From a virus, in the IMG/VR virus record IMGVR_UViG_3300045988_115217: DNA of 64,000 nt, one strand, 5' to 3'. Positions 1 through 64,000 of the stretch are shown here, one piece after another. Each line of letters opens with the position of its first letter. Position 1 is the first letter of the stretch. The translations under genes and the position numbers were made by a program. Under the pieces are notes generated by a model. The model saw only the letters and a program-made list of their open reading frames with translations. It was not told where the DNA came from and did no database searches.

Positions 1-1
1 C

Positions 2-3000
2 TCAGATGCCGAGGCAGAAGCCATAAAGCGAGTTACAGAACGCTTGCAAGAGGGAAAGGTTTCTGAGGATGAGTATTTGCGCACGAAAGAGGCAGCAGAA
101 AAATATTTGGATCAACTCAGCCAAGAACGTATTGAGCTATATGAGAAGCAACAACGAGCATACGAAAGATACCAAGACGCATTTAATGAAGGTATTGGCG
201 CAGATGATGCAACAAAAGCCGCAGCAAATGCGAAAGCTCACACGTATATTTCTGCTTACAATAACCTTGGAGGACAGGTTAAGGATGCAGATGCGCAAAT
301 CAGAGCAATACAAGAAAGTTTGACCTCATTAAATAGCGCATACGAGAAACTCAACCAGACTAAGCAACAACAGGCACAAGCAACCTCGCAGACGCAGCAA
401 CAGGAGAAAGAGCAGACAGACAAGGAAGCCGATGCCATCAAGGCAAAGACCGAGGAGATTAAACGCTTACAATCTGAATATGCGAAACTTTCAGAGCAAC
501 GTCCGAACTTTTGGGGACTTGGCACAGATATAAAGGAGCAGAAATTTCCTTTTGAAACTCTTATAGAGTGGAACAAACAGACGGGCGAGGCTAGACAGAA
601 GATTTACGAAGCAGAAGCAGAACTTGAAAAAATGAAAATCGCCGCCGCCGATGTAAAGAACGAAACCGCCGATATGTGGGCAGGAATGACGAAAGAAGAT
701 ATTGCTGGAGTTATCAAAGAGAACGTGGAACAGCTAAAAGTCTTGAAAAGCGAATATCAAGATATTACGAAGGTTTACGGCTCAAATTCTGACGAGGCGA
801 AGAAGAACAAGCAACAGCAAGAAGAGATAACAAAGGAAATACTTGAAGGCAAGGACCGCTTGAAGGAAATGGGCGTATCTTACGAAGATGTCACGAAGCA
901 AGCGAAGAACGCAGCGAAAGCCACAAAAGATATTGGCGATGAAGCGAGCAAGGCAGACGACAAAGCAAAGGGTATCTTTGATAAGTTGAAGTCCTTTGCT
1001 TCAAAGGGCTTGAATCCCGAGAATATTCTTTCCCTTGTTTTCTCGCCAAAGGGAGCAACAATGGCGGGTATTACAGCCGTAGCCGCTGGCTTAAAGAATC
1101 TTTCACAGATTAACGAGCAGTTAGCGGAATCAATGATACCGCTAAAGGCTTACGTTGATGGCGGCACGCTTGAAGAACTGAGAGAGCAGTTTGTTGCACT
1201 TGAATATGATAGCAGCCACTCAGCGGAGGAGATGGCAGCAGGAGCAACACGATGGGTAAAGTACTTTGAGGGTTTGCGTGGAAATGCCGACGCAATAGCA
1301 GATGTTACAAAGTCTTCAAACGACTTTGCAACCGTGCTTGGAAAAACCTCAAACGAGGCAGCAAGCTATCAGTTGAAGATAGCTGGAGCGTACCATCAGA
1401 CGGCACTTCAAGCGAAAGAGAATAGCACGATTATTATTAATGCTACAAAGAAGAGTACCACAACGTATGACGAAATGGCGCAAGCCTTGGCACAGACGGC
1501 TAATAGAGCACAAAACGCTGGCGTTTCTTTTAAAGAACTCGCAGCCGCCACAAGTTATGGTACAAGCACGTTTGGCAGCGCGAGCGAGGCGGCAAGCGCA
1601 TACGTTATGATGATGACCCGACTTTCCGCACAATCAAAGAACGAGTACAACCCGAGCGTAGTGGGTGCGACAAAGGCACTGCAAAACTTGGCGAAATCTC
1701 ACGAAATGAATGCACTCCTTACAAGTCTCCTTGGTAAAAGACAGGCTTCCCTTTCAAAAGTATTTGTGCAAGGCGCAGCAAATATTAAGCAGATGCAACA
1801 GGGTTTGGATGATGAGACAAGCGCAGCAAAAACACTTGCAGGAGCAGAAAGTAAAATTGAAGAACAAGAAAAACGACTTGCAAATGCAAAGAGAGCACTT
1901 GCGCATGAAATAAATGTAAACCTTACACCAGCTTACGCAAATTTTTTGGAGGATTGTAGTAGTGTTATTAAGACTATCGGAAATTGGGGTACAACAATTA
2001 AGAACTCGTTAAAATCCACGCTGCAATGGATTAATTCGGTGGATAATGCCATCAAAGATAGTACTATCTATAAATTATTCGGTACATCAACCGCTGAATT
2101 AAAAAAAACATCAAAAGGAGGTTTGCGCTTGAATATTGATAAGATATTAAGCGGAAAGGATGAAAATAGCTTTTGGGATAATCATTTTAATGGTTTTACG
2201 GGTAATTTAACTTTGAAAGAATATAATGATAAAAGAAGAAAGAAAATACAAGAAGATTTAAAAAAGATATATAATCAGAATTTGAAGAAATATGGCGCAA
2301 ATTCAGCAGGAAAAGCCATGATGGCAACAATAAAAGCGTACAATCATAATTCAGAGTTTGATTACAAAAGAGGGCTTTTTACAGGAAAAGAAATAAATGA
2401 TTATGTTGCAAAGATGGTAGCAACAACAAGACTGGAGAATAAATCAAAGGTTAGAGGTGAGTCGCTTGCAATCGGCAGCTTTAACGGCATACCTGACTCT
2501 AAAGGCGAAAATAAATTAAAGCAGTTACAGGAACAGCAAAGAAAATTTAGAGAACAAGAAGCAGAGCAAGAAGTAAAAGACCTTGCAAATACCGAAAAGG
2601 TGAAATGGGATTTATATGTCGCAGAAAAGGAAGCAGGAATCGCACGCATGGAGAGCGCAACAGAGAAAGAAGTGGCTCAACACAAGTTAGATTACGAAAA
2701 ACAAAAGCACGCAATCGAAGAAGAGGCGAAGAACCTGCTGCAAACGAATATCGCAGCCGCAAAACAAAAATACGAGAAGAACCCCGACAACAAGAAAAAG
2801 GAGGGTTTTTATGCAAGTGGACTGGATAAGCAAGTCTCTTTAACAAGCGACCAAAAGGCACTCATACAAGCGAAATACGATACACTGAACGCACAAGAAA
2901 AAGCATACGACCTGCAACAGTTAAAAGCAAAAACACAAAGCCTTTATGATTACTTGAAGGAATACGGAACTTTCAAGGAGCAACAACTTGCAATCGCAAA

Positions 3001-5152
3001 AGAATACGACGAGAAGATAAGAGCCGCAGAATCGCAGGGCGACACATATAAAGTAAAGTCTTTGCAAGCTGAGAAGCAAAAGCAAATTGGCGATACGAAA
3101 GCAAAAGAGATAGAAAGCAGAATTGACTACACTAAGGTGTTTGGAGATTTTGGTGTTATTCTGAGAGAGCAGATGGACGATATTTTGAAAAACATGAAGG
3201 CTTTTTCAAAAACGGACACTTTCAAGGCAAAGCCTATCAATGAGCAAAAGGATTTTCTTTCCCGTATGAATGAGTTATCCAATCAGTACGGCACAAGCAA
3301 GTGGAAAGATATTAATTTCTCACAACTTGGCAAGCTGATTAATGACTATAATCAGAAGTTAAAGAAGAGAAACGAAGCAGAGGAAAAACTCAATGTATCA
3401 AGTAAGAATTTGGCAGAAGCACAGGAAGCCTATGAAAATGCGATGAAGAGCGGAAACGATATGCAAAAGCTTGATGCAAAGGGAAAACTCGGAAATGCGC
3501 AGATAGAGAATGACAACAACAGAAAAGCCTTGGCAGATGCTGATGCCAACCTCGTAGGCGCACAAAGCAACGTAACAGACTCAGCGCAGAAACTTAGCGG
3601 TACTTTAAATTCGCTTGATGCGCTTTTAAACAATATGAAAAGCGGTTCTATTTCTAACGTATGGAACTCTTTCGTGGATTTTGATAAAAAAGTGAATGGT
3701 GGTAAGGCAACACAAGCAGTTACCGACACGGTAGGAAAGGTACTTGGTAAAGCATTTGCAGGCAAATCTGACTTAATATCTCAGATTATCGGAGCAGTTC
3801 TTACTTTGCTTGATACAATCGCAGAGCAAGGAATCGGTGGTATTGTTGGTGGGTTGATAGATAGCGTTTTGGGAGCTATAAATGGTTTGCTTGATAATTT
3901 ATTGAGCGGCAAATTTATGGAGCAAATCGGAGAATCACTCATTAACGGTATTGGTGGAATTATTGATAATGTTATTGGAAAGCTGGGAAGTGTTCTGTCA
4001 TTTGGTGCTTTATCCTCGAAAGGTCCGAGCGCATGGTTTGAAAACTCAAACGCAGAAAAGGTAGAGGAAGCAATCAACAACCTTTCAGACAGAAATAAGA
4101 GTTTGCAACAATCAATAGATGACTTAAACGACACGATGAAGAATAGCAGTGGCGCGAAGTCTGTTGAAGCGTACAAAGAAGCTTACAAGTTACAGGAAGA
4201 GCAAAATGAGAACTACAAAAAGATAGCACAAGAACAGGCTGGTTATCATGGCGCACACGGTTCTTGGAATAAGTATTGGGGCGGTTTTTCGAGCGAAGAA
4301 ATAAGTCGAATAAAGGAGATTACTGGTAGAAATGATTTTAGCGGTAACCTTTGGGACTTATCACCCGAAGAAATGAAGAAACTTCGTGGAGGTGCGATTG
4401 ATATTTGGGAACGTATCAAAAACACAGGTAAGGGCGGCTACGGTAGTAGATTAACAGATAAACTGGATGATTATATCGACCAAGCCGATAAGTTGCAAGA
4501 ACTCACAGACCAAATAAATGAAAGTTTGACACAGGTTTCTTTTTCATCAATGAAAGATGATTTCGTCTCTAATCTGATGGATATGGAAAAGAATGCCGAA
4601 GATTTTGCAAACGACTTTAGTGAAATGATGCAAAAGTCCGTCTTGCGCTATGATTTGGAGAACCTCCTTAATACTGACTTAAAAAAGTTGTACGAAAAAT
4701 GGGGAGCAAAGATGCAAGAGGGTAATTTATCAAAAGATGATATTGATAACCTCAAAAAAGAGTATGACGATTTAGTAAAGAAGGGTATCGAACAACGTGA
4801 TTATTGGGCAAAGATTACTGGCTATACTGGCGAAAGCTCTCAGTCTCAACAAACGGCAACGGGCAAGGGTATTGAGGCTATCACCGCAGACCAAGCGAGC
4901 AGCCTTATCGGTATCGGCTATGCTGTTCAATCTGCTATCGAGGTGGGTAATGAGACAAGAAAGCAAATATCTGTTGATATTTCTTCCTTGCGTATCTTCG
5001 CAGAACAGACAGCAAACAATATCTCAGAAATGAGAGATATTCAGTATCAAGGGTTGGAACAACTGGAGGCGATAAATAAGAATACTGCACCAATTATTCT
5101 TATTCGTGAAGACATCGCAAGTATGTATAAATTAATGAAGGAAAATTATTAA
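2..5152 (+). CDS. Tail tape measure protein (5' end outside window)
   Basis: Frame open from nt 2; >1700 aa; coiled-coil Q/E/K-rich stretches, TP901-type TMP core-like segment (AGITAVAAGL...YVMMMTRL), Gly/Ile-rich hydrophobic patch; directly precedes tail genes. Confidence 0.85.
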   Translation, partial: SDAEAEAIKRVTERLQEGKVSEDEYLRTKEAAEKYLDQLSQERIELYEKQQRAYERYQDAFNEGIGADDATKAAANAKAHTYISAYNNLGGQVKDADAQIRAIQESLTSLNSAYEKLNQTKQQQAQATSQTQQQEKEQTDKEADAIKAKTEEIKRLQSEYAKLSEQRPNFWGLGTDIKEQKFPFETLIEWNKQTGEARQKIYEAEAELEKMKIAAADVKNETADMWAGMTKEDIAGVIKENVEQLKVLKSEYQDITKVYGSNSDEAKKNKQQQEEITKEILEGKDRLKEMGVSYEDVTKQAKNAAKATKDIGDEASKADDKAKGIFDKLKSFASKGLNPENILSLVFSPKGATMAGITAVAAGLKNLSQINEQLAESMIPLKAYVDGGTLEELREQFVALEYDSSHSAEEMAAGATRWVKYFEGLRGNADAIADVTKSSNDFATVLGKTSNEAASYQLKIAGAYHQTALQAKENSTIIINATKKSTTTYDEMAQALAQTANRAQNAGVSFKELAAATSYGTSTFGSASEAASAYVMMMTRLSAQSKNEYNPSVVGATKALQNLAKSHEMNALLTSLLGKRQASLSKVFVQGAANIKQMQQGLDDETSAAKTLAGAESKIEEQEKRLANAKRALAHEINVNLTPAYANFLEDCSSVIKTIGNWGTTIKNSLKSTLQWINSVDNAIKDSTIYKLFGTSTAELKKTSKGGLRLNIDKILSGKDENSFWDNHFNGFTGNLTLKEYNDKRRKKIQEDLKKIYNQNLKKYGANSAGKAMMATIKAYNHNSEFDYKRGLFTGKEINDYVAKMVATTRLENKSKVRGESLAIGSFNGIPDSKGENKLKQLQEQQRKFREQEAEQEVKDLANTEKVKWDLYVAEKEAGIARMESATEKEVAQHKLDYEKQKHAIEEEAKNLLQTNIAAAKQKYEKNPDNKKKEGFYASGLDKQVSLTSDQKALIQAKYDTLNAQEKAYDLQQLKAKTQSLYDYLKEYGTFKEQQLAIAKEYDEKIRAAESQGDTYKVKSLQAEKQKQIGDTKAKEIESRIDYTKVFGDFGVILREQMDDILKNMKAFSKTDTFKAKPINEQKDFLSRMNELSNQYGTSKWKDINFSQLGKLINDYNQKLKKRNEAEEKLNVSSKNLAEAQEAYENAMKSGNDMQKLDAKGKLGNAQIENDNNRKALADADANLVGAQSNVTDSAQKLSGTLNSLDALLNNMKSGSISNVWNSFVDFDKKVNGGKATQAVTDTVGKVLGKAFAGKSDLISQIIGAVLTLLDTIAEQGIGGIVGGLIDSVLGAINGLLDNLLSGKFMEQIGESLINGIGGIIDNVIGKLGSVLSFGALSSKGPSAWFENSNAEKVEEAINNLSDRNKSLQQSIDDLNDTMKNSSGAKSVEAYKEAYKLQEEQNENYKKIAQEQAGYHGAHGSWNKYWGGFSSEEISRIKEITGRNDFSGNLWDLSPEEMKKLRGGAIDIWERIKNTGKGGYGSRLTDKLDDYIDQADKLQELTDQINESLTQVSFSSMKDDFVSNLMDMEKNAEDFANDFSEMMQKSVLRYDLENLLNTDLKKLYEKWGAKMQEGNLSKDDIDNLKKEYDDLVKKGIEQRDYWAKITGYTGESSQSQQTATGKGIEAITADQASSLIGIGYAVQSAIEVGNETRKQISVDISSLRIFAEQTANNISEMRDIQYQGLEQLEAINKNTAPIILIREDIASMYKLMKENY

Positions 5153-5155
5153 AGC

Positions 5156-5602
5156 ATGAAGAATCAGGCATTTATAAAAATGGTTGGCGAGGCTGATACA
5201 GCCTACGCTGACCTTGATACTTTCGGAGTAACGCTTATTAAAGGATGGAGAGAGGCATTATTAACTCCGACATCTGTTAAAAGCTATGTAACGAATGATA
5301 GCAGATTGGAACATGGAGAAAGCATTATTGCTACGAAAAAGTATGCAAAGAAAGCAAAGCGTGATGTAAGTATATCTTTCTTCTTGGAAGGTTCTTCGGA
5401 AGAGGATTATCTCGCAAAATACGAAACATTCCTTGACACAATTGCATATTCGGGGCAATTTTGTCTAAAAGTTCCCTGTTTAAAGAGGGTCTTTAAACTT
5501 GTTTATTCACAATGCTCACAATTTGGCGATTATGGATTAAAAAAAGGTAAATTTGTCCTTAAATTGACAGAGTCTAATCCAAATGATAGAGAAAAGTTAT
5601 GA
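5156..5602 (+). CDS. Hypothetical tail protein (distal-tail-protein position)
   Basis: 148-aa ORF 4 nt after TMP stop, ATGA overlap with next tail gene; no motif recognised. Confidence 0.55.
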   Translation: MKNQAFIKMVGEADTAYADLDTFGVTLIKGWREALLTPTSVKSYVTNDSRLEHGESIIATKKYAKKAKRDVSISFFLEGSSEEDYLAKYETFLDTIAYSGQFCLKVPCLKRVFKLVYSQCSQFGDYGLKKGKFVLKLTESNPNDREKL

Positions 5603-8600
5603 TTAATATCTATGATGTGAACGGTAAAGTGCTTATGCAAGCAGAGATAACCAGCTCGGCTATTAGAGTGGAAGAATTATCTAAATCAGATTATATCTCC
5701 CTCTCATGGAATAGTGCTGAAAAGGTTATCTTGCCTGCTGGAGCATACATTGTACATAAATACAAGATTGATAAAGTAAGAGAAGTTACCCGTCAGTTTC
5801 TTCTCTTGGAATCTTACGAGCCTACACAGAGCGACGAAATGTCTTGGAAATATACGCCAGAGTTTCAGCACCAGAAGATGGTTCTTTCTAAAAAGCCTTT
5901 CTTTATTCGCACAAGAAACTCAAAGAATGAAGTTATAAAGCAATATGACTTCGATTTCTTCGGAACAATGGTTACGATAGCCGATAGGCTCAAAGATTTT
6001 TTGAATAATGAGCTTAAATTCGGTAACGCAGGATGGGTAATCAATTACGACATAACTAATACGAATGCTATTAATGTATCCTTTAGCGATAATGATTTTA
6101 TGTCAGCGCTTACGGCTATCACAAATGCTATCGGAGATAATTGTGAATGGCATATTGATTACGATAACGAAACTATACATATCGGTAATGTGCTTCGTGA
6201 TGATTTACCTATCGTTACATTAAAGGTCGGAGAAAATGTAGGTATTCCTTCTATTACTAATAGCAAGGAGGATTACTATAACGCTTTTGCTGTGTTTGGC
6301 GGCACTCGCAATATTACACAAGTTAACGATAAGGGGGAAAATATTTCTTCTTCGGATATAAAATTGCAACTATCTAAAGGTAGTGGAACAACAGAAATTG
6401 ACGGAAAGAAGCTTTCTTATTCTATTGACGAGTTCTCTACTATCGATATGAGACAGAATAAGAATGAGCAACTTTTTATTAAGATACTCAATTTTGCTCA
6501 GATATACCCTTCGCTTAATACTTATGTGTATAATGTGCGAGGGAGGGAAAAATATGTGTTACAAGATGGAAATAAAATACCTCTTACGTATAATGCTGAC
6601 GGGTCAGTAAAGACATATAAAACGTTTACTGTATGGTATGTTCGTATGGCTTATCCAACAACCGAAAAGATAGCAGACAAGAAGCTTGTTAATACAACTG
6701 TTGACAATGGTGTTACTCATTATTGGTACGACTTTGAGGTAACCGATGATTTGCTTATTAATGGCAAGAATATCGGATGCTCCTTTGAGGCGAATTTTAA
6801 TGAAGGAGCATTATCTACTCCTCTTGCAGGTCGTGGAACTAATGGTGATTATGTAGGCTTTGAGCTTACATATCACAAAGAAGCATCATCTACTCATACG
6901 ACAGACGATGTTGATAGCTCTAATTTTGCAGTTCTGGCTGGTGATTTTGAGATTATCTATCAGGAGGATAATGACCTTATCATACCTACGAATGCAAAAG
7001 ATATGATAATTCCGAAAGGCGAAAGTCTGCCATCTTACAAGTGTAATATTACTGTGCTTTACAATATCGCAATGACAGAGAGTATTTATACAGAAGATGC
7101 TCAAAAAAGGCTTTTAGATGCTGCAATGAAGGAAATAAAAAGGTTGCTTTCCGACTTGAATAACTATTCAGTTAAGTCTTATCCGCAAGTATTTGAAGCA
7201 AAGAATCCTTGCTTACAGATTGGTCAGAAGGTTGTGTATGATGACGGAAACGGCTATCAGCTTAATACTCGTGCTCAAAAGATTACTACGAATATCGATT
7301 TTGAATTTGTGCAAGAAATCACGGTAGGAAATGAGGTTATCAAAGGTAATACGGCACAGCTTAAAGAAGATGTAAAGGAGATAATTGCATCAGGTGGCTC
7401 TGGTTCAGGGGGCGGTGGAAATTATACAACCTCGCAATTAAAGAATCTTATCGGTAAATATGGTACTGGCTATTTTGTTTCAAAGCTTTTTGATGACACC
7501 GCAAATGGCAAGATAACCTTTATTAAAGGTCTTGTTGCCAAAGCTCTTGCAGATTTGGCGATGGGAGCGACGTTCGGCAACAGCGCTAAGATTACGGAGC
7601 TTGGCGAGGCGGTATTTAGCGCTATCAAGTCTCTCGATTACGATAATGCGGCTGAACAAGGCTTCTCTGTCGAAAAGGAGAAGAACGGCAAGTATCATGC
7701 GTTTTTCACCAACCTCACAATTTGGGGTAAGGCGATATTCCACGAATTAGAGATACGCAAGCTGTCTTATTCGGGGGGCAACATCTATTTATCTGGAGCA
7801 GGAAGTAAGCTTGTCAGAGTTGTGCCTGTCAAGAAATTGGTATCTGATGGTGGTGTGACAACTTGGGTGAAAACGACTGAGGATGATGTGGAATGTGTTG
7901 GTTGGAAATGCTACCTCTTAGCTGACAACGGAACTACTGCTACAATGAATTACTGGCAGGAGGGCGACCAAGTGCGCTGTCAGACTATTGGAGAGATTGC
8001 GGCTGGAGGAACATATAGTGATGTAAGTAATAAGAGCTATTGGCGTACTATCCCTGATGGTGGTGTATCTACACAAAATGAGAAGATATACGGCACGAAG
8101 CTGGAAACTTACCTTGATGAGGATGGCAACGAGCAGACGAAAGAAGTACAGGTGGAATTGTACGATGGACAGGCGTTTGCTTGGATTGTGATAGGTAAGC
8201 ATTGTGGTGACATTGATGGTTACGACGATGAGTTTAGTGTGGGTTACAATGGCTCTAACCCTGCACCTTTGGAGACGAGAGACATTCCTTCGGCTGGCGA
8301 TACTATTGTGCTTGACGGTAACAGACATCGTAATGAACACGGTGAGTATGACAAGACAGACAGACAGAACGTGATTATCTTAGAGACAACTGGCGAATAT
8401 GCTCCTCGTATCGCTTGTTATGCTAATATCTCTGAGTATAAGCATACTATCACTAAAAGCGTGAATGGTAGTGATAAAGAGGTATCTCTGTCGGTATTTG
8501 AGACTTCACCAAAAGGTGGAACGAAAATCAACTCATCACGCTTTGAATGGATTTCGGATGATGGCAGTACTATCAACATCATCAACTATCGTGGTGACTG

Positions 8601-11600
8601 GGAAGAAAACAATACCTATCATAAGAACGACCAAGTAAATTACAATAACGCCGTATGGGTGTGTGTTGCTAATTCAGGGGTTGATGTCGCTGACAAGCCT
8701 TCCGAGGGTTCATCTAACTGGAAAAAAGTCCTTTCTGGTGGCAAAGGCGAGAAAGGTGATGATGCAGTTAGCTATTCCGTGAGCCTTATGAAGGAATTGA
8801 GAACAATCGCAGGTCATAGCAATCAATCCGCTGTAACTGTTAGTTTCCGTAAGCAGGAAGGCAGTAAGAGTACCGTTTCTGGAAACATTGCGACTTTTGG
8901 TGATTCGGCTTCTGTAAAATGCTATATTGATGGTGAGCGTAGCGATAATATGACAGATTGGATAAATAGCGGAAATGATTACTTCGGCTATTTGAATTAT
9001 GAGGATGCTTGGACTGGAAAGTCTGTTATTACTGTCGTTATGTATATCGGTGATAATATCGTTGCTTCTGCCAACTTCTCTCTTGGTCAGAGTGGTGAGG
9101 GTGTCGTAATGGCGTACAAAAATGCTACGTCTCGCCCTTCAAAACCAACTGTTGAAGACTTGTCCCAATTATCTGACGGATGGTCTCGCACACCTCAGAA
9201 AGGTGGGTCTTATCTCAAGGTGGATAATATCAGCTACGGAAGCTTTGATAATGGCGCCAGTTCGTTTGTTGATTCTACATCTAAAAGCTGGACTGACGTG
9301 ACAGAAGGTGGTAATTCGTGGAAGAAGTCTCCTTCTGGGCTGTCTGATAACTACGGATGGGCAATAATGAAAGTATCATTTACTACGAATGTAGATAATT
9401 CGGACGTTAAAGTTACCATCAAGGCTTATTCCGAAGGTAACTATGACTTCGTTCAAGTTCATGCACTTGATACGGAGATAACAGGTTCAAGCAGCCTTAG
9501 GAAGACGGGTGTAGCAGATATATCAGGTAACGGAATAGAAACTTCATATTCTTACCACGTCACTACGACAGGACAGCATTTTTTCTATGTCTCCTATTGT
9601 AAGGACGTCAGCGGTAATAGCAACGGAGACTACGGCTTATTCCGCTTTGACCTATCCGACAATCTTGTCACCTTACCATCAACGGTGTGGATGAGCCAAG
9701 CCACTTTGAAAGACGGAAAGGCTGTACTTCCTTGGTCAGAACCTGTGAAGATAACAGGTGAAGATGCCTACAGAGTCGTGGTTTCTCCATCGGTGCTCAT
9801 CTTCGACACTGACGACTACGGAAAAGTTGCTGAGTCATCCCTTGGTGACAAGAAGACTGCGACGATACGAGTGTATCAAGGCGACAAGGATGTCTCTAAG
9901 CAGTTCTCAAAGTATGACAGACTTCCAAGCAACTATTATAATTGCAACGGTAGTCTGAAGGACTTGAATACGTCTCCGTTAGAGATACAGGTGACTGAAA
10001 TAGAAACACAGGTTGTCACTGATACAGAGGGAAACGAAAGTACAATATCCAAGACTAACGGTTTTTTGGAGTTTATTCTCACGAATGCTTCTGCAACCGT
10101 CACGGCTCATGTGGACGTGCAGGTCAACGTTGCCAAGTTCGCTGGTCAGATGGTCAACACCAACAAGCGATTCTCCAACACCTTAACGGAGGTCGGCAAC
10201 AAGGTGGATAACAAGATGGATAGCTTTGACCTCAACGAGTTTAAGGCTGAAATTACGCAGACAGCAAGGGAAATCTCACTCTCGGTGAGCGAAAAGGCTA
10301 TCGGCAGGAGAAACCTACTTATAGGTAGTGCGGCGAGAAGACAGGGCGAAGGATGGACGTTCATGAGTGGTGATTACTATAACAATCTTCCTTGTGAATC
10401 CATAGAGATAAACAGCGGACACGAGGGCGTGAATGCAATACATTGCCGAACCAAGCAGACGGGAACTAATTCATATTACATGTGCGGTTTCCGATGGGTA
10501 GGCACGTCTTCTTCACAAGGCAACATCAAGCTAAAGAAAGGCAAGAGCTACACTTTGTCCTTCTGGGCGAAGGCGTACAACTCTGGCTATGTCAAATTTA
10601 TATCGGAACTGATATGGCAAGGGAGCGCAACCGACAATTCCCGACCTGCTGGTTATACTGGTCCTAAAGGATTCTTAACGACGCAGCAAGCGACGAAAAG
10701 CAACACTTGGACGCAGTTTAAGGTAAACATCGAGGTTCCTTCCTCCGCATCCTATGAGTATGTAGAGGTCAACATCTTTGCGAGAGCAACAAACTACACC
10801 TTGCAGGATGCCTACATCTGCAAGCCTATGCTCGAAGAAGGTGATTATAATGGCTGGACGCTATCGGAACAGGATTACGACTATGTGGGAGGAAACTTAC
10901 TCGATAATACGAGGACGCTGACTGTGGGCGGAAATCTTAACGACGTAAGCGAAAGCACCATTATCTCGCAAGGATATGGGTACGATAGTGCCGTAGCCCA
11001 TGCGGACAACAGCAGCGGCTCGTCTTACAAGGAGATATTGAGATGGGGAACCACGTCTGGCGGCAATGTGTCATTCCAGAAAGGAAAAGACTATCTCTTG
11101 TCGTTCTTGGCAAATGGCAGCGGTAGGATGACCTGTTATCTCTATTGTAGTGCGAACAACACATCCAGCATCTACTCGGAGAACAACCAAGGGTATGTGA
11201 CGAACAACGCCGCCGACGGAGCATCGAATTTTACCCTATCATCGGGGTGGAAACGATACTGGGTGCATTTCCGTGTATTGACGGATTCTCCACTGCCTAC
11301 TGATATATTAATGAGAGCAGTAATCGGCACAAACGTCTATGTAGCTCAACCCAAGCTGGAGGAGGGTGCGACCATGACGGAGTACACCGAGCGCAAAAGT
11401 GAGCTTGTGGATAAGGCGAGTCTGAAGGCAGCGGGTATTGTTGTTGACTCTGAATCTGTCACGCTTTACGGCAATCAGGTACACATCAAGAAGAACAAGA
11501 CTGATGCAAACGATACCGTGCTTATCGACAATAATACTGGTACTATATCGGCAGGGCTGATAAAAGCCGATGAAGTCGTGGCGAGAGGTATTAAAGCTCA

Positions 11601-12453
11601 GAATTTGGAGGCGACAAGTCTCAAAGTAACAGGTAATAGTCAACTTGGAATCTTCGAGATACGCACAGCTAAGAAAGATGATAGAGACCAATACACTATC
11701 GGTGGTGATGCTATTCAATACAGTGGTGGCTACATGTTCCCGGATGGTAAAACGGAAGCATTCGACGCGGGTAGCTTCTTGATGTATAAGCCAATGTTCG
11801 TTAGGCAAGGTAGTCCTGATAATTCTGCATATATGCGACTTGGGTATCAATTCACGGAATGGGATGACTGTAATATTTCTGGTGGAAACAAGAATTATTT
11901 CTTTGTCGGTGCGGCAGCGAGATACGTATGTTCGGGTGATACGGGCTCGTGTAGCAGAACCCTCCTGCCAGTTGACTTGAAATACTCTTTATCTTATTCA
12001 GAACTCAAGCCAGCCGCTTACATTTATTCAGTCAAAACCTTGCAGGATGACCCTGCTTTCGCCATCAAGGTTGTTAAACCAGAGGGTAGCAGTGGAGAGC
12101 GCACGGCAATACAGACTAATGCGGCTATACGAGGAGTGTTTGCTCCGAACGCAACGGACATTTATAAGGACCGGCAAATACCAAACGGCATCGGAGTAGT
12201 TTATTGCTCAAATAATAGTGATATGACGTTAACTCTTCCGGTCAATCCTGTTGATGGACAGACACTGATAATCATACAGGGTTCTAATGGCAGGGTATAT
12301 ATCATTCCTCCTTCTAATGACGTTAAGATATATTGTGGCGGTTACACAAGAGACAGAAACAATAAATTCTTCTCGGGAATGACGGGTCAGTTTAATATCT
12401 TTGTTTATGCTAGTGGCGCATGGCAGTTACAATGGATGAATTATAAACCATGA
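5599..12453 (+). CDS. Giant tail tip/baseplate-fibre protein with two tandem carbohydrate-binding-like modules
   Basis: 2284 aa; GSGSGGGG linker; two similar jelly-roll-like modules each ending in P(M/K)LEEG (near aa 1745 and 1920) resembling CBM4/9-type domains; tail-module position. Confidence 0.7.
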   Translation: MINIYDVNGKVLMQAEITSSAIRVEELSKSDYISLSWNSAEKVILPAGAYIVHKYKIDKVREVTRQFLLLESYEPTQSDEMSWKYTPEFQHQKMVLSKKPFFIRTRNSKNEVIKQYDFDFFGTMVTIADRLKDFLNNELKFGNAGWVINYDITNTNAINVSFSDNDFMSALTAITNAIGDNCEWHIDYDNETIHIGNVLRDDLPIVTLKVGENVGIPSITNSKEDYYNAFAVFGGTRNITQVNDKGENISSSDIKLQLSKGSGTTEIDGKKLSYSIDEFSTIDMRQNKNEQLFIKILNFAQIYPSLNTYVYNVRGREKYVLQDGNKIPLTYNADGSVKTYKTFTVWYVRMAYPTTEKIADKKLVNTTVDNGVTHYWYDFEVTDDLLINGKNIGCSFEANFNEGALSTPLAGRGTNGDYVGFELTYHKEASSTHTTDDVDSSNFAVLAGDFEIIYQEDNDLIIPTNAKDMIIPKGESLPSYKCNITVLYNIAMTESIYTEDAQKRLLDAAMKEIKRLLSDLNNYSVKSYPQVFEAKNPCLQIGQKVVYDDGNGYQLNTRAQKITTNIDFEFVQEITVGNEVIKGNTAQLKEDVKEIIASGGSGSGGGGNYTTSQLKNLIGKYGTGYFVSKLFDDTANGKITFIKGLVAKALADLAMGATFGNSAKITELGEAVFSAIKSLDYDNAAEQGFSVEKEKNGKYHAFFTNLTIWGKAIFHELEIRKLSYSGGNIYLSGAGSKLVRVVPVKKLVSDGGVTTWVKTTEDDVECVGWKCYLLADNGTTATMNYWQEGDQVRCQTIGEIAAGGTYSDVSNKSYWRTIPDGGVSTQNEKIYGTKLETYLDEDGNEQTKEVQVELYDGQAFAWIVIGKHCGDIDGYDDEFSVGYNGSNPAPLETRDIPSAGDTIVLDGNRHRNEHGEYDKTDRQNVIILETTGEYAPRIACYANISEYKHTITKSVNGSDKEVSLSVFETSPKGGTKINSSRFEWISDDGSTINIINYRGDWEENNTYHKNDQVNYNNAVWVCVANSGVDVADKPSEGSSNWKKVLSGGKGEKGDDAVSYSVSLMKELRTIAGHSNQSAVTVSFRKQEGSKSTVSGNIATFGDSASVKCYIDGERSDNMTDWINSGNDYFGYLNYEDAWTGKSVITVVMYIGDNIVASANFSLGQSGEGVVMAYKNATSRPSKPTVEDLSQLSDGWSRTPQKGGSYLKVDNISYGSFDNGASSFVDSTSKSWTDVTEGGNSWKKSPSGLSDNYGWAIMKVSFTTNVDNSDVKVTIKAYSEGNYDFVQVHALDTEITGSSSLRKTGVADISGNGIETSYSYHVTTTGQHFFYVSYCKDVSGNSNGDYGLFRFDLSDNLVTLPSTVWMSQATLKDGKAVLPWSEPVKITGEDAYRVVVSPSVLIFDTDDYGKVAESSLGDKKTATIRVYQGDKDVSKQFSKYDRLPSNYYNCNGSLKDLNTSPLEIQVTEIETQVVTDTEGNESTISKTNGFLEFILTNASATVTAHVDVQVNVAKFAGQMVNTNKRFSNTLTEVGNKVDNKMDSFDLNEFKAEITQTAREISLSVSEKAIGRRNLLIGSAARRQGEGWTFMSGDYYNNLPCESIEINSGHEGVNAIHCRTKQTGTNSYYMCGFRWVGTSSSQGNIKLKKGKSYTLSFWAKAYNSGYVKFISELIWQGSATDNSRPAGYTGPKGFLTTQQATKSNTWTQFKVNIEVPSSASYEYVEVNIFARATNYTLQDAYICKPMLEEGDYNGWTLSEQDYDYVGGNLLDNTRTLTVGGNLNDVSESTIISQGYGYDSAVAHADNSSGSSYKEILRWGTTSGGNVSFQKGKDYLLSFLANGSGRMTCYLYCSANNTSSIYSENNQGYVTNNAADGASNFTLSSGWKRYWVHFRVLTDSPLPTDILMRAVIGTNVYVAQPKLEEGATMTEYTERKSELVDKASLKAAGIVVDSESVTLYGNQVHIKKNKTDANDTVLIDNNTGTISAGLIKADEVVARGIKAQNLEATSLKVTGNSQLGIFEIRTAKKDDRDQYTIGGDAIQYSGGYMFPDGKTEAFDAGSFLMYKPMFVRQGSPDNSAYMRLGYQFTEWDDCNISGGNKNYFFVGAAARYVCSGDTGSCSRTLLPVDLKYSLSYSELKPAAYIYSVKTLQDDPAFAIKVVKPEGSSGERTAIQTNAAIRGVFAPNATDIYKDRQIPNGIGVVYCSNNSDMTLTLPVNPVDGQTLIIIQGSNGRVYIIPPSNDVKIYCGGYTRDRNNKFFSGMTGQFNIFVYASGAWQLQWMNYKP

Positions 12454-12475
12454 TTTTAATAAATATCATAAGTTT

Positions 12476-15274
12476 ATGAAAAAAATAGTAAAAGGTAACG
12501 ACTTCACACTGAAGATACCAGTGATGAAGATGGTAGAGGGGCGACCACAGACTTTTCCTCTGCCAGCCTGTACAGATGTGGTGGTACAGGTTTGTAATCA
12601 ATTCAGACGCATCCCTCTTGCGTTTGAAATTGACGTAAAGGAGGACAATGTTATCCTTGCGAGAGTAGAGGGTGACAAGATGAGCCTTGGCACTTATGCC
12701 ATCGAGGTAAGGGGTAAGATATTCGGCAATGACTGGCGAAGCAGCGAATACCCTCAGTTTTCCATCGTAGCCAAGAATGCCGATGCCGATACCGAGTTTG
12801 TTGAGACTGACGAGGGCGACAACAGCGTGGAGATGGATACCGCTATGGTTATCCTCCCTCCTTCCGTGGAGTTGAGTGACCTCATTAATAAGGCTAACGA
12901 GGCTTTGAAAAACAACAAGGAAACAAACGATACCCTCAATATTAACGAGGAAGCGAGAAAAGAAGCAGAGACGCAACGAGTATCTGCCGAGTCCGAGCGA
13001 GTATCTGCCGAACAGACGAGAGTATCTGCTGAGGATGCTCGCATGAAGGCAGAGGTCAGTCGTGTAAGTGCAGAATCCGACCGTGCAAGAGCGGAAGATG
13101 CACGCACTAAAATCGAGATTGAGCGACAGGCAAATGAACTTACCCGAAAGGATAACGAGACGAAGCGTGTCAATGCTGAAACATTAAGGAACAATGCCGA
13201 GAAGTTGCGTGTCTTGCAAGAGAATGAGCGCAAGGGTAACGAGGACGTTCGTAAGTCAGATGAGGATGCACGTATCAAGGCTGAAAGCGCACGTAGCAAG
13301 GCTGAGACCAAGAGAGAGGAAGATTTCTCTGCATCCAAGGAAGCCGCTGACAACGCAACCGAAAAGGCTTTATCTACTTATTCCCACCCTCCTTATGCTG
13401 ATAGCGATGGTTTCTATTACAAGTGGAATCCTGACACGCAGAGTTACGACAAGACGGATGTGAACTTGAAGGCGCAGCCTAGCAAACCAGCCTTTGTCTT
13501 TAAGTCGGTTGAAGAAATGGAGACTACGGACATAAATAACTTCGACCTGTATGATTATGTTATCATCAATACCGACGATACAGAGGATGAGGACAATGCG
13601 AAGCTGTACCTCATAGACAAGAACGAGGATGGTACAAAATATTACCATTACCTTGTTGATATGAGCGGTTTCCGTGGATTTGCTGGCAAGACACCTCAAA
13701 TCTCCATCGGAACGATTACCACCCTACTTCCTAGCGAGAAGGCTAGTGTAGCCATGACCAGCGACGGTATGGATGAGCAAGGAAACCCCAAATACGTCAT
13801 TAACTTCGCTATTCCGCAAGGACGGAAAGGCGATAAGGGTGATTCATTTTCTTACGCTGACTTCACGGCAGAGCAAATCAAGGAGCTACAAAAACCTGCT
13901 ACTGATGCTATTGCAACACTTGGTCAGACTAAGGTGGATTGTGAGAATGCTACAAAGGCAGCAAACGATGCTGCTTCTGACGCTACCGTAGCTAAGACCA
14001 AGGCAGAGAACGCTGCTTCTGGGGCAGAGAAGTGTAACGTCATCCTTGAAGGCTCTACCGTCAAGGTGACTGACAGAAACGGAGAAACCAAGTCTGTAGA
14101 TGTTATTAATACGAATGAGGAAGTGACCGTCACCATCGCCTCTTCCGTGGAATCCATCAAGGTAGCTGGCATTAAGATTAATGTATTCTTGAATAACGGC
14201 AAGACCCCCCAGACCTATACAACAGATACAGAGGGTAAGGCGACCTTCACTATCGACAGAGGTAACTATTATCAGGTGACGTTTCCTGAGTATGGCAATG
14301 CGCAGCCTATCGCTCCTCAAGGCTATACAGCAGTATTGGGTAGCCGTAATATCAATGTGGAGTATCTGCCATACGATGAGGATAGTATGGAGAAGGTGAT
14401 TATCACGGCTACTAAATACGATGATAACGTGGGGACGGCATGGGAAGGTATTCCTGTTATCGTGACTGTTGATAGAAAGGCTACCACCTATCAGACGGAT
14501 GCAAAAGGTCAGGTAACGGTATTCGTACCATATAAGAAGGAATATACTGTAAGAATTGATAATCAGGATGGCTATAACGTTAGCTTTAACAAAAATTCAA
14601 GAACTAATACAGCGAATGTTCCCCAGAGACTTATCGACTACAGATTCTATCAGTTTAAGGCGGGTATTTTTGTAGTAGATGCAAACAAAAACGAATATTA
14701 CATCGAGGACTGGGTGGCAGCAGGTAAGAGCTCTGATGATGCGGTAGCTATCAAAGTGGCGGATGCCTCATTATCTATCAATCATGGCACTTTCTGCATT
14801 CGTACAAGTGACATTAAGAACGTGTCGCAGTTGGTCAGCAAACAATGGTGTACACAGAACTTACAGTTCGATTCTATCGCCCTGAATGGTAATAATGTAA
14901 AAGATGCGAATTACTACAACGGAGAATCTTCATCATACCTTATCAGACAGGAGGCTCAGGAGCGAAGTTTATCTGTGCCTGCTTTTGATTATGCGTATGA
15001 ACAGATATTCACAATCGGTGGTGAAGAACTTCATGGTTTCATCATGTCGGTAGGTCAGGAATACGTACATGTAGCTAATATCGGTATCATCAAGCAGGTG
15101 CTGGAGACCCTGTATGGCGAGGAAGTAGCTACTAATTATTACGACTTTGTGATGAAGAGATACAGATGGACTTCTACGCAGGACAGCGCTACGTACGCTT
15201 GGTTCTTCAGTAGTAGTGCAAACTTCAACCTCAAGTGGCTCAGTTTCGTGGTCCTGCCGGTTTACGCTTGTTAA
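12476..15274 (+). CDS. Tail fibre / receptor-binding protein, DGR target (variable protein)
   Basis: 932 aa; RVSAE/ARxKAE coiled-coil repeats; C-terminus DUF1566/C-type-lectin-like and carries VR (last 30 codons) matching TR downstream. Confidence 0.85.
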   Translation: MKKIVKGNDFTLKIPVMKMVEGRPQTFPLPACTDVVVQVCNQFRRIPLAFEIDVKEDNVILARVEGDKMSLGTYAIEVRGKIFGNDWRSSEYPQFSIVAKNADADTEFVETDEGDNSVEMDTAMVILPPSVELSDLINKANEALKNNKETNDTLNINEEARKEAETQRVSAESERVSAEQTRVSAEDARMKAEVSRVSAESDRARAEDARTKIEIERQANELTRKDNETKRVNAETLRNNAEKLRVLQENERKGNEDVRKSDEDARIKAESARSKAETKREEDFSASKEAADNATEKALSTYSHPPYADSDGFYYKWNPDTQSYDKTDVNLKAQPSKPAFVFKSVEEMETTDINNFDLYDYVIINTDDTEDEDNAKLYLIDKNEDGTKYYHYLVDMSGFRGFAGKTPQISIGTITTLLPSEKASVAMTSDGMDEQGNPKYVINFAIPQGRKGDKGDSFSYADFTAEQIKELQKPATDAIATLGQTKVDCENATKAANDAASDATVAKTKAENAASGAEKCNVILEGSTVKVTDRNGETKSVDVINTNEEVTVTIASSVESIKVAGIKINVFLNNGKTPQTYTTDTEGKATFTIDRGNYYQVTFPEYGNAQPIAPQGYTAVLGSRNINVEYLPYDEDSMEKVIITATKYDDNVGTAWEGIPVIVTVDRKATTYQTDAKGQVTVFVPYKKEYTVRIDNQDGYNVSFNKNSRTNTANVPQRLIDYRFYQFKAGIFVVDANKNEYYIEDWVAAGKSSDDAVAIKVADASLSINHGTFCIRTSDIKNVSQLVSKQWCTQNLQFDSIALNGNNVKDANYYNGESSSYLIRQEAQERSLSVPAFDYAYEQIFTIGGEELHGFIMSVGQEYVHVANIGIIKQVLETLYGEEVATNYYDFVMKRYRWTSTQDSATYAWFFSSSANFNLKWLSFVVLPVYAC
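15175..15266 (+). repeat. DGR variable repeat (VR)
   Basis: 92 nt colinear with TR at constant offset 684; 13 mismatches, all at TR adenines; 3' 20 nt identical. Confidence 0.9.
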
Positions 15275-15385
15275 TCTCTTTATCTCTTCAAAATCTCTTC
15301 CTCTCTCCATGCAAGCAGCGAGCAAGCGGCGAGCAATGAGCAGGGAGGGATATAAGAGCAATTTTTAATTTCATTCCCTTAAAAA

Positions 15386-15994
15386 ATGGCATTTGCAGAG
15401 GATTTGTACATATATAAAGATACGCTACTCTTGTGCAAGATATTACTCAGGTATAGCAATAGCGTGAGTAGAACCGTCAGGTTTACAACCTACAATGAAG
15501 CGGTCGTCAAGTCTTGTACAGCTCTTGACTTGGTTAGGAGAATTAACGAAAGTTGGGAGAATAGAGAGGAGCGTATGCACGATTATATTCTGCTTATGTC
15601 GGAAGTCAAGTCAAGAATCAGCCTCCTCACGGATGCCGAGTTCTTAAACAAGAAACAGGCAACCAACCTTAATATGATGTCAGACAAGGTACTGAAGGAG
15701 GTGTATGGCTGGCGGAAGTCTGAGCGGAAGCGCAAAGGCGAGAATTGCAGAGTCAACGACAATGCAAGAGTGTCGTCACTGAATGTGACAAGGGGTACAA
15801 TCACGCAACTCACTTATGTGAGAAGTGAACAGACTGGAAAACAGAGAATGTACCGAGATACGCAGAACAGCGCTACGAACGCTTGGAACTACAGTAGTAG
15901 TGCAAACAACAACAACAAGTGGAACAGTAACGTGGTCCTGCCGGTTTACGATTATCCAACAGTGGCGAATGCCTCTGTATTTGCTATTTTTTAA
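15386..15994 (+). CDS. avd: Avd-like DGR accessory protein (ORF continues through TR)
   Basis: First ~120 aa predicted helical with basic tail (WRKSERKRKGE), located between target and TR/RT; ORF has no stop before 15994. Confidence 0.6.
   Translation: MAFAEDLYIYKDTLLLCKILLRYSNSVSRTVRFTTYNEAVVKSCTALDLVRRINESWENREERMHDYILLMSEVKSRISLLTDAEFLNKKQATNLNMMSDKVLKEVYGWRKSERKRKGENCRVNDNARVSSLNVTRGTITQLTYVRSEQTGKQRMYRDTQNSATNAWNYSSSANNNNKWNSNVVLPVYDYPTVANASVFAIF
15859..15950 (+). repeat. DGR template repeat (TR)
   Basis: A-rich (31 A by my count, many AAC codons) copy of VR, 49 nt upstream of RT start. Confidence 0.9.
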
Positions 15995-15999
15995 GGGAT

Positions 16000-17166
16000 A
16001 TGAAATTTGAGAAAGAGTATGTTACGATAGAAGAGGTGTATGCCGCCTATTATGACTGCTGTAAGCATAAAGGTTCGACACCGGGCTGTATCGAATACCA
16101 GATGAATTATATTGCGAATAATTATCAACTGTATGTCGAATTAAATTCGATGTCATACGAGATAAGTAAAAGTAAGGCATTCTGTGTGACGAGACCAAAG
16201 CTTCGGGAGGTGTTTTGCGCAGACTTCCGTGACCGCATCATTCACCATCTGCTTGCTATCAAGTTCACGGATATACTCGAAGGCGAAATGACAGATAAGG
16301 CGTATGCCTGCCGTAAGGGTAAGGGTACTGATTACGGTATCGCTGATGTCAAGAAGCAAATAAAGCGAGTGAGCGATAACTATACTAAGGAAGCATGGAT
16401 ATTGAGAGGTGATTTACAGGGCTTCTTCATGAGCATCAATCGCGCGCTCCTTTATAGCCTCCTTGAGAAAGTTATCAGAAAAAAGTATCATGGAAGTGAT
16501 ATGGAATGGTGGCTGTGGTTATGGAAGAAAGTTGTCTTGCATGACCCGACAAAAAACTGTGTCCGAGTAGGCGATTTGAGTTTGTGGGATAAGCTTCCTG
16601 CTAACAAGTCGCTCTTTACATGCGGTGAGGGCAAGGGACTCCCTATCGGCAACCTACCGTCACAACTTCTTGCCAATCTCTTGCTATCTCAATTCGATAA
16701 ACTGATGATAGAGCGAGTGGGCAAAGATGGTGGATATGGCAGATATGTAGATGATTTCCTGGTTATCAGTAGGGATGAAAAGCTACTTCTGAATATTCTG
16801 CAAGAGGCAAGGAGCTATCTGTTGGAAGAGCTTGGTCTTACGTTGCATCCTCATAAGGTTAGCCTTCAGAGGGCAGCAAGCGGAGTAAGGTTTACAGGCG
16901 CATTAATTCGCCCAGGCAGGATGCTTCCAAACTTGCGAACGATAGAACATCTGTATGACGTGATTGATAGGTTTGGGATAGAATCTGACCCGAAAAGCGA
17001 AGTCTTACAGAGGTATGTGAGTCGTATCAATAGTCTGATGGGTGTACTTGTGCATTACAACACCTATAATATCAGGCGTAAGACATGGGCGATGATGCCC
17101 TATAAGAACAGAGTTTTCTGTGTCAATATGAAGAAAATTAGAATAATGAATAAATATAAAACGTAA
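16000..17166 (+). CDS. DGR reverse transcriptase
   Basis: 388 aa; RT motifs including YVDDFLV (YxDD) and DGR-signature IGNLPSQ; immediately 3' of TR. Confidence 0.92.
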   Translation: MKFEKEYVTIEEVYAAYYDCCKHKGSTPGCIEYQMNYIANNYQLYVELNSMSYEISKSKAFCVTRPKLREVFCADFRDRIIHHLLAIKFTDILEGEMTDKAYACRKGKGTDYGIADVKKQIKRVSDNYTKEAWILRGDLQGFFMSINRALLYSLLEKVIRKKYHGSDMEWWLWLWKKVVLHDPTKNCVRVGDLSLWDKLPANKSLFTCGEGKGLPIGNLPSQLLANLLLSQFDKLMIERVGKDGGYGRYVDDFLVISRDEKLLLNILQEARSYLLEELGLTLHPHKVSLQRAASGVRFTGALIRPGRMLPNLRTIEHLYDVIDRFGIESDPKSEVLQRYVSRINSLMGVLVHYNTYNIRRKTWAMMPYKNRVFCVNMKKIRIMNKYKT

Positions 17167-17172
17167 AAGATT

Positions 17173-17763
17173 ATGGAGAAAATTAATTTTATCAAAGCCT
17201 TTATCCCTAAAGGCGATTTTAATGAAAAGTATGAGCACGGAGGAATGATGGTTCGTCATCTTGCTGCTGTGCTTGACGAGAAGATGGGAGCGTACGAATG
17301 CTACGAGTGTACCGTGCCTATCGGTGAGTACGATGAAAACGGGGTACAGAAGGCATTTACTGAGTTTTCGGCTAAGATGGATGCCTTAAAACTTAAACAG
17401 GCAAAGGTTGACAAGATAGCCGAGATAACAGCCTACGACACATCGGACAAGGTGAACGGCTTTGTGTTGAATGGGTTACTGGTGTGGCTCGACAAGGCGA
17501 CACGTGTAGGATTGATGAACTCAACTACCATTGCTAAGGCAGCAGGCCAAGAAACGACAACTCTGTGGCTTGGAGGACTGAAACTGGTGGTGGATTGTGA
17601 TAAGGCTATTCAGTTACTCTCTGCGCTTGAGATGTATGCCCTGGAATGCTTCAATGTGACGGCAAGTCATAAGGCAGCAGTAAACGAACTGACGACCATC
17701 GAAGAGGTGGAAGCCTACGACTATAAGGCTGGCTATCCGAAGATGCTTGAGATGAGTGTGTAA
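17173..17763 (+). CDS. Hypothetical protein, DUF4376-like (tail-fibre associated?)
   Basis: 196 aa; C-terminal half recalls DUF4376 pattern (WLDKATRVGL...YPKML); weak recall-based call. Confidence 0.4.
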   Translation: MEKINFIKAFIPKGDFNEKYEHGGMMVRHLAAVLDEKMGAYECYECTVPIGEYDENGVQKAFTEFSAKMDALKLKQAKVDKIAEITAYDTSDKVNGFVLNGLLVWLDKATRVGLMNSTTIAKAAGQETTTLWLGGLKLVVDCDKAIQLLSALEMYALECFNVTASHKAAVNELTTIEEVEAYDYKAGYPKMLEMSV

Positions 17764-17768
17764 TAATA

Positions 17769-17794
17769 TCATTTTCCCATTATCGGGAAAATGA
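17769..17794 (+). terminator. Hairpin after DGR operon (no U-run)
   Basis: tcattttccc/gggaaaatga perfect 10-bp stem, 6-nt loop, 6 nt after stop. Confidence 0.4.
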
Positions 17795-17861
17795 TAGCAC
17801 CATATTCCTGATGTCACGAAAATGGTAATACCATTTTGTTGACGTCGATAAAATGGTAGCA
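17787..17861. repeat. Cluster of AAAATG(G)TA sites, left flank of lysis cassette 1
   Basis: gaaaatgatagca, palindromic gaaaatggtaataccatttt, ataaaatggtagcaa at ~30-nt spacing. Confidence 0.6.
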
Positions 17862-17890
17862 ACGTGTAACTAATTTAAATTCTAAAGATT

Positions 17891-18415
17891 ATGTATGTAT
17901 TAAGTATTATTTCTTTCCTTCTGTGGGCAGGATTTCTCTTGCTCGCAGCCATGCGGTTCGGCATTCCCGACATGATGAGTGATGTGTATTACCAGTTGCA
18001 GAAATGCACGGGTAGCGAAGTGATAGGCGATAAGCATAAGCGAAACTATGGCTGGGTGTTCACGCTCGTCATGTTTGCGAGTGCCTTGCTTATGCTTGTT
18101 TCTCTCCTCGACTCGGGTAAAGGTATTCAGTTCCTCGCGTTCCTCGGGTGCGCAGGACTGATGTTTGTGGGTTTTGTTCCTCATTATCTTGATAATGCAG
18201 AACATGCAATACATAAAGCAGCAGCTATCACAGCGGCTATCGGATGTGTAGGATGGTGTTCGAGTGTTAATCTCGCTCCTACCCTATTGTTAGCTATTGC
18301 GGTGCTCATCATCTATTTCCATCCAGCTAAAAAGCCGGATTCCGTTGGGTATTACTGGGCAGAGTTGGCGGCATTCTTAGACGTATATTTGACTTACTGG
18401 ATTTTTGCGCTATGA
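17891..18415 (+). CDS. Multi-pass membrane protein
   Basis: 174 aa with 5-6 hydrophobic helices; ATGA overlap with next ORF. Confidence 0.6.
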   Translation: MYVLSIISFLLWAGFLLLAAMRFGIPDMMSDVYYQLQKCTGSEVIGDKHKRNYGWVFTLVMFASALLMLVSLLDSGKGIQFLAFLGCAGLMFVGFVPHYLDNAEHAIHKAAAITAAIGCVGWCSSVNLAPTLLLAIAVLIIYFHPAKKPDSVGYYWAELAAFLDVYLTYWIFAL

Positions 18416-18642
18416 AAAATTTATTCAAACTCAACAAGCGAGACTGGATTGGTCTTGCTTGTTGGCTGCTGGTAAGCATATTGGTAGGTCTGCTTGCCTT
18501 GCCGATAATGGTAGGCAGAGAGATATACCAGTACAAGCACTACAATTTGTCTAAGTTCGAGTGGGAAGATATTGTGAGGTATTCCGTAGTAATCTTACTC
18601 GGTAGTATTATTAATTACTTAATTTTAGATTCATTATTATGA
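18412..18642 (+). CDS. Small two-TM membrane protein (holin candidate)
   Basis: 76 aa, two hydrophobic segments, overlaps amidase start. Confidence 0.5.
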   Translation: MKNLFKLNKRDWIGLACWLLVSILVGLLALPIMVGREIYQYKHYNLSKFEWEDIVRYSVVILLGSIINYLILDSLL

Positions 18643-19061
18643 GACAGATAAAAAGAATTTTTGTTCATTGCACTGCTTCTTCTCAGAAGTGGGGAGTTAA
18701 GGAACTGCTGGCAGAGTTTAAGGCGAAAGGTTGGAAAAATCCCGGTTATCACAAGGTAGTGACTGCGGATGGCATTGTGCATCAGTTGCTTGACTTCAAG
18801 AATGTTAGTAATGGGGTGTATGGCTACAATTCGACCGCTATCAATATTGCATACGTGGGCGGTATTGATAGCAAAGGTAAGCCTATCGACAACAGAACTA
18901 AGGCTCAGAAGGTAGCTCTGAGGTCGTTACTTGTAGAGTTGCATCGTCAATATCCTCACGCAACCATCATGGGTCACAGGGATATATGGGGAAGTGACAG
19001 CAGAAAATGGAAAAAGTGGTGTCCTTGCTTTGATGCTAAGTCGGAGTATAAGGATATATAA
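18639..19061 (+). CDS. N-acetylmuramoyl-L-alanine amidase (Amidase_2/PGRP, T7-lysozyme-like endolysin)
   Basis: IFVHCTAS...GYH...NSTAINIAYVGG...GHRD...CPCFD motifs. Confidence 0.85.
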   Translation: MRQIKRIFVHCTASSQKWGVKELLAEFKAKGWKNPGYHKVVTADGIVHQLLDFKNVSNGVYGYNSTAINIAYVGGIDSKGKPIDNRTKAQKVALRSLLVELHRQYPHATIMGHRDIWGSDSRKWKKWCPCFDAKSEYKDI

Positions 19062-19081
19062 TAATGAGGATATATAATAAT

Positions 19082-19127
19082 AATGTGGTTATAATGCCGT
19101 TAAAAAGCGGTTATAACCACATTTTTT
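19082..19127 (+). terminator. Rho-independent terminator
   Basis: aatgtggttataa/ttataaccacatt 13-bp stem followed by T6. Confidence 0.8.
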
Positions 19128-19171
19128 GTAGGAAGCGTTATAGATGGCTTACTTATGTATTGTAGAAAGAC

Positions 19172-19204
19172 AAGGCGGTTTACTACATGTAGCCGCCTTT
19201 CTTG
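19172..19204 (+). terminator. Second hairpin terminator
   Basis: aaggcgg/ccgcctt stem followed by T-rich run. Confidence 0.55.
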
Positions 19205-19245
19205 TTACCATTTTATGCCATTTTGGTAACAAAAAAATTGGTAAC
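19201..19245. repeat. AAAATGGTA sites in inverted orientation, right flank of lysis cassette 1
   Basis: taccattttat (19206-19216) is the exact reverse complement of ataaaatggta (17848-17858); also gccattttggtaac and attggtaac. Confidence 0.6.
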
Positions 19246-19406
19246 ATAACTTTCAGATTGTTACTTTAGCAAAGTTTAACTCTAAAAAGTTGCCCAAAAT
19301 TATTCATTTTGAGCAAAAATTGTTTATTTTTACATCATTTTCCTTATTATTAAGAATGAGGAACTAAGAATAAATAATAAACACAAAAACAAAAGGAGAA
19401 GAATTT

Positions 19407-19958
19407 ATGACTAAAGAGGAAGAAGATGAAGTCCATCGGTTAGTTCAATCAGTCGGTGTTGTACAGTTGTCAAGAGTAATGTTTAAGGGTATGGACGTTA
19501 GCGAAATGATTAACGTAATTATCCTTGCAGGTAGAGGCTACAGCGTGAAGCTACTCACTTGGTTCAAGCATTATTGTGAAGTGATGCCTCTGTTTATCAT
19601 GCTTTTTCATATTGCATGCATGGTAACATTTGCGTCTCATGAAAAAGAAATGTGCGTATGGTTTAAGGAGAATTGGGTATCGGCAGCATTTATCTATTTT
19701 TCCGTTTACATCCATCCGCTTGTGCTTATAATTGCGAGCAGATTCTTTTGGCTCTGCTACAGATGGCGTATTCCGATGATCATCTACCTATTTGGGATAA
19801 ATGCTATTCATATCGTATACTGGAATGTTTTTACCACCAACGAAATGGTGGAAGCTAATGTTGTAATACTTGTAATGACCATTATATTTTATGTATATGG
19901 TTTTGCCGATAAGTATTTCTCAGGCAAGGGCTGTCAAAGTTTAATCTCTAGATTATAA
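19407..19958 (+). CDS. Membrane protein, unknown function
   Basis: 183 aa, several hydrophobic helices; AAGGAG 8 nt upstream. Confidence 0.55.
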   Translation: MTKEEEDEVHRLVQSVGVVQLSRVMFKGMDVSEMINVIILAGRGYSVKLLTWFKHYCEVMPLFIMLFHIACMVTFASHEKEMCVWFKENWVSAAFIYFSVYIHPLVLIIASRFFWLCYRWRIPMIIYLFGINAIHIVYWNVFTTNEMVEANVVILVMTIIFYVYGFADKYFSGKGCQSLISRL

Positions 19959-19962
19959 TGAT

Positions 19963-20307
19963 ATGGGAAAGTTATTTGGTTATCACACCTTGGGAGTGTT
20001 ATTAAAATCGTTGTCTGACTCTTGCTTTCGAGCAGACGAGCAAGAGAAGAGAGGGGAGAAGGTAACTGCTTGCGGAATGAGCAGCGATGAGATAGAAGAC
20101 CTTTGTGAGAACTATCTGCCGTATGCTCTTAACCCTATGTTGAGCACCGAGGAGGTCAAGGAGAGGCTGCACGTTTCTGATGCTACACTCAATCGTATGG
20201 TTGCAAGGGGCGATATTCCGAACGGAGAATGCAAGAAGCGTGGGCACTCCCGATATTGGAAGAAGTGGGATATACTACACTACATAAAAAGCAAGAGAGG
20301 TAAGTGA
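19963..20307 (+). CDS. HTH DNA-binding protein (excisionase/MerR-like)
   Basis: LSTEEVKERLHVSDATLNRMVARGDIP helix-turn-helix. Confidence 0.55.
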   Translation: MGKLFGYHTLGVLLKSLSDSCFRADEQEKRGEKVTACGMSSDEIEDLCENYLPYALNPMLSTEEVKERLHVSDATLNRMVARGDIPNGECKKRGHSRYWKKWDILHYIKSKRGK

Positions 20308-20322
20308 TTACCTCTCTTTTTT
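20294..20322 (+). terminator. Rho-independent terminator
   Basis: agagaggtaa/ttacctctct stem over the stop codon, then T6. Confidence 0.75.
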
Positions 20323-20419
20323 GTTATTTATGACACTACCTACTATCACCTTAAACTACTGATAATCAACCACTAAAAGAAAGTGTGATAGAGTTATATT
20401 TGCTCTCCCCTATTCTTTG

Positions 20420-20427
20420 TACCTTTG
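20420..20427 (+). promoter_or_regulatory. Bacteroidota -7 box TACCTTTG (late-type TTTGCATCAGTAA family)
   Basis: TAnnTTTG with TTTG ~21 nt upstream; 60 nt before ORF 20487. Confidence 0.6.
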
Positions 20428-20486
20428 CATCAGTAACGTTACAATAGTGTTAGTTAATATTAAGGATAACTTAAAAAGATTGTATC

Positions 20487-21212
20487 ATGGAGATGACAGA
20501 TGCAAAAGTAGTAGAGAAGAAAATCTACGAAGAGGGAAAGAAGCACGATGATTATGCTTCTAAGGCAACAGGTAATGCTGGTCTTACCCTTGGTATCATC
20601 GGCACAGCACTCGGTGCTGGTGCTTGGTTGCTTGGCGGTAACAACCGCAGTGTGTTTGGTTCACTCGGTGGCAGCAATATGCCTGAGAACGTGAATATCA
20701 ACGCCTATGGGGCTAACGCAAGTTCAAATCAGCCAACTGCCTTGCAGGTCATGGAGAAGGAATGCGATGATGAGGTGAAGTTGCTTACCTACATGTTCGG
20801 TATGAAGCTCGACACCGCTAACAAGTTCTACGCTATGCGAGAGACAGACATCGCTGAGAAGTTCTCTATGTATAAGGGTGCTAACGATGCTATCAACGCC
20901 GAGAACCGCCGTGCAATGCAGGCTGAGTTCGGTCTTTACAAGTCTCAGGTTGATGCGGACTTCGGTCTGTACAAGAATCAGAGAGACCAGTACGATGCGT
21001 TGCAAGCAAAGTATAGCGACCTCGACAAGAAGGTAGCCGTTATGGAAGCCCTCACTCCTTACAAGGAGAAGCTGATGATGGCTTACGTGAACGAGAAGTG
21101 CTGCCGCAAGATTGATGGTCAGCTTGTGCTCCCTTCTACGCCAGTAGTTACTGGTTACGGCAGTTACGGCTGTAATTGCACCGCTCCTTCAACTCCCACT
21201 ACAGGAGCGTAA
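20487..21212 (+). CDS. Hypothetical protein with one TM helix
   Basis: 241 aa; GLTLGIIGTALGAGAWLLGG helix; internal FGLYK(S/N)Q duplication. Confidence 0.65.
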   Translation: MEMTDAKVVEKKIYEEGKKHDDYASKATGNAGLTLGIIGTALGAGAWLLGGNNRSVFGSLGGSNMPENVNINAYGANASSNQPTALQVMEKECDDEVKLLTYMFGMKLDTANKFYAMRETDIAEKFSMYKGANDAINAENRRAMQAEFGLYKSQVDADFGLYKNQRDQYDALQAKYSDLDKKVAVMEALTPYKEKLMMAYVNEKCCRKIDGQLVLPSTPVVTGYGSYGCNCTAPSTPTTGA

Positions 21213-21335
21213 CAGAGCAGTAAGGAAGTCTGTAAAAAGGACTAAGAAAAAATGAGTTGGTGAGGGGTGTTTGCCCTCGTTGGCGGATGCCCTCTCACCT
21301 CTCTATAATATATCACCAACTTAAAGATATTGATT

Positions 21336-21827
21336 ATGATGAATTTCGGAAACAGCCCATTATTGGATATGGGTACAAGTCAGCAGCAGCCGCAGATGAT
21401 GGATGCCGAGCTACAGAAGATGTATGAGGCGATACAGCAGAAGCGAGCATCTATCAATATGCAAGCGCAGCAGTCACCCACACCACTCTGGGATGAGATT
21501 GATAAGATTGAGGACAATCTTACAGGCGCACAACGTCAGTACTTGATGCAAAATCAGGAATACGTCAATAGCTTGCAATATGTGTCAAAGCTCGTACAAG
21601 ACGAGGAATTGCGCATCATACGCCCTCGCATTGAGAGTACTCAGCAAGGACAGGAAGCATTGAAGAAACATTTGTCTTTGATGCAGCGTTTGAGAAAAGA
21701 AGTAGCGCAAGCAGAGGAACAAAAATCTGCTATGCTTAACGACTACATGACAAATCATAGCGACAAAACTTGGCAAGAGTATCTCGCTATGGTTCAAGGG
21801 ACAAAGAAGGGAGGAACTAAGAAATGA
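21336..21827 (+). CDS. Hypothetical protein (Q-rich, coiled coil)
   Basis: Start moved from TTG 21330 to ATG 21336; ATGA overlap downstream. Confidence 0.6.
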   Translation: MMNFGNSPLLDMGTSQQQPQMMDAELQKMYEAIQQKRASINMQAQQSPTPLWDEIDKIEDNLTGAQRQYLMQNQEYVNSLQYVSKLVQDEELRIIRPRIESTQQGQEALKKHLSLMQRLRKEVAQAEEQKSAMLNDYMTNHSDKTWQEYLAMVQGTKKGGTKK

Positions 21828-22255
21828 ATGTAACAGAATTGAAAGAGAAACTGCTTACATCGCTTGACTTGTGGGCAGACGCAAGAATTAGCGATATGGT
21901 GAAGGAAAACCCTGCATTGGCTATTCCTTCCGTGTATATGAAGCGAGCTTCACATAACATCATTGCAAAGCACAAGGATAGCTGGGGCAAGAGCATTGAC
22001 AACGCTACCCTATTCATTGCCGATGAAAACGGGAACATAGATGCCAACACGATATTTGAAGATATGATGCAGATGCTAAAATCCGTGGAAGATTACAAAT
22101 TCGATGTGGGTTTTATTCACGGACATATCGACAAAGGAGTTGTGTCTATTGACCTGCCAGATGGAATTGCCACTGCTATCCTATTTGGAAGCAAGCGAAG
22201 CATCAACTTCACAGAGGAGGACTTTGTAGAGTTGAAAGATTTGATAATAGCTTAA
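21824..22255 (+). CDS. Hypothetical protein
   Basis: 143-aa ORF, translationally coupled to upstream ORF. Confidence 0.6.
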   Translation: MNVTELKEKLLTSLDLWADARISDMVKENPALAIPSVYMKRASHNIIAKHKDSWGKSIDNATLFIADENGNIDANTIFEDMMQMLKSVEDYKFDVGFIHGHIDKGVVSIDLPDGIATAILFGSKRSINFTEEDFVELKDLIIA

Positions 22256-22268
22256 AAATATATAAGAT

Positions 22269-22775
22269 ATGGAAGCAAAAGACATTATGAGCAAGTTTGA
22301 TGAGCTGTATGGAATGATGGCTTCATCAGCAAACGTAAAGTACATGCACGTATTCGGAAACACGATGCGCTGCATGATGAAGGATATGGCTGCAAAGCAC
22401 CCAGAGTTGGCGCAAGAGTATCTTGATGAGTTGTGTGCAATCAAGTGGAAGAACTATCTAACAAAAAACGAGGTTTCTGAGATTATAAACGAAATGAATC
22501 CTCCAGCAACTTGGAGTAAACAAAATTGGCTTGATGTGATGGAGAAACTCGGTTATCCATTAGAAGATAAGCCTTATTATAATGATTATGCCTTATATGT
22601 CGCAATGAACCAGGTTGTAAGTGACCATGGTGAAACAATTGCATCTATCCTTAACAAGGATTCTATTGCATTGGTAGAACCTACAGAACTTGCCAAATAT
22701 GCTTACAAATTAGCATTAGACCTTCTTAAAGATAAGGATGGGGTGTATGATATAAGAGAGTACTTTTTAAAATAG
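22269..22775 (+). CDS. Hypothetical protein
   Basis: 168-aa ORF, same operon, followed by terminator. Confidence 0.6.
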   Translation: MEAKDIMSKFDELYGMMASSANVKYMHVFGNTMRCMMKDMAAKHPELAQEYLDELCAIKWKNYLTKNEVSEIINEMNPPATWSKQNWLDVMEKLGYPLEDKPYYNDYALYVAMNQVVSDHGETIASILNKDSIALVEPTELAKYAYKLALDLLKDKDGVYDIREYFLK

Positions 22776-22796
22776 AAATACAGTTTTATCATTCCT

Positions 22797-22833
22797 AAAG
22801 AGAGACTTTTTAATAGGTCTCTCTTTATTTGTT
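22797..22833 (+). terminator. Rho-independent terminator
   Basis: aaagagagac/gtctctcttt 10-bp stem then T-rich tail. Confidence 0.7.
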
Positions 22834-22877
22834 TACAGCCAATATCATTATTTCTTTAAATATTCACTTTTAAAAGC

Positions 22878-22885
22878 TATCTTTG
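22878..22885 (+). promoter_or_regulatory. -7 box TATCTTTG (TTTGCATCA family)
   Basis: 16 nt upstream of holin ATG. Confidence 0.6.
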
Positions 22886-22900
22886 CATCAAAAATAAAAT

Positions 22901-23446
22901 ATGGTAGGACAAGTAGGAAATACAGGTACAAGAGCGGCAGGGATGATGCTATTCGGGGATGAGTTGAGTTGTATGTTACTCGATACCCGATGGATGCTTA
23001 TTGCTATCGTTCTACTTATAATCGCTGACTATCGCTTTGGTTGTGAAGAAAGTAGCCTTCGTCATAAAAATGCTTTAGAAAGCAAAAATCCTCTGCTTGC
23101 TGATAGATATGAATTCAGAGCATCACGAGCGAGACGTAGAACTGCAAATAAATTTGTGGATTACCTTATCTATATAATGGTAGGTGTAGCACTTGGTAGA
23201 GCGTTATTGCCGCCACTCAATATTGATTATATATGGGGAGGATGGGTTGTTACTGCATTTATTGCGGCAAGAATAGAAATCCCAAGCATAGTAGGACATT
23301 TCTTATTTGCTCGTGGTGTGTCGGTCGAGAAGAAAACAATAACGGGCTTCGTTAAAGCCTTTGTCGTAGCCCTTGCAAAATCTAAGAGCGAAGGTGTTGG
23401 CGATGCTTTAGAAGAAGGATTTAAAGCGACGGAGGGTAAAAAATGA
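22901..23446 (+). CDS. Phage holin-family membrane protein
   Basis: 181 aa, 3-4 TM helices, overlaps endolysin start (ATGA). Confidence 0.6.
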   Translation: MVGQVGNTGTRAAGMMLFGDELSCMLLDTRWMLIAIVLLIIADYRFGCEESSLRHKNALESKNPLLADRYEFRASRARRRTANKFVDYLIYIMVGVALGRALLPPLNIDYIWGGWVVTAFIAARIEIPSIVGHFLFARGVSVEKKTITGFVKAFVVALAKSKSEGVGDALEEGFKATEGKK

Positions 23447-23997
23447 AAGTAACAAAGGAACAAATGAAAGCCATCATGCCGAATGCTGGAGAAAGGATTG
23501 ATATATATCTTCCTTATATCAACGATTACGCAGATGCTTTCAATATCAGTACGCCTATACGCATGGCTAATTTCCTTGCGCAAGTGGCTCACGAAACCGC
23601 AGAGTTGGTACATTTACGAGAAATCGGTAATGCTGACTACTGCCATAAATATGAGGTTGGTAAGCTCGCAAAGATGTTGGGTAACACCCAGAAAGGTGAC
23701 GGCTACAGATATAAAGGTCGTGGCTTTTTACATTTAACAGGAAGGGCGAATTATAAAGCTTACACGAACTCAAAGTACTGCAAAGGTGATGTTGTAGCAG
23801 AGCCAAAGCTCTTGGAGCAACCGAGAGGAGCAGTAAAAAGCGGTATGTGGTTTTGGCTAATGAAAGGACTGAATGCTTTAGCTGACAAAAATGACATTAT
23901 TGCTATAACAAAGAAAATTAATGGTGGAACTAACGGCTTGACGAGCAGAACCAAATATTGGAAGAGAGCTTTGAAAGCCTTTAATATAACAACATAG
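23443..23997 (+). CDS. Glycoside hydrolase family 19 endolysin
   Basis: FLAQVAHETAEL...YRYKGRGFLHLTGRANY...KINGGTNGLTSR, class-I chitinase/GH19 lysozyme motifs. Confidence 0.85.
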   Translation: MKVTKEQMKAIMPNAGERIDIYLPYINDYADAFNISTPIRMANFLAQVAHETAELVHLREIGNADYCHKYEVGKLAKMLGNTQKGDGYRYKGRGFLHLTGRANYKAYTNSKYCKGDVVAEPKLLEQPRGAVKSGMWFWLMKGLNALADKNDIIAITKKINGGTNGLTSRTKYWKRALKAFNITT

Positions 23998-24000
23998 CTT

Positions 24001-24582
24001 ATGAAAAGGATTAGAGATTTGTTTTATTGTTTGTCGATTTCAATGCTTCTGTTTCTTATGACGCAGATAGTTATCGGATGTACGGCTACCCCGAAGGTGG
24101 TTACCCGACAGACTTACGTTAAAGAAAAGCGGTCAAACTTGGATTCGATATTCAATGCCCGATTTTTAGCAACACTCGAACTTTATCAAAGAAAGCAGAG
24201 TGAACTGAAAGAAACGAGCAAGTCAGAAACAAACCATATCAGAGATAGCACTTCTGTAACGGTTGATAAAGAAGGAAATATAATAAGAAAAGATAAATAT
24301 CACTACGAAAGTCATAACTACTCTGAGAGCTTTGTACAAAAGCTTAGAGACAGCATTTCTTGCTACAAAGCATATAAGGATAGTCTAAGCAAATATCGAC
24401 TCAAAATCGATTCCTTAGATAATATTAAACAGGATTCTGTGCCATATCCTATATATATACAAAAACCAATGAGTAGAATAGATGCTATGTTCTTAAATTT
24501 TGGTAAAGATATAGCTATATTCGTAGTGGGTTTCATAATAGGAATTATTATTTTGATGACAAAAAAGAAGAAAAAGACATAA
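24001..24582 (+). CDS. Lipoprotein with C-terminal TM anchor (spanin-like)
   Basis: Lipobox-like LMTQIVIGC near N-terminus, C-terminal hydrophobic helix + KKKKKT. Confidence 0.5.
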   Translation: MKRIRDLFYCLSISMLLFLMTQIVIGCTATPKVVTRQTYVKEKRSNLDSIFNARFLATLELYQRKQSELKETSKSETNHIRDSTSVTVDKEGNIIRKDKYHYESHNYSESFVQKLRDSISCYKAYKDSLSKYRLKIDSLDNIKQDSVPYPIYIQKPMSRIDAMFLNFGKDIAIFVVGFIIGIIILMTKKKKKT

Positions 24583-24644
24583 ATTTTTTGATTGTTCTTA
24601 GTTTTCAATAGGTTATGTTTAAGTAAAAGATTGTTAGGATAACA

Positions 24645-24682
24645 AAGGCGGTTACTCGTGAAGAGCAGCCGCCTTATTTTTT
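24645..24682. terminator. Bidirectional terminator between convergent operons
   Basis: aaggcgg/ccgcctt stem, A-run before and T6 after. Confidence 0.7.
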
Positions 24683-25268
24683 AGTACTTCTTGCCTCCGT
24701 GATGATATTCACGAGTTTCGTTATAGCGCATCTTTAAGTTGATATGTTGAACGAGGTCGATATTTAATGCTTCTGCCCATTCAAAAATACTATCCAATGC
24801 ATATAAACAACAAGAGAGCAAAGTCACTTTATTGTTCTTATTATTAATAATATCAATAATACGCTCTGTTACACAGAAAGCTACTCCAGTAAAAGTTAAA
24901 TCGGTATAGCATGATGGTTGAATTTTTATATCCGATTTAACTTTAAGGTAGTTTACTCCCATAAAATCAAACAGGCGAATACAAATATCAGCAATCTCGC
25001 TCTCAACTTTCCCATCTATGTTTTGTCTATAGAAACGTTCTACCAAACCTCCGTGATGGTCGTTTGCAAGCACACATTTAAGTCCGCTTTTATCTAAATC
25101 ATCCATCCATCTGCCTTTGCGGTCAGCTTGTATCGCTTCGGATACCTCGATTATAATCATCATTAACCAATGGATTGTTGGCTTTTTCTCTTCGTGCCAA
25201 CCATGACTAACGGCGTTTTTAAATGCACGTTCTATCCATTCATTTATTTGCTTTCCTTCTATTACCAT
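24681..25268 (-). CDS. MazG-like nucleotide pyrophosphohydrolase
   Basis: EVSEAIQADRKG...IADICIRLFDFMG pattern typical of MazG/dimeric dUTPase-like fold. Confidence 0.6.
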   Translation of the reverse strand: MVIEGKQINEWIERAFKNAVSHGWHEEKKPTIHWLMMIIIEVSEAIQADRKGRWMDDLDKSGLKCVLANDHHGGLVERFYRQNIDGKVESEIADICIRLFDFMGVNYLKVKSDIKIQPSCYTDLTFTGVAFCVTERIIDIINNKNNKVTLLSCCLYALDSIFEWAEALNIDLVQHINLKMRYNETREYHHGGKKY

Positions 25269-25270
25269 AA

Positions 25271-25411
25271 TTATCTGTATTTATGCTTATCACACCAATC
25301 CCAACAATTTGTACCTTCTTCTTTGTTGCAGCAAATGCCTTCTCCGTAAACACTTTCATTAGAGAACGAAATACAATTACCACAACAAGGCTCTTCATTT
25401 TCTTTCTTCAT
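25271..25411 (-). CDS. Small Cys-rich protein (46 aa)
   Basis: MKKENEEPCCGNCISF...GICCNKEEGTNCWDWCDKHKYR; below ORF-track cutoff, translated by hand. Confidence 0.45.
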   Translation of the reverse strand: MKKENEEPCCGNCISFSNESVYGEGICCNKEEGTNCWDWCDKHKYR

Positions 25412-25526
25412 GCAAATAACGTTTTATTGATTTACGCAATAACTTATTTTCCTCTGTAAGCAATCTAACTTCTTCTCGTAGCTGCTCTATGGTATGCAAA
25501 TAAGATATTTCTTCAAGAGTTTTCAT
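25395..25526 (-). CDS. Small coiled-coil protein (43 aa)
   Basis: MKTLEEISYLHTIEQLREEVRLLTEENKLLRKSIKRYL...; overlaps neighbours. Confidence 0.4.
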   Translation of the reverse strand: MKTLEEISYLHTIEQLREEVRLLTEENKLLRKSIKRYLHEERK

Positions 25527-26257
25527 TTTATCAACTCCAATGAGAATCCTTTCTTCGCAACGTGAACCGCTTTACCAGTAGCTTTTGCTACCTCAGAAGA
25601 GAATAATTCGGCATCGCCATTATTTGCACTCATGTGAATAAGTACAATTGCTTTTGTTTTCTCTAATCTATTTTCCTTCAAGCAATTTAAGCACCTTTGT
25701 AAGCTCATGTGAGTAGCCTTTGCTCTGATGCCAACTTTTTTAGGGATAACGCCCTCTTTTATACTCTTTTCAACCAACGAATCGGTATGATTACATTCGA
25801 TAAGAATATAATCGAGCGGAAAAGATAACTTATATTTGATATGATGGCTATCCGTAAGAAAAAGCATATCTCCCATATCGGGATGATAAATGATAAAACC
25901 GCAAGGTTCTTTGGTGTCGTGAACAGTATCGAAAGCCTTTATAACGAAGTTACCAATACGAAACTCTTTAAGCATCGGTATGGCATTGTAATGAAAATCC
26001 TCTTCCTTAATCTTCTTTTCTTCCAAAGTTCCTTTGGTTGCAAAGATGTTGAAAGGTCGTGCATACTGACGAATAAACCCTGCGTGGTCGCCGTGGCTAT
26101 GAGTAATCAAGCAACCAACAACCTTTTTAAGATTTCCTCCAAGTGCTTCTACGGCATCTTTTAAGGGCATTCCGCATTCTATGATAAGTGCTTCGTCATC
26201 ATTCTGTAGGATATACCCATTACCAGAACTTCCGCTACCTAATGTAATTAATTGCAT
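25523..26257 (-). CDS. Metallo-beta-lactamase-fold hydrolase
   Basis: ITHSHGDHAG motif; adjacent to recT. Confidence 0.8.
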   Translation of the reverse strand: MQLITLGSGSSGNGYILQNDDEALIIECGMPLKDAVEALGGNLKKVVGCLITHSHGDHAGFIRQYARPFNIFATKGTLEEKKIKEEDFHYNAIPMLKEFRIGNFVIKAFDTVHDTKEPCGFIIYHPDMGDMLFLTDSHHIKYKLSFPLDYILIECNHTDSLVEKSIKEGVIPKKVGIRAKATHMSLQRCLNCLKENRLEKTKAIVLIHMSANNGDAELFSSEVAKATGKAVHVAKKGFSLELIK

Positions 26258-26312
26258 ATTCTATACTTTTATATATATAGGAGAGAGATTTCTCCCTCTC
26301 CTATATATCATT

Positions 26313-27149
26313 CTACTGCTGTTGCTTAAATATATCAGGCATTTCCTGCTTACCCATCGGCTGAGCTTTAGGCTTGGTTTGAGCCGCATTTTTTGCGGTC
26401 TGGGCGGTTTTCTGCTCATCACTTGGGGAATTATCAGCAGCCCTATTTTCTTCCTTATTCTCGCCGTTATTCATATCGAGCGACTGAGTATTGGCTTGCT
26501 GTTCCTCTTGCTGCTGAGCTTGTGCGAGCTTCTCTTCGGCAGAAAGCTGCTCAGTAGAGGTATTAGTAACAGAAATCTCTTCATAATCGGCATCTTCTGC
26601 CTCATCTTTCGTCTGAAAGCCCATCATTATACCTGGGTCGGTCGTTCTGATAAACCAAGAAGCGGAACGATAACGAAGCATCAATTCTGGGATATTCTTC
26701 CATTTAGGGTTACGGGAATACCAACCTTCATCCTTTGCCATCTGAATTGTTACGACAGGACCTTTCTTTACCTCTCCTGTTTTTACCTCTATGGCGTAAG
26801 CGTACATACCCCAATTATCCTTGCCTCTTTCGCCAACTTCCGCATAACTAAGCGTTGAGTATTTGCCCGTTGCGTTAAAGCAAGCAATAGCAAACTTTGC
26901 TTCAAAGGTAGGAGTACCATGAACGGCTACGAGGTTCTGTAAAACCATCAAAGGGTCAGCATTCATGCGAATAGCCATATTAAGACCAATCAAACAGTTA
27001 CCAATGTTTCCCTTGTAGGCATCAGGTACAAATGAAGATTGAGTAAATACTTTTGCGATTCTCTGCCCTGCTTCAAAACCTTCAATAGAGCCAAAGATGT
27101 TAATACCTTTCTGTGGCTGAATTACAGCCAATTCTTTTGTTTCTTCCAT
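26313..27149 (-). CDS. recT: RecT-family single-strand annealing protein
   Basis: Start moved to MEETKEL (27149); RecT-like core; acidic/Q-rich tail. Confidence 0.8.
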   Translation of the reverse strand: MEETKELAVIQPQKGINIFGSIEGFEAGQRIAKVFTQSSFVPDAYKGNIGNCLIGLNMAIRMNADPLMVLQNLVAVHGTPTFEAKFAIACFNATGKYSTLSYAEVGERGKDNWGMYAYAIEVKTGEVKKGPVVTIQMAKDEGWYSRNPKWKNIPELMLRYRSASWFIRTTDPGIMMGFQTKDEAEDADYEEISVTNTSTEQLSAEEKLAQAQQQEEQQANTQSLDMNNGENKEENRAADNSPSDEQKTAQTAKNAAQTKPKAQPMGKQEMPDIFKQQQ

Positions 27150-27153
27150 AATT

Positions 27154-27723
27154 TTAATTTTTAAATTTCCATTTATAACCACCTGACGATTTAGATTGCC
27201 CATCAATACAATGATATATGGCAAAAACTGAAACGTTTGCAAATGAAGCAGCATCTTTCATCGTCAAAAATTCTTTTATAAATTCCCCTTCCTTAGAAAG
27301 ACATATAACAGGCTTAGATTTTGCTAAAGATATATTTTTCTTTCTCTCTTCGCTCATTATATATTTTTCTCTATGCTTTCCAGTTTGTCCGTCAGAAATA
27401 TGCAAACGAGTTAATGGGTTATTTGAATTTTCTGAATGAGTTACCCATCTTAAATTAGAAACCTTATTATTAAAAGGATTCGTATCAATATGGTCTATAC
27501 ATGGTTTATTATGCGGATTAGGAATGAAAGCATTCGCAACAAGTCTATGAACACATACAGTTTTTTCTATCCCTTTACGAGTAAGACAAACGGTATAATA
27601 GCGTTGCTTTTGCAATTTAAATAATTTACCACAATTTTTACCACATATAATTCTTACATTTCCCATATTGCTAACTTCATAAAGTTTTTCGTACCCAATA
27701 ACAGGTTTCCATATTTCTTCCAT
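27154..27723 (-). CDS. HNH homing endonuclease (NUMOD4 + HNH_3)
   Basis: EIWKPVIGYEKLYEVSNMGNVR; HRLVANAF...DHIDTNPFNNKVSNLRWVTHSEN. Confidence 0.85.
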   Translation of the reverse strand: MEEIWKPVIGYEKLYEVSNMGNVRIICGKNCGKLFKLQKQRYYTVCLTRKGIEKTVCVHRLVANAFIPNPHNKPCIDHIDTNPFNNKVSNLRWVTHSENSNNPLTRLHISDGQTGKHREKYIMSEERKKNISLAKSKPVICLSKEGEFIKEFLTMKDAASFANVSVFAIYHCIDGQSKSSGGYKWKFKN

Positions 27724-27745
27724 ATTATCTTATCTATACGATTTA

Positions 27746-29674
27746 TTAAATTGATTTTATCTCCAATGGCTGTCCGTAGATGCATTGCAAGTAGATAATC
27801 TGCTGCTCAACGGGCACGATGTGTTCTGCTGATTCCTTGCGGTCAACGAACAGAGGTACGAAGATATCTGAAGCCTTAGATATACCACTGATAATATCAA
27901 CGCCCATATCAATGACAGTTCCATCATTCGTATTATCGTAGTCAATACCATCTTTATCAATAGCGGTGCAGATTTCCTTCTCATCATCATTGGTCTTATT
28001 CTGCTCATAGAACTTCCAACGAATGAGTGAGAAGTATGAATTCACCTTTTGCTCAACAAGATTAATCTTTGCCTTCTTGTAAGCTTTGATTTGGCTGATA
28101 ACTTCACCACAATCAGCGATAATCTGAGATAACTCAACAGAGCGATTATTGAGCTTTTCCTTCTCAGCATCAATACGCTTATTAGTCTCCTCACCTGCGA
28201 TTTGGTTAACTAATACATCACGCTGAGAAGTAAGGGTCTTCTTTTTCTCCTTATTCTCTTCGATTGTAGTATCAACCTTCGCAACAGGCTTACTTGCCTC
28301 AATATCGGCGAGTTCTTTATCAAAGACCACCTTTCCCGCAGCAGCTTCCCAAGTTTGGTTTTGCTTCTCTGTGCGCTCGTCAATTAACTTCTGATACTCA
28401 GATTTGGCATTCTTTACCTTATCCTCATCTTGCGCCTTGGTAATCTGCTCATAGGTATTGATATTACCTTTGAGGATAGTCATCTGTTGCTTAATCTGAG
28501 CAGCCTCATTCTGTAACTTCGTAAGTTTTTCAGATTTGTTCTTGTTAAACTCGGCAACGGCGTTTTCATACTCCTTTGCCTTCATTTCGTCCGTATAAGG
28601 ACGACCACAAACTGGACAAACATCTGTTTGCTTATAGTTAAATTCCTTTTCGTTAGCATTATTCCACTCTTTAATCTTGTTATTGAAATTAATAGTAACC
28701 TCTGCTAAAGAAATCTTATTCTTCTTATATGCCTCCATATTTGTAGTATATGCAGATTTAGCGTCATTAAGTTTCGTTGAAGCCGTAGAAATCTTCTTCG
28801 TAAACTCATCAATCGCCTTAATCTTAGTATCTTGCCACACTTTCTGCGCATTCGCAACCTTTACGTTATGTGCTTGCAATTTACTGAGGTAATCTTCCAT
28901 AGCAGGGTCTTTTTCTGTCGTTCCTTCCAATGCCGCATCTATAGCAGCAATATCAGCATCAATCTTTGCTTTCTGTGCCTTGAGAGCAGTAAAATCGGCA
29001 TCAACTCTAAGAGCTTCTTGTGCTTGAACCTTTGCAGGTATTAAATTCAATTCCTCTTCTGCTTTTTTCTTTGTTGCCTTTTGCTGGATAAGCATATCGG
29101 AGAGCTCTTTCTTTTCTTCAATTACGCCCTTATACACCATAGGATAAGGCTTCATCAATTCTTCCTCATTGATTTCGCCAGCCAGCGACATAAGCATTTT
29201 TCTGCGGTTATCAACCTTATAAGACATGAAGATGTTGATATTAGATAGAACGAGCCATTTATTGAGCGGACATAATTCTTCAAGTTTAGCGTTAAAATCT
29301 TTCTGAGAAAGAGGAACGTCATTGATAAGTCGCTCCTGTGTGGTACTTTGTAACTTCTCATCTGCTGTACCCTTATTCTTCCAATTCTCAGAAAGAATAC
29401 GCTGTACCTTAACCTCTCGCTCATCATTGTAGTTAAGTACTACGGTGACAGAAGTTTCAAGATGATGAATAACATCATTATTAATATCAAGAGGTTGCAC
29501 GGTGGCATTCTTCTTGCTAATAACACCGAAGATTGCCCAAAGATAGGCATCATAGATAGTAGTCTTGCCCACTTTATTTGCGCCACTAATAACCATATTG
29601 TGGCTAAAGTTAATTTTTTGACTCCGAACCTTCTTAAAGTTCTGTAAAGTCATTGATTTGATTTCAATTTTCAT
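27746..29674 (-). CDS. SbcC/Rad50-like AAA ATPase
   Basis: Start moved to MKIEIKS; Walker A GANKVGKTT, long coiled coil with CPVCGRPY zinc hook. Confidence 0.8.
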   Translation of the reverse strand: MKIEIKSMTLQNFKKVRSQKINFSHNMVISGANKVGKTTIYDAYLWAIFGVISKKNATVQPLDINNDVIHHLETSVTVVLNYNDEREVKVQRILSENWKNKGTADEKLQSTTQERLINDVPLSQKDFNAKLEELCPLNKWLVLSNINIFMSYKVDNRRKMLMSLAGEINEEELMKPYPMVYKGVIEEKKELSDMLIQQKATKKKAEEELNLIPAKVQAQEALRVDADFTALKAQKAKIDADIAAIDAALEGTTEKDPAMEDYLSKLQAHNVKVANAQKVWQDTKIKAIDEFTKKISTASTKLNDAKSAYTTNMEAYKKNKISLAEVTINFNNKIKEWNNANEKEFNYKQTDVCPVCGRPYTDEMKAKEYENAVAEFNKNKSEKLTKLQNEAAQIKQQMTILKGNINTYEQITKAQDEDKVKNAKSEYQKLIDERTEKQNQTWEAAAGKVVFDKELADIEASKPVAKVDTTIEENKEKKKTLTSQRDVLVNQIAGEETNKRIDAEKEKLNNRSVELSQIIADCGEVISQIKAYKKAKINLVEQKVNSYFSLIRWKFYEQNKTNDDEKEICTAIDKDGIDYDNTNDGTVIDMGVDIISGISKASDIFVPLFVDRKESAEHIVPVEQQIIYLQCIYGQPLEIKSI

Positions 29675-30311
29675 TGTTGTTATTATTAACGTTAAACGAT
29701 TTGTATTCATTTCCAGCCTTAGAACCCATAAGCTTAATAGTCAATTTCTTGCGTATCTTGTTACAGATAGCATTAATGGTATTAACATCAGCTTTTACAT
29801 TTTTCTTTAGCTCCTTATTTGTATTTTCTTCTATCTCTGATAACTTAGAAGCTCGCTCAGAGTCGAATTTTTGCAAAGCTTCCATAAGGTTCTGTGGATT
29901 GATAGTATCGCCTACATATATCTTTCCATAACCGCCTCCTATTAGCGATTCAAAAAAATAAGTAAGTTCGCTTGGTGATAGATAATAATAGATATTTCTT
30001 ATACGCCTTGCCATAAAAACGACCTGAATGCTGCTTATGGATTTATCAGCTCCAAGAAGCCTGAACGTGTCTAATAATTGAGCTTTGACCCATTTCAACG
30101 CAAGACCATCTTCGTACTTTTTATCTATCGACGCAAGGGAGTTTGTATCTTTAAGCGCAGATAATAAAGAAAGAATTGGCTCTTTACGTTCACTTATTAA
30201 AGGATAATAGGTATCTATCCATTCTTCAATATTAATCTGCGTTAAAGACCTCTGCTGCCTTTCTTGCAAAATCAAGCTCGGTTCGTTGCTGCTGCTGTTG
30301 TATTTCGTCAT
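29664..30311 (-). CDS. Hypothetical protein (start uncertain)
   Basis: ORF open to 30341 but overlaps upstream ORF by 80-110 nt whichever ATG is used. Confidence 0.45.
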   Translation of the reverse strand: MTKYNSSSNEPSLILQERQQRSLTQINIEEWIDTYYPLISERKEPILSLLSALKDTNSLASIDKKYEDGLALKWVKAQLLDTFRLLGADKSISSIQVVFMARRIRNIYYYLSPSELTYFFESLIGGGYGKIYVGDTINPQNLMEALQKFDSERASKLSEIEENTNKELKKNVKADVNTINAICNKIRKKLTIKLMGSKAGNEYKSFNVNNNNNEN

Positions 30312-30609
30312 ACTCTGAATAAATTTCGTCCTCCCAAGCACGGGAATTTAAGTAAGTTAACGGGTGTTTTTGATACACCTTTTGTGTGATTGATGCAACA
30401 TATCGAGGTGTAGCAGCTATACAGGCGGCTCTATCCTTTTTCGTCATGTGCATCCATTTCTTTAAGCATTTCTGCTTACCGACACACTTACCATACATCC
30501 TCCACCAGTTTTCAAATTCTTCATTAATGACAGAAATTGATTGTGGAGGAATAATCTCGTAGCCTTCGGACTCTAATAATGTGATTGCGTTTTGTATCTC
30601 CTTTTCCAT
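30232..30609 (-). CDS. Hypothetical protein
   Basis: 125-aa ORF in early operon. Confidence 0.55.
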   Translation of the reverse strand: MEKEIQNAITLLESEGYEIIPPQSISVINEEFENWWRMYGKCVGKQKCLKKWMHMTKKDRAACIAATPRYVASITQKVYQKHPLTYLNSRAWEDEIYSEYDEIQQQQQRTELDFARKAAEVFNAD

Positions 30610-30628
30610 ATTTACACCTTATTATATA

Positions 30629-30829
30629 TTATATATATTCTCCACCCCAAAATCGGGTAATCTCTGACCCTGCGATAGCAACTTTTCCGTTAGGTCTAAC
30701 AACGCTATTAATAAAGCCACCTTTAATATAGCGATAAATAGTTGTTACACTAACTTGTAGTTTTTCCGCAGTCTCCTTAATTGTGTATCTACCTTTCGGC
30801 TTTACATCAGGCGGTTCATTTATCATCAT
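30629..30829 (-). CDS. Small HTH protein (Cro/excisionase-like)
   Basis: YTIKETAEKLQVSVTTIYRYIKGGFI. Confidence 0.65.
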   Translation of the reverse strand: MMINEPPDVKPKGRYTIKETAEKLQVSVTTIYRYIKGGFINSVVRPNGKVAIAGSEITRFWGGEYI

Positions 30830-31004
30830 TACCTCCTTTCTCTCTGTTACGTTTAAGGATGCCGTACACAGCAGCCTCCGTTAAATAATTGAAGTCTCTC
30901 ATTGTCCGCCGCACGGCTTCTGACTTCTTGACGCCACGCTTCATGTATTTATCAACTGACTGACAAACCATGCTCTCTTTAGCTTTTTGACTACTTATAA
31001 CCAT
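30816..31004 (-). CDS. Hypothetical protein, first gene of early operon
   Basis: 62-aa ORF ~85 nt downstream of the minus-strand promoter. Confidence 0.5.
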   Translation of the reverse strand: MVISSQKAKESMVCQSVDKYMKRGVKKSEAVRRTMRDFNYLTEAAVYGILKRNREKGGNDDK

Positions 31005-31087
31005 ATTTAACTATTGTATTATATATAAATTAATATATTATTATTAACTTTGCCACCGATAAAGCGGTTATGATTTTAATCACACCG

Positions 31088-31095
31088 CAAAATTA
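31088..31095 (-). promoter_or_regulatory. -7 box TAATTTTG, early leftward promoter
   Basis: Forward caaaatta; ~31 nt block shared with 58.63-kb promoter. Confidence 0.65.
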
Positions 31096-31112
31096 ATAAT
31101 TTCTTTTCAGAT

Positions 31113-31130
31113 TCTATTAGTTTTCTATTA
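31113..31130 (+). promoter_or_regulatory. TCTATTA doublet (candidate operator)
   Basis: tctattagttttctatta, 11-nt spacing, in repressor/early divergent region. Confidence 0.5.
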
Positions 31131-31157
31131 ATTTTTATATTATTTTAAATATTAATT

Positions 31158-31793
31158 ATGAGTACACTGTTAGAAAGAGCGAAAATGGTCGCTAAATACA
31201 AGAGAATGTCGCTTGCCCAGTTGCAAGAGAATATAGGTTTGAGTGTAGGGCACTTCTACAATATTAAATATTTATCTCGCAAGGTAATAAGACTATTTGA
31301 AGAAAATTACCCTGAGATAAATACGGAATGGTTGGCAAATGGCAAAGGAGAAATGCTCAATACCAACTCTACTACCATACTCGCAACAGAAACCAAAACC
31401 TACAAAGTACCTCTGTTGCCTATTGCAGCACAGGGAGGAACGCCTGATAATTTTGAATGTCAGGTATCAAGACATGATTGTGAAATGATAATGTCTCCTA
31501 TAGAAAATGTTGATTTGGCTATCTCTATCACTGGAGATAGTATGTCGCCTGAATATCCAAACGGCAGTAAAGTGATGGTGCAGAAAATAAACGAAAAGGC
31601 TTTTATCGAGTGGGGATGTACTTATGTACTCGACACCGTAAACGGTGCTATTATAAAGAATGTATATCAGTGCAAGGATGATGAGTCTAAAATAATCTGT
31701 CGCTCCGTAAATCCTAACTTTACAGACTTTATCGTAGATATATCAGATATTAGAGGATGGTATAGAGTGCGTTGTTGTATAACCATAAAATAG
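31158..31793 (+). CDS. CI/LexA-like repressor (HTH + S24 peptidase)
   Basis: N-terminal HTH; GDSMSPEYPNGSKVMV; divergent from early operon. Confidence 0.85.
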   Translation: MSTLLERAKMVAKYKRMSLAQLQENIGLSVGHFYNIKYLSRKVIRLFEENYPEINTEWLANGKGEMLNTNSTTILATETKTYKVPLLPIAAQGGTPDNFECQVSRHDCEMIMSPIENVDLAISITGDSMSPEYPNGSKVMVQKINEKAFIEWGCTYVLDTVNGAIIKNVYQCKDDESKIICRSVNPNFTDFIVDISDIRGWYRVRCCITIK

Positions 31794-31808
31794 CGTTAAA
31801 ATACGTAA

Positions 31809-31830
31809 AACGTGCAAATTTCGTGCAAAG
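31809..31830 (+). repeat. 22-bp direct repeat copy 1 (candidate integrase arm site)
   Basis: aacgtgcaaatttcgtgcaaag, itself two CGTGCAAA half-sites. Confidence 0.7.
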
Positions 31831-32027
31831 CCACTTTTAAGAAATCGCTAACTATCTGATATTAAACAAGATATGTTTGCTTATATAGATTTTGTTGGCG
31901 TATTATAGAAATATTATATATATTTCAAGGAATACCTATTTTTAAAGGCTATATATGCCATTAAATAGGTGTTTTAAGTATTGTTTGATTTTTATAATCT
32001 AACGAAAAAATGCTTTACGTTTCAAAT

Positions 32028-32049
32028 AACGTGCAAATTTCGTGCAAAG
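32028..32049 (+). repeat. 22-bp direct repeat copy 2
   Basis: Identical 22-mer just upstream of the int leader. Confidence 0.7.
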
Positions 32050-32064
32050 ATAGGAGATACAATA

Positions 32065-33240
32065 ATGATAAAGGTTTCAATAAAACTCGACAAAAGAAGA
32101 AGGCTTAACAATGGGAAATACCCATTAAAGTTTAAGGTTGCCCGAAAAAATAGCGCAATATACATTGCTACTGGCTACGAGCTTAAAGAAGAAGATTGGG
32201 ATGCGAAGAACGAGAAAATTAAAAATCTCCCCGACAAAAGACTCCTTAATATTAAATTAGGGAAACGCTTATCTGAGATTAATGAAAAGGTTATTGATTT
32301 GCAGGCAGAGGGTAAATTGCGTTATTTTACGAATAAAAAATTATCCTTATACCTCTCTAACGAAGAAGATAAGAAAGAATACGAAAGCCATCTTTTTAAA
32401 ACTCAGATGAAGGATTTTCTATCACAGAAAGAAGCAAAAAATACAATCTATATTTACTTGGGAACAGAAAACAAAATTAAAAAATTCTGTGATTATGATA
32501 CGCTAAGAATAGAAGATATAGATATTGAGTGGATAGATAATTTCTGTAACTTTTTAAAAAAAGATAATACAAAGAATACGATTGCAGCACGATTAAGAAA
32601 TATTCGTGCTGTTATCAATTTCGCAAGAAAGAGAGGATTGATAAAAGATTATGTATTTAGTCTATATTCAATAAAGATGGAAGAAACACAAAAACGCTCT
32701 TTGACTGTTGAACATCTAAGAATATTGCATGATGCAAAGCTGCCGTCAATACGTTCTAAACATCGTGACATATTCTTTCTTATTTTTTATCTTATGGGTA
32801 TTAATATCAAAGACCTCTCAGAATTAAAAAAAATTGAGGATGGAAGAATAATCTATCGCCGCTCTAAAACAGGAACGCTCTATAATATTAAGGTAGAACC
32901 AGAAGCAATGGAGATTATTGAACGATACAGAGGTACAGAACATTTAATAAAGCAGTTCGATAAAAATGTATCATATCTAAGTTTTATTCAATCAATTAAT
33001 CATAGTCTTAAGGAAATCTGCAAAAATATAGGAATACCCGAAGTGACGACATATTGGGCAAGACATACCTTTGCGACTATTGCCTACGAGATAGGAATCA
33101 GCATGGACGTTATCGCTGACTGTCTCGGTCATAAGAGTGCGCACAGGATAACCTCTATATATGTACGCAAAGACCAAAATCTTATTGATGAAGCTAATCG
33201 GAAGGTTATTGATTATGTTCTATATAATAAGAAGGGGTAG
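32065..33240 (+). CDS. int: Tyrosine recombinase / phage integrase
   Basis: Start moved to ATG 32065 (GGAGATAC 4 nt upstream); ARHTFAT...LGH...SIYV catalytic motifs; Bacteroidota arm-binding-type N-terminus. Confidence 0.9.
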   Translation: MIKVSIKLDKRRRLNNGKYPLKFKVARKNSAIYIATGYELKEEDWDAKNEKIKNLPDKRLLNIKLGKRLSEINEKVIDLQAEGKLRYFTNKKLSLYLSNEEDKKEYESHLFKTQMKDFLSQKEAKNTIYIYLGTENKIKKFCDYDTLRIEDIDIEWIDNFCNFLKKDNTKNTIAARLRNIRAVINFARKRGLIKDYVFSLYSIKMEETQKRSLTVEHLRILHDAKLPSIRSKHRDIFFLIFYLMGINIKDLSELKKIEDGRIIYRRSKTGTLYNIKVEPEAMEIIERYRGTEHLIKQFDKNVSYLSFIQSINHSLKEICKNIGIPEVTTYWARHTFATIAYEIGISMDVIADCLGHKSAHRITSIYVRKDQNLIDEANRKVIDYVLYNKKG

Positions 33241-33262
33241 AGCTTTCGCCCTACCCTTTCTT
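33232..33262 (+). terminator. Hairpin terminator after int
   Basis: gggtag/ctaccc stem extended by A-T/G-T pairs, T-rich tail. Confidence 0.5.
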
Positions 33263-33276
33263 GTAATATATAATGA

Positions 33277-33507
33277 CTATTTCTTACCTCTTTTTCTTCT
33301 TGCTTCTATTCGGATAGGAAAATAATTCTGAATCCTACCATCTATATTTACAAAACAGTAGTCTATCCATTTGGTGCTATAATCTCCAAGCAAAGACTTT
33401 ACGGAATATCGGATTATCTTAGCCTTGCGCTTGAACTTATAACCTTGGCTCTCCCAATAAGGACGAGCCTTCTTCATTTGCTTCTTAGCGTGCCTAATAC
33501 TATTCAT
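33277..33507 (-). CDS. Hypothetical basic protein
   Basis: 76-aa ORF. Confidence 0.5.
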   Translation of the reverse strand: MNSIRHAKKQMKKARPYWESQGYKFKRKAKIIRYSVKSLLGDYSTKWIDYCFVNIDGRIQNYFPIRIEARRKRGKK

Positions 33508-33520
33508 ACACTATACATAT

Positions 33521-33916
33521 TTAATCATTCTTTTTAAACTTCTCAAAATAGAATACTATAGGCTTGTTAAAAGCAGGGTTGAGCAGACCATAAGCGATAC
33601 TCATGCTTACCTGAAACTTTGCAGCACCTTTAAGCAAACCTTTCGCCTGTTCCTTGATAGCTTCACGGAATTGCCCTATACTCATATCTCGCTTTCGAAA
33701 GTTACAAGCTCGGCAAGAAGGCATATAATTCTCCATGCTATCCTCACCATGAGAAACGATATACTTACCTTCTTTATCACTCCAACGTGAATAGTTTCCA
33801 CGATTCTTAGGAATAAAATGGTCGATTTGCATATCTTCGAGTTTTATTTCTCTTCCGCAGTATGCGCAATGATGGTCGTATTTCTCCCAAACTTTGATTC
33901 TATCTTCCTTCTTCAT
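33521..33916 (-). CDS. HNH endonuclease
   Basis: HHCAYCGREI...DHFIPKNRG...CRACNFRK. Confidence 0.8.
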   Translation of the reverse strand: MKKEDRIKVWEKYDHHCAYCGREIKLEDMQIDHFIPKNRGNYSRWSDKEGKYIVSHGEDSMENYMPSCRACNFRKRDMSIGQFREAIKEQAKGLLKGAAKFQVSMSIAYGLLNPAFNKPIVFYFEKFKKND

Positions 33917-33919
33917 AAC

Positions 33920-34291
33920 TTATTTCAGTTCGTCAAAATCAAGCCACTCTATCTTATCGTAGCACTCGTACAGAACTTCAATACGCTGTGTTCCGTCTCC
34001 TCTTGTGACAATCCATACATCATCACTCATTGCTCCGTAGTGAAGAGCCGTAGGATTTACGCCATCTCCACTATATCGGAACATTACCCACTTTTTAAAT
34101 GGTGGCTTCTCTTCCTTTAGGTCGTGCCATAATGATGCAGCATTCACGTAAGGAACGTTTTTTGTATTGCAATCGGTAACACCAATCTTTTCTGTACTGA
34201 ACGTTACCCCGTTCAGCTCATTGTAATCTACCTCATCTTCATTACTACAGATATTGAGATAAATCTTCTTTGGTAAATTCTTTACTTTCAT
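33920..34291 (-). CDS. Hypothetical protein (DUF551-like C-terminus?)
   Basis: 123 aa; WHDLKEEKPPFKKWVMF pattern. Confidence 0.5.
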   Translation of the reverse strand: MKVKNLPKKIYLNICSNEDEVDYNELNGVTFSTEKIGVTDCNTKNVPYVNAASLWHDLKEEKPPFKKWVMFRYSGDGVNPTALHYGAMSDDVWIVTRGDGTQRIEVLYECYDKIEWLDFDELK

Positions 34292-34324
34292 ATCACTTAA
34301 ATTTGATGATAAAAAACTCGGTAT

Positions 34325-34552
34325 CTATCCATTTATCCAAGCAACGTAGTTTGCGTCGGCAAGTCTATATGATACATACCCATTATCTACAACCACGTTG
34401 GGTGTAAACTTACGAATCCACCCAGTCTCATCCTTGAAACCAAGAATTAGATACTTATCACCACAATATCCTGCTAAAAAAGCACCAATCTCTTCGCCTT
34501 TATAACAAGCGACCTTACCATGATGCTGTTCATAAATCTCTTTCAGTGTCAT
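34325..34552 (-). CDS. Hypothetical protein
   Basis: 75-aa ORF. Confidence 0.5.
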   Translation of the reverse strand: MTLKEIYEQHHGKVACYKGEEIGAFLAGYCGDKYLILGFKDETGWIRKFTPNVVVDNGYVSYRLADANYVAWING

Positions 34553-34555
34553 ACG

Positions 34556-34906
34556 CTACTTAAACTTAATTATAAAAAACTCAGTATCAAGCCACTTATC
34601 GGGGCAAAGACCTTTTTTAGGCTTGCCGATGGTGATACTCTCAATCTCCTTCTCAATTCGTGGACTATCCTTGCGGTAGCCGTTTATGAAGAGAACGTGG
34701 GTGTAGGTTTTGTGTTCCAGCTTACCTATCACGCGACAATAACCGCCAAACTCATCGAAAAGCACCTCACCGCTTTCGGCTTGTTGGTTTACCAGTCGGG
34801 AAGCCCAATATGGCTTAATCTCCCGATACTCCTCGGTCTTTTCGCCAGCCACAATCATGTCGAACCATTGCTTGCTGACGTTGAGGGTCAATATTTTCTT
34901 CTCCAT
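34556..34906 (-). CDS. ASCH/PUA-like domain protein (tentative)
   Basis: LNVSKQWFDMIVAGEKTEEYREIKPYWASRL; GGAGGAGGTG upstream. Confidence 0.45.
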   Translation of the reverse strand: MEKKILTLNVSKQWFDMIVAGEKTEEYREIKPYWASRLVNQQAESGEVLFDEFGGYCRVIGKLEHKTYTHVLFINGYRKDSPRIEKEIESITIGKPKKGLCPDKWLDTEFFIIKFK

Positions 34907-34908
34907 CT

Positions 34909-35103
34909 TTACACCTCCTCCCAGTCTGTTGCAAGTATATCCTCAGAGAGCATTCTTTCTTCCTTGTATATATGATGCCCATAATGATAGAATATTCCTT
35001 CCTCGTCAATACCAAACGGATAAAGCCCATTTTCACGCTTTACGAGCTTTCCTTTTCTCATACGCTTTAAAGCCTCCGAGAAGTCAAATGTTTGCTTGCT
35101 CAT
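34909..35103 (-). CDS. DUF2829-like small protein (family of the Thoeris anti-defence protein Tad2)
   Basis: FDFSEALKRMRKGKLVKR...DILATDWEEV matches the N- and C-terminal DUF2829 signature as I recall it. Confidence 0.55.
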   Translation of the reverse strand: MSKQTFDFSEALKRMRKGKLVKRENGLYPFGIDEEGIFYHYGHHIYKEERMLSEDILATDWEEV

Positions 35104-35105
35104 AA

Positions 35106-35270
35106 CTACTTGTATTTATATCTGTATCTTACATCTTGGAGAATGTAATACACATCATTAAACATATTGCCCATTGCCTTCCAAAGAAGGTTGTGCTGAG
35201 TAGCACCACTCTTATTGTACTCATCAAGCTGACTAAATGCTTGATTTAAATATTCCTTAATTTTGCTCAT
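35106..35270 (-). CDS. Small hypothetical protein (54 aa)
   Basis: Hand-translated MSKIKEYLNQAFSQLDEYNK...; below track cutoff. Confidence 0.45.
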   Translation of the reverse strand: MSKIKEYLNQAFSQLDEYNKSGATQHNLLWKAMGNMFNDVYYILQDVRYRYKYK

Positions 35271-35273
35271 TGT

Positions 35274-35432
35274 TTATCTTATTGCTTTTAATCTTCTAAT
35301 TAGAATGTTTGCACAATTTATGGAAAGTGATACGGCAGCCTCAATTTTGTATATTTCTGTCTTGTTTAAAATAGTAGGCAAAATCTCTTTCGCAATCTCA
35401 TATCTGCGCTGCTCCCAATCTATTGTTTTCAT
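35274..35432 (-). CDS. Small hypothetical protein (52 aa)
   Basis: Hand-translated MKTIDWEQRRYEIAKEILPT... Confidence 0.45.
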   Translation of the reverse strand: MKTIDWEQRRYEIAKEILPTILNKTEIYKIEAAVSLSINCANILIRRLKAIR

Positions 35433-35480
35433 ATTCTCTTCTTTTTACCCTCTCCCTGTTGCCAAGGAGAGGATGGTTAG

Positions 35481-36545
35481 TTACTCATTAACTTCAACAA
35501 ACTTCCCGTTTCTAAGTTGATACCAAGTATCAGCCTTGATGTTTTCTCCGTCAACGTACTCTGTCTTAACGCATACTGGAACATTATGATTTTTCTCATC
35601 GCTCCATTTCCACTCTGCCAGCGTTATCCATGAGCCTACCTTTGCTTTGGCTTTGGATTTGTTTCCAGCACACATAATAACGGAATCTTCTCCAGTGCTA
35701 TCAATCTTAGCATAGTCACCGCTTGAACCAATCTGAGCATAGTCACCGCTTGAACCAATCTGAGCATAGTCACCGCTTGAACCAATCTGAGCAGAGTCAC
35801 CGCTTGAACCAATCTGAGCAGAGTTACCGCTTGAACCAATCTTAGCATAGTCACCGCTTGAACCAATCTTAGCAGAGTTACCGCTTGAACCAATCTTAGC
35901 ATAGTAACCGCTTGAACCAATCTGAGCATAGTCACCGCTTGAACCAATCTTAGCATAGTCACCGCTTGAACCAATCTTAGCAGAGTTACCGCTTGAACCA
36001 ATCTTAGCATAGTTACCGCTTGAACCAATCTTAGCATAGTTACCGCTTGAACCAATCTGAGCATAGTCACCGCTTGAACCAATCTTAGCATAGTAACCGC
36101 TTGAACCAATCTTAGCAGAGTTACCGCTTGAACCAATCTGAGCATAGTCACCGCTTGAACCAATCTTAGCAGAGTTACCGCTACTGCTCAACGCATCATC
36201 TGTCTTTACTTTAGATGGTGAGGTAATATCTTTCAGCCACTCGACACCAACCTTAATGATGTCTGCCAGCTTCAACTCAGCCTTAATCTTGATATGCGAA
36301 GAACAAACCTTTGTCGAATTTTCTTCTTCTTCAATCTTGCCAGACTGTTCTACCTCTGCATAGCGAGAGTTAAGCATATCGTAGTACTCCCACACTTCAA
36401 TTGGAGACTTGCAAGCGTGGTAACCTCGGTTACAACACTTGATTTCTCCGTCCATTTCATACTCTTTTCCAACTTCGTACTGGAAATTACGGCATTGCAT
36501 ATTCTTGTCGAAAGCCTTGTACGAGGTGATAACTTTTTCACTCAT
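35481..36545 (-). CDS. Nonapeptide-repeat protein (Cys-containing N-domain + 18 x SSGxxA(K/Q)IG + C-domain)
   Basis: 354 aa; aa 121-282 are 18 perfect-length 9-aa repeats; N-domain CRNFQYEVGKEYE...CNRGYHACKSP. Confidence 0.8.
   Translation of the reverse strand: MSEKVITSYKAFDKNMQCRNFQYEVGKEYEMDGEIKCCNRGYHACKSPIEVWEYYDMLNSRYAEVEQSGKIEEEENSTKVCSSHIKIKAELKLADIIKVGVEWLKDITSPSKVKTDDALSSSGNSAKIGSSGDYAQIGSSGNSAKIGSSGYYAKIGSSGDYAQIGSSGNYAKIGSSGNYAKIGSSGNSAKIGSSGDYAKIGSSGDYAQIGSSGYYAKIGSSGNSAKIGSSGDYAKIGSSGNSAQIGSSGDSAQIGSSGDYAQIGSSGDYAQIGSSGDYAKIDSTGEDSVIMCAGNKSKAKAKVGSWITLAEWKWSDEKNHNVPVCVKTEYVDGENIKADTWYQLRNGKFVEVNE
35700..36185 (-). repeat. 18 tandem 27-bp coding repeats
   Basis: Unit accgcttgaaccaatct[gt]agca[gt]agt[cta]; only 3 variable nucleotides per unit. 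Confidence 0.9.
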
Positions 36546-36561
36546 ATTACTATCTGATTAG

Positions 36562-36699
36562 TTAATCTTCTACAATAAATCCATTTTCTGTGCAAGTGTC
36601 AATAGCTCTAATTGCTATCCAAATAGCTCGCTTCTGTTCATCATCTGTAAGACTGCTTCTAATTTTACACAATTTTCTCTTTGCTTCTGTTGCTTTCAT
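36562..36699 (-). CDS. Small hypothetical protein (45 aa)
   Basis: Hand-translated MKATEAKRKLCKIRSSLTDDEQKRAIW... Confidence 0.45.
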   Translation of the reverse strand: MKATEAKRKLCKIRSSLTDDEQKRAIWIAIRAIDTCTENGFIVED

Positions 36700-36900
36700 C
36701 TTCTATCTATTTATGCCCGAAGGCGGTTAATCAATTTTGCTAAAATAATGTTCTTTTGTACTTTTTAGATATTCACCACACGTCTCTTTAGTAAGATATT
36801 CCGTATCAGAGTAAGCATTAAACTTACCTTCTTTAACTTTTCTAAAAAGGAATCTAATATTACCAATATCATCAGAATATCCTGTGAATTGTAAATGATT

Positions 36901-37059
36901 TTAATGTAATTGTACCCATTCCAAGTATATTTCGTAGTCTCTTTTAGAGAATTTGAACCAACGAACATTGTTCTTGCACCATCCAAAGTAACTTGGATCA
37001 ATTCTAAGAACCCTTGTAACTTCCATGCCTTTATACTTGCCAAATGTAATTTTATTCAT
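36901..37059 (-). CDS. DUF3820-like small protein (52 aa)
   Basis: MNKITFGKYKGMEVTRVLRIDPSYFGWCKNN...; GGAGG 7 nt upstream; replaces the spurious track ORF 36765-37043. Confidence 0.55.
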   Translation of the reverse strand: MNKITFGKYKGMEVTRVLRIDPSYFGWCKNNVRWFKFSKRDYEIYLEWVQLH

Positions 37060-37061
37060 AC

Positions 37062-37535
37062 CTACACCTCCATGTTATCATTTATTCCTAAAACCCAAAG
37101 GTGATGTTGTAATTCATGGACGTACTTAATAAGCCATTGACCAGTGGTATTGTACCGTGCTCCATCAAGGTAAAATGCGTTTATATTTATCAAACGTGTG
37201 AAGCGACAAGTTCCACCTCTTGTATATATTTCTTCACCATCTCTGCAAGATACAATTTCCCATCCATTCTTCTCCAAAATTGCGGGCACAAGATTAATAG
37301 GAACAATATCCTTAACCCAAGCACAGCAGTCACCGAAGAGATAGCCTTTGTCTCCAAATTCAACACCTTCAAGATTCTCTAAACGGACAACACCTTTCAG
37401 AACCGTTCCATCGTCTAACTCAAAAGTCTTTGATGGGTCTGATGAGGTTACTTTGTAAACGACACCTTTTGCGGTACCACAAGGTACTCCGTTTGTCATC
37501 ACCAAATCTCCTGGAATGTATTCTAACTTATCCAT
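37062..37535 (-). CDS. Hypothetical protein
   Basis: 157-aa ORF. Confidence 0.6.
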   Translation of the reverse strand: MDKLEYIPGDLVMTNGVPCGTAKGVVYKVTSSDPSKTFELDDGTVLKGVVRLENLEGVEFGDKGYLFGDCCAWVKDIVPINLVPAILEKNGWEIVSCRDGEEIYTRGGTCRFTRLININAFYLDGARYNTTGQWLIKYVHELQHHLWVLGINDNMEV

Positions 37536-37540
37536 ACGAC

Positions 37541-37783
37541 TTACTCCTTAACTTCTTTAAATATTACACACTTATTGTCATAACGTTCTCTTTGTGTCCA
37601 ATCCCAATATAGTCGATTGTTCAAAACATTCCACCTGTGATTTTTACACTTTAGCGTACCATTAGCACACCATCCACTGGGACACGCAAATGCACAATTC
37701 CAACAATTTCCTGTGGCATCTTCAACAACAATGTATTTTTTGCCGCAGTAATTAAAATATTCTCCAACTTTAAGCTCTTTCAT
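37541..37783 (-). CDS. Cys-rich hypothetical protein
   Basis: 80 aa, 8 Cys (CWNCAFACPSGWC). Confidence 0.55.
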   Translation of the reverse strand: MKELKVGEYFNYCGKKYIVVEDATGNCWNCAFACPSGWCANGTLKCKNHRWNVLNNRLYWDWTQRERYDNKCVIFKEVKE

Positions 37784-37795
37784 ACGCTATTTATT

Positions 37796-37993
37796 TTAAA
37801 CATAACAATCTGCTTCAAAAGGGCTTCCGAACCTGTCACAGATAATAATATCGGCTCGATCATTGCTTACCTCCTCTCTGATTGCTTCTAATTGCTGAAT
37901 AACGTTATCAATCGTCTTTCCGCTATAGTCTATAGCTATCTCTTTCAAGACAGCTATTTTGGCATTAAGCCTTGCGTATTCTCCTACTGTCAT
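37796..37993 (-). CDS. Hypothetical protein
   Basis: 65-aa ORF, GGAGGTG upstream. Confidence 0.5.
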   Translation of the reverse strand: MTVGEYARLNAKIAVLKEIAIDYSGKTIDNVIQQLEAIREEVSNDRADIIICDRFGSPFEADCYV

Positions 37994-38373
37994 TATTCTT
38001 CACCTCCTTCCTTTGGCAGTATATCAGACAAATAAGCCCACTTGGTGATTTGGCATCTGCTAATCGAATGTCTCCAAGATTCCTTATTCCAAAGAATGGA
38101 TTCTTGAAACTGTAGATAAGCATCGTTATCAAAACCAAGAGTAATAATATCGCTCTTGCTCTTATCTGGCTCTTCTGTATTTGGATGCCATAAATCCTTT
38201 AGAAGCTCATTGATAGCCCAATTAGCACCTAGTCCAATAGCTTCTTTGATGTCCTCTTTGTAGAACATTTCCTCTTTAGCATCATTGTCGAAAACTACTT
38301 CTTCGCCATTTAACAGAAATCTATCTTCATAGATTTCTTGCTTGGCTTCTTCTATTTTCTTTTCGTCTATCAT
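37993..38373 (-). CDS. Hypothetical protein
   Basis: 126-aa ORF. Confidence 0.55.
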   Translation of the reverse strand: MIDEKKIEEAKQEIYEDRFLLNGEEVVFDNDAKEEMFYKEDIKEAIGLGANWAINELLKDLWHPNTEEPDKSKSDIITLGFDNDAYLQFQESILWNKESWRHSISRCQITKWAYLSDILPKEGGEE

Positions 38374-38375
38374 AA

Positions 38376-38561
38376 TTATCTTCCTTTCTTACTATTTTTA
38401 TCCAATACATCTTTAATCTCGAAATATTGAGCCTTTATAAATTTTTCCATCTCTGACTTGGTTATTCTACCAATAACTGAAATATACCCATCCCTTACAG
38501 ATACTGAGAAATAATCAGTATTGATAAAATTAATGTTAACATCTATGCTTTCATCATTCAT
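38376..38561 (-). CDS. Hypothetical protein
   Basis: 61-aa ORF. Confidence 0.5.
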   Translation of the reverse strand: MNDESIDVNINFINTDYFSVSVRDGYISVIGRITKSEMEKFIKAQYFEIKDVLDKNSKKGR

Positions 38562-38695
38562 AATCTACCCTTTCTTTTCCTAAGTTGATTCTTTCTACGC
38601 ATTCTTCTTTGCGTCTTACCATCTTGTATATCTTCACACTTAAAGTGTGGTTTACAATACCAAGGTATGCAATTCGTTAAATCTTCATTACCCAT
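38558..38695 (-). CDS. Small basic protein (45 aa)
   Basis: Hand-translated MGNEDLTNCIPWYCKPHFKCED...RRMRRKNQLRKRKGRL; ATGA overlap. Confidence 0.45.
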   Translation of the reverse strand: MGNEDLTNCIPWYCKPHFKCEDIQDGKTQRRMRRKNQLRKRKGRL

Positions 38696-38741
38696 AATTA
38701 GCCCTCCATATCTTTATTGTCCAACAAGTGCTCATTACCTT

Positions 38742-38951
38742 CTATTTTACTCTTTTAAAATGAACATTTTTGCCATCCTTACGCTCGGTACTGCCGCACT
38801 TAAATCCGGTGCAAGTTTCTGCGTACATATCGCTTGCAAACTCGTAAAAGAAGCATCCGTTGCATTCTCCTTTCTTGTCCTCGACCACCTTCAGGGTAAT
38901 CTCAGAACCAATAGGTAAATCTTCCATAACTAATTTCTCATTATGTGACAC
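38742..38951 (-). CDS. Hypothetical protein
   Basis: 69-aa ORF. Confidence 0.5.
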   Translation of the reverse strand: MSHNEKLVMEDLPIGSEITLKVVEDKKGECNGCFFYEFASDMYAETCTGFKCGSTERKDGKNVHFKRVK

Positions 38952-39128
38952 TTAATAACCTTGTGAACCGCATTTGGCTGCGATTCATTAAAACTATTAA
39001 TAAACTGACGCTCCATTTCTTTTAGAAAGATGGGCTTTGTCGGCTTCGGCATAGTGAGGACGGCTTGAATCTTTGCCCCCCCCATCCAAAGTAAGCAGGC
39101 ATCTGCGACTAATTTGTTCAAATAACAT
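38930..39128 (-). CDS. Small ORF with ambiguous start/frame across a G8 tract
   Basis: Motif-associated ATG 39128 is in a different frame from the long ORF (TTG 39121 / ATG just before the tract). Confidence 0.4.
39076..39083 (-). repeat. Homopolymer tract C8 (G8 on coding strand)
   Basis: ctttgcccccccccatcc. Confidence 0.9.
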
Positions 39129-39183
39129 TTTTCGTATCTCCTATTATTTTAAACGTTAAACAAAAATCTTAGTTTTTTATAAT

Positions 39184-39966
39184 CTAATTATATACCATAC
39201 CAGCGAAGCGAGCCGAAGGCGAGCCTTCCATTACCTTATATGTATTAGCATATACCCTACAGATAACTTTTCCTTTAATATAGGTATAGTTATTGAGTAT
39301 CATATCCTTTACATAGTCAATAGAGGATAAAAAACGCTTTTCGATGTTTCTATATTTGCATAAAATCTCGTTTTTGACCGCAAATTTTACTAAGTCAAAG
39401 GCTTTCTGTACGCTTACGCTTAACTTCTCAGCTATATACTTATATGATATACCATTTTCTCTGAATTTATCGCCGTAGCCAAAATGATTGCAAACCTTCT
39501 TAGCCGCCTTCAACTCTTTCAAGCCTTTAGGGTGCTTAGACTGCTGAATCATTTGCTTAGCGTAATTCTTTCGATTCTGTACATCAATGATAAGCATAGC
39601 AGATAAGGTATCTTCTATGAATTTTACATTCTGCGCATAGGCATTCTTTTTAGAATCATTCTTTGAAATAAACTCGATATTAGGAACAATGACGTTCCTG
39701 TGAGAGGTATGACTTTTTAAGGATTTGAAAACGAGGCATCGGTTATTCCTGCCAGTAAACTCAATCAAATCCAGAGCTTTCAAGGTATCAATACGCTTAC
39801 GGACAGCACAGGCACTTACTCCTGTGATTTCGTGAAGCTTATTGATGCTCCATCTTTGCACGGCAGAAGATTTGACCCTTGTCTTTATGAAAAGGGAAAA
39901 TGCAATTGCCTTCCTTAACTCGGGATTGCAATACATATCATTCAATATCTTTCTGCGTATCTCCAT
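39184..39966 (-). CDS. Putative winged-helix DNA-binding / replication-associated protein
   Basis: 260 aa; INKLHEITGVSACAVRKRIDTLKALDLIEF; first gene after promoter at 40.13 kb. Confidence 0.45.
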   Translation of the reverse strand: MEIRRKILNDMYCNPELRKAIAFSLFIKTRVKSSAVQRWSINKLHEITGVSACAVRKRIDTLKALDLIEFTGRNNRCLVFKSLKSHTSHRNVIVPNIEFISKNDSKKNAYAQNVKFIEDTLSAMLIIDVQNRKNYAKQMIQQSKHPKGLKELKAAKKVCNHFGYGDKFRENGISYKYIAEKLSVSVQKAFDLVKFAVKNEILCKYRNIEKRFLSSIDYVKDMILNNYTYIKGKVICRVYANTYKVMEGSPSARFAGMVYN

Positions 39967-40125
39967 TTTACAGATGCTTTAAAAAGTCAAGAGCAGCAAA
40001 GAAATGGGGATTCTCTGCTGCTCCGTATTTAGTAGGTCTTTCGACCTCACGTAAATCCAAAATCTTACACCTTATAAGCTCCCCATAAGCTCATCAAGCG
40101 TTGGTGTTATATCTTAAACACACCG

Positions 40126-40133
40126 CAAAATTA
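40126..40133 (-). promoter_or_regulatory. -7 box TAATTTTG (early-type, CACACCGCAAAATTAATA block)
   Basis: Same block as 31.09 kb. Confidence 0.6.
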
Positions 40134-40217
40134 ATAAAAATACTTCAAACACTAAAACTTTTTATTAATTATTTTTAATTTATTAATAAATTCTATTAGT
40201 GCTTTAAAAGATTTTAT

Positions 40218-40225
40218 TACTTTTG
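40218..40225 (+). promoter_or_regulatory. -7 box TACTTTTG
   Basis: 37 nt upstream of ORF 40262; flanked by agattttatta direct repeat. Confidence 0.5.
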
Positions 40226-40261
40226 TAGCAGATTTTATTAAAAACCAAATTTTAAACGATT

Positions 40262-40579
40262 ATGATATATAACCAAATTAAACAGTATGAGCTGGCAGAT
40301 GAGATAATGAGAGCAGTCTGCGATGTTGGAGGTGTTACCTTCATTCAGCTCTGTTCTGCTGTTAAAACCGTAAAGCTCAATACCCTTAGAGGTCTATATT
40401 GTCTTATCAGCAGGGATTATTGCATCCATCCCGACCGCTCGGCTCGCCTACTCTGTCGTACCAGAGCAAACGTAATCAACCAGGCAAGGAAATACCTACA
40501 ATACATACAGACTAAAGATAAATATACAATAACTATATATAACCAAATTATCAACATCTTAAAAGAAAAAAGACAATGA
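40262..40579 (+). CDS. DnaA-domain-IV-like HTH protein
   Basis: Pattern I..AV....GV....L.S..K...RGLYCLISRD....SARLL.RTRANVINQARK recalls Bac_DnaA_C. Confidence 0.45.
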   Translation: MIYNQIKQYELADEIMRAVCDVGGVTFIQLCSAVKTVKLNTLRGLYCLISRDYCIHPDRSARLLCRTRANVINQARKYLQYIQTKDKYTITIYNQIINILKEKRQ

Positions 40580-41346
40580 AAAGAACAGATTATGAGCTTA
40601 CCCTGCCCGACCAGCTCTTCCCAACGGACAATGACTTAGAGATTCCGACACTCGATATTGATATGCAAGCCAAGGAGTGTCAGTCACCCTTCCTTTGCTT
40701 CGGAGAACAGAAGAGAACCTTTAACCTCAATGGCGAAGGCTCTTTGCACTTCTATACCGATGATTACCGCTTCTCAGCTATCTACGAGCACCCTGAGAAG
40801 ATATTGCAGCATCACCCTGCCGTTATCGTTGAACCGAACTTCTCCCTATATAATGAAATGCCCGTATCTTTCGGCTTGCAGGCTATCTACAAGAAACGTT
40901 GGATTGCCCGTTGTATGCAAGGTAAGGGTATCGGCATCTTCGTTGACCTCAACGTGGCACAGAAGTTCTATCGCCTCAATATGATTGGTGTACCTCGTGG
41001 ATGGCGTGCCTTCGCTACCCGTGGATATTCGGATAGACTGAATAACCTCGCCTTTGAGTATTCCATCGCAAGCGATTGGGCAGAGGGCAAAGAGCCGCTA
41101 TTTGTTATCTACGGCGGCGGTGCTGAGTGTCGGCGGTTCGCCCAGACCCATAGAGGTTGCATCTACATCAACCCCGTTGTCACTACAAAGAAGCAGCTTG
41201 CCGCCTTGCAGAAGATTCACGAAGGTGTTGCCTTTATCGGCGAAGAGTTCTCTGTTAAAGCACAACTCGATAAGCTTACCCCTTTCTCCAAGCAGATTGA
41301 GGATTTCCGAGCAGACAACGTCTCTAAACAGATTGAGGGAAAATGA
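40576..41346 (+). CDS. DUF4417-like protein
   Basis: 256 aa; SLHFYTDDYRF...VEPNFS motif as recalled for DUF4417. Confidence 0.45.
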   Translation: MKRTDYELTLPDQLFPTDNDLEIPTLDIDMQAKECQSPFLCFGEQKRTFNLNGEGSLHFYTDDYRFSAIYEHPEKILQHHPAVIVEPNFSLYNEMPVSFGLQAIYKKRWIARCMQGKGIGIFVDLNVAQKFYRLNMIGVPRGWRAFATRGYSDRLNNLAFEYSIASDWAEGKEPLFVIYGGGAECRRFAQTHRGCIYINPVVTTKKQLAALQKIHEGVAFIGEEFSVKAQLDKLTPFSKQIEDFRADNVSKQIEGK

Positions 41347-41397
41347 TATTGTTTATGCGAGATATGGCATTTATTTGCTGTATCTCGCTTTCTTTTG

Positions 41398-41405
41398 TAT
41401 CTTTG
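41398..41405 (+). promoter_or_regulatory. -7 box TATCTTTG (TTTGCATCAGTAA family)
   Basis: Near-identical to the promoter at 20420. Confidence 0.55.
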
Positions 41406-41411
41406 CATCAG

Positions 41412-41535
41412 TAATCGGGAATAAGTTATTAGAAATGTTGAAAAAGGTTTTTAGATTTGGTTAGATTTAAAAATTTTATGTTGGTTAAAAGTTTTATCAG
41501 AAAAGCAGCCGCTCGTGAAGGGTAGCTGCTTTTCT
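41412..41535 (+). ncRNA. Candidate small RNA (promoter-to-terminator unit without ORF)
   Basis: ~125 nt between the -7 box and the aaaagcagc/gctgctttt 9-bp hairpin; only 9- and 15-codon ORFs. Confidence 0.3.
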
Positions 41536-41605
41536 TATATATATAATAGGTATAAAAGGATAAGGTCTAAAAATATCTGAATAAAATCATAAAATCGCAA
41601 TATAA

Positions 41606-41622
41606 TCTATTAATTTCTATTA
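41606..41622 (+). promoter_or_regulatory. TCTATTA doublet (candidate operator)
   Basis: tctattaatttctatta, 10-nt spacing. Confidence 0.5.
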
Positions 41623-41673
41623 ACACTTTAATAATTTACGAGAAAAATAGTTGGTTATATGAAAAGGATTTAT

Positions 41674-41730
41674 TAATTTTGCGGTATATAAAATTAATAA
41701 TAACAATTAATTATAGGAGATACGATAATG
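41674..41730 (+). promoter_or_regulatory. Early-type promoter + leader cassette (copy of 58587-58645 minus strand)
   Basis: taattttgcggtata..aattaataata.caattaattataggagatacga.aATG shared over ~55 nt; here followed only by MKYIKLFI*. Confidence 0.6.
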
Positions 41731-41791
41731 AAGTATATCAAATTGTTTATCTAACATATAGCAATTCAATTTCAATCGAATAAGAATTAAT

Positions 41792-41799
41792 TATCTTTG
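41792..41799 (+). promoter_or_regulatory. -7 box TATCTTTG
   Basis: 31 nt upstream of ORF 41830. Confidence 0.55.
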
Positions 41800-41829
41800 C
41801 ACAAAATAACAATTTAAAATTCAAAGAAT

Positions 41830-42216
41830 ATGAGTAAGTCAAGTGGTGGTACTCGCATCATAAGCAGCAATAACGCTGCGCAGAGTAGAACACAGAGTTC
41901 TCTTAGCGGAAAAGTCAGTACAATGGACGAAGCCAATAAGGTTATGGACACATACAAGAACCTCTATAATATGCCAGCGAAGGAACAGAAAGCATTTACT
42001 GATTCTTTCGGTCAGGCAGTTATGGACACATTCAATGAGAAGAAAAAGGGCTACGATGATTTGATGCTACAGAGAACCAACAAGGCATTCAAAGAAAACA
42101 ATAAAGCTGATTATGATTGGGCTGTTCATCAACATACCATACAGGTGGATAATCTGGTACAGGAACAACAGCTTATCACAGAGAAGTATGGTAAGTTTAT
42201 CAAGGTAAAGAAATAA
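41830..42216 (+). CDS. Hypothetical protein with MSKSSGGTR N-terminus
   Basis: 128 aa; N-terminal 9 residues shared with ORF 44592. Confidence 0.65.
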   Translation: MSKSSGGTRIISSNNAAQSRTQSSLSGKVSTMDEANKVMDTYKNLYNMPAKEQKAFTDSFGQAVMDTFNEKKKGYDDLMLQRTNKAFKENNKADYDWAVHQHTIQVDNLVQEQQLITEKYGKFIKVKK

Positions 42217-42255
42217 GTCGCTGATTCTTAGCACGAAAGATTAAATAATAACTCC

Positions 42256-42287
42256 AAAGGCTACTCATTATATGGGTAGCTTTTTTA
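42256..42287 (+). terminator. Rho-independent terminator
   Basis: aaaggctac/gtagctttt stem (one G-U) with T6. Confidence 0.6.
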
Positions 42288-42302
42288 TTTGTTTACATAC
42301 AA

Positions 42303-42319
42303 TCTATTATTTTCTATTA
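42303..42319 (+). promoter_or_regulatory. TCTATTA doublet (candidate operator)
   Basis: tctattattttctatta, 10-nt spacing, 19 nt upstream of -7 box. Confidence 0.5.
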
Positions 42320-42337
42320 AAACCCGAATAATCGCCG

Positions 42338-42345
42338 TAATTTTG
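42338..42345 (+). promoter_or_regulatory. -7 box TAATTTTG
   Basis: 29 nt upstream of ORF 42374. Confidence 0.55.
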
Positions 42346-42373
42346 CAAATAATAATTATTAATCAGTAAAGTT

Positions 42374-43045
42374 ATGGCAAGAGGAAAGAAAGAATCTCAG
42401 ACCGCAGCCACCGCAAAGGAAGAGCTGTTTAATAAGCTTGGAAGCTATCAGATGATAGATATTACAAAGCTTGAATATAATGAAGGACAAATCGAAGGCT
42501 TGTCGAAAAATCCACGTTATCTAAAAGAGAGCGAGCATGATAAGCTCAAAAAATCCTTACTGGATAGCCCTGAGTTCTTGGAGTATAAGCCATTGATGGT
42601 TTATGCTATGGATAATGGTAACTATGTCACTATCTGCGGTAATATGCGCCTTCGTGTCGCCAACGAGCTTCGCCTTGATGGTCATTCCGAGTTCGATACC
42701 ATCCCTTGTGTTATTCTTAAAACAGATACACCGATTCAGAAAATCAAGGAGTATGCTATCAAGGATAACGTGCAAGCAGGTAATTGGGATTGGGATGAGC
42801 TTGCCAATGGTGAATGGGAAACCGATGATTTGCAGAATTGGGGTGTTGATTGCTCTTTTCTCAATACCGATGAGGATGATACCGATATTGATGAGCTATT
42901 CGAGGATGCCCAAAATACCGAGAGCAAAGTTAAAGATATTAAACTCTCCGTCCATATTCCACAAGAGTTGGAAGATAAGGTAGATGAGATTAAGGAGATT
43001 ATCAAGTCTGCCGTTTCCGAATACAATGGTGTGGAAATAAAATAA
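42374..43045 (+). CDS. ParB/Srx N-terminal-domain protein
   Basis: KNPRYLKESEHDKLKKSLLDS...YVTICGNMRLRVANEL; acidic C-terminus. Confidence 0.7.
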   Translation: MARGKKESQTAATAKEELFNKLGSYQMIDITKLEYNEGQIEGLSKNPRYLKESEHDKLKKSLLDSPEFLEYKPLMVYAMDNGNYVTICGNMRLRVANELRLDGHSEFDTIPCVILKTDTPIQKIKEYAIKDNVQAGNWDWDELANGEWETDDLQNWGVDCSFLNTDEDDTDIDELFEDAQNTESKVKDIKLSVHIPQELEDKVDEIKEIIKSAVSEYNGVEIK

Positions 43046-43069
43046 TAGAGATATGGAAGTCTATCTTGC

Positions 43070-43077
43070 GGGGGGGG
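43070..43077 (+). repeat. Homopolymer tract G8 in dpdA 5' region
   Basis: cttgcggggggggctt. Confidence 0.9.
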
Positions 43078-43116
43078 CTTACTGGAAATCTTAGTAAGTT
43101 TTGGAAAAGTGTTAGT

Positions 43117-43914
43117 ATGGAATTATATATAGCAGGGACTTTAAGCAGACCCTATGTTTATGAAAAGGCTATAGAAGTTTTTTTAGCAGGTGAACACCCA
43201 GTAAAGAACGGCAAGGATGCCGATTGGGAAGGATTAAATATATTGGAAACTTACTATTATCTACAGAATAATAAAGAGTTTCCTCGATTGATAGGCAATT
43301 TTCAGAATTTCCTATTAGATAGTGGTGCTTTCACATTTATGTCGGGAGCAGGTGTAGTTGATTTCGATAAATACGTAGAAGGATATGCTGCATTCATTAA
43401 GAAATGGAACGTAAAGAATTTCTTTGAGCTTGATATTGATTCAGTTGTTGGTATCAAAGAGGTTGAAAGACTTCGTGAAAAGCTCGAAAGATTAAGTGGA
43501 CGTAAGCCTATCCCCGTTTGGCATAAGTCACGAGGGAAAGAGTATTTTGTTGAAATGTGCAAGAATTACCCTTATGTGGCTATTGGTGGCATCGTAACCA
43601 AAGAAATACCTATCAATAAATATGAGAAGTTATTTCCTTGGTTCGTAAAGACGGCACATAAATATGGCTGCAAGATACATGCCCTTGGATATACAAATAT
43701 CAGAGGATTGCATACGTATCACTTTGATTCCGTGGATTCTACAGCTTGGCTTTATGGTAATATGAGCGGTTCTATATATAAGTTCAATGCCAAGAACGGA
43801 ACTATGGATAAAACAAAAGCACCTGAGGGCAAGAAACTTCGCTCAAAGTTGGTGGCTGCACATAATTTCGGCGAGTGGGTACGCTTTATGAAGTACGCCC
43901 GTGCAAGATTATAA
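43117..43914 (+). CDS. dpdA: DpdA-like DNA guanine transglycosylase (7-deazaguanine insertion)
   Basis: FLLDSGAFTF motif, TGT-like size, adjacent to queC/D/E/folE; ATG 43117 is the first in-frame ATG, upstream extension interrupted at G8. Confidence 0.65.
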   Translation: MELYIAGTLSRPYVYEKAIEVFLAGEHPVKNGKDADWEGLNILETYYYLQNNKEFPRLIGNFQNFLLDSGAFTFMSGAGVVDFDKYVEGYAAFIKKWNVKNFFELDIDSVVGIKEVERLREKLERLSGRKPIPVWHKSRGKEYFVEMCKNYPYVAIGGIVTKEIPINKYEKLFPWFVKTAHKYGCKIHALGYTNIRGLHTYHFDSVDSTAWLYGNMSGSIYKFNAKNGTMDKTKAPEGKKLRSKLVAAHNFGEWVRFMKYARARL

Positions 43915-43942
43915 AAGATAAATATTTAAATTTTAATTAGTT

Positions 43943-44599
43943 ATGAAAGATTCATTGATTATTGTATCAGGAGGTATGGACTCGGTAACTCTCCTGTATG
44001 AGAAGAAAGAGAGCATTGCTCTTGCTATTTCTTTTGATTATGGCTCTAATCATAATCAGAAGGAGATTCCTTTTGCTAAGTTGCATTGTGAGCGACTTGG
44101 TATCAAGCATATTGTTATTCCACTCAATTTTATTCACGATTATTTCAAATCCTCTCTCCTCGAAGGAGCAGAAGCTATCCCAGAAGGTAATTACGATGAT
44201 GCAAACATGAAATCGACCGTAGTTCCTTTTCGTAACGGCATTATGCTCTCTATCGCTTGTGGTATCGCAGAGAGTAATGGATTGAAGAAGGTGCTTATTG
44301 CTAACCATTTCGGCGACCACGCTATTTATCCAGACTGCCGCAAGGGCTTCATTGATGCCATGTCAGAGGCAATGAAGAATGGTACTTACGAGGGTATCAG
44401 CATTGATGCTCCTTATACCAGTATTACGAAGACTGATGTTGCTCGCCACGGCAAGGAGCTTGGCATTAACTACGCTGAAACTTGGAGCTGCTACAAGGGC
44501 GGTGAGAAGCATTGCGGTAAGTGTGGTACTTGTATGGAACGCAAGGAAGCTCTCCGTGATGCAGGCATTTCAGACCCAACCGAATACGAGGATGAGTAA
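43943..44599 (+). CDS. queC: 7-cyano-7-deazaguanine synthase
   Basis: SGGMDS PP-loop, C-terminal CYKGGEKHCGKCGTC zinc site. Confidence 0.9.
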   Translation: MKDSLIIVSGGMDSVTLLYEKKESIALAISFDYGSNHNQKEIPFAKLHCERLGIKHIVIPLNFIHDYFKSSLLEGAEAIPEGNYDDANMKSTVVPFRNGIMLSIACGIAESNGLKKVLIANHFGDHAIYPDCRKGFIDAMSEAMKNGTYEGISIDAPYTSITKTDVARHGKELGINYAETWSCYKGGEKHCGKCGTCMERKEALRDAGISDPTEYEDE

Positions 44600-45131
44600 G
44601 GCAAGCGGAGGTACACGAAACTATTCGGGTAACCCTAAGACGATGGCTAAGAGAGAATCAGAATTTCAAGCCATCGTCTCTACGGGCAACTATAAAGATA
44701 GCTACTTCGATAAAAGCGGCGGTTATTATGTGGTACATAACAACCATAATAAGATTGCTGACCCGAATACCAATAAGGAAATGTATGCCGCAGAAGTTCT
44801 TGCTAAAAAGGGTTATCGTGTATATTTGATGAGCGAAATGTCGTATATAACGGGAGCGAAGAAGACTGATGGCTTCAAAGAGCACGCCATGATGGATATA
44901 AAAACCATCAACTCGGCGAGTTCTTATAAAATAGAAAATAGCTTGAAGAGTGCTGCTACACAAGGAGCGGAGGTTGCTATCCTTATACAGAACACTAAGG
45001 CTATGACAAAAGAATATGTCAAAGAACAGATTTCTATGTACCTCACTCATGCAAAAGGAAATGAAAGAGGTAACTTAAAAGAAGTTATTGTTGTTGGCTT
45101 ATCAGGCAATGTTCATCGCCATAAGCTATAA
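44592..45131 (+). CDS. Hypothetical protein with MSKASGGTR N-terminus, possible PD-(D/E)xK-like fold
   Basis: Start set at ATG 44592 overlapping queC stop; TDGFKEHAMMDIKT resembles D...(D/E)xK. Confidence 0.55.
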   Translation: MSKASGGTRNYSGNPKTMAKRESEFQAIVSTGNYKDSYFDKSGGYYVVHNNHNKIADPNTNKEMYAAEVLAKKGYRVYLMSEMSYITGAKKTDGFKEHAMMDIKTINSASSYKIENSLKSAATQGAEVAILIQNTKAMTKEYVKEQISMYLTHAKGNERGNLKEVIVVGLSGNVHRHKL

Positions 45132-45169
45132 GACAAAGAATAGCAAAGCAGGTACACCTCTTTGCCTTT

Positions 45170-45281
45170 GAAGAATAAGCGTGAAATCGAGCAGCCAGTG
45201 TACTGACCCACCCGATTTATTCTTCTCGGTCGCAAAATTAAGAATAAAAATTGAAATAACAAAATAAAAGAAAGGAAAATT
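45170..45281 (+). promoter_or_regulatory. Structured leader upstream of queD-queE with mutually exclusive pairings
   Basis: gaagaataa (45170) / ttattcttc (45217) / aagaataa (45240), A-rich tail to ATG. Confidence 0.3.
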
Positions 45282-45641
45282 ATGTATTACGTTTCAAAAA
45301 GAATGGAGATTGCCGCTTGTCATAAGCTGAATCTTTCTTATGAAAGCAAGTGTGCTAACCTTCACGGGCATAATTGGATTATTACTGTCTATTGCAAGGC
45401 TGAAAAGCTGAACAAGGATGGTATGGTGATGGATTTTAAGCATCTTAAACAGAAGATTCATGGTTATCTCGACCACGGAAATCTTAATAAGCTTTTGTCT
45501 TTCAATCCTACCGCTGAGAATATTGCTGAGTGGGTTACTGAGCAGTTCCCAGAGTGCTACAAGACACAGGTACAGGAGAGTGAAGGCAATATCGCCGTTT
45601 ATTGTGATGATTATAAGATTGACGGAAAGGAGGCTCTCTAA
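45282..45641 (+). CDS. queD: 6-carboxy-5,6,7,8-tetrahydropterin synthase
   Basis: CHKLN...NLHGHNW...VMDF PTPS motifs. Confidence 0.88.
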   Translation: MYYVSKRMEIAACHKLNLSYESKCANLHGHNWIITVYCKAEKLNKDGMVMDFKHLKQKIHGYLDHGNLNKLLSFNPTAENIAEWVTEQFPECYKTQVQESEGNIAVYCDDYKIDGKEAL

Positions 45642-46231
45642 TGGCTAAGTACAAAGTAAACGAAATCTTCTACTCTATCCAAGGTGAGGGAAGACACGCA
45701 GGCAGAGCGGCTATCTTCGTCCGTTTCTCGGGTTGTAATTTAAAATGTCCTTTCTGTGATACTGATTTTAAGAAGTATGAGGAAATGGGAGCTATTGATA
45801 TTCTGAATAAGATTCAGTTGCTCTCACCCGATTGTAAATTCGTTATCTTTACGGGCGGTGAGCCTACATTGCAAGTGGATGAGGAGCTTACTACCCTTCT
45901 CCAAAATTGGGGCTATTATATTGCTATGGAGACCAACGGAACGCACAAGATTCCAGGCGGTATCAACTGGGTTACATGCTCTCCTAAGTGCTTATTCGTT
46001 AAGGGCGCAGAACCTATCATTAAGGTTGCTACTGAGGTAAAGGTTGTCTTTGATGGTGAGCACGAGATTACCGATTGCAATATTGATGCAGATTACTACT
46101 ACGTTCAGCCTTGTGATACGGGCGATACAAAGAAGAATGCCGAGATTCTGAAACAGACAGTTGCTTTCGTAGAGGCTAACCCTAAGTGGCGACTTTCTTT
46201 ACAGCAGCAGAAGATTCTCAACGTGAAGTAA
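45641..46231 (+). CDS. queE: 7-carboxy-7-deazaguanine synthase (radical SAM)
   Basis: EIFYSIQGEG...FVRFSGCNLKCPFCDT. Confidence 0.88.
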   Translation: MAKYKVNEIFYSIQGEGRHAGRAAIFVRFSGCNLKCPFCDTDFKKYEEMGAIDILNKIQLLSPDCKFVIFTGGEPTLQVDEELTTLLQNWGYYIAMETNGTHKIPGGINWVTCSPKCLFVKGAEPIIKVATEVKVVFDGEHEITDCNIDADYYYVQPCDTGDTKKNAEILKQTVAFVEANPKWRLSLQQQKILNVK

Positions 46232-46243
46232 ATCATTTTGCCT

Positions 46244-46459
46244 ATGAATAAGAAGAAAAAAGAAAGCTCAACAAAGTATCGCCCTATCTGCTTTTATTGT
46301 GGTGGGGTGATTTGTTGAGATTCATCAGGTGACCGCAGCGAGGATGATGATTCTGTAGTGGACTTCTATCATTGTATGAAATGCGGTGCTTCTTATGAGG
46401 TATGTCAGCCAAATGAGGAGGAGAAACAAGATTATAAAGAATATTGGAAAGGTAAATAA
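46244..46459 (+). CDS. Zinc-ribbon mini-protein interrupted by in-frame TGA (46316-46318)
   Basis: MNKKKKESSTKYRPICFYCGGVIC*DSSGDRSEDDDSVVDFYHCMKCGASYEVCQP...; the CxxC pairs lie on either side of the stop. Confidence 0.4.
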
Positions 46460-46460
46460 T

Positions 46461-47063
46461 ATGGCTAAGATTACAAAAGAAACAGCAGAAAAGCATATCA
46501 AAGAACTCTTGGAGTATATCGGTGAAGACCCTAACCGCAAGGGCTTAGAGGGCACACCTGACCGCATTATCAGAATGTGGAAAGAAATATTCAGAGGTTA
46601 TGACCCTTCACAGAAGCCGAAGATTACCACCTTTGATAACGGCAAGGATGGTATCGTCTATGATAACATGGTTATCGACCAAGGCGATTTCCATTCAAAC
46701 TGCGAGCATCATTGTGTTTGGTTTTGGGGCAAGTATTGGTTCGCATATATTCCGAACCCAAAGGGAAAGATTCTCGGTATCTCTAAGATTGGTCGTGTAG
46801 TTGATTACTGCTCCGCTCGCTTACAGATACAGGAGCGATTGGTACACGATATCGTAGATATGCTGAAAGATGCTCTCGGTAGCGAATACCCACCACTTGG
46901 TATTGCTCTCGTGATGAAGGGTCATCATTCTTGCAAAGAGTTCAGAGGCGCAAAGAAGAAGGGCATTATGACCTCTTCTTACCTTGAAGGTGCTTTCAAA
47001 GATGACCCACAAGTGAGGGCTGAGTTTATGAACCTCGTAAATGGTGATAAGTATGAAGGTTAA
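46461..47063 (+). CDS. folE: GTP cyclohydrolase I
   Basis: Start at MAKITKE; EGTPDRI, SNCEHHC, ARLQIQERL motifs. Confidence 0.88.
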   Translation: MAKITKETAEKHIKELLEYIGEDPNRKGLEGTPDRIIRMWKEIFRGYDPSQKPKITTFDNGKDGIVYDNMVIDQGDFHSNCEHHCVWFWGKYWFAYIPNPKGKILGISKIGRVVDYCSARLQIQERLVHDIVDMLKDALGSEYPPLGIALVMKGHHSCKEFRGAKKKGIMTSSYLEGAFKDDPQVRAEFMNLVNGDKYEG

Positions 47064-47340
47064 GTCAGTCAAAACAAAAATCTTGGAGGAAGTGGGATTT
47101 CTGCTTCCTACCAAGAAGCTTCTTTCCTCTAAAGAAAAGGTTGAAATCATGGAGCAGTTCTTGATGATGCCTGCGAGCCAGATAGTGACCTTGCAACAAG
47201 ATGGACGTAAGTCGTCTTTTGTTCAACAGATAGCAAAGCTACTCTATGACAACAATCTTGGAGAGTACTTTAATGTGCTGAAAATGTGCCGAGATATGGC
47301 AGCAGAGGAAGAAGAAAATAAAGGTGCTTTTCTTAAATAA
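47053..47340 (+). CDS. Hypothetical protein
   Basis: ~95 aa ORF overlapping folE end (ATG 47041 or 47053). Confidence 0.5.
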   Translation: MKVKSVKTKILEEVGFLLPTKKLLSSKEKVEIMEQFLMMPASQIVTLQQDGRKSSFVQQIAKLLYDNNLGEYFNVLKMCRDMAAEEEENKGAFLK

Positions 47341-47381
47341 AAGCTATTGTTGGGAATAAATTAGGAATAAAAGTTATTAAT

Positions 47382-47882
47382 ATGCCATTATCAAGAGATG
47401 AAAGCAAGCGAAAAAAACAGCTTGCAAACCTTGAAAAAGGTAAGTTTAAGAAAGGTGGAGTTGGCAACCCCAAGGGCAGACCACCAAAGCCTAAGACGAT
47501 GTCATTGTTCATCGAAGAAATGAAGGAGAAGGGTTACGAAGTGCCTTCCTCTCAGATTATCGCAGAGTCTTTTCTGTATATCGCTACCCTGCCCGAAGAC
47601 GAATTGAAGGCGGTGTTGGCTGATAAGTCACGCCCGATGATGCAACGCATTATTGCCAAGGGAATACTTGACAAGAAAGGACTTGATGTGCTCGAAAGGG
47701 TTATTGATAGAGCCTACGGAAAGATTCAGCGCATTGACCTTACAAGCAAGGGCGAGCAGATTAAGCAAGACCCATTGCAAGTACACGTTGTTACCAATAA
47801 TGAAGAGTATCAGAAGATTCTCGCCGAGATTCAGAAAGAGAAGGAAAAGAAGGATGCTGAGCCAGACAGGACAGCGGAATGA
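47382..47882 (+). CDS. Putative terminase small subunit
   Basis: Basic N-terminus GGVGNPKGRPPKPKT, located immediately upstream of terL. Confidence 0.55.
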   Translation: MPLSRDESKRKKQLANLEKGKFKKGGVGNPKGRPPKPKTMSLFIEEMKEKGYEVPSSQIIAESFLYIATLPEDELKAVLADKSRPMMQRIIAKGILDKKGLDVLERVIDRAYGKIQRIDLTSKGEQIKQDPLQVHVVTNNEEYQKILAEIQKEKEKKDAEPDRTAE

Positions 47883-47912
47883 TAAAAGAAGCAAATAAAG
47901 GATAATAGAGAT

Positions 47913-49103
47913 ATGCCGCACGTATATTTAGCAAAGAACTACATGAGGGTAAAGGCAGCGAAGGAAGCAGGGTTCACAACTTGCTCTCTTCAAGGAAGTT
48001 CACGTTCAGCCAAGACCTACTCGGTTGTGCAGTTCCTTTGTATGCTTTGCTTCAACAATGCTGGAACGACCGTTTCCATCATTCGTGCTGGTATGCCTTC
48101 CATCAAACGAACTGTCTATCGTGACTTCAATGATATAATGCTTAACCTTGGTTGGTGGAACGATAAGTGCATGAATAAATCGGAGTTCGTTTATACCTTC
48201 CCAAACGGCTCTTGGATTGAGTTCTTCTCTACCGATAACGAGCAGAAGGTGCGTGGTTCTAAGCGTAAGATACTTTTCGTAAATGAGGCAAATGAGCTTT
48301 CTTTCATCGAATGGCAGCAGCTACAGATGCGTACCACGGAGTTCTCTATCCTTGATTATAACCCTTCCTTCTCAGAAGACCATTGGATAAATCAGGTAAA
48401 TGAGGAGAAAAGTACTTATTGGTTCATATCCACATATAAGGATAACCCTTTCCTCGAACCAAAGGTTATCGCTGAGATTGAGAGCCTTAAATGGAAAAAT
48501 CCGAGCCTTTGGCGTATCTATGGTTTGGGATTGCGCTCTATGGTTGAGGGCTTGATTTTTAAAAACGTGGTCATTGACGACTATATACCAGTAGAAGCGT
48601 ACAGGCATCATTATCGTGGAATGGATTTCGGCTATGCTTCTGACCCAACCGCTATTATTGATGTATTTATATGGGGGAAGAATATATATATTGATGAGGT
48701 ATGTTATCAGACCAAAATGCTTTCCTCTGATATTATTCGAGTATTGAAGGAGAATAAAAATAATACAGAGGTTATATCTGAGTGTGCTGACCCTCGATTG
48801 ATAGACGAAATCTATAACGCTGGTATTGATATAAAGCCTGTTAAGAAATTTCCTGGCTCTATTCAGGCTGGTATAATGAAGATGCTTGAATATACAATCC
48901 ATATAACCAAACGCTCTACGAATATAAGGAGAGAGTTTAATAACTATACTTGGCGACAGGATAAAGAAGGAAAGTGGTTAAACGAGCCTATTGATATGTA
49001 TAATCACGGAATAGACGGATGCCGTTATGTTGTCATGGAGAAGTTATTAGGCGATTACGGAAGCGGTATGCAAGCCGCCGATATTCTCGGTCTGATGGGT
49101 TAA
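47913..49103 (+). CDS. terL: Terminase large subunit (PBSX/Terminase_3-like)
   Basis: Walker A QGSSRSAKT, Walker B ILFVNEA, nuclease GMDFGYASDP ... NHGIDGCRY. Confidence 0.9.
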   Translation: MPHVYLAKNYMRVKAAKEAGFTTCSLQGSSRSAKTYSVVQFLCMLCFNNAGTTVSIIRAGMPSIKRTVYRDFNDIMLNLGWWNDKCMNKSEFVYTFPNGSWIEFFSTDNEQKVRGSKRKILFVNEANELSFIEWQQLQMRTTEFSILDYNPSFSEDHWINQVNEEKSTYWFISTYKDNPFLEPKVIAEIESLKWKNPSLWRIYGLGLRSMVEGLIFKNVVIDDYIPVEAYRHHYRGMDFGYASDPTAIIDVFIWGKNIYIDEVCYQTKMLSSDIIRVLKENKNNTEVISECADPRLIDEIYNAGIDIKPVKKFPGSIQAGIMKMLEYTIHITKRSTNIRREFNNYTWRQDKEGKWLNEPIDMYNHGIDGCRYVVMEKLLGDYGSGMQAADILGLMG

Positions 49104-49109
49104 ATCGAA

Positions 49110-49316
49110 ATGCTTATGAAACGAATATATGATAAACAGCCAAGGGAACATCATCGCAAACGCTCCCACTATAATAGCAGAGGGGTAGCCAAATTATCCT
49201 TTGACAATGAGAAGGCAGCCGCAAGATACATAAAGAAAAAGCGGATGCTCGGTTACTCGGCATATCTTTGTAGCGAGTGCAATCATTGGCATATAGGAAG
49301 GAGTAAAACAAAATAA
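49110..49316 (+). CDS. Small basic Cys-containing protein
   Basis: 68 aa; CSECNHWH. Confidence 0.5.
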   Translation: MLMKRIYDKQPREHHRKRSHYNSRGVAKLSFDNEKAAARYIKKKRMLGYSAYLCSECNHWHIGRSKTK

Positions 49317-49349
49317 AGCAGAGAAGAAATTCTCTTCCCTGCTCAATTC

Positions 49350-49523
49350 CTATGATAGTTCTACATTCTTTACTAACCAATCGCCAACCGTAAGATGTTC
49401 GGCTTCTGCTTTGTGCCTTAACAATAAAAGATAGTCTTTATCAATAGACGTATGAAGCATTATTTTGTTGAGCTTCTTGCGCCCTGCTCCTATCCTTGCA
49501 CCTCCGCTTCCTTTCTTTCTCAT
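49350..49523 (-). CDS. Small basic / ribbon-helix-helix-like protein (57 aa)
   Basis: Hand-translated MRKKGSGGARIGAGRKKLNKIMLHTSIDKDYLLLLRHKAEAEHLTVGDWLVKNVELS. Confidence 0.5.
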   Translation of the reverse strand: MRKKGSGGARIGAGRKKLNKIMLHTSIDKDYLLLLRHKAEAEHLTVGDWLVKNVELS

Positions 49524-49612
49524 TTTATTGCTTTGACCGTGATAGCGAGGGCTAAAATCTTAATTAATATTAATAATTCGGGTAAAATGATACACCGTAT
49601 TGTTTTATTTCT

Positions 49613-49620
49613 TAAATTTG
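49613..49620 (+). promoter_or_regulatory. -7 box TAAATTTG
   Basis: TAnnTTTG, no ORF downstream. Confidence 0.45.
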
Positions 49621-49626
49621 CACATG

Positions 49627-49799
49627 TCTTCGGAAGACTTTAATCGTACCTTTATGGAATTGAAAGAAACATAGAACTTCCGTTGATGGTCAATTCTTCG
49701 GAATTGCGGATTTAAACGCTCATAAAGAGCAAATTTCTACTATCGTAGATGTCAGACTGTAATGGTCTGTGGTAGCCCCAGCTTAGGTTGGGGCTTTTT
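49627..49799 (+). ncRNA. Candidate structured small RNA (~170 nt)
   Basis: Hairpins gtcttcggaagac, caattcTTCGgaattg (UUCG loop), cagac..gtctg, then terminator agcccca/tggggct + T5; no ORF >9 codons. Confidence 0.4.
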
Positions 49800-49822
49800 C
49801 ATTCTATCACGTCCGTAGAAAT

Positions 49823-50125
49823 TTACTTTAATTGCTTTTTGAGCAAATTAAATATCATATCTTCCTCTGCTTCATTGAGGTTATAACAGGCGTGAGGGAC
49901 GATGGTAGTTTTATTATTATCTCGATGTAAATAGATAATGTTCGCATTCTCATGCCATGAACGTGGTTTATAGCATCGCTTTACCATTTCAGAGAACGAT
50001 ATATTCTCCTTCTTTGCGTAGTCAGTGTCCCAGATATTGATGAGGGCGACAATCTGCTTCCAACTTAATTCGGTTAAGTCGATATTTCCATTTTCCTTCA
50101 CCGTTTTTTCTAATATATTCTCCAT
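49823..50125 (-). CDS. Hypothetical protein
   Basis: 100-aa ORF. Confidence 0.55.
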   Translation of the reverse strand: MENILEKTVKENGNIDLTELSWKQIVALINIWDTDYAKKENISFSEMVKRCYKPRSWHENANIIYLHRDNNKTTIVPHACYNLNEAEEDMIFNLLKKQLK

Positions 50126-50191
50126 GATTTTCCGCTTTGCCGTGTTGCGGTAGGGCTTAGTATGAGGGGTGGTTAGCCCATCGTTTCCTTA

Positions 50192-50395
50192 TTATTCTTC
50201 TATCTCGCCTACGTATGCGACATCAATATCATGTAATGACTTGATAAATTTCCAGGTATTTTCATCGGTATGATAATACCCATTGCATGTACATAAATGA
50301 ACTGCTTTTTCAAAACTACTATTTTTCTTTTTAATAGATAGTATTCGCTTTTCAGCATTTTTCCCTCCTAAAATTACAAATTGTATTATCTTCAT
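50192..50395 (-). CDS. Hypothetical protein
   Basis: 67-aa ORF. Confidence 0.5.
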   Translation of the reverse strand: MKIIQFVILGGKNAEKRILSIKKKNSSFEKAVHLCTCNGYYHTDENTWKFIKSLHDIDVAYVGEIEE

Positions 50396-50440
50396 AATAA
50401 TGCGCTTAACCGTGATGCGCTTAGGGCTATTTGATTATTA

Positions 50441-50737
50441 TTAATCGGTTGTTGCAATAAAATCAAATTCATCTTCAATCATATCGTCCTTCCAAACAAT
50501 AGCTTTAACTTCGTCTAAGGTCTTTCTCCAGCTTTCGATAGAGAATATAAACTCTATTATCTCGCCGTTGTCGCTATTATATGAAATAGACCATTCATTG
50601 CTATCTACTTCATTGATGCAAAACTTCTTTTCGCTTGCCTTGCTTAACTGTTCGAGGTCGAATGAAATCGTGAACGTCAAGCTTTTCTTTTTGCCGATGA
50701 TTGCTGAACCATCCTTGCGTGTAATTTTAATCTTCAT
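50441..50737 (-). CDS. Hypothetical protein
   Basis: 98-aa ORF with ATAGGAGATACAACA-ATG leader. Confidence 0.6.
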   Translation of the reverse strand: MKIKITRKDGSAIIGKKKSLTFTISFDLEQLSKASEKKFCINEVDSNEWSISYNSDNGEIIEFIFSIESWRKTLDEVKAIVWKDDMIEDEFDFIATTD

Positions 50738-50770
50738 TGTTGTATCTCCTATTATTAATTATTTACACCG

Positions 50771-50778
50771 CAAAAATA
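50771..50778 (-). promoter_or_regulatory. -7 box TATTTTTG (early-type)
   Basis: Forward caccgcaaaaata; 34 nt upstream of ATG 50737. Confidence 0.55.
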
Positions 50779-50901
50779 CTAATTTATTTTGAAATCACAA
50801 AACCTTTTTCAAAATATCTTTTTGATTTTAAAATATTTTAAGGTCTAACTAATTGTTTACACGGAAAGTCTTAAAACTTTTAATACAAAATGTTTATTTG
50901 C

Positions 50902-50909
50902 TAACTTTG
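50902..50909 (+). promoter_or_regulatory. -7 box TAACTTTG
   Basis: 28 nt upstream of portal ATG. Confidence 0.5.
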
Positions 50910-50936
50910 CCTTTGTTATAACAAAAATATTCATAT

Positions 50937-52442
50937 ATGAAAACGATACAAGAAATATTATCAATGCCAGAGGCAAGTGATGTGCATAAATACCTTACGG
51001 CAAGAAAACAAGGCTTCAGAACTCCATTGACAGTCCTTGAAGAACAATGGAATCCAGTGAGCCATCGGGTAATGGATAAGGAATTTCGTAAGAATAAGAT
51101 AATTAACGTTCCGACTGGGCAAACCAATCCTATTACAGGAAAGCCTGAATACAAGAAAAAAGAGGTCAACGTTGTGCGTATCGCTATCCCAATACAAAAG
51201 TCTATCGTAAATCTCACGGTAGGCTTCTTGCTTATGAATGCCGTTACCTATAAGGCTACGGCTCATGGCGTTGATATAAAGAAAATGAATGACAAGCAAC
51301 AGAAGCTCTATGACGGCATTATGCATTGCTTCCACGATAATAAAATGAAATACTTCGACAAGAGGCTTGCACGCACCATCTTCAAGGAGTGCGAAGCTGC
51401 CGAACTCTGGTATCAGCCTACCGATGCCGAAGGAAAACTCCGTGGTGATATTCGGGTACAACTGCTCAGTCCTTCACGAGGCGATAAACTCTATCCACAT
51501 TTTAACGATTATCATATTATGGATGGCTTTGCTCGTGAGTACTATGTATTTGATGAACTTGGCAATTCTGAGTTACATTTCGATGTATATGATGATAGGT
51601 TCTGCTATCAGTATGTAAACGACCTGAAAAGCGGATGGAAGCTCATTAAAGCCTTGCCACATGGCTTTAGCAAAATACCAGTTGTCTATTATAGACAAGA
51701 CCAGGCAGAGTGGGAAGATGTACAATGGGCTATTGAAAGAGTGGAGACTTGTATCTCAAATTGGGGAGATACGAATGATTATTTCGGCACGCCAAAATAC
51801 TTTGTCAAAGGACGCTTGGAAGGCTTCGCAGAGAAAGGAGAGCAGGGTTCTGTTTTCGTAGGTGGTGACAGTTCGCAAATGAGCGTGCTTTCGTGGGATT
51901 CTTCGCCTGAAAGTGTAAAGGGAGAAATCGCATATCTCTTCAATATTATCTATTCGTTTACATCTGTCGCAGATATAAGCTTTGAGAATATGAAAACCCT
52001 TGGTAATAACACATCGGGTGCTGCTATCCGCTTGATGTTTACCGCTCCTTACATGAAAGCAGATTTGAAAACAGAAATGTTTGGCGAAATGTTCACTCGT
52101 CGTTGCAATATTGTAGCAAACGGCATCAGTTATAGTGGCGCATATATAAAGGGTATTGATGAGAATACGGCTGAGCAAATCGACTTCGAGCCTATTTTTA
52201 AACCGTATCTTCCAAAGAATGATGTAGAGTTATTGCAACTTATCACTTCATCCAATGGTGGTGCTAAATCTACTTCTAATCGCCGTGCCATTGAACTTAA
52301 CCCTCTTAATGATGACCCTGATAAGGTTGAGGAAGAAATGAAGAGTGAACAGGAAGAAGCGTTGGCGCAGCAAGCAGCCCTTTCGGGACTTGGTAGTGCC
52401 GCAAGTGGAGAGCAATCAGTTTCCAATGAAGAAGATGAATAA
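50937..52442 (+). CDS. Portal protein (SPP1 gp6-like)
   Basis: 501 aa, acidic C-terminus, followed directly by MuF-like gene. Confidence 0.75.
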   Translation: MKTIQEILSMPEASDVHKYLTARKQGFRTPLTVLEEQWNPVSHRVMDKEFRKNKIINVPTGQTNPITGKPEYKKKEVNVVRIAIPIQKSIVNLTVGFLLMNAVTYKATAHGVDIKKMNDKQQKLYDGIMHCFHDNKMKYFDKRLARTIFKECEAAELWYQPTDAEGKLRGDIRVQLLSPSRGDKLYPHFNDYHIMDGFAREYYVFDELGNSELHFDVYDDRFCYQYVNDLKSGWKLIKALPHGFSKIPVVYYRQDQAEWEDVQWAIERVETCISNWGDTNDYFGTPKYFVKGRLEGFAEKGEQGSVFVGGDSSQMSVLSWDSSPESVKGEIAYLFNIIYSFTSVADISFENMKTLGNNTSGAAIRLMFTAPYMKADLKTEMFGEMFTRRCNIVANGISYSGAYIKGIDENTAEQIDFEPIFKPYLPKNDVELLQLITSSNGGAKSTSNRRAIELNPLNDDPDKVEEEMKSEQEEALAQQAALSGLGSAASGEQSVSNEEDE

Positions 52443-52450
52443 GAATAACA

Positions 52451-55255
52451 ATGTCTAAGAAGCTCACATCAAAACAACAGAAAGAACAACTGAATAATCT
52501 GTTCGCCGTTTATAACAAGCGGTTGGGCAGATTATACAGCGATTATGTCAAGAAGCTCACCTCTCTTGGCTATGGAGAAGATGTGCTCGAAGATGATGCG
52601 CTTTTTAACTTTGATAACTTTCCGCAGTTAAAGGCTCGTCTGAACGACATCTTTAATGATTACTATCAGAATAGCCTTCTTTGTTATAAGAGCGGCATCA
52701 CCGATAGCGTTGCGTTGGCGTATAACCACGATAAAATGGTAATAGGCGGTTATTCCGTGCTTACTGATAAAGCTATAAGGGTCGCACGAGATACCGCCGC
52801 AGCCACGTTTATTTCAAATCGCTTAAAAACAAAGAACGGATTGAATCTCGCTCAGACTGTTTGGAACTACTGCCAACAGACGAAGAGTGAGTTTGAAATG
52901 GCTATGAGTAATACCATTGCGGACGGAATTAAACAAGGCTCATCAGCAGAGGAAATAGGCAAAAGCATTCGCAGATACCTCAACGACCCAGATATGATGT
53001 ATCGCCGTTATCATACCATCAAGGTTCAGAAGAACGGAAAGAAGAAAGATGTGGTGACTTGGCGCAGACGTAGAATCATAGACGGCAAGGTACGCTTCAT
53101 TGAAGAGCCATTGGAGAAGGTAGGCATGGGTGTTTACCGCTCAGCAAGAAAGAATGCTCTCAGAGTAGCAAGAACGGAAATAAATTCAGCATATCATAAG
53201 GCAAGAAATGAACGATGGCAGAACGAGCCGTTCGTTATCGGTCAGTATATTCATGTGTCTCCACAGCACAATATTGATGATATATGCAACGACCTTGAAG
53301 GTCGCTATCCGAAAGATTTCGATTGGCGAAGTTGGCATTCGAACTGTATCTGCACCTCAGACCCTATCACCATACAAGGCGAGGAGAAGAAGGAGTTTTA
53401 TAAACGCTTGATGGCTGGCGAGGATATGAGCAACTACGTATCCCCTTTTGCCGTGCTCACCATGCCCGAAAAGTACAATCAGTACATCAAGGATAACTCC
53501 GAAGCTATCGTGAAGGCAGGAATGAGGGGTAAATTGGCTTGGCATTTACAAGATAATACAAAGTATTGGGCACACCTTTTAAGCCAGTCAGACCGCAATA
53601 AATTGGGGTTAAAGGCGGTTTCTTCTAGGGACCTTATACTTGCGAAAGCAAAGGAACGTCACGCCCTTAGAACTAAAGAGCAGATAGATAAGATACAGAG
53701 CCGATGGGATAAGCATAGACGTGACTATTACAATGGCTTGGTCCATAATCTGCTCGGAAGCAAATCTGTTACAGATATAAAGAGCCAAGACCTCTTTGAA
53801 CGTTACTATGCTATCCGCTACGCAATCAAGGACAAAAAGAGTGCTTCTGAAATAGCTTCTTTGTTTGATAGATTCAAGCGAGGTTATCAAACCAAACTTG
53901 CATGGACTGACCGCAAGGTTGCTATGAATGTTATGAAGGTGGCTGCTAATTACGGAGAGACCGATATTTCTTCCATTCTAAGCGCATTAAAATCTGCTGA
54001 CTATACATTGGCTAGGAAAGAAGCAAAAACACTCGCAAACACCATTTTTGCCATCAAAAAGGATGAGCAATCGCTTTCTGCTCTCATCCCTGATGTCAAT
54101 AAGTGGCATAAGCAGTTCACGTCACAGGAATTGCACGGAGTATATGATGCCGTAGAAGCGAAGTTGGCTCAATGGCAAAGCTTGACGCTTGAAAAGCAAG
54201 CTAGCAAATTGCAATTTGAGGCAGTTAATTTCCTTGGTGGAAATATGCACGGGGTTCAACAGAAGTATGCTACATGGAAGGTATCGCAAGCAGCATATTT
54301 CAAAAAGCTTGATGAGGTAAATACGGCAATTGATTGGATAAATATCAATAAAGCCTACGGCGATGTAAAGGGTTATAAGACACAGAGCAAGATATATCAT
54401 AAGCTTATCTATGACCTTGAACATGCTATGCTTGCAAAAGATAAGACCCTTGCTGAGCAGTTGCTTTATGAAGCTAAGCAAAAGAAAGAAACGCTTATTA
54501 ATGCGAAAGCAAAACGAAATGCGAAGAATGTTGTATTTGATACAGACCGATTCTCTCAATCAAGGAAAGATGCCGCAGTATGGGATAAGGGTAATGGTGC
54601 AAAAGCAGATAAAACCCTCATAGATACTGCATCCAAACAATGGATAGCAGCAACAGAAAAAGAAAAAGATTTCACATACGAATACACTCATCATTATTGC
54701 GATGTAAATGAACCATTACAAGGAAGAAAATATGATAATTACCAAACGAAGGAAAGATTTATAGAGAAGGTTAATAATATAACAAGCTATATAGAAAAGA
54801 ACGAACTTCCTACCGATATGTGGTTTACAAGAGGTGATGATGGAATGAAAGTTATTGAATCACGAATTAAGTTCGCTGGCGGTTCTATGCCAAATAACCT
54901 TCAAGACCTTGTTGGAATGGAAATGCAAGAAGGTGGTTTTATGTCAACTGGTAGCCGAAAAGGAAAAGGCTTCAATACTCGAAGCGTTATTATGAACATA
55001 TATGCACCAAAAGGAACAAAGGCTGCTTACGTAGAACCTTTCTCTGCTTTCGGTTGTGGTGATAAAAGAAGTTGGGATGGAGTAAGTCGTTTCTCTACAT
55101 ATAGTTCCGAGCACGAAACACTCTTTCAGAGAGGAACACGAATGCGAATAACAAAGGTTTATGAAGAAGATGGAAAGACCTACATAGACTGCGAGGTTAT
55201 AGGACAAGAAATAAGAGATTTATCTTATGTAAAGGATAGCAATATCGGATATTAA
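52451..55255 (+). CDS. MuF/SPP1-gp7-like head protein fused to C-terminal ADP-ribosyltransferase toxin domain
   Basis: MuF core ARTEINSAYH...WHSNCIC; C-terminal R-S-E triad WFTRG / GFMSTGS / SEHETLFQRG. Confidence 0.8.
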   Translation: MSKKLTSKQQKEQLNNLFAVYNKRLGRLYSDYVKKLTSLGYGEDVLEDDALFNFDNFPQLKARLNDIFNDYYQNSLLCYKSGITDSVALAYNHDKMVIGGYSVLTDKAIRVARDTAAATFISNRLKTKNGLNLAQTVWNYCQQTKSEFEMAMSNTIADGIKQGSSAEEIGKSIRRYLNDPDMMYRRYHTIKVQKNGKKKDVVTWRRRRIIDGKVRFIEEPLEKVGMGVYRSARKNALRVARTEINSAYHKARNERWQNEPFVIGQYIHVSPQHNIDDICNDLEGRYPKDFDWRSWHSNCICTSDPITIQGEEKKEFYKRLMAGEDMSNYVSPFAVLTMPEKYNQYIKDNSEAIVKAGMRGKLAWHLQDNTKYWAHLLSQSDRNKLGLKAVSSRDLILAKAKERHALRTKEQIDKIQSRWDKHRRDYYNGLVHNLLGSKSVTDIKSQDLFERYYAIRYAIKDKKSASEIASLFDRFKRGYQTKLAWTDRKVAMNVMKVAANYGETDISSILSALKSADYTLARKEAKTLANTIFAIKKDEQSLSALIPDVNKWHKQFTSQELHGVYDAVEAKLAQWQSLTLEKQASKLQFEAVNFLGGNMHGVQQKYATWKVSQAAYFKKLDEVNTAIDWININKAYGDVKGYKTQSKIYHKLIYDLEHAMLAKDKTLAEQLLYEAKQKKETLINAKAKRNAKNVVFDTDRFSQSRKDAAVWDKGNGAKADKTLIDTASKQWIAATEKEKDFTYEYTHHYCDVNEPLQGRKYDNYQTKERFIEKVNNITSYIEKNELPTDMWFTRGDDGMKVIESRIKFAGGSMPNNLQDLVGMEMQEGGFMSTGSRKGKGFNTRSVIMNIYAPKGTKAAYVEPFSAFGCGDKRSWDGVSRFSTYSSEHETLFQRGTRMRITKVYEEDGKTYIDCEVIGQEIRDLSYVKDSNIGY

Positions 55256-55257
55256 AT

Positions 55258-55292
55258 AAAAAAAGGTGTACCATTACGGCGCACCTTTTTTC
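55258..55292. terminator. Bidirectional terminator
   Basis: aaaaggtg/cacctttt stem with flanking A and T runs between convergent genes. Confidence 0.7.
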
Positions 55293-55293
55293 G

Positions 55294-55632
55294 TTATAGT
55301 TCGTTTGGGATTTTATCCTCTGGGAAATGGTCGTTTGGGATAAAGAGGTATTCGTCTATCAGCTTATAGAAACTATCTATCTCTTCCTTAATATTGTAGG
55401 CTGCTTTAGCCCAGGAAGTGAACATTATAATAAGCAATGTATGTGGAATCCCCTTATATTCCTTACCATTGATTTTCTTATAATATTCTTCCTCACCTTT
55501 AAACTTTCCTTCGCTATTAACATACACTCTTTCCATATCCCAAAACCAAGCCATATTTTCGTTGGTATTTGGGTTTTCTCCACCTCTATAGTATCGGCAG
55601 TGCTTAATTAAATCTTCCTTACTCATAGCCAT
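55294..55632 (-). CDS. Hypothetical protein
   Basis: Start moved to MAMSKEDL (AAGGAGAT upstream). Confidence 0.55.
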   Translation of the reverse strand: MAMSKEDLIKHCRYYRGGENPNTNENMAWFWDMERVYVNSEGKFKGEEEYYKKINGKEYKGIPHTLLIIMFTSWAKAAYNIKEEIDSFYKLIDEYLFIPNDHFPEDKIPNEL

Positions 55633-55659
55633 ATCTCCTTTTCTATTGTTAATAATTCG

Positions 55660-55667
55660 CAAAAATA
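55660..55667 (-). promoter_or_regulatory. -7 box TATTTTTG
   Basis: Forward cgcaaaaata, 28 nt upstream of ATG 55632. Confidence 0.5.
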
Positions 55668-55701
55668 CGAAGAAATATTGAGCTATCCAAATATTTTTCA
55701 T

Positions 55702-55709
55702 TACTTTTG
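55702..55709 (+). promoter_or_regulatory. -7 box TACTTTTG, divergent
   Basis: TAnnTTTG with no ORF downstream. Confidence 0.4.
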
Positions 55710-55715
55710 CATTAT

Positions 55716-55818
55716 TGTTGTTATAGGTATGTATCTCCTATATACCCACAACGTTAAACAAAACAATTATTTACATTCAGCATCGCCCTTATTCGTATCT
55801 CCGAGGGCGGTGTTTTTT
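55716..55818 (+). ncRNA. Candidate small RNA (~100 nt) antisense to a minus-strand leader
   Basis: Ends in cgccct/agggcg hairpin + T6 (55784-55818); loop carries GTATCTCC. Confidence 0.3.
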
Positions 55819-55820
55819 GT

Positions 55821-56060
55821 TTATAAGAACTCCTTTAAAGCAACATGATAGACATCATACACAAGGTAAGTAACGTATAATACGGCTACCTTATCAATCA
55901 CAAAAGTGGGATAAGGATTGCCGTCTCTAATAATTTCGTTCAACGTCCATTTCGGGTACTTAGCAGAATATTGCTTCAATGCTTTCAGAAGTTCATTCAA
56001 CCTTTCTTCCCCGAATGCTTGCTTTATCTTCTCCTGATTTCTGAGAGCGAAACGAGCCAT
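55821..56060 (-). CDS. Hypothetical protein
   Basis: 79-aa ORF, GGAGG 6 nt upstream. Confidence 0.55.
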   Translation of the reverse strand: MARFALRNQEKIKQAFGEERLNELLKALKQYSAKYPKWTLNEIIRDGNPYPTFVIDKVAVLYVTYLVYDVYHVALKEFL

Positions 56061-56101
56061 AATTTACCTCCTACATCTAACGATTGTATATTCTGTTGTT
56101 T

Positions 56102-56335
56102 TTATTTTTCTACTTCATAAAGATATTGAATATCCCCACCGCCAAGAATGAGGATAACCGAAGGTTCGCCGAGCATTGGCTGCTTATGGAAATCACACCA
56201 ATACCAATGATTCCGTTTTAGCTTACCTTCTATTACATTCAGCACCAAACCGTTCTTTTCAGGAGCTTCAAGATAATCCTTGCCCTGTCGCATATCTAAG
56301 CGATGCAAGGCTAAAAGTACGTCAAATGCTCTCAT
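56102..56335 (-). CDS. Hypothetical protein
   Basis: 77-aa ORF. Confidence 0.5.
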   Translation of the reverse strand: MRAFDVLLALHRLDMRQGKDYLEAPEKNGLVLNVIEGKLKRNHWYWCDFHKQPMLGEPSVILILGGGDIQYLYEVEK

Positions 56336-56338
56336 ATC

Positions 56339-56560
56339 TTACTCAGCTTTATCAACGATAACAAGGTTTTTTAATCTCTCCAAGAATGTGTGGTAATCAT
56401 CTTCGCAGAGAATAACTTGACCGCCCGTTGGTGTGGTCTTGCAATTAAGCTTTATAGATGTTGTTATATCCTCATTTCGTGAAGGTTCAACGTAAGCGAT
56501 TTTATCTATATTAACAAGGGTACAATACCCTTTATATTTTACCTCAATAAACTTTGCCAT
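56339..56560 (-). CDS. Hypothetical protein
   Basis: 73-aa ORF. Confidence 0.5.
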   Translation of the reverse strand: MAKFIEVKYKGYCTLVNIDKIAYVEPSRNEDITTSIKLNCKTTPTGGQVILCEDDYHTFLERLKNLVIVDKAE

Positions 56561-56573
56561 AATTTTATCTTTT

Positions 56574-57002
56574 TTACATTACATCTTCGTTTAAAAATTC
56601 AATCCAAGCCTCATTGAATACCCTTTTCAGCCTTTCGTCTGTTTTTAAATCAACACGAGTGATAAAGAGCGGAGGTAGTGCATCCTGCGGTGTATCAGTA
56701 TATCCGCATTCATGGTTAGCGAACTCGTATTTCAGAGCCGTTTTTAAGTTGTCGTCATCCTTTAGAAAATCTGTAATTTCCTTCTCGGTTCGCTCAAAAT
56801 ACTCATCGAAAAGAGGTTTATCTTCTACCAGACAATAGCAACCAGAAACAAGCATACTGACCTTAGCAATATCCTCTTTGCTGGTCGTAAATCCCCATTG
56901 TTTCATTATTTCTTCAAACTGCTTTTTGCCAAAAGCTACCTTCATAGGAAGTTTGCGAAACTCTTTCGATTGCTTCATTTTCAATTCCAAAAACTTATTC
57001 AT
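56574..57002 (-). CDS. Hypothetical protein
   Basis: Start moved to MNKFLEL (AGGAGA 8 nt upstream). Confidence 0.55.
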   Translation of the reverse strand: MNKFLELKMKQSKEFRKLPMKVAFGKKQFEEIMKQWGFTTSKEDIAKVSMLVSGCYCLVEDKPLFDEYFERTEKEITDFLKDDDNLKTALKYEFANHECGYTDTPQDALPPLFITRVDLKTDERLKRVFNEAWIEFLNEDVM

Positions 57003-57015
57003 AATCATTTCTCCT

Positions 57016-58176
57016 TTAGATTTCAACGACCTCAATACCTTTCTTTGGATTCTTGGTTGCTCTATCCAAACTTACCTTACCTTTGAAGATTCCTTTGACA
57101 AGTGCGTAAAACTCGGTGCGCTTGATGCCATTTTCTTCGGTTGTAGGTATCTTGCCATAACGCTCGCATTCTACGCCTTTATCCGTAAGAATGGTATTGA
57201 TTTCCATTACGCCGTAGTAGGATTCCTCGAAGCGTCTCTGAACTACCTTTCCGCAGACCTTGACCTGATTTCCTTTCTCTATATTCAGTCCTGTTTTCAA
57301 GCTATCCTCATAAGCCTTGACAAGGAAGAAAGCATGAACCTCTTCATCTTTATAACAATAGAAATCATTCGCTACTCTGACCATTTCTTTCTCGAACTCG
57401 GACTGTGGCTCGATTTTCTTTCCGAACTCACAAACGGCTTCTACATAAGCGTTGTTAACCTTGAAATTCTTGCTATTCAAAATTGTATCGATTCCTTCCA
57501 AGGTTTCTGAGCGGAAATAAGAAACACCCTGCTTTCTGCCTTTTTTATAAATAGGGCAAATGTTGTATTGAGCCTTAGCTGCCATGATAAGGTCAGCCTT
57601 AACGATAGCATCTTTATAGCTCACATCCTTGCCACCTCGCCAGAGAAGTACGTCACCATATTCCTCATCGGTAGCGTAATTAATTCGGTAGTCGTACAGT
57701 TTATAGAGCTTTCGGGTAAAATCAGAAAGGTAATCGAAGCGACCTAAGCCAAATTTCTTTACGCATTCGCAGCCAATCTGTAATTCCTCACCTGTCTTTA
57801 CGTTTTCGATTACATAAGCATTCTTACACCAATGACCGCAGTAGTCACACTTGCCGTAATCAATACCATGTTCAGGGTTTTTAAAGATAAGCTCCTTGCT
57901 TGGGTCGGTTGGCATAAATGCGCCATCCTTATAAGTTGCAAGCAATCTCCAGTCGCTCTCTTCGGGCATATTGATAACAAGGTCGCAGACCTCGTGAAAA
58001 ACCTTGATACAACGACCAGCCATTCCGTTTTCTTCAATGACAGGATGACGGAAAAGCTTCTCATAAGGCTTACCTACCGAATAGGTAAAGCCTTCGACGT
58101 TCTTCTGTGTCTTTTTTGCGAATTTCTCAAAAGCCACAACTGACTCTGATGGAATAAAAGTTTTAATTGTCTCCAT
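57016..58176 (-). CDS. Hypothetical protein with Cys cluster and OB-fold-like C-terminus
   Basis: 386 aa; CDYCGHWC...CECVKKFG; GGAGATAC leader. Confidence 0.6.
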   Translation of the reverse strand: METIKTFIPSESVVAFEKFAKKTQKNVEGFTYSVGKPYEKLFRHPVIEENGMAGRCIKVFHEVCDLVINMPEESDWRLLATYKDGAFMPTDPSKELIFKNPEHGIDYGKCDYCGHWCKNAYVIENVKTGEELQIGCECVKKFGLGRFDYLSDFTRKLYKLYDYRINYATDEEYGDVLLWRGGKDVSYKDAIVKADLIMAAKAQYNICPIYKKGRKQGVSYFRSETLEGIDTILNSKNFKVNNAYVEAVCEFGKKIEPQSEFEKEMVRVANDFYCYKDEEVHAFFLVKAYEDSLKTGLNIEKGNQVKVCGKVVQRRFEESYYGVMEINTILTDKGVECERYGKIPTTEENGIKRTEFYALVKGIFKGKVSLDRATKNPKKGIEVVEI

Positions 58177-58200
58177 TGTTGTATCTCCTATAATTTAAAT

Positions 58201-58587
58201 TTAATCCAGTTTTGAAACCAAGTAATCAATTTCCTCTTCGCTGAGTGCAATCTTATTCTTGCGCTTAATCTTAATGGTGTTATCCATTCCGATTTTCTTC
58301 ATCGCAATATTGAGTGAATTGCCACCCTGTGCTTCTGTTACAAGCATCTCTTCAACGAAGTCAAGCATATCCTGGTCGTGAGCTTTCTGCTCTTCAAGCA
58401 ACTTCTTTTCAAGCACCTCTGCCTTTTTAACAAATGAACAACCCATCTCGATAGCAAAATCATCTTTAATATTCTGTATCATCTGTTTTATGTCACAGAT
58501 GCTAAAGAATTGGTTAAAGTATGTATCACCGCAACCCTTACCCATTAAAGCCATAAGATGCTTAATTTCTTCTTGCTTTGTCATCAT
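58201..58587 (-). CDS. Hypothetical protein, first gene of second early operon
   Basis: 128 aa; promoter + GGAGATAC leader cassette upstream. Confidence 0.6.
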   Translation of the reverse strand: MMTKQEEIKHLMALMGKGCGDTYFNQFFSICDIKQMIQNIKDDFAIEMGCSFVKKAEVLEKKLLEEQKAHDQDMLDFVEEMLVTEAQGGNSLNIAMKKIGMDNTIKIKRKNKIALSEEEIDYLVSKLD

Positions 58588-58632
58588 TGTCGTATCTCCT
58601 ATAATTAATTGCTATTATTAATTTTTATACCG

Positions 58633-58640
58633 CAAAATTA
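58633..58640 (-). promoter_or_regulatory. -7 box TAATTTTG (early-type)
   Basis: accgcaaaattaata.tttcttttcagat block shared with 31.09 kb. Confidence 0.65.
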
Positions 58641-58667
58641 ATATTTTCTTTTCAGATAGACAAATTT

Positions 58668-58685
58668 TCTATTAATTTTCTATTA
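58668..58685 (+). promoter_or_regulatory. TCTATTA doublet (candidate operator)
   Basis: tctattaattttctatta, 11-nt spacing. Confidence 0.5.
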
Positions 58686-58775
58686 GTATTTAATATTCTT
58701 TTAGGCTTAAATAGTAAATTAAAGATAATTTTATATAAAATATGATATATAATATGATATTAATCAATTTTTTGC

Positions 58776-58783
58776 TATCTTTG
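58776..58783 (+). promoter_or_regulatory. -7 box TATCTTTG (moron promoter)
   Basis: 24 nt upstream of ORF 58807. Confidence 0.5.
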
Positions 58784-58806
58784 CAATCTGACCAAATCTT
58801 AGAAAC

Positions 58807-59037
58807 ATGAGACAGATTTATAACGCATCACCAAAGGAGCTGACAACAATGGCTCGATGCTATCTTAAAGAAGGAATACTTAGCAGGGCATCATATTGCT
58901 ACGAGCGGCTGATGTACCTCGGTTGCTTGCGTAGAACGGGGTATCTTCGCCTTGCCTTAGTATATACCAAGCAAGGAAAAGATAACGCCGCAGAGCGCAT
59001 TATTGAGCGATATAAAACAATATATAAATTAATATAG
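58807..59037 (+). CDS. Small helical (TPR-like) protein
   Basis: 76-aa ORF in plus-strand moron. Confidence 0.5.
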   Translation: MRQIYNASPKELTTMARCYLKEGILSRASYCYERLMYLGCLRRTGYLRLALVYTKQGKDNAAERIIERYKTIYKLI

Positions 59038-59048
59038 GAGATACGAGT

Positions 59049-59516
59049 ATGAAGAAAGTTATTTTTGTTTGCATGATGCTGCTTGCATCAGTTCAGCTCT
59101 TTGCCCAGAGTTGGAAAACAACGGAGTTTAAAGCCGATGAGCTGAAAGGCACACAGGCTTATACCGCATATATCTACAATGATGAGAAAGGCAATTCTTT
59201 CATCTATTGGTCTAATACCGAGAAGAGAATAAGAATCATAAATAAGAATGGGATATTTAACGCCGATTATAATTGTTTTTTTTGGGCGACAATCGGATAT
59301 TACAATCAAGAAGGAAAGCTTATCTTAAAAAAACAGATAGGATTCAATACAATAAACGATGGGTATATCATAGCGGAACATAGTTCAAAAGAGGGAAGAA
59401 ATATTATCAATTATATCAGAAAAGAAAAAGGATATATAAGAATACTTGCCCCAGAATATAAATCCATAAATGATTGGGAGATAAAAATACCCTGCATAAA
59501 TAACGATAAACAATGA
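59049..59516 (+). CDS. Secreted protein (signal peptide)
   Basis: MKKVIFVCMMLLASVQLFAQ signal peptide; GGAGATAC leader. Confidence 0.65.
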   Translation: MKKVIFVCMMLLASVQLFAQSWKTTEFKADELKGTQAYTAYIYNDEKGNSFIYWSNTEKRIRIINKNGIFNADYNCFFWATIGYYNQEGKLILKKQIGFNTINDGYIIAEHSSKEGRNIINYIRKEKGYIRILAPEYKSINDWEIKIPCINNDKQ

Positions 59517-59645
59517 AAGAGATTGACCGAATAGAGACACATTCCTTGAAGGAAATCTTTGTTTGCTTGGCTGCTTGATAGCTATAAAAAGCTATCAAAG
59601 ATATTTGCCCCTTACATTGAAAAGATAAAAGGATAAGAAATAATT

Positions 59646-59678
59646 AAAGGCAGGGCGTATCTCCAAACCCTGCCTTTT
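59646..59678. terminator. Terminator closing the moron
   Basis: aaaggcaggg/ccctgccttt 10-bp stem; loop contains GTATCTCC. Confidence 0.7.
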
Positions 59679-59743
59679 ATATTTGTATCTCCATATTTAT
59701 TTACTTCATCATTGTATTACGTATCTCCTACTTACGCATGGCG

Positions 59744-59986
59744 TTAATCCTCTATTTCTACAACTTTATTATAGATATCCTCTGGTAAGATACCATCAAA
59801 TGCTCTGATTGCGCTTCCTAACCCATCGGTTATTGCTTCACCTTCCAACGAGTCATCAATACCCTCAGATACCAAGAACTTTATAGCCTTCTCCTGTACT
59901 GCCATAAGCTCTTTGAGCAGACCGACACACCGCTGAGTAGCATCATTATCAACTATTACCTCTATCATCATATTCCGATTATCCAT
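59744..59986 (-). CDS. Hypothetical acidic protein
   Basis: 80-aa ORF, ATAGGAGAAATC leader. Confidence 0.5.
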   Translation of the reverse strand: MDNRNMMIEVIVDNDATQRCVGLLKELMAVQEKAIKFLVSEGIDDSLEGEAITDGLGSAIRAFDGILPEDIYNKVVEIED

Positions 59987-60006
59987 TTTTGATTTCTCCT
60001 ATTCAA

Positions 60007-60951
60007 TTAAAAGTTAGACTGATTGTTTTTAGACACAAGCGCAGCTCTCTTCTCGCCGTTGATTTCAGCGATGGCATCTTTCACATTAAAGTCGTTGTTA
60101 TAGAGAGCAAGAATAAAACGCTTGCCACGTTGATTCCATACAAGGTTTACTTTTGTGCCCGTAGAACCATCACTCTTGATATAATTGTAGGTTCGGGTGC
60201 TTGCGAGCTGCCATTCACGGTACTTGCCCTTCAAATGCCAAGAACCTGATTGAAAGTATTGAATACCTGCATTGGAAAGTTGTTGATTGAGTGCTCTTGC
60301 GCTGATACCGAGGTCATCAGCAACTTGTGTGGTGGTAAGACAGTCCGTTGATGCAAGTGTATCATCGTAGTACTTTACCTTTGGTGCGGCAATAGTCAGT
60401 TCTTTCTGCTGAATGCCGATAGTCTGCGCCTGCTGCTCGGTCTGAGCTTCAAGCTCACGCACACGCTGCTCATTGCGCTTGATGGTCTCGTCAGCTACCT
60501 TCAAAGCTCGTGCCATAATCATTTCGGGAGTATCATTCTCGTGCGAGACAATGTAGCCGCCCTCCTTGCGCAAAGCTGGCAAGACCTCATCAAAGACCCA
60601 ATCTTGGAACTTGCGTGCGGCAGGCTTGCGAGACTGGAAGATGCAACGATAAAGGTCGGGCTCGGTAACAAAGTACATCTGAATTTGCTGAATTGCAGCC
60701 GTACCGTCTGACTTTGTTCCTGTTTCCACCCCTACATTAATTGAACTAATGTAGGGGGTAGAATCTTCTTTCGCTTTTGATACATTAATTGAACTAATGT
60801 GGCAAGCGTTTAGTCGATTTACGACAGCTCCAACTTGCAACCCAAGCGAATCACACACATCCTTCAAACAGAAGATAGGTTCACCCTTCTCATTCCGTGA
60901 AGTCCTAAGCTCTCCAAACATAGGAGAATTAAAAATTTCTACGTTCTTCAT
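60007..60951 (-). CDS. BRO-N / KilAC-domain antirepressor-like protein
   Basis: FGELRTSRNEKGEPIFCLKDVCDSLGL, SRKPAARKFQDWVFDEVLPALRKEGGY; C-terminal TTTQVADDLGISARALNQ. Confidence 0.8.
   Translation of the reverse strand: MKNVEIFNSPMFGELRTSRNEKGEPIFCLKDVCDSLGLQVGAVVNRLNACHISSINVSKAKEDSTPYISSINVGVETGTKSDGTAAIQQIQMYFVTEPDLYRCIFQSRKPAARKFQDWVFDEVLPALRKEGGYIVSHENDTPEMIMARALKVADETIKRNEQRVRELEAQTEQQAQTIGIQQKELTIAAPKVKYYDDTLASTDCLTTTQVADDLGISARALNQQLSNAGIQYFQSGSWHLKGKYREWQLASTRTYNYIKSDGSTGTKVNLVWNQRGKRFILALYNNDFNVKDAIAEINGEKRAALVSKNNQSNF
60733..60800 (-). repeat. 20-bp perfect direct repeat x2 inside BRO gene
   Basis: tacattaattgaactaatgt at 60733 and 60781, 48 nt apart, each internally palindromic. 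Confidence 0.85.
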
Positions 60952-61180
60952 TTCCGATATTTATTTTGAACGTTTAACAATATGTGGTTGATACAAAATG
61001 AAGATGTATCGCTACCACCTTGTTCAATGCTTATATCGGAAAAGCACGCCTACATCATTACAATGCAAGCAGGGGGCGATACATCTATATCTTTTTCTAA
61101 GAAGAATCGAGCATAAAAAATGCCCTCCCTATAAGATACGGAAGAGCTTCCAACTCATCCGATATAATTTTTGAACGTCG

Positions 61181-61188
61181 CAAAATTA
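61181..61188 (-). promoter_or_regulatory. -7 box TAATTTTG
   Basis: Forward gtcgcaaaattaaa, ~230 nt upstream of BRO start. Confidence 0.45.
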
Positions 61189-61384
61189 AAAAGAAATCTG
61201 CGAATCTCCAAATTTTTCTCTATTTATTTTTGGAAATAATAGCTTTTAAAAACAGACTAAAACCAATTATTAATGCCGTAAAAGAAAATAAAAGCAACTA
61301 AAAGACTTTATTACTCAGAAGGGAGCAGCAGCCGAAACCACCACTCCCAGAGATACAACATATATATTAAGATAAAATGAGAAT

Positions 61385-61552
61385 CTAACTCTTATAGTAT
61401 ATAATTGGTGGGGCAAAGTTATGCTTATTCCATATCATAAAATGCCAAAAATCAAGGCACTCTTCAACAGTTATCTCGGATAACTTCTTTTTCGTATATT
61501 TAGAGCATTCTTTGCCACACGAAATCAGCCTACGCATGTCCTCTTTATCCAT
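61385..61552 (-). CDS. Small hypothetical protein (55 aa)
   Basis: Hand-translated MDKEDMRRLISCGKECSKYTKKKLSEITVEECLDFWHF... Confidence 0.45.
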   Translation of the reverse strand: MDKEDMRRLISCGKECSKYTKKKLSEITVEECLDFWHFMIWNKHNFAPPIIYYKS

Positions 61553-61556
61553 AACT

Positions 61557-62405
61557 TTATCCTCCTTTCTTAAACCTCCTTACGCCCTCTTTTAATTCAC
61601 AGAAGCCATCCTCCTCCCGCAGATTATAGAGAGCCTGAGTCTCTTTTGGCATATTATAATAAGCCGAGAGGCGAGCTTTTTTGGCATTGGTTGGATTGTA
61701 TAAGGTTCGTGAAATGTCAGACCATATAGCGAGAATTTCCTTGTTTATGATAATGTTATCACGAAATTTCTCTGCCTCGTCATGCATAATATCATATAGA
61801 CAATTATCGGCTTGTTTGAATGCCATTTTTGCACGATAATGCTCAAAGCAAGGAGTAATATCCACGCCGAATTTCCTTTCTATGGTTTTCATGACGTTTT
61901 TGTGGGTATCATTAACTTCTTGCACAAGGTTCTGTATCATAATAACCCAAGAGCAAAGATAAGGATTGTATTTGCATTTGAGATTACGGAGCTTATTTTC
62001 TATGAGCTTACGCATCTTTTCAACCTTATCACGAACTAAATCCCAAAGATAGTTGGAGAACTCATAATAATAAGCCTCGTCCATGTGCTCTTCGAATAAG
62101 CTTCTCGTGTCAAGGATAGATTTTTGGCACTCCGTGAAATGCTTTTTTAGACCAAACTTGAATACCTTTTTCTTATCAAATATCATTTTGGATTTAATAA
62201 GAAAGTTATCAGCCAAAACATATTCCATGTAACAAGTCTGACAGAGGGAGCAATATGCGTAGTCGATAGCATCCTGTATCTGTTCGTTACTAACATTGCC
62301 TGGTGCGTAGATAACGACCTTGCGTCCAGACATATCAGCCTCTAAATATCGCCCTTTATTGAGCTTACATTCGATTGCTTTATTTTGCGAAATTAGTGCG
62401 TTCAT
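61557..62405 (-). CDS. Hypothetical protein
   Basis: Start moved to MNALISQ (AAGGAGG 7 nt upstream). Confidence 0.6.
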   Translation of the reverse strand: MNALISQNKAIECKLNKGRYLEADMSGRKVVIYAPGNVSNEQIQDAIDYAYCSLCQTCYMEYVLADNFLIKSKMIFDKKKVFKFGLKKHFTECQKSILDTRSLFEEHMDEAYYYEFSNYLWDLVRDKVEKMRKLIENKLRNLKCKYNPYLCSWVIMIQNLVQEVNDTHKNVMKTIERKFGVDITPCFEHYRAKMAFKQADNCLYDIMHDEAEKFRDNIIINKEILAIWSDISRTLYNPTNAKKARLSAYYNMPKETQALYNLREEDGFCELKEGVRRFKKGG

Positions 62406-62519
62406 ATCAATCCTCCTTGTTATTGTTATTGCTATTATCTGACAACCAGTAGTCAGCAAGTATAATCGTTGAATAAAAGATTATAATAAATAAAACAAGT
62501 ATCGTAGTAGCCATAATTA

Positions 62520-62795
62520 TTATTTTTTGAAAGCAGCTTCGTAAGAGGCTACCTTTTCTATCAATTGAATATTCTTCTTGTTATAACTATCTCGTTCCGC
62601 TCTTGCTTTGCTTATCTGAATGAAACAAACAATGAAAGATACAAAGATAATCAGCGCAATACATATCCAAGGAAAGCGGTACACGCAGCCATTAATACCT
62701 TTAAAAATGTTCCGTAGGATAATGATATTAAACTTTAAGATGTATTTCAATGCGTCAATAGTAGTAACATGACCCTGTATTTCAATCTTGCACAT
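62520..62795 (-). CDS. Small membrane protein
   Basis: Start moved to MCKIEIQ (AGGAGG upstream); one TM helix. Confidence 0.5.
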   Translation of the reverse strand: MCKIEIQGHVTTIDALKYILKFNIIILRNIFKGINGCVYRFPWICIALIIFVSFIVCFIQISKARAERDSYNKKNIQLIEKVASYEAAFKK

Positions 62796-63390
62796 CTTTA
62801 TCCTCCTTTTCCTTATAGTTATACAATTTTTCAAATTGCTCACGCTCTGCCTGATGTTTTTTCAGATTCTTCCGATACTTCGATTCTGGGTAAGATGCCC
62901 AACCTTCATCAAGCGCAATACGCTCAAATTTACTGAATTTTTTATCATACCCAAGAAGTTCAACCAAATCTTTCTGATAGCACCATGCAATTTGTAATTG
63001 CTGTGGGTCACCTTCTGTATCTGGCTTAAAAGAGAGGGAACTAATATCGAAATCATCATAGACATCGACTGCTCTCATTGCGCCTTTGATAAATGGCTGA
63101 TTATTTCCAGCTCTCACATCACGCATAAATACATATATAAGGTCGCTACCGCAAGGTTCTGTTACGGGATGCAATATCTTATCTATACGCTCTTTTTGTT
63201 CATCACTTGCTTGCTGGTAACCTCTTTTGTAGCCTTTAACGAAGGCATCGCGACATACCTTTGCTAAAGCTTCAGGGCAAGGTCGATGATTACAATTTTT
63301 GCAACTTCTATCCTTGCCATTTGCATCTAACGCCTTATCATTAAGGCTTATCTTCTTCTTAATCATATTCTTAACCTTTAACAACTTCAT
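62782..63390 (-). CDS. Hypothetical protein
   Basis: 202-aa ORF. Confidence 0.6.
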   Translation of the reverse strand: MKLLKVKNMIKKKISLNDKALDANGKDRSCKNCNHRPCPEALAKVCRDAFVKGYKRGYQQASDEQKERIDKILHPVTEPCGSDLIYVFMRDVRAGNNQPFIKGAMRAVDVYDDFDISSLSFKPDTEGDPQQLQIAWCYQKDLVELLGYDKKFSKFERIALDEGWASYPESKYRKNLKKHQAEREQFEKLYNYKEKEDKDVQD

Positions 63391-63538
63391 AACCTCTATT
63401 AATTAACTCTTGAATAAGGACATCATCACAAAGACGATATATATTCCTTTCCAAAAAACATAACTGTCCTTTGTAACCAACCCTTTCAAAAAGCTGATAA
63501 ATATCAACCAGCACTTCCACTTCAACATTGATTTTCAC
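63371..63538 (-). CDS. Small hypothetical protein (55 aa, GTG start)
   Basis: AAGGAGG 6 nt upstream of GTG; hand-translated (M)KINVEVEVLVDIYQLFERVGYKGQL... Confidence 0.4.
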   Translation of the reverse strand: MKINVEVEVLVDIYQLFERVGYKGQLCFLERNIYRLCDDVLIQELINRGYEVVKG

Positions 63539-63863
63539 GCCAAACCTCCTTAATATCCATTTGCTCTCTGTATTCTTTGACAGCCTTAGTGAATTGCAAA
63601 GATTTATTTAAAAGTCTTACGTAGCCAGTGATGGTTGTAGCAGAAGATTCTTCGCTTGTCTTTACCCATCCGTTATTTTCACGGACATAGCATTTAACCC
63701 TGAATTTGCTACCCTGCTGACCTGTATCATTATCGGTGTATGATACCTTGCCGATTAAGAGGCGCATAACCCTATCGTTGCTTACAAGTTCATAACCTTC
63801 ATTTATGCGTAAAGCATAAGGTGCTTCGCCGTGAGCTTCGATAATAAAATTCTTATCTTCCAT
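63522..63863 (-). CDS. Hypothetical protein
   Basis: Start moved to MEDKNFI. Confidence 0.55.
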   Translation of the reverse strand: MEDKNFIIEAHGEAPYALRINEGYELVSNDRVMRLLIGKVSYTDNDTGQQGSKFRVKCYVRENNGWVKTSEESSATTITGYVRLLNKSLQFTKAVKEYREQMDIKEVWRENQC

Positions 63864-64000
63864 AATTGTTATGTATCTAAAGTTTCGCAAGTGAAAATTC
63901 ACAAGCGTGATTTAACGTAATTTTGGAATAAAAAAGGCTCTGAAGTTTGTATAACTCACAGAAAATGAGTATCTTTATAATCGCTAAACAATAAAGATAA

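What the first reader, a model, noticed from the sequence alone, without database searches (positions are those of the whole stretch)
12476..17166. Complete diversity-generating retroelement aimed at the C-terminus of a 932-aa tail fibre
TR (15859-15950) and VR (15175-15266, the last 30 codons of ORF 12476-15274) align without gaps. In my base-by-base alignment there are 13 mismatches, and every one is an adenine in TR (13 of 31 TR adenines) replaced by G, T or C in VR. They fall in the first two positions of AAC codons (N to D/Y/F/L) plus one TAC to TTC. The 3' 20 nt (cgtggtcctgccggtttacg) are identical and nearly A-free, which is IMH-like. Gene order target-avd-TR-RT matches mtd-avd-TR-brt of Bordetella phage BPP-1. 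The RT has YVDD and the DGR-type IGNLPSQ motif. This implies programmed hypervariation of about 10 receptor-contacting residues of this phage's fibre. It is the clearest system in the window. DGRs as a class are known, so any novelty lies in this host/phage lineage and its target architecture.
Basis: partly seen in the sequence, partly recalled or inferred. Interest (0 to 1): 0.8.

Follow-up and report, generated by a model that had tools for sequence, protein, structure and literature searches.

The report
Working hypermutation cassette on phage tail protein
This uncultured gut-type phage carries a complete and recently active diversity-generating retroelement that rewrites the last 30 codons of a 932-aa tail-module protein; it is a clear example of an already well-known kind of system.

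Summary
VR 15175-15266 and TR 15859-15950 align without gaps. All 13 mismatches sit on TR adenines (13 of 31; hypergeometric P = 9e-8). These are the only two copies in the window.

The cassette is target (12476-15274), avd (15386-), TR, RT (16000-17166). The RT's best solved relative is the Bordetella phage BPP-1 DGR RT (E 1e-29, against 1e-8 for group II and retron-type RTs). The accessory protein folds as an Avd four-helix bundle (TM 0.86 to 4DWL).

Eight related metagenomic genomes show the element at work. Diversity is 0.44 at VR positions opposite TR adenines and 0.008 at the other VR positions. Two contigs that differ at 0.35% of flanking sites differ at 10 of 92 VR sites, all opposite TR adenines.

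The variable domain has no Pfam, PDB or GenBank-phage match. A profile comparison links it to DUF1566/Lcl_C DGR targets (probability 96.7%). A C-type lectin fold was not shown directly. "Tail fibre" rests on gene position.

Verdict: new member of a known kind. Side observations are TR drift at adenine sites, an avd ORF frameshifted into TR, and relatives that have lost the RT or the whole cassette.

The parts
12476..15274 (+). DGR target gene, 932 aa. It has an N-terminal coiled-coil-like repeat region, Ig/prealbumin-like beta-sandwich region(s) and a C-terminal variable domain. It lies in the tail module, after the tape-measure protein and a 2284-aa tail protein.
   Evidence: ORF list. PHROG hits to virion structural protein and minor tail protein. 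Weak Pfam SdrD_B/SpaA matches. Neighbouring genes.
14900..15271 (+). C-terminal variable-protein domain (about 124 aa), a remote relative of DUF1566/Lcl_C-type DGR targets. It has invariant W-C near its start and a terminal ...VLPV[Y/F]AC.
   Evidence: hhalign of a 60-sequence family profile against the Bacuni phage DUF1566 target profile: probability 96.7%, E 4e-10, 116 columns. The family comprises about 170 clusters at 50% identity, and the domain is at the C-terminus in the matches listed, with a few ending 15-25 residues short of it. No Pfam or PDB sequence hit.
15175..15266 (+). Variable repeat (VR), codons 900-931 of the target.
   Evidence: Pairwise diversity among 8 genomes is 0.44 at TR-A positions and 0.008 at other positions.
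15248..15287 (+). Candidate IMH. It consists of the G+C-rich core GTGGTCCTGCCGG (shared with TR) followed by VR-specific sequence (TTTACG|CTTGTTAATCTC...) that diverges from the TR flank.
   Evidence: The extent and function are inferred by analogy with BPP-1 (PMC5758913).
15274..15350 (+). Conserved pyrimidine-rich tract followed by purine-rich (GCGAGCAA)n-like repeats downstream of VR. It contains no BPP-1-type G+C hairpin. Its role is unknown.
   Evidence: The predicted long-loop hairpin is not better than shuffled sequence (z = -0.22).
15386..15784 (+). avd, encoding the accessory variability determinant core (about 133 aa, a basic four-helix bundle).
   Evidence: PHROG 3206 'Avd protein of DGR', E 7e-5. 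AF2 gives 4 helices with pLDDT about 90. Foldseek matches 4dwl, 8ub7 Avd chains, 2gsc and 2rld with target-normalised TM 0.8-0.89. pI 9.45. Strong third-codon-position bias in substitutions.
15785..15994 (+). Read-through extension of the avd ORF, which makes it 202 aa in all. A 1-nt insertion at about 15784 bypasses the ancestral TGA, so the ORF runs through TR in the VR reading frame. This is probably incidental.
   Evidence: Alignment with L018 and L016, where Avd stops at 133 aa. No third-position bias in the extension (3/8/6 variable sites). pLDDT about 30.
15859..15950 (+). Template repeat (TR), with 31 adenines and 9 AAC codons in the VR frame.
15951..15999 (+). TR-to-RT spacer of only 49 nt. 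It includes the IMH*-side divergent flank (ATTATCCAAC...). Any BPP-1-like spacer RNA would have to extend into the RT coding region.
   Evidence: No conserved RNA structure was found.
16000..17166 (+). DGR reverse transcriptase, 388 aa, intact. It carries YVDD and LPIGNLPSQ, and keeps the counterparts of bRT R74 and I181.
   Evidence: Pfam RVT_1 E 7e-17. PHROG 1423 E 2e-74. PDB 8ub7_A (BPP-1 bRT) E 1.2e-29 against 2e-8 or weaker for other RT classes. The nearest phage RTs are those of DGR-bearing Bacteroides phages, at 40-42% identity.
17173..17763 (+). Neighbouring DUF4376, tail-fibre-like protein. It is not part of the DGR, but it shows that the cassette sits inside the tail-fibre module.
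   Evidence: Pfam DUF4376 E 6e-8. PHROG 1807 tail fiber protein.

Best explanation
This is a complete, functional diversity-generating retroelement of the commonest architecture (target-avd-TR-RT). It lies in the tail module of an uncultured tailed phage with integrase and RecT, whose structural genes resemble those of Bacteroidota phages.

Mechanism, inferred by homology with Bordetella phage BPP-1: an RNA spanning the avd 3' end, TR and spacer is bound by the RT-Avd complex. cDNA synthesis starts near the 3' end of TR and misincorporates opposite template adenines. The adenine-mutagenised cDNA then replaces VR (15175-15266). Direction is set by the sequence that follows the shared G+C-rich core, which differs between VR (IMH) and TR (IMH*).

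The result is rewriting of up to 19 codons, 9 of them AAC, in the last 32 residues of a 932-aa tail-module protein. That gives about 5e17 possible peptides on a DUF1566/Lcl_C-like domain, most likely to vary receptor binding.

Shown here: the TR/VR anatomy, the RT class, the Avd fold, and hypervariation restricted to TR-adenine sites in natural relatives. Inferred: RNA priming, IMH function, the fold of the variable domain, and receptor binding.
For: All 13 TR/VR mismatches are on TR adenines, P = 9e-8. Only two copies exist in the window.

The RT's best solved homologue is BPP-1 bRT (106.8 bits, E 1e-29), against 37 bits or less for group II, retron-type and Cas-linked RTs. It has IGxxxSQ and YVDD. 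It falls far below the NCBIfam cut-offs for group II, retron and DRT families. Its nearest phage relatives are DGR RTs of Bacteroides phages F2, F4 and Bacuni_F1, which share the same gene order.

The Avd model is a four-helix bundle that matches 4dwl and the Avd chains of 8ub7 (TM 0.8-0.86, rmsd about 2 A). Its pI is 9.45; Avd proteins average 9.5 (PMC5758913).

Across 8 related genomes, pairwise diversity is 0.44 at VR positions opposite TR adenines. It is 0.008 at other VR positions and 0.09 in the 300 nt upstream. Each genome's own VR differs from its own TR essentially only at adenines. Contigs 094112 and 132449 differ at 13 of 3667 flanking sites but at 10 of 92 VR sites, all opposite TR adenines.

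Protein-family entropy peaks at the AAC-templated residues. The variable domain is a remote homologue of DUF1566/Lcl_C DGR targets.
Against: There is no direct evidence of activity in this particular genome, because only one VR state is seen. No G+C hairpin or cruciform follows VR, although only 34% of DGRs have one (PMC5758913). The TR-RT spacer is 49 nt, against 140 nt in BPP-1, and no conserved RNA structure was detected. The C-type lectin fold was not recovered by AF2 and Foldseek. The tail-fibre and receptor-binding role rests on gene position only. Some relatives have lost the RT (L016) or the whole cassette (L100), so the element is dispensable.
Confidence: 0.93

Rival explanations
1. 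A DGR that was active in the lineage but is now inactive in this genome: a fossil VR/TR pair beside an RT that no longer homes.
For: Relatives show decay, with an internal RT deletion in L016 and cassette loss with a truncated 127-aa target in L100. The avd ORF is frameshifted at its 3' end relative to L018. Only one VR state can be seen in a single assembled window.
Against: The RT ORF is full length, has all catalytic motifs and is 86-91% identical to those of relatives. The Avd core is intact and under purifying selection. TR retains 31 adenines, the most among the relatives. Near-identical contigs with the same cassette have different VRs.
Confidence: 0.05
2. An ordinary 92-nt direct repeat from a duplicated gene 3' end, which diverged by chance or by selection on the protein, next to an unrelated retron, group II or defence RT.
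For: The top NCBIfam hit of the RT is the group II intron RT/maturase model (E 4e-25). TR lies inside an ORF.
Against: The group II score is 89 bits against a cut-off of 300, and the retron and DRT models are also far below their cut-offs. bRT is by far the best solved homologue. The adenine-only mismatch pattern has P = 9e-8 and recurs independently in every relative, including ones with different TRs. The non-adenine VR positions are more conserved (0.008) than the surrounding gene (0.09), which is the opposite of simple divergence.
Confidence: 0.01
3. The DGR diversifies a protein that is not a receptor-binding tail fibre, for example a virion-surface adhesin for mucus or other particles, or a non-structural protein.
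For: No tail-fibre-specific domain was found. Pfam and PDB give only Ig/prealbumin-like and coiled-coil-like matches. DUF1566/Lcl_C domains occur in bacterial adhesins. Non-structural DGR targets exist in gut phages (PMC8008677) and adhesin-like ones too (PMC10743442).
Against: The gene sits between the tape-measure, tail and 2284-aa tail genes and a DUF4376 tail-fibre-like gene, directly before the lysis genes. There are PHROG matches to minor tail and virion structural proteins. In relatives the same position holds 774-933-aa proteins with the same C-terminal domain.
Confidence: 0.25

Closest known systems
Bordetella phage BPP-1 DGR (mtd-avd-TR-brt)
   Same: Same gene order. VR lies at the 3' end of a tail-module gene. 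Mismatches are adenine-only and concentrated in AAC codons. The RT is homologous (28% identity, E 1e-29 to 8ub7_A) and has IGxxxSQ and YxDD. The accessory protein has the Avd four-helix-bundle fold. A G+C-rich shared core is followed by divergent IMH/IMH* flanks.
   Different: The target is 932 aa with a DUF1566/Lcl_C-like domain rather than the Mtd-type domain. VR is 92 nt rather than 134 nt. There is no G+C hairpin after VR. The TR-RT spacer is 49 nt rather than 140 nt. The avd ORF runs on through TR. The host phylum is different.
DGRs of Bacteroides uniformis phages Bacuni_F1/F2/F4 (PMC8143477)
   Same: These carry the closest RTs in GenBank phages (40-42% aa). The order is identical: target, avd, TR-containing ORF, RT, followed by the lysis genes. 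VR encodes the last ~30-35 residues. The target variable domain is related at profile level (probability 96.7%).
   Different: The Bacuni target is 253 aa and passes the Pfam Lcl_C threshold, whereas the window's domain does not hit Pfam at all. Bacuni has a second, remote VR and a GGTACGGC-GAAA-GCCGTACC hairpin after VR (PMC8143477). The Bacuni Avd matches Pfam bAvd strongly (E 5e-36), whereas the window's Avd does not. The phage backbones are unrelated (40 kb against about 70-89 kb).
Legionella pneumophila DGR / 'category d' (DUF1566, DUF823, Fib_succ_major; CLec2 VRs) of Wu et al. 2018 (PMC5758913)
   Same: The variable domain belongs to the same broad class by remote homology. The architecture is type B (avd-TR-RT). 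Conserved cysteines are present, as noted for Fib_succ_major proteins.
   Different: That element is cellular and diversifies a lipoprotein. It depends on a hairpin, and its targets are detectable by the Pfam/CDD models.
Other gut Bacteroidota phage DGRs: Hankyphage (PMC6199706), Quimbyvirus (PMC8008677), crAss-like LMMB (PMC7290462), tentaclin-bearing phages (PMC10743442)
   Same: Gut-associated phages of Bacteroidota that diversify C-terminal or surface-exposed lectin-like domains through AAC-rich TRs. Population comparisons show variation restricted to adenine sites.
   Different: No nucleotide similarity to any GenBank phage record. The portal is at most 33% identical to known phages. There is a single target and a single unbroken RT ORF, whereas Quimbyvirus has a three-frame RT and two targets. 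The variable domain is C-terminal, whereas in tentaclins the lectin domain is N-terminal.

Membership tests
Diversity-generating retroelement (DGR) | A TR/VR repeat pair whose differences are (almost) exclusively at adenines of TR | tested here: met
   13 of 13 mismatches are on TR adenines, P = 9e-8. The same holds in the relatives' own TR/VR pairs.
Diversity-generating retroelement (DGR) | A reverse transcriptase of the DGR clade (IGxxxSQ motif in place of QGxxxSP, plus YxDD), encoded next to TR | tested here: met
   The best PDB homologue is BPP-1 bRT (E 1e-29) against 2e-8 or weaker for group II, retron-type and other RTs. LPIGNLPSQ and YVDD align to the bRT motifs. Scores are far below the NCBIfam cut-offs for group II, retron and DRT. 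The nearest phage homologues are DGR RTs. No formal phylogeny was built.
Diversity-generating retroelement (DGR) | VR located at the 3' end of a protein-coding target gene, in frame, with TR adenines concentrated in AAC/AAY codons | tested here: met
   VR covers codons 900-931 of 932. There are 9 AAC codons. The only codon that can mutate to a stop is AAG (K920), and that residue is invariant in the family.
Diversity-generating retroelement (DGR) | An accessory variability determinant: a small basic four-helix-bundle protein (Avd), present in 74% of DGRs | tested here: met
   PHROG Avd hit, E 7e-5. The AF2 four-helix bundle has pLDDT about 90. Foldseek TM 0.8-0.86 to 4dwl and the Avd chains of 8ub7. 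pI 9.45. Pfam bAvd is not matched.
Diversity-generating retroelement (DGR) | IMH at the VR 3' end (G+C-rich start) with a non-identical IMH* at the TR 3' end | tested here: inconclusive
   The shared core GTGGTCCTGCCGG is followed by flanks that diverge after 15266/15950. This is consistent with IMH/IMH*, but function and extent cannot be tested in silico.
Diversity-generating retroelement (DGR) | A G+C-rich inverted repeat (hairpin/cruciform) downstream of IMH (BPP-1 and Legionella; only 34% of DGRs) | tested here: not met
   No such repeat was found. The DNA fold of 15260-15375 is no better than shuffled sequence (z = -0.22). This is not a universal feature (PMC5758913).
Diversity-generating retroelement (DGR) | Evidence of ongoing mutagenic homing: VR hypervariable at TR-adenine sites among otherwise near-identical genomes | tested here: met
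   10 of 92 VR differences against 13 of 3667 flank differences between contigs 094112 and 132449. Diversity is 0.44 at TR-A positions and 0.008 at other VR positions. Read-level data from the source sample were not available.
C-type-lectin-fold DGR variable proteins (Mtd / FGE-sulfatase / DUF1566-Lcl_C classes) | Variable residues displayed on a CLec-type fold | tested here: inconclusive
   The AF2 model has mean pLDDT 66.6 and below 40 over VR. There is no significant Foldseek match in PDB, and only two uncharacterised phage proteins match in BFVD.
C-type-lectin-fold DGR variable proteins (Mtd / FGE-sulfatase / DUF1566-Lcl_C classes) | Sequence membership in Pfam Lcl_C (PF07603, DUF1566) or related models | tested here: not met
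   None of 91 family members scanned hits Lcl_C, at E up to 1 for 31 of them and up to 0.01 for 60. Profile-profile comparison does show remote homology to a bona fide Lcl_C DGR target (probability 96.7%, E 4e-10). The domain is therefore a divergent relative, not a member by the curated threshold.
Phage tail fibre / receptor-binding protein | Recognisable fibre or RBP domains, or demonstrated location at the tail tip | tested here: inconclusive
   Support comes only from position in the tail module and weak PHROG matches to minor tail and virion structural proteins. There is no PDB or Pfam fibre domain.

The most novel reading that the evidence does not exclude
The template repeat may not be a fixed master copy in this lineage. 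Among relatives about 90% identical, TR varies almost only at adenine positions: 10 of 31 A sites against 1 of 61 non-A sites (Fisher P = 5e-5). The changes include the adjacent doublets AAC to TTC and AA to GG. This could mean that mutagenised information occasionally flows back into TR, either by VR-to-TR gene conversion or by self-homing. That would progressively 'freeze' residues and tune the mutable repertoire. The avd ORF running through TR, and the repeated loss of RT or of the cassette in relatives, would be further signs of rapid turnover of the element.
Probability: 0.12. Interest if true: 0.55.

Novelty: new member of a known kind. Interest (0 to 1): 0.3.

Why it matters
This is a clean example of a phage DGR supported by natural-population data. 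It comes from a phage lineage with no close relative among GenBank phage records; its nearest portal matches are about 30% identical and come from phages of Bacteroidota hosts. It also defines a C-terminal variable-domain family of about 170 clusters at 50% identity that curated domain libraries do not yet recognise.

For annotation, it shows that DUF1566-like DGR targets can be missed by Pfam. It also shows that a 202-aa 'avd' ORF can be an Avd core plus a frameshifted read-through of TR.

Biologically it implies programmed variation of a tail-module protein, probably for switching or broadening host range. It does not change the understanding of how DGRs work. The relatives with a complete cassette, a deleted RT or a lost cassette offer a natural series for studying DGR gain and loss.

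Tried and rejected
1. Megablast of the whole cassette against 50,697 GenBank phage records found no match. tblastn of the variable domain also found no match.

2. Hairpin or cruciform after VR: the inverted-repeat scan and the DNA fold gave nothing better than shuffled sequence. The terminator scan found nothing after VR.

3. Rfam scan of 15100-17300 at E up to 1 gave no hit.

4. Spacer-RNA structure: a long hairpin at about 15963-16047, spanning the RT start, appears in the single-sequence fold (z = -1.7). RNAalifold on 6 relatives found no consensus pairs, and the arms do not co-vary in L008. It was rejected.

5. C-type lectin fold by AF2 plus Foldseek: the model is poor over VR, there are no PDB matches, and BFVD gave only two uncharacterised phage proteins. 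An HMM profile searched against PDB sequences found nothing.

6. Pfam scans of 31 and 60 family members for Lcl_C or FGE-sulfatase found none.

7. Host identification: scanning GTDB genomes with the RT found no close prophage. With an RT alignment, only relatives 37-45% identical appeared, mostly in Bacteroidota MAGs. No tRNA genes are present in the window.

8. A second VR in the window was not found. Related contigs of 69-88 kb also show only one VR and one TR.

9. A functional Avd-TR fusion protein was rejected as unlikely. The extension shows no codon-position bias, has pLDDT about 30, and arises from a 1-nt indel.

10. The metagenome scan with a VR-3'-flank anchor gave only 3 additional loci, so the population sample stayed small at 8 genomes.

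Full report
**1. Observation**

VR (15175-15266) and TR (15859-15950) align without gaps over 92 nt. They show 13 mismatches, and every mismatch has an adenine in TR (13 of 31 TR adenines). The VR bases at those sites are T x10, C x2 and G x1.

In the frame of ORF 12476-15274, the changes hit positions 1-2 of AAC codons, giving GAC, TAC, TTC and CTC, plus one TAC to TTC. The probability that 13 random mismatches all fall on the 31 adenines is 9e-8. A degenerate pattern made from TR with A replaced by N finds only these two sites in the 64-kb window, with none expected by chance.

Homology can be stretched 6 nt further, with two more mismatches on TR adenines. Those two VR bases are invariant in all relatives, so they look like fixed IMH/IMH* differences.

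**2. Components**

*Reverse transcriptase.* ORF 16000-17166 (388 aa) is an RT (Pfam RVT_1 E 7e-17; PHROG 1423 E 2e-74).
- Among all PDB sequences its best match by far is the BPP-1 DGR RT (8ub7_A; 106.8 bits, E 1.2e-29). Group II intron, retron-type and Cas-fused RTs score 37 bits or less.
- The alignment places LPIGNLPSQ on bRT's IPIGSLTSQ and RYVDDF on RYMDDI. It also keeps the counterparts of bRT R74 and I181.
- NCBIfam models for group II, retron and DRT RTs are matched far below their cut-offs.
- In GenBank phages the nearest RTs (40-42% identity) belong to Bacteroides uniformis phages F2, F4 and Bacuni_F1. Their published DGR (PMC8143477) has the same order: target, avd, TR-ORF, RT.

*Avd.* ORF 15386-15994 weakly matches the PHROG 'Avd protein of DGR' over residues 1-120 (E 7e-5) but does not match Pfam bAvd.
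- An AF2 model built on 26 homologues gives four helices (residues 3-122, pLDDT about 90) and an unstructured tail.
- Foldseek's top hits are the Avd/23S-IVP four-helix bundles, including BPP-1 Avd (4dwl, target-normalised TM 0.86, rmsd 1.9 A) and the Avd chains of the DGR ribonucleoprotein 8ub7.
- The core is basic, with pI 9.45.

**3. Evidence that the element works in nature**

A scan of IMG/VR with the A-to-N pattern, plus one metagenome scan anchored on the VR 3' flank, recovered seven related genomes about 90% identical. More distant relatives came from human-gut (Hadza) and other metagenomes.
- In an alignment of eight genomes, pairwise diversity is 0.44 at VR positions opposite TR adenines and 0.008 at the other 61 VR positions. 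It is 0.09 in the 300 nt upstream (0.20 at third codon positions) and 0.03 downstream.
- Each genome's VR differs from its own TR only at adenines. The exceptions are one point change in contig 121432 and one in 122144, where TR itself has changed. The same holds in more divergent relatives with different TRs.
- The most telling pair is contigs 094112 and 132449 from one sample. They differ at 13 of 3667 flanking positions (0.35%) but at 10 of 92 VR positions, all opposite TR adenines.
- VR differences stay at 8-18 per 92 nt however diverged the backbones are.

**4. The target**

The 932-aa ORF follows the tape-measure gene (44-5152), a small tail protein and a 2284-aa tail protein. After it come the cassette, a DUF4376 tail-fibre-like gene and an amidase. 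It has PHROG matches to virion structural and minor tail proteins and weak Ig/prealbumin-like Pfam matches. No fibre-specific domain and no PDB homologue were found. 'Tail fibre' is therefore a positional inference.

The last ~145 residues define a family:
- 60 close clusters were found by word-indexed search, and 170 clusters at 50% identity by an exhaustive HMM search.
- In the matches listed the domain lies at the C-terminus of proteins of 82-1384 aa, with a few ending 15-25 residues short of it.
- The family pattern is RWTSTQxxAxxAWxxSSxAxxxxKxxSxxVLPV[F/Y]AC. Amino-acid entropy peaks (2.3-3.5 bits) at the AAC-templated residues.
- No member hits Pfam Lcl_C or any lectin model. An HMM profile finds nothing in PDB, and tblastn finds nothing in GenBank phages.
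- The AF2 model is mediocre (pLDDT 66.6, below 40 over VR) and has no informative Foldseek match.
- A profile-profile comparison of 60 diverse family members with the Bacuni DUF1566/Lcl_C target family gives probability 96.7% and E 4e-10 over 116 columns. It aligns GF(L/I)xSxGQ with WWLPSLGE, RWTSTQ..A..AW with YWSSTEYSA.DAW, and VLPVxA with VRPVSA (weaker with the shallow profile).

I therefore treat the domain as a divergent relative of the 'category d / CLec2' DGR targets of Wu et al. 2018 (PMC5758913). The fold itself is unproven.

The TR can in principle encode about 5e17 peptides. The only codon that can mutate to a stop is AAG (K920), and that lysine is invariant in the family.

**5. 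How it most likely works**

By homology with BPP-1 (established knowledge; PMC5758913, PMC5703328), an RNA containing the avd 3' end, TR and downstream spacer is bound by RT-Avd. cDNA synthesis starts near the TR 3' end with misincorporation opposite adenines, and the cDNA replaces VR.

In this element the shared G+C-rich core GTGGTCCTGCCGG and the flanks that diverge after 15266/15950 are consistent with IMH/IMH*. One relative has the lone adenine of the terminal 20-mer substituted. Mutagenesis therefore reaches at least TR position 90, and discrimination must use sequence downstream of 15266.

Differences from BPP-1:
- There is no G+C hairpin after VR, a feature present in only 34% of DGRs (PMC5758913). 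Bacuni_F1 does have one.
- A conserved pyrimidine-rich then purine-rich tract lies downstream of VR, and its meaning is unclear.
- Only 49 nt separate TR from the RT start. No Rfam hit or conserved structure was found there.

**6. Side findings**

(a) The 202-aa avd ORF is an Avd core plus a read-through. Compared with L018 and L016, where Avd ends at 133 aa with TGA, the window has one extra base at about 15784. This shifts the frame so that the ORF runs through TR in the VR frame. The extension shows no third-codon-position bias (3/8/6 variable sites, against 25/21/75 in the core) and is predicted disordered, so it is probably incidental.

(b) TR itself differs among close relatives almost only at adenine sites: 10 of 31 against 1 of 61 (Fisher P = 5e-5). 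The changes include the doublets AAC to TTC and AA to GG, and the adenine count ranges from 31 down to 25. Diversity at these sites (0.10) does not exceed third-codon-position diversity nearby (0.20). Relaxed constraint therefore suffices as an explanation, and VR-to-TR conversion or self-homing is not excluded.

(c) Relatives show decay. L016 has an internal deletion of the RT but retains avd, TR and VR. L100 lacks avd, TR and RT altogether, and its target is reduced to 127 aa.

**7. Context and novelty**

The window is a tailed phage with integrase, RecT, SbcC-like nuclease, terminase and portal genes. Its portal is at most 33% identical to those of Porphyromonas, Riemerella, Bacteroides and Cellulophaga phages. 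RT relatives in genomes are mostly from Bacteroidota MAGs. A Bacteroidota host is therefore likely but unproven, and no close prophage was found in GTDB representatives.

DGRs in gut Bacteroidota phages are well documented. Examples are Hankyphage (PMC6199706), Bacuni phages (PMC8143477), Quimbyvirus (PMC8008677), a crAss-like phage (PMC7290462) and tentaclin-bearing phages (PMC10743442). This is a new member of a known kind. What is new is the phage lineage, a variable-domain family that curated libraries do not recognise, and the small anatomical deviations listed above.

Noticed in passing
window 15859-15950 (TR); L002, L003, L005, L006, L007, L013, L014, L015: TR is not invariant among relatives about 90% identical. 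10 of 31 adenine sites vary, against 1 of 61 non-adenine sites. The changes include the adjacent doublets AAC to TTC and AA to GG, and the TR adenine count ranges from 31 to 25. This could be relaxed constraint, or VR-to-TR conversion or self-homing.
   Followed up: partly
window 15780-15994: A 1-nt insertion at about 15784, relative to L018 and L016, bypasses the ancestral avd stop (TGA, now out of frame at 15786-15788). The avd ORF therefore reads through TR in the VR frame, giving 202 aa instead of 133. The extension shows no coding-type substitution pattern and is predicted disordered.
   Followed up: yes
L016:4400-4770 (ENA ERZ15251062, Hadza contig NODE_722): This relative has target (933 aa), avd, TR and VR intact, but the RT gene is internally deleted, leaving only about 80 nt of its 5' end and about 60 nt of its 3' end. 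Its Avd sequence is seen on 14 contigs, so RT-less derivatives circulate.
   Followed up: partly
L100:5001-5384 (Logan SRR25477623); also proteins P0058 and P0059: This relative has no avd, TR or RT. Its 'target' is a 127-aa protein made of the first ~31 residues of the 932-aa protein fused to the last ~96 residues, with the junction at a short LPA/VPAF similarity.
   Followed up: partly
window 15274-15350: Immediately after the target stop codon there is a conserved pyrimidine-rich tract (TCTCTTTATCTCTTCAAAATCTCTTCCTCTCTCC). It is followed by purine-rich GCGAGCAA-like repeats whose copy number varies among relatives (extra units in contig 121432 and in L016). The canonical G+C hairpin seen after the Bacuni_F1 VR (GGTACGGC-GAAA-GCCGTACC) is absent.
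   Followed up: partly
window 15232-15234 (K920) and TR 15916-15918 (AAG): The TR codon AAG has two adenines and can mutate to the stop TAG. The templated lysine is invariant in all 31 family members aligned, which implies strong selection at that site. A Cys near the start of the domain (WCTQ) and the terminal Cys (…AC) are conserved in nearly all 31 members, suggesting a disulfide.
   Followed up: no
window 52451-55255: A 934-aa ORF combines a head-morphogenesis/minor-head-protein N-terminal part with a C-terminal Bxa-like ADP-ribosyltransferase domain (PHROG 16625, E 2e-122). It may be a virion-delivered toxin or effector.
   Followed up: no
window 12476-14600 compared with L002, L008 and L017-L019: The part of the target upstream of the variable domain is modular. 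Relatives carry 774-, 808-, 824-, 932- and 933-aa versions. In L002 the middle ~1 kb is non-homologous although the N-terminal and C-terminal ends are conserved.
   Followed up: no
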